Part shown: positions 1-17,766 of the stretch, piece by piece
How the letters are laid out: every line of letters begins with the position of its first letter
Position numbering within the stretch: position 1 is the stretch's first letter
Notes under the pieces: generated by a model
What the model saw: only the letters and a program-made list of their open reading frames with translations
What the model was told of the DNA's origin: nothing
Databases searched by the model: none
Origin: Sandaracinaceae bacterium
GTDB taxonomy: Bacteria; Myxococcota_A; Polyangia; Polyangiales; Sandaracinaceae
NCBI GenBank assembly: GCA_044220955.1
Contig: JBGAQA010000124.1
Coordinates: 1 to 17,766 of the forward strand
DNA length: 17,766 nt
Direction of reading: 5' to 3'
Position numbers and translations under genes: made by a program

Positions 1-2351
1 ATCGCGCTTCCCTCGGCCGGCAAGCTGAGCAGGAAGCGCGACGCGCCGAGGCCCGTCCCGAGCGTCGCGGTGCCCGCGCCTGCGACGAGGTCGAGGTGCG
101 TGGCCGATCCGCGGATCGTCGAGACGAGGCCGTCGATCGGGCGATCCGTGATCGCCCCTCCGCGCCGGAGCGCGACGACGGCGACCTCGTCGTCGGCCTC
201 GCTGGTCCACGCGACGACGTAGAGGTCGTCCTGTACGAGGAGCGGCACGCGCCGGCCGCGCCGCATGGCCGCCGAGCCGAGGCGCGCGCGCGCGACGTCC
301 GCGACGTGATCGTGGAGCGCCCGCTGCGCCGCGCTCATCGTGGTCGCGCCGCCCATCGCGAGGGACGCGAGCGAGCCCTCCCAGATCATGTCCCGGCGGT
401 TGTCCGGGTCGTTGCCGCCGGGGATCGCGATCTCGTCGCCGTAGTAGAGGAACGGGATGCCGGGCATCGCGAAGAGCGCGGTGAACGCGCGCGCGATGCG
501 GCCGTAGACGGCGGGGTCGCTGGACGTGCCCGGCAGCGTGCCACAAGCGCCGCCCGGCCAGCGGCAGTCCTGCGTGGGATCGAGCGCGGCGCGCGACGCG
601 ATGCGGTTGGTGTCGTGGGTCCCGAGGAAACGAACGTGCAGGCCGCCCGGGCGATAGCGCGTCTCCATGTCGCGCACGACGGCCTCGAGCGCGGTGAAGC
701 CCATCGACCCGTCGACGAGGCCGTGCTCCATGCGGTGGCTCGACGGGAAGTCGAACTGCCCGTCGAGGGCGTGCGGGCCGACGTAGGCGTCGATCCACTC
801 GTAACCGTTGCCGTAGCTCTGGCCGCAGCCGTAGTCGATGGAGTCGAACTCGCCGACCGCCGTCTCGCCGACCATGTAGAGGCGCGTGCCCCCCTGCTCG
901 AAGCGGCGCGAGAGCTCTGCGCGGAGGTCGTACACGGAGCTCGGCTCGACGTGCTTGACCGCGTCGACGCGGAACCCGTCGAGACCATACGCGTCGATCC
1001 AGCTCACGGCGTCGGCGATGAACTGGTGCTCCGTCGCGGGCACGCGCCAGTCGATGTCGGGCAGATAGCTCGCGAAGAGGCAGTCGAGCGGTCGCTCGCT
1101 CCAGCCGCAGCCCGGATCGATCCCGCAGACGCAGCCGGTGCGGAACCACTCGGGGTGCGCGACGAAGTACTCGTGCTGCTCGTGCACCTGGTTGTTGATC
1201 AGGTCGAGCAGCACGCGGATACCGCGGCGGTGGGCCTCGTCGACGAGGTCTCGCAGCGCATCGCCGCCCCCGAAGCGTGGCTCGACGCTGCGGGCGCGCG
1301 AGGGCCAGTAGCCGTGGTATCCGGCGTACTCCATCCCGTCGTTGCCCGGGTAGTGGCCCGTGGCCTGCTGGTTGATCGGCGAGAGCCAGAGCGTGTTCAC
1401 GCCGAGCGACTCGAAGTAGCCCGACCGCATCGCCGCCAGCACGCCCGGCAGGTCGCCGCCGTGGAAGTCCGCCGCGCGCTCCACGGGCGCGCCGACTGGA
1501 CCGTCGCTCGCCGCATGACCGTTCGCGAAGCGGTCGACGACGATCATGTACATCGAGGCGTCGCGCCACGACCACGCGTGCTCCTCGGTCCAGAACACGA
1601 GATCCACCGGCTCGGCGGCGCGGGCCATCGCGTCGGTCGCGCGCACCGCCAGCACGTGGCGGCCCGGCGAGAGATCGTCCATCGCGACGTCGAAGGCGCC
1701 GTGCTCGGGATCGAGCGTGCCGGCGACGTCGGCGCCGTCGAGGGTGAACGTCACGCGGCTCGGCAGGACGCCGTCGTGGGCGGCGAGCACGGTGACGCGT
1801 GCGCGCGCGGTGCCGCGATCCGTCGCGGCGTCGTAGGTGGTGACCACGGGCGCACCGACGATCTCCGGGCCCGCGTCGCACGCCGGGGCCAGGAACGCCG
1901 AGTTGAGGCACGCGCCGTCGTACCTCCGGTACGCCGCGTCGGGATCCAGGATCCACGTGCCGTCGACGACGAACTTGTAGGCGTGGAGCTGGCCCGGCAC
2001 GAGGCCGTCGGCCGCGCCGAGCGTGATCTCGAACGCGCCGTCCCCGTCGAGGTCGCTCATCGCGCGGGGCGTCCAGGCGCCGAAGTCGCCTGCGACCGCG
2101 ACGCTCGTCCCGCCGCCCGACCAGCGCAGCGTGACGTCGCACGAGCGCACGCCCCAGGTCGCGGCGCCGGCGTCGATGGGCGGGCCGGCGTCGTCGCCCG
2201 CGTCGGGCGCGCCGTCGCGCGCCAGCCCCGCGTCTCCACGGACGAACGCGTCGGTGCCGCCGTCGAACGACTGCGTCGGTGCGCTCGCGCAGCCGGCCCA
2301 AGGAGCGGTGCTCGCGAGCAGCAGGACCGCTATGCTGGACGCTCTTCGCAT
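1..2351 (-). CDS. Predicted lipoprotein alpha-amylase family (GH13) enzyme: signal peptide/lipobox, DAG-rich linker, CBM48-like domain, Ig-like domain, GH13 catalytic domain; 3' end runs off the window
   Basis: Hand-translated from ATG 2351: MRRASSIAVLLLASTAPWAGC (lipobox-like WAGC). CBM48-like VAVAGDFGAW...YKFVVDGTWILDP. GH13 motifs YMIVVDRFANG, FHGGDLPG, LGVNTLWLSP, GYHGYWP, DGFRVDAVKH (Asp 963-965), YMVGET (Glu 864-866), FLGTHD (Asp 612-614), PGIPFLYYGDE. No stop seen before position 1. The ORF track shows only its antisense shadow (96..2444). Confidence 0.93.
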   Translation of the reverse strand, partial: MRRASSIAVLLLASTAPWAGCASAPTQSFDGGTDAFVRGDAGLARDGAPDAGDDAGPPIDAGAATWGVRSCDVTLRWSGGGTSVAVAGDFGAWTPRAMSDLDGDGAFEITLGAADGLVPGQLHAYKFVVDGTWILDPDAAYRRYDGACLNSAFLAPACDAGPEIVGAPVVTTYDAATDRGTARARVTVLAAHDGVLPSRVTFTLDGADVAGTLDPEHGAFDVAMDDLSPGRHVLAVRATDAMARAAEPVDLVFWTEEHAWSWRDASMYMIVVDRFANGHAASDGPVGAPVERAADFHGGDLPGVLAAMRSGYFESLGVNTLWLSPINQQATGHYPGNDGMEYAGYHGYWPSRARSVEPRFGGGDALRDLVDEAHRRGIRVLLDLINNQVHEQHEYFVAHPEWFRTGCVCGIDPGCGWSERPLDCLFASYLPDIDWRVPATEHQFIADAVSWIDAYGLDGFRVDAVKHVEPSSVYDLRAELSRRFEQGGTRLYMVGETAVGEFDSIDYGCGQSYGNGYEWIDAYVGPHALDGQFDFPSSHRMEHGLVDGSMGFTALEAVVRDMETRYRPGGLHVRFLGTHDTNRIASRAALDPTQDCRWPGGACGTLPGTSSDPAVYGRIARAFTALFAMPGIPFLYYGDEIAIPGGNDPDNRRDMIWEGSLASLAMGGATTMSAAQRALHDHVADVARARLGSAAMRRGRRVPLLVQDDLYVVAWTSEADDEVAVVALRRGGAITDRPIDGLVSTIRGSATHLDLVAGAGTATLGTGLGASRFLLSLPAEGSA

Positions 2352-2401
2352 CGACGATGCATGGTGGCCGCTCCCCTCGCGGGCGTCCACACGGAGGCTC
2401 G

Positions 2402-5080
2402 GTGGCAGTCAGGCTCGATCGACCCGCGCTCCTCTCGCTCGTGATGGCGCTGGCGGGGTGCGGCCCCACGACCACGCCCGGGGTCGACGCCGCGACCGAC
2501 GGGGGCGTGCCCGCGATGGACACGGGGCTCGACGCAGCGCCCGACGCGCCCGCACCCGTCGACGTCGGACCGGACGCGAACGTGGACGCCGGGCCCATCG
2601 ACTGCGTCACGGCGCCCGCCGCGACCCCGGGCAGCGACGCGCTCGACGACACGCTCGGGCGCGCGACCGTGACCATCGACGACCGCAGCGCATGCCGACG
2701 GACGTACACGATCGACAGCAACGCCGTGCGCCGCGACATGCTCCCTGCGGGCCCGCGCGTCGTCATCGAGCGCTCGGGCACGCCCACGCTTCGCACGGGA
2801 AGCGATCTCTTCGACGCGCTCTTCGCCCTCGCGCTCGACGAGGTCCACGAGGCGAGCGTCGCGTCGATCTCCGACGGCGCGTTCGACTCGGGACGCGCGC
2901 TCCCCTGCCCGAGCGGCGGCTGCTTCGAGACGGGACGTCTCTGGACGTACGTGTGGACGCGCGACACGTCGTTCTCGGTCGACCTCTCGCTCGCCGCGAT
3001 CGATCCGCTCCGCGCGCTCAACTCGCTCTCGTTCAAGCTCAGCGAGCGGCGCGGCGGGGGGGGCATGCAGGTCGTGCAGGACACCGGCTCCGGCGGGAGC
3101 TATCCGGTCTCGAGCGATCGCGTCGTCTGGGCGCTCGCGGCGGCGCGGCTCCTTCCGGAGCTCGAGGGCGCGGACCACGACGCGTTCCGGGATCGCGCGT
3201 ACGCGGCGCTCTCGGCCACGCTCGCTCACGATCGCGAGGCCGTCTTCGACGCGAGCACCGGCCTCTACCGCGGCGAGACCTCGTTCCTCGACTGGCGCGA
3301 GCAGACATACCCCGCGTTCACCGCGGGCGACGTCACGCCGATCGCCGACGGCGAGGCGCTCTCGACGAACGTCCTGCACCTCGAGGCGCTGCGCGCGGCC
3401 TCCGCGCTCGCGGCCCAGCGCGGCGACGCGGGCGAGCACGACCGGCTCGCGACCCAGGCCTCGGAGCTGGCGACGCGCATCCACGCGACCTTCTGGGACG
3501 ACTCGGCGGGCGAGCTCTCCGCGCTCCTCCCGGGCACGCTCGATCGCGCACCCGTGCGCCGCCGCGATCTGCTCGGCACCTCGCTCGCGATCCTGGCGGG
3601 GGTCGTGAGCCCGTCCGAGGGACGGCGCGCGCTCTCGGCCTACCCGCACTTCGCGCGCGGCGCGCCGGTGATCGCGCCACAGCAGCAGCAGACGGCCATC
3701 TATCACGACCGCGCGCAGTGGCCCTTCGTCACGGCCTACGAGGCGCTCGCGGCGCGCGAGGTCGGGCACGCCGGCGCGATGACGCACGCCGTGCGCACGC
3801 TCGTGCGCGGGGCGGCGCTCAGCCTCTCGAACGTGGAGAACTACGAGCTGCCCTCCGGCCTGCCGTACGTGATGGACGGCGCGTTCTCGGGGCCCGTCGT
3901 GAGCTCGCAGCGGCAGCTCTGGAGCGTCGCCGGCTGGATCGGCATGGTGACGCGCGGCCTCTTCGGCCTGGACGCGCAGGAGGACGGCCTGCACGTCGCG
4001 CCGTACCTCCCTGCCGACGTCCTGAGCGAGCACTTCGCGGGGCAGCGCGAGCTGACCCTGGTGAGCTGGCCCGCGCGCGGACGGCGCGTCACGGTGGTGC
4101 TCCACCTGCCCGCGAGCGCCGCGCCCGCGGGCGGCGAGTACGTCAGCTCCACGATCCGGGTCGACGGCAGCCCGGCGGCGAGCCCGGTCCCGTGGGGCAC
4201 CCTGCAGGGCGCGAGCCGGATCGACGTCGATCTGGTGGGGAGCGCGGGCGCGAGCGCGACGGTCCGCGCGGTGGACCCGGCCGACTGGCACGACGTGTAC
4301 GGTCCGCGCACGCCCGCCGTCTCGGCGATCACGGTCGAGAGCGGCCACCTGCGGCTCGCCTTCGACCTCGGCGGCGAGCCGTCCGCCGACGTGACCGTGG
4401 CCGTGTACCGCGACGGCGCGCGCATCGCGGACGGGCTGACGACGGCGAGCTACCTCGACGCGAGCGTCGATGCGTCCTCGCCGCGCACGCCTTGCTACGC
4501 GATCGAGACCTGCTTCGGCGGCCACGGCGGGGCGCCACCCAGCTGCTCGCAGCACTCCGCGCCCGCGTGCTTCTGGGGAGCGGCGGGCGAGCGCGTGGCC
4601 GTGATCGACGCCTCGAGCTTCGCCGCGACCGGCGGCGCACCCGCCAGTGATCACGGCCGCTTCCACTACGAGGCGTGGGGCGATCCCGGCCACCGGCTCG
4701 ACGTCTCGGGCATCCGCCCGGCGCAGACCGGCGAGTACCTGATCCAGCTGACGTACGGCAACGGCTCCGGACCGATCAGCACGGGCGTCACGTGCGCGGT
4801 CAAGCGCGTCGTCGTCGAGGACGAGGTGAGCCATGCGATCGTCGGCACCGGCGTCGTCGTCATGCCCCAGCTCGGGGACTGGGACCGCTGGGCCGGCTCG
4901 ACGTTCGTGCGCGTATCGCTCGACGCGTCGCGCACCTACCACCTCGCCATCGTCGGCGACGACACCACCGTCAACATGAGCGCGTTCGACCACTTCGCGC
5001 GCTACACCGCCGGCACCGGCGGCGCGAGCGGCCGCTTCGAGCGCGTGAACGTCGCGGACCTGCGCCTCTTGGCGCTCTGA
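2402..5080 (+). CDS. Predicted lipoprotein six-hairpin (alpha/alpha)6 glycoside hydrolase (amylo-alpha-1,6-glucosidase/MGH1-like) with FN3/Ig-like and C-terminal CBM6/CBM35-like domains
   Basis: Part of ORF 2279..5080. Start moved to GTG 2402 (GGAGG at 2393-2397) to avoid overlap with the GH13 gene, giving MAVRLDRPALLSLVMALAGC (lipobox LAGC). Motifs FETGRLWTYVWTRDTSFS, QDTGSGGSYPVSSDRVVW, YRGETSFLDWREQTYP, YHDRAQWPFV, SNVENY, QLWSVAG. C-terminal GEYLIQLTYGNG...VVMPQLGDWDRW resembles CBM35-like modules. Exact GH family not resolvable by eye. Confidence 0.8.
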   Translation: MAVRLDRPALLSLVMALAGCGPTTTPGVDAATDGGVPAMDTGLDAAPDAPAPVDVGPDANVDAGPIDCVTAPAATPGSDALDDTLGRATVTIDDRSACRRTYTIDSNAVRRDMLPAGPRVVIERSGTPTLRTGSDLFDALFALALDEVHEASVASISDGAFDSGRALPCPSGGCFETGRLWTYVWTRDTSFSVDLSLAAIDPLRALNSLSFKLSERRGGGGMQVVQDTGSGGSYPVSSDRVVWALAAARLLPELEGADHDAFRDRAYAALSATLAHDREAVFDASTGLYRGETSFLDWREQTYPAFTAGDVTPIADGEALSTNVLHLEALRAASALAAQRGDAGEHDRLATQASELATRIHATFWDDSAGELSALLPGTLDRAPVRRRDLLGTSLAILAGVVSPSEGRRALSAYPHFARGAPVIAPQQQQTAIYHDRAQWPFVTAYEALAAREVGHAGAMTHAVRTLVRGAALSLSNVENYELPSGLPYVMDGAFSGPVVSSQRQLWSVAGWIGMVTRGLFGLDAQEDGLHVAPYLPADVLSEHFAGQRELTLVSWPARGRRVTVVLHLPASAAPAGGEYVSSTIRVDGSPAASPVPWGTLQGASRIDVDLVGSAGASATVRAVDPADWHDVYGPRTPAVSAITVESGHLRLAFDLGGEPSADVTVAVYRDGARIADGLTTASYLDASVDASSPRTPCYAIETCFGGHGGAPPSCSQHSAPACFWGAAGERVAVIDASSFAATGGAPASDHGRFHYEAWGDPGHRLDVSGIRPAQTGEYLIQLTYGNGSGPISTGVTCAVKRVVVEDEVSHAIVGTGVVVMPQLGDWDRWAGSTFVRVSLDASRTYHLAIVGDDTTVNMSAFDHFARYTAGTGGASGRFERVNVADLRLLAL

Positions 5081-5116
5081 GCGCGCGGTCGCCCCCGCGA
5101 GTCGCGCCGGGTCGGC

Positions 5117-5797
5117 TCAGGCGGCCGTGGAGCCCGCGGAGCGCCTGCCCTCGGCCCAGCCCTGGGCCCCGACGAGCGGCACGAACCTCACGGCCGCCAG
5201 CTCCTCCTCGCGGAGCGCATCGCCCTCGCGCGTCACGCGCACCAGCTGCTGCTCCGCGAGCGTCGCGCCGACGGGCATGACCAGCCGTCCGCCGGGCGCG
5301 AGCTGCGCGAGGAGCGCCTCCGGCACGCCGGGGCCCGCCGCGGCGACGACGATCGCGTCGAAGGGCGCGTACCCGGGGGCGCCGAGCGTTCCGTCTCCCT
5401 CGAGGATCCGCACGTTGGCGAAGCCGAGGCGCGCGAGGCGCTCGGCGGCCTCGCGCGCGAGCGACGCGTGGCGCTCGATCGTGATCACCTCGCGCGCCAT
5501 GCGCGCGAGGATCGCGGCGGCGTAGCCCGAGCCGGTGCCGACCTCGAGGACGCGCTCACGGCCCTCGAGGTGCAGTGCCTCCACCATCGCCGCGACGATG
5601 TAGGGCTGCGAGATGGTCTGGCCCTCGGCGATCGGCAGCGGCGCGTCGTCGTGGGCCTCGTCGACGAGCTCGGGCGGGACGAACGCCTCGCGCGGCACCT
5701 CGAGGAACGCCGCGAGGAGGCGGCGATCGGCGATGCCGCGCCGCGCGATCTGCCGGTCCACCATCCGGGCTCGGGCGAGCTCGCGCGCTGTCGTCAC
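5117..5797 (-). CDS. pcm: Protein-L-isoaspartate(D-aspartate) O-methyltransferase
   Basis: RMVDRQIARRGI, VPREAFVP, LPIAEGQTISQPYIVA, VLEVGTGSGYAAA, APFDAIVVAAA, QLAPGGRLVMPVG, VRFVPLVG. Start trimmed from 6109 to GTG 5797 (ATG 5764 is an alternative). Confidence 0.95.
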   Translation of the reverse strand: MTTARELARARMVDRQIARRGIADRRLLAAFLEVPREAFVPPELVDEAHDDAPLPIAEGQTISQPYIVAAMVEALHLEGRERVLEVGTGSGYAAAILARMAREVITIERHASLAREAAERLARLGFANVRILEGDGTLGAPGYAPFDAIVVAAAGPGVPEALLAQLAPGGRLVMPVGATLAEQQLVRVTREGDALREEELAAVRFVPLVGAQGWAEGRRSAGSTAA

Positions 5798-5885
5798 GCT
5801 CTCATCGGTACACACGCGCCCCCGGCCCGTCCACCCCCCCGATCGGCGCGCATTCCGCGCGCGGCCTGCTACATACGCCGCCGCC

Positions 5886-7925
5886 GTGAGCACCGTCGTA
5901 CTCGAAGACGTCTCCCTCTCCTTCGGAGCGCGCCCCATCCTCGACGGGCTCTCCCTGCGAATCGCGGAGGGGGACCGCATCGGGCTGATCGGGCCGAACG
6001 GCTCGGGCAAGAGCACGCTCTTGCGCATCCTGGCCGGGGAGCAGCAGCCCGACTCGGGGACGGTCCGCACGGCACGCGGGGTGCGCATCGGCTGGCTGCC
6101 CCAGGACATCGCCGTCGGCGGCGGCCAGGCGCTCCTGCCCTTCGTGATGAAGAGCGTCCCGGGGCGCGCGGCGCTCGAGGCCGATCTCGCGGCGGCCGAG
6201 GCGATGGTCGAGGATCTCGCGACGAAGGAGGCGCACGACGAGATCGTGGCGGCCTCCGAGCGGCTCGCCGACCTGCACGCCGAGCTCGCGCGCTTCGACG
6301 CGCACTACTCCGAGCACGAGGCGATGAAGATCCTCGCGGGGCTCGGGTTCCGCACCGAGGAGAATGGTCGGGACCTGGGCGAGCTCAGCGGCGGCTGGAA
6401 GATGCGCGCGGTGCTCGCCGCCCTGCTCTTCTCGCGTCCGGACGTGCTCTTGCTCGACGAGCCGACCAACCACCTCGACATGCCCTCGGTCGCGTGGTTC
6501 GCCGACTTCTTGAAGGCGTATTCGCGCGCGTTCGTCCTGATCTCGCACGACCGCGAGTTCCTCAACGAGCAGATCGCGCGCGTGGTGACCTTCGAGGTCG
6601 AGGGCGTGCGCCAGTACCCGGGCAACTACGAGCGCTACCTCGTGCAGCGGGCCGAGGAAGAGGAGATCCTCGAGAACAAGGCCAAGAACCTCGAGCGCGA
6701 GCGGGAGAAGGCCGAGCAGTTCATCAACCGCTTCCGCGCACAGGCGACCAAGGCGCGCGCCGTCCAGAGCCGAATCAAGGCGCTCGACAAGATGGAGTCG
6801 GCCGAGACGTACCGGAAGCGGCGCACGATGGCGTTCACGTTTCCGGAGGCCCAGCGCGCGGGGCACGAGGTGGTGCGCATCGACGGCGTCGGCAAGAGCT
6901 ATGGCGAGCACCGCGTGCTGCGCGACGTGACGCTGCGCGCGTACCGCGACGATCGCATCGGCATCATCGGGCCGAACGGCGCCGGCAAGACGACGCTCCT
7001 CAAGATGATCGCCGGCGAGATCGAGACGAGCGCCGGCGCGATCACGCTGGGGCACTCGGTCACGCCCGGCTACTACGCGCAGCACCACGCCGAGCTCTTG
7101 ACCGCGAAGAACACGGTGCTCGACGAGGTGGCGTCGGAGAATCGCGAGGTCGGCCAGACGCGCGTGCGCAGCGTGCTGGGCGCGTTCCTCTTCAGCGGGG
7201 ACGACGTCGACAAGACCGTCCAGGTGCTCAGCGGCGGCGAGCGCGCGCGCGTGGCGCTGGCGAAGCTCCTGGTCCGCCCCGGCAACCTGCTCCTGCTCGA
7301 CGAGCCGACGAACCACCTCGACCTCGACTCGTGCGAGAGCCTCATCGAGTCGCTCGGCGGGTTCGGGGGCACGATGGTCTTCGTCAGCCACAACCGCGCG
7401 CTCATCCGCCGGCTCGCGACGAAGATCTGGGTCGTCGAGGGCGGGACGGTCACCGAGTACATGGGAACGCTCGACGACTACATGGCCCGCGAGCGCCAGA
7501 AGCTGCAGCAGGCGGCCAAGGACGCGACCGCCCTGAAGCAGTCCTCCGCGCCCGCCAGGAGCAAGTCGCCGACGCACCCGCCGCCGAGGCCCGACGCGCG
7601 CCCGATCGCGGCGCCCGCTGCGGCACCCGTCGACGAGCGAGCGCGACGTCGCGACGAGGCGCACAAGCGCGAGCAGCGCAACAAGGTCATCGCGCCCCTC
7701 AAGAAGAAGGTCGAGGAGCTCGAGGCCCGCATCGCCGAGATCGAGACGAAGCAGGCCGAGCGCAACGCCAAGCTCTGCGACGCGACGGCGGTGCTCACCG
7801 ACAAGGAGCGCTTCGCGCTGCTCGATGGCCTGCAGGTCGATCAGAGCAAGCTGGACGAGCTGACGGAGCGCTGGGAGCACACGCAGAAGGAGCTGGACGA
7901 GAAGGAGCGGGGGCTGCTCAGCTGA
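5886..7925 (+). CDS. ABC-F family ATP-binding protein (ribosome-associated ATPase, YheS/YdiF/Uup-like) with C-terminal coiled coil
   Basis: Two ABC domains and no TM segments: GPNGSGKST/LSGGWKMR/LLLDEPTNHLD/SHDR and GPNGAGKTT/LSGGERAR/LLLDEPTNHLD/SHNR. ABC-F linker YPGNYERY...FINRFRAQATKARAVQSRIKALDK. Start trimmed to GTG 5886. Confidence 0.95.
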   Translation: MSTVVLEDVSLSFGARPILDGLSLRIAEGDRIGLIGPNGSGKSTLLRILAGEQQPDSGTVRTARGVRIGWLPQDIAVGGGQALLPFVMKSVPGRAALEADLAAAEAMVEDLATKEAHDEIVAASERLADLHAELARFDAHYSEHEAMKILAGLGFRTEENGRDLGELSGGWKMRAVLAALLFSRPDVLLLDEPTNHLDMPSVAWFADFLKAYSRAFVLISHDREFLNEQIARVVTFEVEGVRQYPGNYERYLVQRAEEEEILENKAKNLEREREKAEQFINRFRAQATKARAVQSRIKALDKMESAETYRKRRTMAFTFPEAQRAGHEVVRIDGVGKSYGEHRVLRDVTLRAYRDDRIGIIGPNGAGKTTLLKMIAGEIETSAGAITLGHSVTPGYYAQHHAELLTAKNTVLDEVASENREVGQTRVRSVLGAFLFSGDDVDKTVQVLSGGERARVALAKLLVRPGNLLLLDEPTNHLDLDSCESLIESLGGFGGTMVFVSHNRALIRRLATKIWVVEGGTVTEYMGTLDDYMARERQKLQQAAKDATALKQSSAPARSKSPTHPPPRPDARPIAAPAAAPVDERARRRDEAHKREQRNKVIAPLKKKVEELEARIAEIETKQAERNAKLCDATAVLTDKERFALLDGLQVDQSKLDELTERWEHTQKELDEKERGLLS

Positions 7926-7938
7926 GGTCGCTCTCGCC

Positions 7939-8568
7939 GTGACCTCCTTGGCCCGAATGGCGCTCGCCACCACCGCCGGTCTCGCGCTCGCCGCGACGGG
8001 CGGTGCGCTCGCCTCCGCCCAGGGTCCCGCGGCAGGTTCCGCCGCACGTCGCGCGCGACAGGGGGCGCTCGCGAACGTGTCGGCGTCGCTCTTCCTGCCG
8101 ACGCGCGCGAGCCGCCAGATCGACACCGTCTACCTGGACCTCGTCGCGGGCGTGGAGCTCTGGGAGCTGCTCGGCGTCGACCTCTACGCGGGAATCACCG
8201 TCGTGGCGGCGTCCGGCTTCGTCCTCCAGCCGGACGAGCTCCTCGCCGATCGCCGATACGATACGTCGGTCGCCGGTGCGGGCCCGACGTTCCTGTTCCG
8301 CGTCGAGCCGCTGCGTATCGAGGGCCTCTCGGTCGCGGCCGACGTCACCGGCTCGCTGCTCCTGTTCAGCGCGCGCTTCCCGCCGGGCGGCGACGTCTAC
8401 GACTTCGCCTGGCGAATCGGCGGGACGCTCGGCTACGCGCTCACTGCTGCGCTGCGCGTCGAGCTCTCCGTCCGCTGGATGCACACCTCGAACGGCCAAG
8501 GGATCGGCCCCTTCAACCCAGCGTACGAGGGGGTCGGCGGCTACCTCGGGACCCAGACCACGCTCTGA
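7939..8568 (+). CDS. Outer-membrane beta-barrel protein, PagL-like (lipid A 3-O-deacylase / acyloxyacyl hydrolase family)
   Basis: N-terminal signal peptide, alternating amphipathic strands, FPPGGDVYDF, and C-terminal RWMHTSNGQG..NP matching the PagL H-x-S-N catalytic motif. Confidence 0.65.
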   Translation: MTSLARMALATTAGLALAATGGALASAQGPAAGSAARRARQGALANVSASLFLPTRASRQIDTVYLDLVAGVELWELLGVDLYAGITVVAASGFVLQPDELLADRRYDTSVAGAGPTFLFRVEPLRIEGLSVAADVTGSLLLFSARFPPGGDVYDFAWRIGGTLGYALTAALRVELSVRWMHTSNGQGIGPFNPAYEGVGGYLGTQTTL

Positions 8569-8632
8569 CCGCGAGAGAACTTTTCCGGCAATTGGCCGTC
8601 CGAAGGAGGGCGCGGATACGATCGCGCCAGCC

Positions 8633-9970
8633 ATGAGTCGATCGCCCACGGCTTCCCTCCCTTGTGCCGCGGACCGCTCTGGCTGGCTCGATCGTGTTCT
8701 GCGCGTTCTCTCCGACGTGCGCGCGGGCGAGGCGCTCACGGCGGTGCTCTTCTCGTCGTCGCTCTTCGTGGGGCTCTTCGCGTACTACGTGCTCAAGACG
8801 CTGCGCGAGCCGCTGATCCTCGCGACGGGCGGCGCCGAGGTGCGCAGCTACGCGACGGGCGCGCAGGCCCTCGTGCTCATGGCCCTCATCCCCGCGTACG
8901 GCTGGGTCGCCCGGCGGGTGGATCGGGCCAAGCTCGTGCTCGGAACGAGCGCGTTCTTCCTGGTCTGCCTCGAGCTCTTCGCGCTGCTCGCGCACTTCGA
9001 GGTGCCCTACGTCGGCATCGCGTTCTACGTCTGGCTCGGCGTGTTCGTCCTGAGCTCCGTCGCGCAGGTCTGGTCGCTCGCGAACGACCTCTACCCCAAG
9101 GCCCAGGGGCAGCGGCTCTTCCCGATCGTCGCGCTCGGGGCGCCGCTCGGCTCCGCGCTCGGTGCCCTCGCGGCCGGGCATCTCTTCTCCGGGGGCCTCG
9201 CCATCCCCCTCCTCATGCAGCTCGCCGCGCTGCTGCTCCTCGTCCAGCTCGGGCTCCTGGCCCTCATCGTCCGCCGTCCGGAGGCCCACGCCGTCCCCGC
9301 CGCGCCGCTCACCGATCGCGGAGGTTTCGCGCTCGTCGTGAGCGACGCGTACCTGCGCGAGATCGCCGCGCTGCTCGTGGTGCTCAACCTCGTCAACACG
9401 ACGGGCGAGTACCTGCTCTCGCGGGCGGTGCTCGGCGAGGCGGCAAACGCGCTCGCGGCAGCGGGAGCCGTCGCCGACCCGGCGGCGTTCCGCGCCGACT
9501 TCCTGCGGCAAACGTACGGCGACTTCTACTTCGTCGTGAACGTCGGGTCGGTGCTCTTGCAGGCGCTCGTCGCCTCGCGCCTGGTTCGCCGCTTCGGCCT
9601 GCGCGGCGCGCTCTTCGCGCTCCCCTTGGTCGCGCTCGGCGTGTACGGCGCGATGGCCGCGAGCGTGTCGTTCGTCGTGCTGCGCGCCCTGAAGGTCGCC
9701 GAGAACGCGACCGACTACTCGCTCGAGAACACCGCGAAGGCCCTGCTCTGGCTGCCGACGTCGCGCGACGTGAAGTACAAGGCCAAGCAGACCGTGGACG
9801 CGTTCTTCGTGCGCCTGGGCGACGTGCTCGCCGCGCTGGTCGTGTTCGTGTTCGCCGACCGGCTCGCGCTCGCCACCGACCACGTCGCGATGGTCAACGC
9901 CGGGCTCGCGCTGCTGGCGATCGTGCTCGCCGTGCGGGTCGCGCGTCGCCACGACGGCCTGCCGGCCTGA
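8633..9970 (+). CDS. TLC/NTT-like (NTP/NDP exchange, ATP:ADP antiporter-related) MFS-fold transporter
   Basis: About 12 hydrophobic segments. Family motifs YYVLKTLREPLIL, FYVWLGVF..AQVWSLANDLY..QRLFP, ENATDYSLENTAK.LLWLP..KYKAKQTVD.FFVRLGD. Start trimmed from 8003 to ATG 8633. Confidence 0.85.
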   Translation: MSRSPTASLPCAADRSGWLDRVLRVLSDVRAGEALTAVLFSSSLFVGLFAYYVLKTLREPLILATGGAEVRSYATGAQALVLMALIPAYGWVARRVDRAKLVLGTSAFFLVCLELFALLAHFEVPYVGIAFYVWLGVFVLSSVAQVWSLANDLYPKAQGQRLFPIVALGAPLGSALGALAAGHLFSGGLAIPLLMQLAALLLLVQLGLLALIVRRPEAHAVPAAPLTDRGGFALVVSDAYLREIAALLVVLNLVNTTGEYLLSRAVLGEAANALAAAGAVADPAAFRADFLRQTYGDFYFVVNVGSVLLQALVASRLVRRFGLRGALFALPLVALGVYGAMAASVSFVVLRALKVAENATDYSLENTAKALLWLPTSRDVKYKAKQTVDAFFVRLGDVLAALVVFVFADRLALATDHVAMVNAGLALLAIVLAVRVARRHDGLPA

Positions 9971-9971
9971 G

Positions 9972-9993
9972 CCTCGCCCTCGCCCTCGCCCTC
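9972..9993 (+). repeat. Short hexamer tandem repeat (CCTCGC)x3.7
   Basis: cctcgc cctcgc cctcgc cctc directly after the transporter stop codon. Confidence 0.6.
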
Positions 9994-10002
9994 CGCCGGC
10001 GC

Positions 10003-10008
10003 TATCGT
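10003..10008 (+). promoter_or_regulatory. Putative -10 element (TATCGT) for a leaderless thiS transcript
   Basis: TANNNT hexamer 7 nt before GTG 10016; no SD in between. Confidence 0.45.
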
Positions 10009-10015
10009 CGGCGCC

Positions 10016-10216
10016 GTGCAGGTCGAGGTGAACGGTGAGAAGCGTGAGGTCGCCGAGCGCGCGACGGTGACGGCGCTGCTCGAGGCGCTCGGCCTCGGCA
10101 CCACGCTGGTGGCGGTCGAGCGGAACGGCGAGATCGTCCCGCGGGCGCGCCACGCGGCGACCGAGCTCGCCGACGGGGACAAGGTCGAGGTGGTCCACTT
10201 CGTGGGCGGTGGGTGA
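10016..10216 (+). CDS. thiS: Sulfur carrier protein ThiS
   Basis: 66 aa, VNGE...[12 protein letters not shown]...[13 protein letters not shown] with C-terminal GG; directly upstream of thiG. Confidence 0.96.
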
Positions 10217-10217
10217 G

Positions 10218-10997
10218 ATGACGGACGACGCGCTGACGATCGGCGGAAAGACGCTGCGCTCCCGGCTCTTCGTGGGCACGGGCAAGTACAAGGACATGGC
10301 CGAGACGCGCGCCGCCATCGAGGCCTCGGGGGCCGACGTGGTGACGGTCGCCGTCCGCAGGGTCGACGTCGGCAAGGACGCCGAGCTCGGCAAGTTCCTC
10401 GTCTCGGGCGGCTACACGATCCTGCCGAACACGGCCGGCTGCTACGACGTGGAGACCACCGTGCGCGTCGCGCGCCTGGCCCGCGAGATGCTCGGGACGC
10501 CCCTCGTGAAGCTCGAGGTCATCGGCGACGCCGAGACGCTCTTCCCCGACGTACCGGGCACGCTCGAGGCGGCGAAGATCCTCGTGAAGGAGGGCTTCGT
10601 CGTGCTGCCCTACACGACCGATGATCCGATCACCGCCAAGCGGCTCGAGGATCTCGGGTGCGCCGCCGTCATGCCGCTCGCCGCCCCGATCGGCAGCGGC
10701 CTCGGGATCCGCAACCCCTACAACCTCGAGATCATCCTCACGCGCGCGAAGATCCCCGTGATCGTGGACGCGGGCGTCGGGACGGCCAGCGACGCGGCCA
10801 TCGCGATGGAGATGGGCTGCGACGGCGTGCTCATGAACACGGCGATCGCGGGCGCGAAGGACCCCGTGCTCATGGCGAGCGCGATGCGCAAGGGCGTCGA
10901 GGCGGGGCGCGAGGCGTTTCGCGCGGGCCGCATCCCGAGGAAGCTCTTCGCGACGGCCTCGTCTCCGATCGCAGGCGTCGTCGGCAGCAAGCTCTGA
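10218..10997 (+). CDS. thiG: Thiazole synthase ThiG
   Basis: [68 protein letters not shown] 10218 is 1 nt after the thiS stop. Confidence 0.97.
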
Positions 10998-11242
10998 TGC
11001 GCGCGCTCCTGTTCACCGGCCTGTTCCTCGCGCCGTTCCAGTGCGCGTCACAGCCACCTCCCGATCGGGCGCGCGAGGACACGCCGGGTGACGCCGTCTA
11101 CGGGCTCGCGCAGCAGTTCGGCGAGCACGGCGACGAGGCGGCGGAGCGCGAGGCGATGCAGTACCTCCTCGAGCGCTACCCGGACTCGAGGCACTGCGAG
11201 GCGGCGCGCATCTGGCTGGCCGAGCACCCCGCCCCGCAGTGA
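10997..11242 (+). CDS. Small exported, possibly lipid-anchored, TPR-like protein (81 aa)
   Basis: ATG overlaps the thiG stop (TGATG) and its stop overlaps the next GTG. Hydrophobic N-terminus ending FQC; TPR-like helix pair AVYGLAQQF...YLLERYPDS. It is the C-terminal part of track ORF 10658..11242. Confidence 0.75.
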   Translation: MRALLFTGLFLAPFQCASQPPPDRAREDTPGDAVYGLAQQFGEHGDEAAEREAMQYLLERYPDSRHCEAARIWLAEHPAPQ

Positions 11243-11850
11243 GAGCGCCCTTCGACGTGATGGTGATCGTCGACCCGCGCGCGGCGGGGGTGCTCGAGGC
11301 GCTCGCGCGCCTGGCCGCCGCGACGAGCGGCGAGCGCATCGCCGTGCAGCTCAGGGCGAAGGACGCGAGCGACGCGGCGCTCATCGACCTCGCGCGCGAG
11401 GTCTCCGCGGTGTTGCCCGCGATGTCGCGACTGCTCGTGAACGGGCGCTTGTCCGTCGCGCGCGCGGTCGCGGCGGACGGCGTGCACCTGCCCGAGGCGG
11501 GCGAGCCGGTCGCGCTCGCGCGCGCCGCGCTCGAGGCCGGCGCGCTGGTGGGGTGCTCGTGCCACGACGCCGCGGGCGCGGCGCGGCGCTTCGAGCAGGG
11601 CGCGGACTACGTGCTCCTCGGCCCGCTCGGCCACGTGCCGGGCAAGCCTGCCCTGCCCGCGGAGGCGTTCGCGGCCGCGGCGCGCGCTGCGGGCGGCCCG
11701 GTCCTGGCGCTCGGCGGCATCGCGGACGAGGCCGGCGCCGATCGCGCGCTCGCGCTCGGCGCCTCGGGCGTCGCGCTCACGCGCGCCCTGCTCGATCCGG
11801 CCGCGCCGGCGTGGATCGCCCGCTGGCTCGCGCGTAGGCTCGCCGCGTGA
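11239..11850 (+). CDS. Thiamine-phosphate synthase/TenI family (TMP-TENI) protein, divergent
   Basis: VQLRAKD, LLVNGR, DGVHLP, VGCSCH, ADYVLLGP, VLALGGI; lies in the thi operon. Several ThiE catalytic-motif residues differ (see findings). Confidence 0.85.
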   Translation: MRAPFDVMVIVDPRAAGVLEALARLAAATSGERIAVQLRAKDASDAALIDLAREVSAVLPAMSRLLVNGRLSVARAVAADGVHLPEAGEPVALARAALEAGALVGCSCHDAAGAARRFEQGADYVLLGPLGHVPGKPALPAEAFAAAARAAGGPVLALGGIADEAGADRALALGASGVALTRALLDPAAPAWIARWLARRLAA

Positions 11851-12419
11851 GCGACGCCCTCGCGCGCATCCTCGATCGGATCGATGCGGTGCACGCGGCC
11901 GACCCTTCGCGCCACGAGGGCCGACCGCGCGAGCTGGTGTACGCGGAGCGCATGACGCGCTGGCTCGACGCGCTCGCGCCCGGCGCGAGCGACGCGCTCC
12001 GGATCGCGGTCCGAGCGCAGCACCTCGGGCGCTGGCGCTCACCGCGGGAGGCGTTCCCCGAGGGACGCGTCGGCTACCTGAAGTGGCGCAAGGAGGCAGG
12101 CGAGCGGCACGCCGCAGAAGTGCGCGCGATCCTGCTCGGCGCGGGGCAGAGCGAAGCCCTGGCCGAGCGCGTCGCGGCCCTCGTGATGAAGAAGGACCGC
12201 GCGCGCGATCCCGAGTCGCAGACGCTCGAGGACTGCGCGTGCCTCGTCTTCCTCGAGCTCGACTACGCGGACTTCGCGTCCAAGCAGGGCGACGACGCGA
12301 AGGTGATCGACGTCCTGAGGAAGACCTGGGGAAAGATGTCGCCGCGCGCGCGCGCCGAGGCCCTGGAGCTCGCGCTCGAGGGCCGGCCACGCGCGCTGGT
12401 CACGGCCGCGCTCGCGTGA
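11847..12419 (+). CDS. DUF4202 family protein
   Basis: IDAVHAADP, ELVYAERM..WL, AVRAQHLGRW..PR..FPEGRVGYLKWR, QTLEDCACLVFLE, VLRKTWGKMS. GTGA overlap with the upstream gene. Confidence 0.85.
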   Translation: MSDALARILDRIDAVHAADPSRHEGRPRELVYAERMTRWLDALAPGASDALRIAVRAQHLGRWRSPREAFPEGRVGYLKWRKEAGERHAAEVRAILLGAGQSEALAERVAALVMKKDRARDPESQTLEDCACLVFLELDYADFASKQGDDAKVIDVLRKTWGKMSPRARAEALELALEGRPRALVTAALA

Positions 12420-12458
12420 GGCGTCGTCGACCGACCGGAGCGCTGGCGACGCAGGGCG

Positions 12459-13421
12459 TCAGCTCGCGACGACCACGCGGTCGCGCCCCTGCTCCTTGGC
12501 GCGGTAGAGGGCCGCGTCCGCCCGGGCGATCAGGGCGTCGCGCACCTCGCCCGGGCGACGCTCGGCGACGCCGAGCGAGAGCGTGACGGTCACCGGCTCC
12601 TTCGGGACGCGCAGCGGCGACATCCGCACGGCGAGCCGCGCACGCTCGGCGACGCCCTGCGCGCGCCCGCGGTCGGTACCCGGCAGCACCAGCAGGATCT
12701 CCTCGCCCCCGTAGCGGACCACCGCGTCTCCCGCGCGCACGACCCCGCCGAGGATGGTGGTCACGTGCTTGAGCACGAGATCGCCGACCGCGTGGCCGTG
12801 CGTGTCGTTGACGCGCTTGAAGTGGTCGATGTCGGCGAGCACGACCGACACGGTCGCGTCGGGCGCCGCGTCGACCGGGAACGTCTCGTCGAGCCCGCGG
12901 CGGTTGAGCGCCCCGGTGAGCGGATCGGCGCGAGAGAGCCGCGCGAGGCGCGCGATCTCGACGTAGGGCGCGCAGAGCGCCGCGACGAGGACGAGGAGGC
13001 GCTCGTGCTCCTCGGTGAACGGGACGCCGGCACCACCGACGGCGCTCAGGACGCCGGTGACGTGCGCCCCGGCGCGGATGGGGACGCCGAGGAACGAGCC
13101 GAGCCGCTCGCTCATCGACGCGCGCGCGACGTAGCTGGGGTGCTGCTCGGGCTCGTTCGTGCGGACGACGCGCCCCGTCGCGGCGACGTGCCCGAGCAGC
13201 CCCTCGCCGACGCGGAAGTCCTCGTGCCGCGCATGCACCGGCTCTCCCGCGCGCGCGATGGCGAGCAGGTGCGTGTGCGTCGGGTTCAAGAGGCGCACGC
13301 TCACGCGCGGCGTTCCGAGGATCTCCGCGCTCCGATCGGCGATGAGCGAGAGGAGCGCCTCGAGCGAGTGCCGCCCCGTCATCTCCTCGGCCAGGCGGGT
13401 GACGGCGGTGAGAGCGTCCAC
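12459..13421 (-). CDS. GAF-domain sensor diguanylate cyclase (GAF-GGDEF)
   Basis: GAF: GEGLLGHVAATG...SFLGVPI...GVLSA..FTEEHERLL. GGDEF: DPLTGALNRR, DIDHFKRVNDTHGHAVGD, RAGD (I-site) then AVVRY-GGEEI, ADAALYRAKEQGRDRV. Start placed at GTG 13421 (track gives 13436). Confidence 0.93.
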   Translation of the reverse strand: MDALTAVTRLAEEMTGRHSLEALLSLIADRSAEILGTPRVSVRLLNPTHTHLLAIARAGEPVHARHEDFRVGEGLLGHVAATGRVVRTNEPEQHPSYVARASMSERLGSFLGVPIRAGAHVTGVLSAVGGAGVPFTEEHERLLVLVAALCAPYVEIARLARLSRADPLTGALNRRGLDETFPVDAAPDATVSVVLADIDHFKRVNDTHGHAVGDLVLKHVTTILGGVVRAGDAVVRYGGEEILLVLPGTDRGRAQGVAERARLAVRMSPLRVPKEPVTVTLSLGVAERRPGEVRDALIARADAALYRAKEQGRDRVVVAS

Positions 13422-13427
13422 GCGTCC

Positions 13428-13433
13428 ACTGTA
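13428..13433 (-). promoter_or_regulatory. Putative -10 element (TACAGT) for a leaderless GAF-GGDEF transcript
   Basis: Minus strand reads TACAGT-ggacgc-GTG(13421). Confidence 0.5.
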
Positions 13434-13445
13434 CACAGGTTCGAT

Positions 13446-13477
13446 TTGACGCCGTGCGGGTTCGTGCGTTACACGAT
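13446..13477 (+). promoter_or_regulatory. Putative sigma70-type promoter of the trp leader/operon
   Basis: TTGACG at 13446-13451 and an AT-richer TACACGAT at 13470-13477, ending 6 nt before GTG 13484. The -35/-10 spacing (18-20 nt) is not ideal. Confidence 0.5.
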
Positions 13478-13483
13478 CCGAGC

Positions 13484-13585
13484 GTGCTCGTCCCCTGCAC
13501 CTCCGGCCACATCGCCCTCCCCGGCGCCGCGAACGCGGCGTCGCGCTGGTATTGGCGTCTGCCGGAGGTGGCTCTGGGCGGCTGA
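13484..13585 (+). CDS. Putative trp operon leader peptide (TrpL-like), 33 aa: MLVPCTSGHIALPGAANAASRWYWRLPEVALGG
   Basis: GTG 13484 to TGA 13583-13585. Trp codons at 13547-13549 and 13553-13555. Ends 99 nt before trpE and overlaps the first of the alternative helices. Confidence 0.75.
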   Translation: MLVPCTSGHIALPGAANAASRWYWRLPEVALGG

Positions 13586-13678
13586 CGCGAGACGTTCTCC
13601 CCCCAGTAGCTCCACCTCCGGCGCCGCCGGTGGTGGATCGCTCCCGATCGCCGCCGGCTGCGCCTCGAACCCCGAGGC
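13561..13678 (+). promoter_or_regulatory. Putative attenuator RNA with alternative helices 1:2, 2:3, 3:4 and an SD-sequestering hairpin
   Basis: 1:2 = 13561-13571/13612-13622 (11 perfect bp). 2:3 = 13611-13622/13626-13637 (11 of 12). 3:4 = 13626-13640/13645-13658 (14 bp including 2 G-U and 1 bulge). GCCTCG 13662-13667 pairs with CGAGGC 13673-13678, covering the GAGG SD. Confidence 0.7.
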
Positions 13679-13684
13679 CCCCCG

Positions 13685-15070
13685 ATGCGACCGACGCCCT
13701 TCGACATCCCCGCCGACCTGGACACGCCAGTGTCCGCGTTCCGCAAGCTCGCGCCGTTCCGCCCTCGCTACCTGCTCGAGTCGGTGGAGGGCGGCGAGCG
13801 GCTCGGCCGCCACAGCTTCATCGGCTTCGGCGAGGCGATGGAGGTGCGCCTCGAGGCAGGCCTGCTCACCATCGACGGCACCTCCGTGCCGCTCGCCGAC
13901 GGGCGTGACGCGCTGCTGCACGCGCTGCGCGGCGCCCTCGCCCGCGCACCACGGCCTCGCGCGGGCGAGGCACGGCTGCCCTTCGCCGGCGGGCTCGTCG
14001 GCGCCATGGGCTTCGAGCTCGCGCGCCGCCTGGTCCGAGTACGCTCGCCGCGGCACGCCGCTTCCGGCCCGGAGCTCGCCCTCTCGGGGACGCGCTCGGT
14101 GCTCGTGTTCGATCACGTCGCGCGGCGCTGCGCCGTGCTCCACGACGGCGACGAGGTCGAGCGCGCGAGCCTGCGCCGCGAGGTGATCGCCGCGCTCCGA
14201 GGACCGCTCGCGGCACCGCGGGTGCGCACGCGCGTCGGGCCGTCGACCGCGTCGATGAGCGAGCCCGAGGCGCTCGCCGCGATCGCTCGCGCGCAGGAGC
14301 ACATCCGCGCCGGCGACGTCTTCCAGCTGGTCCTCTCCCTCGCCCACGAGGGCGAGGCGCAGATCGATCCCTTCGAGGCCTACCGCGCCCTGCGCCTCAC
14401 GAACCCGTCGCCCTACATGTTCTTCCAGGACTTCGGCGACGTGCAGCTGGCCGGCAGCTCGCCCGAGGCGCTCGTCCGCCTCGAGGGGCGCACCGCGCAC
14501 CTGCGCCCCATCGCAGGCACCCGGCCGCGCGGCGAGACTCAGGACGACGACGATGCGCTCGCCCGCGAGCTCTTGGCCGACGACAAGGAGCTGGCCGAGC
14601 ACGTGATGCTCGTCGATCTCGCGCGCAACGACGTGGGTCGCGTGGCGACGACCGGCTCGGTGGTGGTCGAGCCCTACCGGACGATCGAGCGCTACAGCCA
14701 CGTGATGCACACCGTGAGCGGCGTGCGCGGCACGCTCGCGGACGGCAAGGACGCCTTCGATCTCTTCGCCGCGGCGTTCCCGGCCGGGACCGTGAGCGGG
14801 GCGCCCAAGGCGCGCGCGCTAGAGCTCATCGACGCGATCGAGCCCTGCGCGCGCGGCTTCTACGCCGGGACCGTCGGGTACTTCGGCCACGGAAGCGTCA
14901 GCGACCACGCGCTCGCGATCCGCTCGATCTCGTTCGGTGAGGGCCGCTATCGATACCAGGCGGGCGCCGGCATCGTGGAGGCGAGCCGACCCGAGGCCGA
15001 GATCGCCGAGATGCACGCCAAGACGGCGGTGATGAAGGGCGCGCTCCGGCTCGCCGAGGAGGGGCTCTGA
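13685..15070 (+). CDS. trpE: Anthranilate synthase component I
   Basis: DLDTPVSAF, YLLESVEGG (LLES) and NPSPYMF Trp-feedback motifs, GSSPE, PIAGTRPRG, KELAEHVMLVDLARND, FPAGTVSGAPK, QAGAGIV; heads the trp operon. Confidence 0.95.
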   Translation: MRPTPFDIPADLDTPVSAFRKLAPFRPRYLLESVEGGERLGRHSFIGFGEAMEVRLEAGLLTIDGTSVPLADGRDALLHALRGALARAPRPRAGEARLPFAGGLVGAMGFELARRLVRVRSPRHAASGPELALSGTRSVLVFDHVARRCAVLHDGDEVERASLRREVIAALRGPLAAPRVRTRVGPSTASMSEPEALAAIARAQEHIRAGDVFQLVLSLAHEGEAQIDPFEAYRALRLTNPSPYMFFQDFGDVQLAGSSPEALVRLEGRTAHLRPIAGTRPRGETQDDDDALARELLADDKELAEHVMLVDLARNDVGRVATTGSVVVEPYRTIERYSHVMHTVSGVRGTLADGKDAFDLFAAAFPAGTVSGAPKARALELIDAIEPCARGFYAGTVGYFGHGSVSDHALAIRSISFGEGRYRYQAGAGIVEASRPEAEIAEMHAKTAVMKGALRLAEEGL

Positions 15071-15672
15071 TGCCGGCGCAGACACGGGCGAAGGTGGTCG
15101 TGGTCGACAACTACGACTCGTTCACGTTCAACCTCGTGCAGGCCCTCGCGGTCCTCGGCGCGGACGTGCACGTCGTGCAGAACGACCGCGTCGAGGTCCA
15201 GGGGGTCGTCGGGATGCGCCCCACGCACGTGGTGATCTCGCCCGGCCCGGGGCGACCGGAGGACGCGGGTGTGTCCCTGGCGGTCGTCCTGGCCGCGCTC
15301 GACGGAGCGGTCGAGGCGCGCGTGCTCGGCGTCTGCCTCGGGCACCAGTGCCTCGGCCTCGCCGCCGGCGGTCGCGTCGTGGCCGCCAAGCGCCTGATGC
15401 ACGGACGCGCGGACGCGCTCGATCACGACGGGCGCGGGATCTTCCGCGGGCTGCCGCGGCCGCTCGTGGCCGGTCGCTACCACTCGCTCGCGGTCGAGGC
15501 GGCGAGCCTGCCGGCCTCGCTCGAGGTGAGCGCGCGCTCGGGCGACGGAGAGGTGATGGCGCTGCGCCACGCGTCCGGCCGGGTCGACGGCGTGCAGTTC
15601 CACCCGGAGAGCATCCTGACGCCCGACGGCGTGCGCCTGCTCGACGGCTTCCTGAGCGGAGGTGTGCCGTGA
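15070..15672 (+). CDS. trpG: Anthranilate synthase component II (glutamine amidotransferase)
   Basis: VVDNYDSFTFNL, ISPGPGRP, LGVCLGHQ, RYHSL, QFHPES; TGATG overlap with trpE. Confidence 0.95.
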   Translation: MPAQTRAKVVVVDNYDSFTFNLVQALAVLGADVHVVQNDRVEVQGVVGMRPTHVVISPGPGRPEDAGVSLAVVLAALDGAVEARVLGVCLGHQCLGLAAGGRVVAAKRLMHGRADALDHDGRGIFRGLPRPLVAGRYHSLAVEAASLPASLEVSARSGDGEVMALRHASGRVDGVQFHPESILTPDGVRLLDGFLSGGVP

Positions 15673-16712
15673 GCCCGCTCGTCCGGCAGGTGCTGGACGG
15701 CGCGCGCCTCGACGAGGCGGGGGCCGAGGCGCTGATGGACGCGCTCGCGACGACCGACCTCGAGCCCGCGGCGATCGCGGCGCTCCTCACGACGCTCCGG
15801 GCGCGGGGCGAGACCGCCGACGAGGTTGCCGGCTTCGCGCGCTCGCTGCGGCGTCACGCGCGTCGACCGGAGATCCCGGGCGCCGAGCGGGCCGCCGACA
15901 CCTGCGGGACCGGGGGCGACCGCGCGTCGAGCTTGAACCTCTCGACGGCGGCGGCGCTCCTCGCGGCCGCGTGCGGCGCACCGATCGTGAAGCACGGCAA
16001 TCGCTCCGTCTCGAGCCGCTCGGGGAGCGCCGACGTGCTCGAGGCGCTCGGGATCGCCCTGCCGGACAGCGAAGGGGACGCGGCGCGCATGTTCGCGCGC
16101 GCCGGCTTCGCGTTCCTGTTCGCGCCGCGACATCACCCCGCCCTCGCGCGCGTGATGCCGGTCCGGCGCGCGCTCGGCGTGCGGACCGTGTTCAACCTGC
16201 TCGGGCCGCTCGTGAGCCCCGTCGCGCCGCGATTCCAGGTCACGGGCGCCTACAGCCTCGAGGCCGCGCGGGTGATGGCCGGCGCCCTCGCCCGCCTCGG
16301 CGTCGAGCGCGCGCTCGTCGTCCACGGCGCCGAGGGCTGGGACGAGCCGACACCGCTCGGCCCCTTCGTCGCGATCGAGGTCGCCGACGGTCGGATCGAC
16401 GAGAGGGTCCGCGATCCCCTCGACCTCGGGATGGCGCGCTGCACCGCGGCCCCTCTGCGTGGAGGCGACGCCCACACGAACGCGCGCCGGCTGCGCGCGG
16501 TGCTCGAGGGCAGCGAGCGGGGGCCGCACCGCGACGCGGTCGTCCTCGGTGCGGCGCTCGTGCTCGAGGTCGCCGGACACGCCCAGAGCGCCCGCGAGGG
16601 CGTCGCCCTCGCCAGCGCGGCCATCGACCGTGGCGAGGGCGAGCACCTGCTCTGGAACCTCGTCGAGGCGAGCCGCGCCAGGGCGCGAGATGGCGAGCGA
16701 GCCGGTGTCTGA
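15669..16712 (+). CDS. trpD: Anthranilate phosphoribosyltransferase
   Basis: RGETADE, DTCGTGGD, NLST, KHGNRSVSSRSGSADVLEALG, FLFAPRHHPA, RTVFNLLGPL, GWDE. Start GTG 15669 (GTGA overlap with trpG). Confidence 0.96.
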   Translation: MSPLVRQVLDGARLDEAGAEALMDALATTDLEPAAIAALLTTLRARGETADEVAGFARSLRRHARRPEIPGAERAADTCGTGGDRASSLNLSTAAALLAAACGAPIVKHGNRSVSSRSGSADVLEALGIALPDSEGDAARMFARAGFAFLFAPRHHPALARVMPVRRALGVRTVFNLLGPLVSPVAPRFQVTGAYSLEAARVMAGALARLGVERALVVHGAEGWDEPTPLGPFVAIEVADGRIDERVRDPLDLGMARCTAAPLRGGDAHTNARRLRAVLEGSERGPHRDAVVLGAALVLEVAGHAQSAREGVALASAAIDRGEGEHLLWNLVEASRARARDGERAGV

Positions 16713-17523
16713 CTTCCTCGACGAGATGACGCGCGCGAGCCGGGCCCGCGCCGCGGCGCTCGCTCCCCGCGCGGGCGAGCTGCGGGCGCTCGCGGAGCGC
16801 TCCGCCGCGCCGCTGCCCCTGGTCCTCGGCGACCTCGGCGTGATCGCGGAGATCAAGCCGCGCGCCCCGTCGGCGGGGACGCTGGGCGCGGCCGACGCGA
16901 GCGCCGGACCAGAGCGTGCGCTGGCGTACGCGGATGGCCTCGCGGCCTGCGTGTCGGTGCTGACCGAGCCGACGCGCTTCGACGGCTCGCTCGAGCTGCT
17001 CGCGGCCGTCTCGCGCGCACTGCGCGATCGTGGCGTGCCGACCATGCGCAAGGACTTCCTCGTCGATCCCACGCAGCTCGCCGAGGCTCGCATCGCGGGG
17101 GCGAGCGGCGTGCTGCTGGTCGTCCGGATGCTGAGCGACGGGCAGCTGGCCGAGCTCGTCGACGCCGCAAGGTCCCTGCGGCTCTTCGCGCTGATCGAGG
17201 CGTTCGACGAGGCCGATCTCGAGCGGGCGGCGCGCACGATCGAGCGGACGCCCACCGGCGTGTTCCTGGGCGTGAACTGTCGCGACCTCGTGACGCTGGC
17301 CATCGATCGGACGCGGCTCGGCGCGCTCGCGCGCGCGCTTCCTCCGAACGTGGAGGCGGTCGCCGAGAGCGGGATCGCTTCCGAGATCGACGTGCGGGCG
17401 GCCGTGCGCGCGGGCTATCGCGGCGTGCTCGTCGGCACCGCGCTCATGCGCTCGGCCGATCCCGGCCGAGCCGTGCGGGCGCTCCGCGACGCCGGTCGCG
17501 CGGAGGCCCGCTCGTGTACGTGA
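16705..17523 (+). CDS. trpC: Indole-3-glycerol-phosphate synthase
   Basis: IAEIKPRAPSAG, SVLTEPTRFDGS, RKDFLVDP, GVNCRDL, VAESGI, VLVGTALM. Start GTG 16705 (ATG 16690 is an alternative). Confidence 0.94.
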   Translation: MSDFLDEMTRASRARAAALAPRAGELRALAERSAAPLPLVLGDLGVIAEIKPRAPSAGTLGAADASAGPERALAYADGLAACVSVLTEPTRFDGSLELLAAVSRALRDRGVPTMRKDFLVDPTQLAEARIAGASGVLLVVRMLSDGQLAELVDAARSLRLFALIEAFDEADLERAARTIERTPTGVFLGVNCRDLVTLAIDRTRLGALARALPPNVEAVAESGIASEIDVRAAVRAGYRGVLVGTALMRSADPGRAVRALRDAGRAEARSCT

Positions 17524-17766
17524 AGATATGTGGGCTGACCGAGCCCGAGCACGTCGAGGCGGCGCTCGACGCGGGCGCGAGCGCCGTCGGCTTCGTGCTG
17601 GTCGACTCCCCTCGGCGGGTCTCGGTCGAGCGGGCGCGCGCGCTCGCCGAGCGCGCCGGACCCCGCGTCGATCGCGTCGCCGTGTTCCGGACGCTCGACG
17701 ACGAGGCCATCGACGCCGCGCGCGCGGCCGGATGCACGCACGTCCAAGCCTGCGCCTCGCGCGAGA
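17514..17766 (+). CDS. trpF: Phosphoribosylanthranilate isomerase, N-terminal part (runs off the window)
   Basis: Hand-translated from GTG 17514 (GGAGG at 17502-17506): MYVKICGLTEPEHVEAALDAGASAVGFVLVDSPRRVS...; not in the ORF track. Confidence 0.92.
   Translation, partial: MYVKICGLTEPEHVEAALDAGASAVGFVLVDSPRRVSVERARALAERAGPRVDRVAVFRTLDDEAIDAARAAGCTHVQACASRE

Follow-up and report, generated by a model that had tools for sequence, protein, structure and literature searches.

A tryptophan-sensing leader ahead of trpEGDCF in a Sandaracinaceae bacterium, possibly converted from transcription attenuation to translational control of trpE

The 17,766-nt stretch of DNA analysed here (the window) ends in a trp operon, and its trpE gene is preceded by a leader that carries Trp codons and alternative helices of the kind used in ribosome-mediated attenuation. 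No U-tract follows any of these helices and rho was not detected in the family of the host, which raises the question of how such a leader could control the genes behind it. A preliminary description of the window had proposed a 33-codon frame with TGG-TAT-TGG ahead of trpEGDCF. This frame lies at 13484-13585, encodes W-Y-W and is followed by trpE, trpG, trpD, trpC and the beginning of trpF, so that both the leader frame and its Trp codons are firmly placed at the level of sequence. The promoter, leader and operon consist of the following features.

13446-13451, forward strand: −35 element of a likely sigma70-type promoter, kept in two congeners and in the clade.
13470-13475, forward strand: degenerate −10-like element, with an 18-nt spacer to the −35 element, in an aligned conserved block in three genomes.
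13484-13585, forward strand: trpL leader ORF, GTG start, 33 codons plus TGA, encoding W-Y-W.
13547-13555, forward strand: sensing codons Trp-Tyr-Trp, with Trp at 13547-13549 and 13553-13555, also within classical segment 1.
13685-15070, forward strand: trpE, anthranilate synthase component I of a non-native clade (TIGR00564, E 7e-128, under its cut-off).
15070-15672, forward strand: trpG (TIGR00566, above cut-off).
15669-16712, forward strand: trpD (TIGR01245, above cut-off).
16690-17523, forward strand: trpC (PRK00278 families, under cut-offs; inferred start codon).
17520-17766, forward strand: trpF (PF00697), cut by the contig end.

The leader frame has no Pfam match. In two congeners the corresponding leaders encode W-Y-W and W-L-W, followed by the same six residues. 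The sensing codons had been described as standing in a low-GC3 run, which is not the case: GC3 is 30/33 (0.91) in the leader, where only three codons end in T, versus 0.93 in trpE. The trpL stop codon is separated from the trpE start by 100 nt. As expected of enzymes made during Trp shortage, no Trp residue occurs in the TrpE or TrpG frame; none occurs in the TrpC frame, and TrpD has two. The trpB gene is found at the start of another contig (C244; G000:C244:1-1104), and in three relatives it lies ~3 kb 3′ of trpE.

A strict consensus promoter scan called no promoter ahead of trpL because the −10 element is degenerate; by eye, a TTGAC −35 with a degenerate −10 is also present at several tRNA genes of the host genome. 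The predicted transcript start is 0-3 nt 5′ of the leader GTG, which would make the transcript near-leaderless. Across the clade, the first in-frame start falls 33-41 nt from the −35 element in 47 of 50 leaders and in 2 of 100 out-of-frame controls, a spacing that is partly circular in that the leader test itself demanded a nearby −35. This spacing suggests that the clade leaders are probably near-leaderless, as has also been reported for alphaproteobacterial trpL in the available text of PMC6614838.

Several neighbouring genes were recorded alongside the operon. A GAF-GGDEF diguanylate cyclase gene (12459-13436, reverse strand) is divergent from the trp promoter; in congener G004 there is no such gene at this place and a DUF4202 gene reaches the trp promoter directly, a difference that likely reflects a recent insertion or loss. 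A few kilobases 5′ of the trp leader is an ABC-F family ATPase gene (5613-7925). A 933-codon frame (2279-5080) matches neither Pfam nor NCBIfam and by eye resembles a secreted glycoside hydrolase, and a 209-codon frame (7939-8568) without a Pfam match resembles, again by eye, an outer-membrane protein.

The operon appears to be foreign to its host, a genome of 7.5 Mb with 72.5% GC and 88% completeness. TrpE of the window is 80-82% identical to TrpE of the two congeners, about 60% identical to the rest of its clade and about 45% identical to the native TrpE of the family. With a threshold of E 1e-120 or better, this TrpE type is restricted to 4 of the 32 genomes of the family and 4 of 401 sampled from the order. 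It recurs in 19 more of 401 genomes sampled from the phylum, and also in 46 of 61 that were drawn for their relatedness to a record with the title Gammaproteobacteria, a draw from which loci were taken for 30 of 47 matches. Most of the other family and order genomes carry the native TrpE, often divergent from a glyA-like gene (a label assigned by reading). In a quick tree, 71 clade rows were split from 12 outgroup rows with a support of 100, and a grouping of the three genus rows with six native rows was rejected (p-AU 0.031). The tree separation and the rejected native grouping make it likely that operon and leader were acquired together from another lineage, horizontally, and took the place of the native trpE. 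The native-type trpE genes of loci L026 and L029 share a conserved promoter region with a short inverted repeat just 5′ of trpE, which by eye may be a transcription-factor operator.

The regions upstream of trpE in related genomes were surveyed for leaders containing WW or WxW in a short frame with a promoter-linked start, at loci with enough upstream sequence. Such a leader is present in 52 of 71 distinct clade trpE genes (55 of 74 loci before three duplicates were removed). When the 300 nt upstream were shuffled with dinucleotides preserved, 4 of 5,000 shuffles passed the test, and none of the 25 regions ahead of native-type trpE genes in this family and order did so. Among 51 aligned leaders, double changes numbered 36 in the 2:3 helix and 35 in the 3:4 helix, and both counts, which relatedness inflates, exceeded those of 500/500 shuffles and of slid controls. 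The Trp codons and helices are thus kept in the two congeners and in the TrpE clade, which bears out the earlier suggestion that a myxobacterium-like genome carries a Trp-sensing leader of the TrpL type. We are highly confident that this is a Trp-responsive leader of some kind.

The 52 leaders fall into two classes. A hairpin followed by a U-tract is present in 37, and 15 have no U-tract (U-less leaders); the latter make up 13 of the 18 same-phylum leaders versus 2 of 34 others. The remaining 19 clade trpE genes are leaderless and all of them are from the same phylum. On the best tree, eight changes between the U-tract and U-less states occur among the leader rows, and the starred branches force at least three changes of the U-less label. 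In seven leaders (L179, L188, L194, L198, L199, L004 and L154) the stop codon comes 9-12 nt past the final Trp codon and so precedes segment 2 or falls inside it, and the usual distance is 24-45 nt. Outside this clade, trpE genes of Syntrophales and related Deltaproteobacteria type are preceded by leaders in which 3-4 Trp codons are combined with U-tract hairpins (L035, L038-L040, L045, L051 and L096, and from metagenomes L099-L113, L133, L145 and L146), several of them with two tandem terminator-like hairpins.

Rfam families gave no match at gathering score in the window or in six related loci, and by E-value only chance matches (E ≥ 1.8) in the window. A covariance model, R1, scored only its own training leaders well when run against 5 and 151 genomes, and it missed one of these, that of congener G005; none of 20 weaker matches that were inspected was a Trp leader. 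A 19-nt leader motif had no match in a scan of viral contigs. Two sets of candidates were rejected: a terminator on contig C55 resembling the attenuator hairpin is an ordinary gene-end terminator, and six other promoter-linked short frames, one of them with a Phe run, are antisense to or inside long frames. Of four DNA sequencing runs examined over the leader, one covers it entirely without differences and may be its source, and no divergent variants were seen; four metatranscriptome runs yielded only scattered short contigs with small word shares.

Downstream of the Trp codons, the leader contains a chain of segments that compete for partners.

13561-13571, forward strand: segment a, corresponding to classical segment 2, the antiterminator arm; 11 nt, G-rich, invariant in three genomes.
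13612-13622, forward strand: segment b, corresponding by model alignment to classical segment 3, the 5′ arm of the ancestral terminator hairpin.
13626-13637, forward strand: segment c, corresponding by model alignment to classical segment 4, the 3′ arm of the ancestral terminator hairpin.
13645-13658, forward strand: segment d, an added fifth segment, with c or the trpE start region as partner.
13662-13678, forward strand: short hairpin e:f (−10.5 kcal/mol), which buries the 4-nt Shine-Dalgarno core at 13674-13677.
13682-13693, forward strand: trpE start region that pairs with d, lengthening the stem to span 13645-13693.

Segment a begins 5 nt past the last Trp codon and 11 nt past the first. 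The three alternative pairings proposed earlier were located as described: a is the exact complement of b, the a:b stem extending inward around the leader stop codon; b pairs alternatively with c, with a single U-U mismatch; and a helix is possible between 13626-13640 and 13645-13658 (c:d, −24.5 kcal/mol). In addition, a 1:2 hairpin can arise when the Trp region folds back on a. The region 13484-13720 folds with a z score of −4.62, and none of 200 shuffles was equally stable. Three genomes whose TrpE proteins differ by ~20% have identical segments a and b and an unchanged last Trp codon, and spacers and loops vary freely. By inspection, the changes in c and d among these genomes preserve c:d pairing, each being one-sided. 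Stems between d and the trpE start are predicted in all three genus genomes. In G005, an N-terminal trpE insertion supplies a longer match to d, which suggests selection on this pairing. The e:f hairpin retains its arms in the congeners, has an altered loop and is predicted in both states of the leader.

To which classical segments these arms correspond follows from a model built solely from the 37 U-tract leaders. Its best match in the window is the leader (E 0.0096), with b:c placed on the terminator hairpin and a on the G-rich antiterminator arm; only the U-tract is missing. At E < 0.05 this model also matched 9 of 14 other U-less loci and two Trp leaders of a different TrpE clade, and none of four native-type loci. 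One uniform hairpin rule likewise selects b:c for the window and, where a leader has a U-tract, the hairpin just ahead of it (the rule mis-assigned L183, which was kept in the counts, and called no hairpin in L204, which was dropped). Because a, b and c align with the G-rich arm and the two terminator arms, a is identified by alignment as segment 2 and b:c as the old terminator. The numbering of the preliminary description is therefore off by one: its segment 1 is classical segment 2, and its 2:3 pairing is the ancestral terminator hairpin.

We then considered how such a leader might act on expression. A terminator scan of 13000-14200 returned no site, and only two T are present in the 8 nt after b:c. 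With no U-tract after b:c or c:d, classical termination is unavailable, and it would be wrong to class the leader with the classical transcription attenuators. U-tracts are rare throughout this genome, with 53 U-tract terminators in 7.5 Mb, and none of 41 strong hairpins between convergent genes is followed by five or more T, so the loss of the leader U-tract may be a lineage trait. Strong U-less hairpins between convergent genes are somewhat enriched (41 vs 27 of 110 after shuffling).

Rho appears to be missing as well. The rho model TIGR00767 had no match in any of 25 family genomes, two of which are 100% complete in 1-2 contigs, or in 34 order genomes that include these 25; it matched 18 of 18 other phylum genomes and four of four others. 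Two of ten further order genomes have rho, which brings the order to 2 of 44. The Rho RNA-binding domain PF07497 was absent from five of five genomes, and in the host genome (88% complete) only distant ATPases match Rho. Rho-dependent polarity of the tnaC type was dropped as an output for this reason. The available text of PMC11347177 lists Rho for Sorangium and Chondromyces and its absence in Haliangium, and, with respect to Rho, contains Sandaracinus only in a dataset table, as failing a conservative filter; its supplement places Sandaracinus in Myxococcota. The family and order genomes in which rho was sought are large, GC-rich and poor in U-tract terminators. In family f52 (L232, G560:C81; L233, G815:C35), the sole Rho match is far under the cut-off, and the Walker A lysine, its position judged against canonical Rho, is replaced in both proteins inspected, which suggests an ATPase-dead Rho. 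The TrpR repressor (PF01371) was found in none of five genomes.

The trpE entry site tends to be more deeply buried in U-less leaders than in the other classes. The median cost of opening the Shine-Dalgarno zone is 9.5 kcal/mol in U-less leaders versus 4.5 in U-tract leaders (p 0.0009) and 4.8 at the 19 leaderless trpE genes (p 0.007), and the excess holds among loci with at least 0.66 GC (p 0.027 and 0.040, respectively). Burial beats nearly all local shuffles at 6 of 15 U-less loci versus 1 of 37 U-tract and 1 of 19 leaderless loci. In the predicted structure of the window, opening costs 11.2 kcal/mol, which none of 25 local shuffles reached. Moreover, freeing segment 4 makes the entry site cheaper to open in 14 U-less leaders, by a median of 5.5 kcal/mol, and the corresponding median for 37 U-tract leaders is −0.6 (p 0.006); 4 of the 14 switch in the wrong direction, and a shuffled segment 4 often equals the real one, which is better in 8 of 14. 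Only three independent pairs sit on supported branches, and contrasts over these gave 1.5 versus 0 for strong burial and 0.6 versus 0.6 for switching.

Our preferred reading, to which we give about an even chance, is that a classical transcription attenuator has here been converted to translational control of trpE. Initiation on trpL would be near-leaderless, as in known attenuators, and when charged tRNA-Trp is low the ribosome would stall on the UGG codons at 13547-13555. Folding predicts that the stalled ribosome favours a:b and c:d, which would release the start codon region and leave only the short hairpin over the Shine-Dalgarno sequence, so that trpE could be translated while these two helices hold. 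When Trp is ample, the ribosome would run through a to the stop codon; b:c would form and d would be freed, and d could then build the long stem 13645-13693 over both the Shine-Dalgarno sequence and the start codon. Because start and stop codons overlap along the operon, repression would presumably reach trpG, trpD, trpC and trpF through translational coupling or mRNA decay.

Modelling predicts the two states and the change of the entry-site stem between them. With d, the entry-site stem is calculated at −21.7 kcal/mol in the window, compared with −12.5 without it, and the corresponding values in the congeners are −17.5 versus −8.0 and −27.2 versus −9.4; the long stem is thus stronger than the short one by 9 to 18 kcal/mol in the three genus genomes. 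When only the RNA downstream of the ribosome is folded, a ribosome at the first Trp codon gives a:b in three of three genus leaders and a:b together with c:d in two of three, and a ribosome at the stop codon gives b:c and d:start in all three. The classes separate in such folds at p < 0.05 with only one of eight parameter sets. The Shine-Dalgarno sequence is unpaired at 0.00-0.07 in most window folds, with a maximum of 0.21, and its hairpin is expected whichever state the leader adopts, so that even the ON state would not be clearly open. In equilibrium folds of the whole leader, the classes do not differ in switching (p 0.34), and the opening cost in the window is 15.0 at the first Trp codon and 9.2 at the stop, which is the wrong direction. 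The b:c plus d:start fold wins in the window only for transcripts that end 9-15 nt past the start codon, and c:d is back at transcript ends +30 and +60. After ribosome release, a can capture d in two of three genus leaders.

The main rival to a translational switch, which we consider unlikely, retains the ancestral polarity: b:c would stop the polymerase without a U-tract, helped by NusA, NusG or another factor, c:d would strengthen antitermination, and the entry-site stems would be secondary, in a lineage without Rho and with few U-tract terminators. The terminator homologue b:c is indeed fully conserved in the genus, c:d forms once d is made, as an antiterminator helper would, and the enrichment of U-less hairpins between convergent genes sits beside the scarcity of U-tract terminators. 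However, U-poor hybrids rarely release polymerase, which counts against a stop at a hairpin followed by two T in 8 nt; the 53 U-tract terminators indicate that the polymerase can presumably use them; and the excess burial of the entry site in U-less leaders would be left unexplained.

The switch as originally drawn inverts this logic. A stall on the second Trp codon would cover the start of a, and b:c would serve as an antiterminator that blocks c:d, itself a U-less terminator or a repressive hairpin. We keep this as a minor rival, improbable as it is, because the spacer from the Trp codons to a (5 nt from the last, 11 nt from the first) is the shortest among 14 U-less leaders; a 13-nt footprint past the second Trp codon also gives b:c a probability of 0.91 once c is complete, and the strong c:d helix is retained through one-sided changes. 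Yet when the proposed mask is applied to 13535-13568, c:d still forms (P 0.90) and b:c does not (P 0.07). The inversion would also reverse a polarity for which 37 relatives follow the classical scheme, and in several of them the spacer behind the last Trp codon is about as short, at 6-8 nt. Like b:c, c:d lacks a U-tract, and b:c would free d onto the trpE start, which means repression under starvation.

A further reading that we judge equally improbable is that the attenuator, once acquired, ceased to have an output in its GC-rich hosts and is now a decaying remnant that no longer regulates. The leaderless state of 19 of 37 same-phylum clade trpE genes and the inconsistent folding support for switching in the window fit such a remnant, but a, b and the last Trp codon would hardly be invariant in three genomes, nor the added helices retained, in a leader that was decaying. 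Least probable is a switch that governs mRNA processing or decay by exposing a nuclease site or removing a protective hairpin: very stable alternative stems exist, and the lack of Rho and of a U-tract leaves decay as a possible output, but translational control explains the burial of the entry site more simply.

If conversion to translational control is the correct reading, the rewiring could have occurred several times independently in Myxococcota and relatives, a proposal that we hold somewhat more tentatively than the conversion itself: the U-tract would have been lost, an anti-Shine-Dalgarno arm gained and the 3′ arm of the terminator turned into the anti-sequestering strand. The Rho-less Sandaracinaceae would then own a Trp sensor that is independent of both intrinsic and Rho-dependent termination. 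Should U-less termination be true instead, the 200-nt leader would be a compact, inducible test of how transcription stops in a GC-rich lineage with no detectable Rho and a scarcity of U-tract terminators. The 37 U-tract leaders and 15 U-less homologues form a natural series for the change of an attenuator's output, and they add a widespread family of near-leaderless Trp attenuators outside the coverage of Rfam.

Riboswitches and T-boxes are well-known cases in which the output has shifted between termination and control of translation. Within the literature searched, which did not extend to subscription journals, we found no myxobacterial trp attenuator, no 1-2-3-4 attenuator converted in this way and no publication on the 37 U-tract attenuators of the clade, and the novelty of a converted trp attenuator is accordingly provisional. 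The leader element of the window is not described in the available text of PMC4833913 or PMC13434334. The leaders ahead of trpE or trpGDC that the latter presents as Pseudomonas trpL1 and trpL2 likewise have Arg-flanked codons of the W-x-W type.

With classical trp attenuators, the leader shares a short ORF with near-tandem Trp codons before trp genes and mutually exclusive 2:3 and 3:4 helices. It differs from E. coli trpL and from the attenuators described in the available text on S. meliloti trpL-trpE(G) (PMC6614838) and Corynebacterium and Streptomyces trp (PMC1262725) in that no poly-U follows 3:4; moreover, extra downstream helices reach the trpE Shine-Dalgarno sequence and start codon, and no Rfam family matches. 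The actinobacterial trp attenuators described in PMC1262725 are GC-rich hairpins followed by poly-U, which indicates that a high GC content is not in itself enough to eliminate the tract. The 37 U-tract attenuators of the TrpE clade, most of whose genomes bear a Gammaproteobacteria-related title or were drawn on that relationship, are direct homologues with the same Trp run, G-rich arm and hairpin; in them the U-tract is retained and the entry site is more open.

What the leader shares with translational attenuators is an ORF with sensing codons and a predicted structure that buries the downstream ribosome-binding site. In B. subtilis, rtpLP senses Trp codons and acts by direct ribosome occlusion a few nucleotides from the site, whereas the trpL stop here is 100 nt from the trpE start. 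The cat attenuator senses an antibiotic, and the position of the ribosome on its leader ORF sets access to the site. In ermC, as described in the available text of 10.1101/834739, the position of the leader ribosome likewise determines how accessible the next gene's ribosome-binding site is, in response to an antibiotic. The actinobacterial LEU element and the translational ileS T-boxes (in the available text of PMC1262725) also represent predicted or described shifts from termination to translation initiation in GC-rich bacteria, but they have a different sensor and structure and do not derive from a 1-2-3-4 trp attenuator. On the basis of the portions available, the closest described mechanism is the mycobacterial polycysteine attenuator Ms5788A (10.1101/834739), in which a leaderless small ORF and an amino-acid-dependent stall likewise determine the availability of the Shine-Dalgarno sequence rather than termination. 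There, in bacteria that have Rho, the sensing tract responds to Cys and itself pairs with the Shine-Dalgarno region; here, by contrast, Trp would be sensed and the signal passed on through a predicted relay of helices inherited from a terminator-type attenuator.
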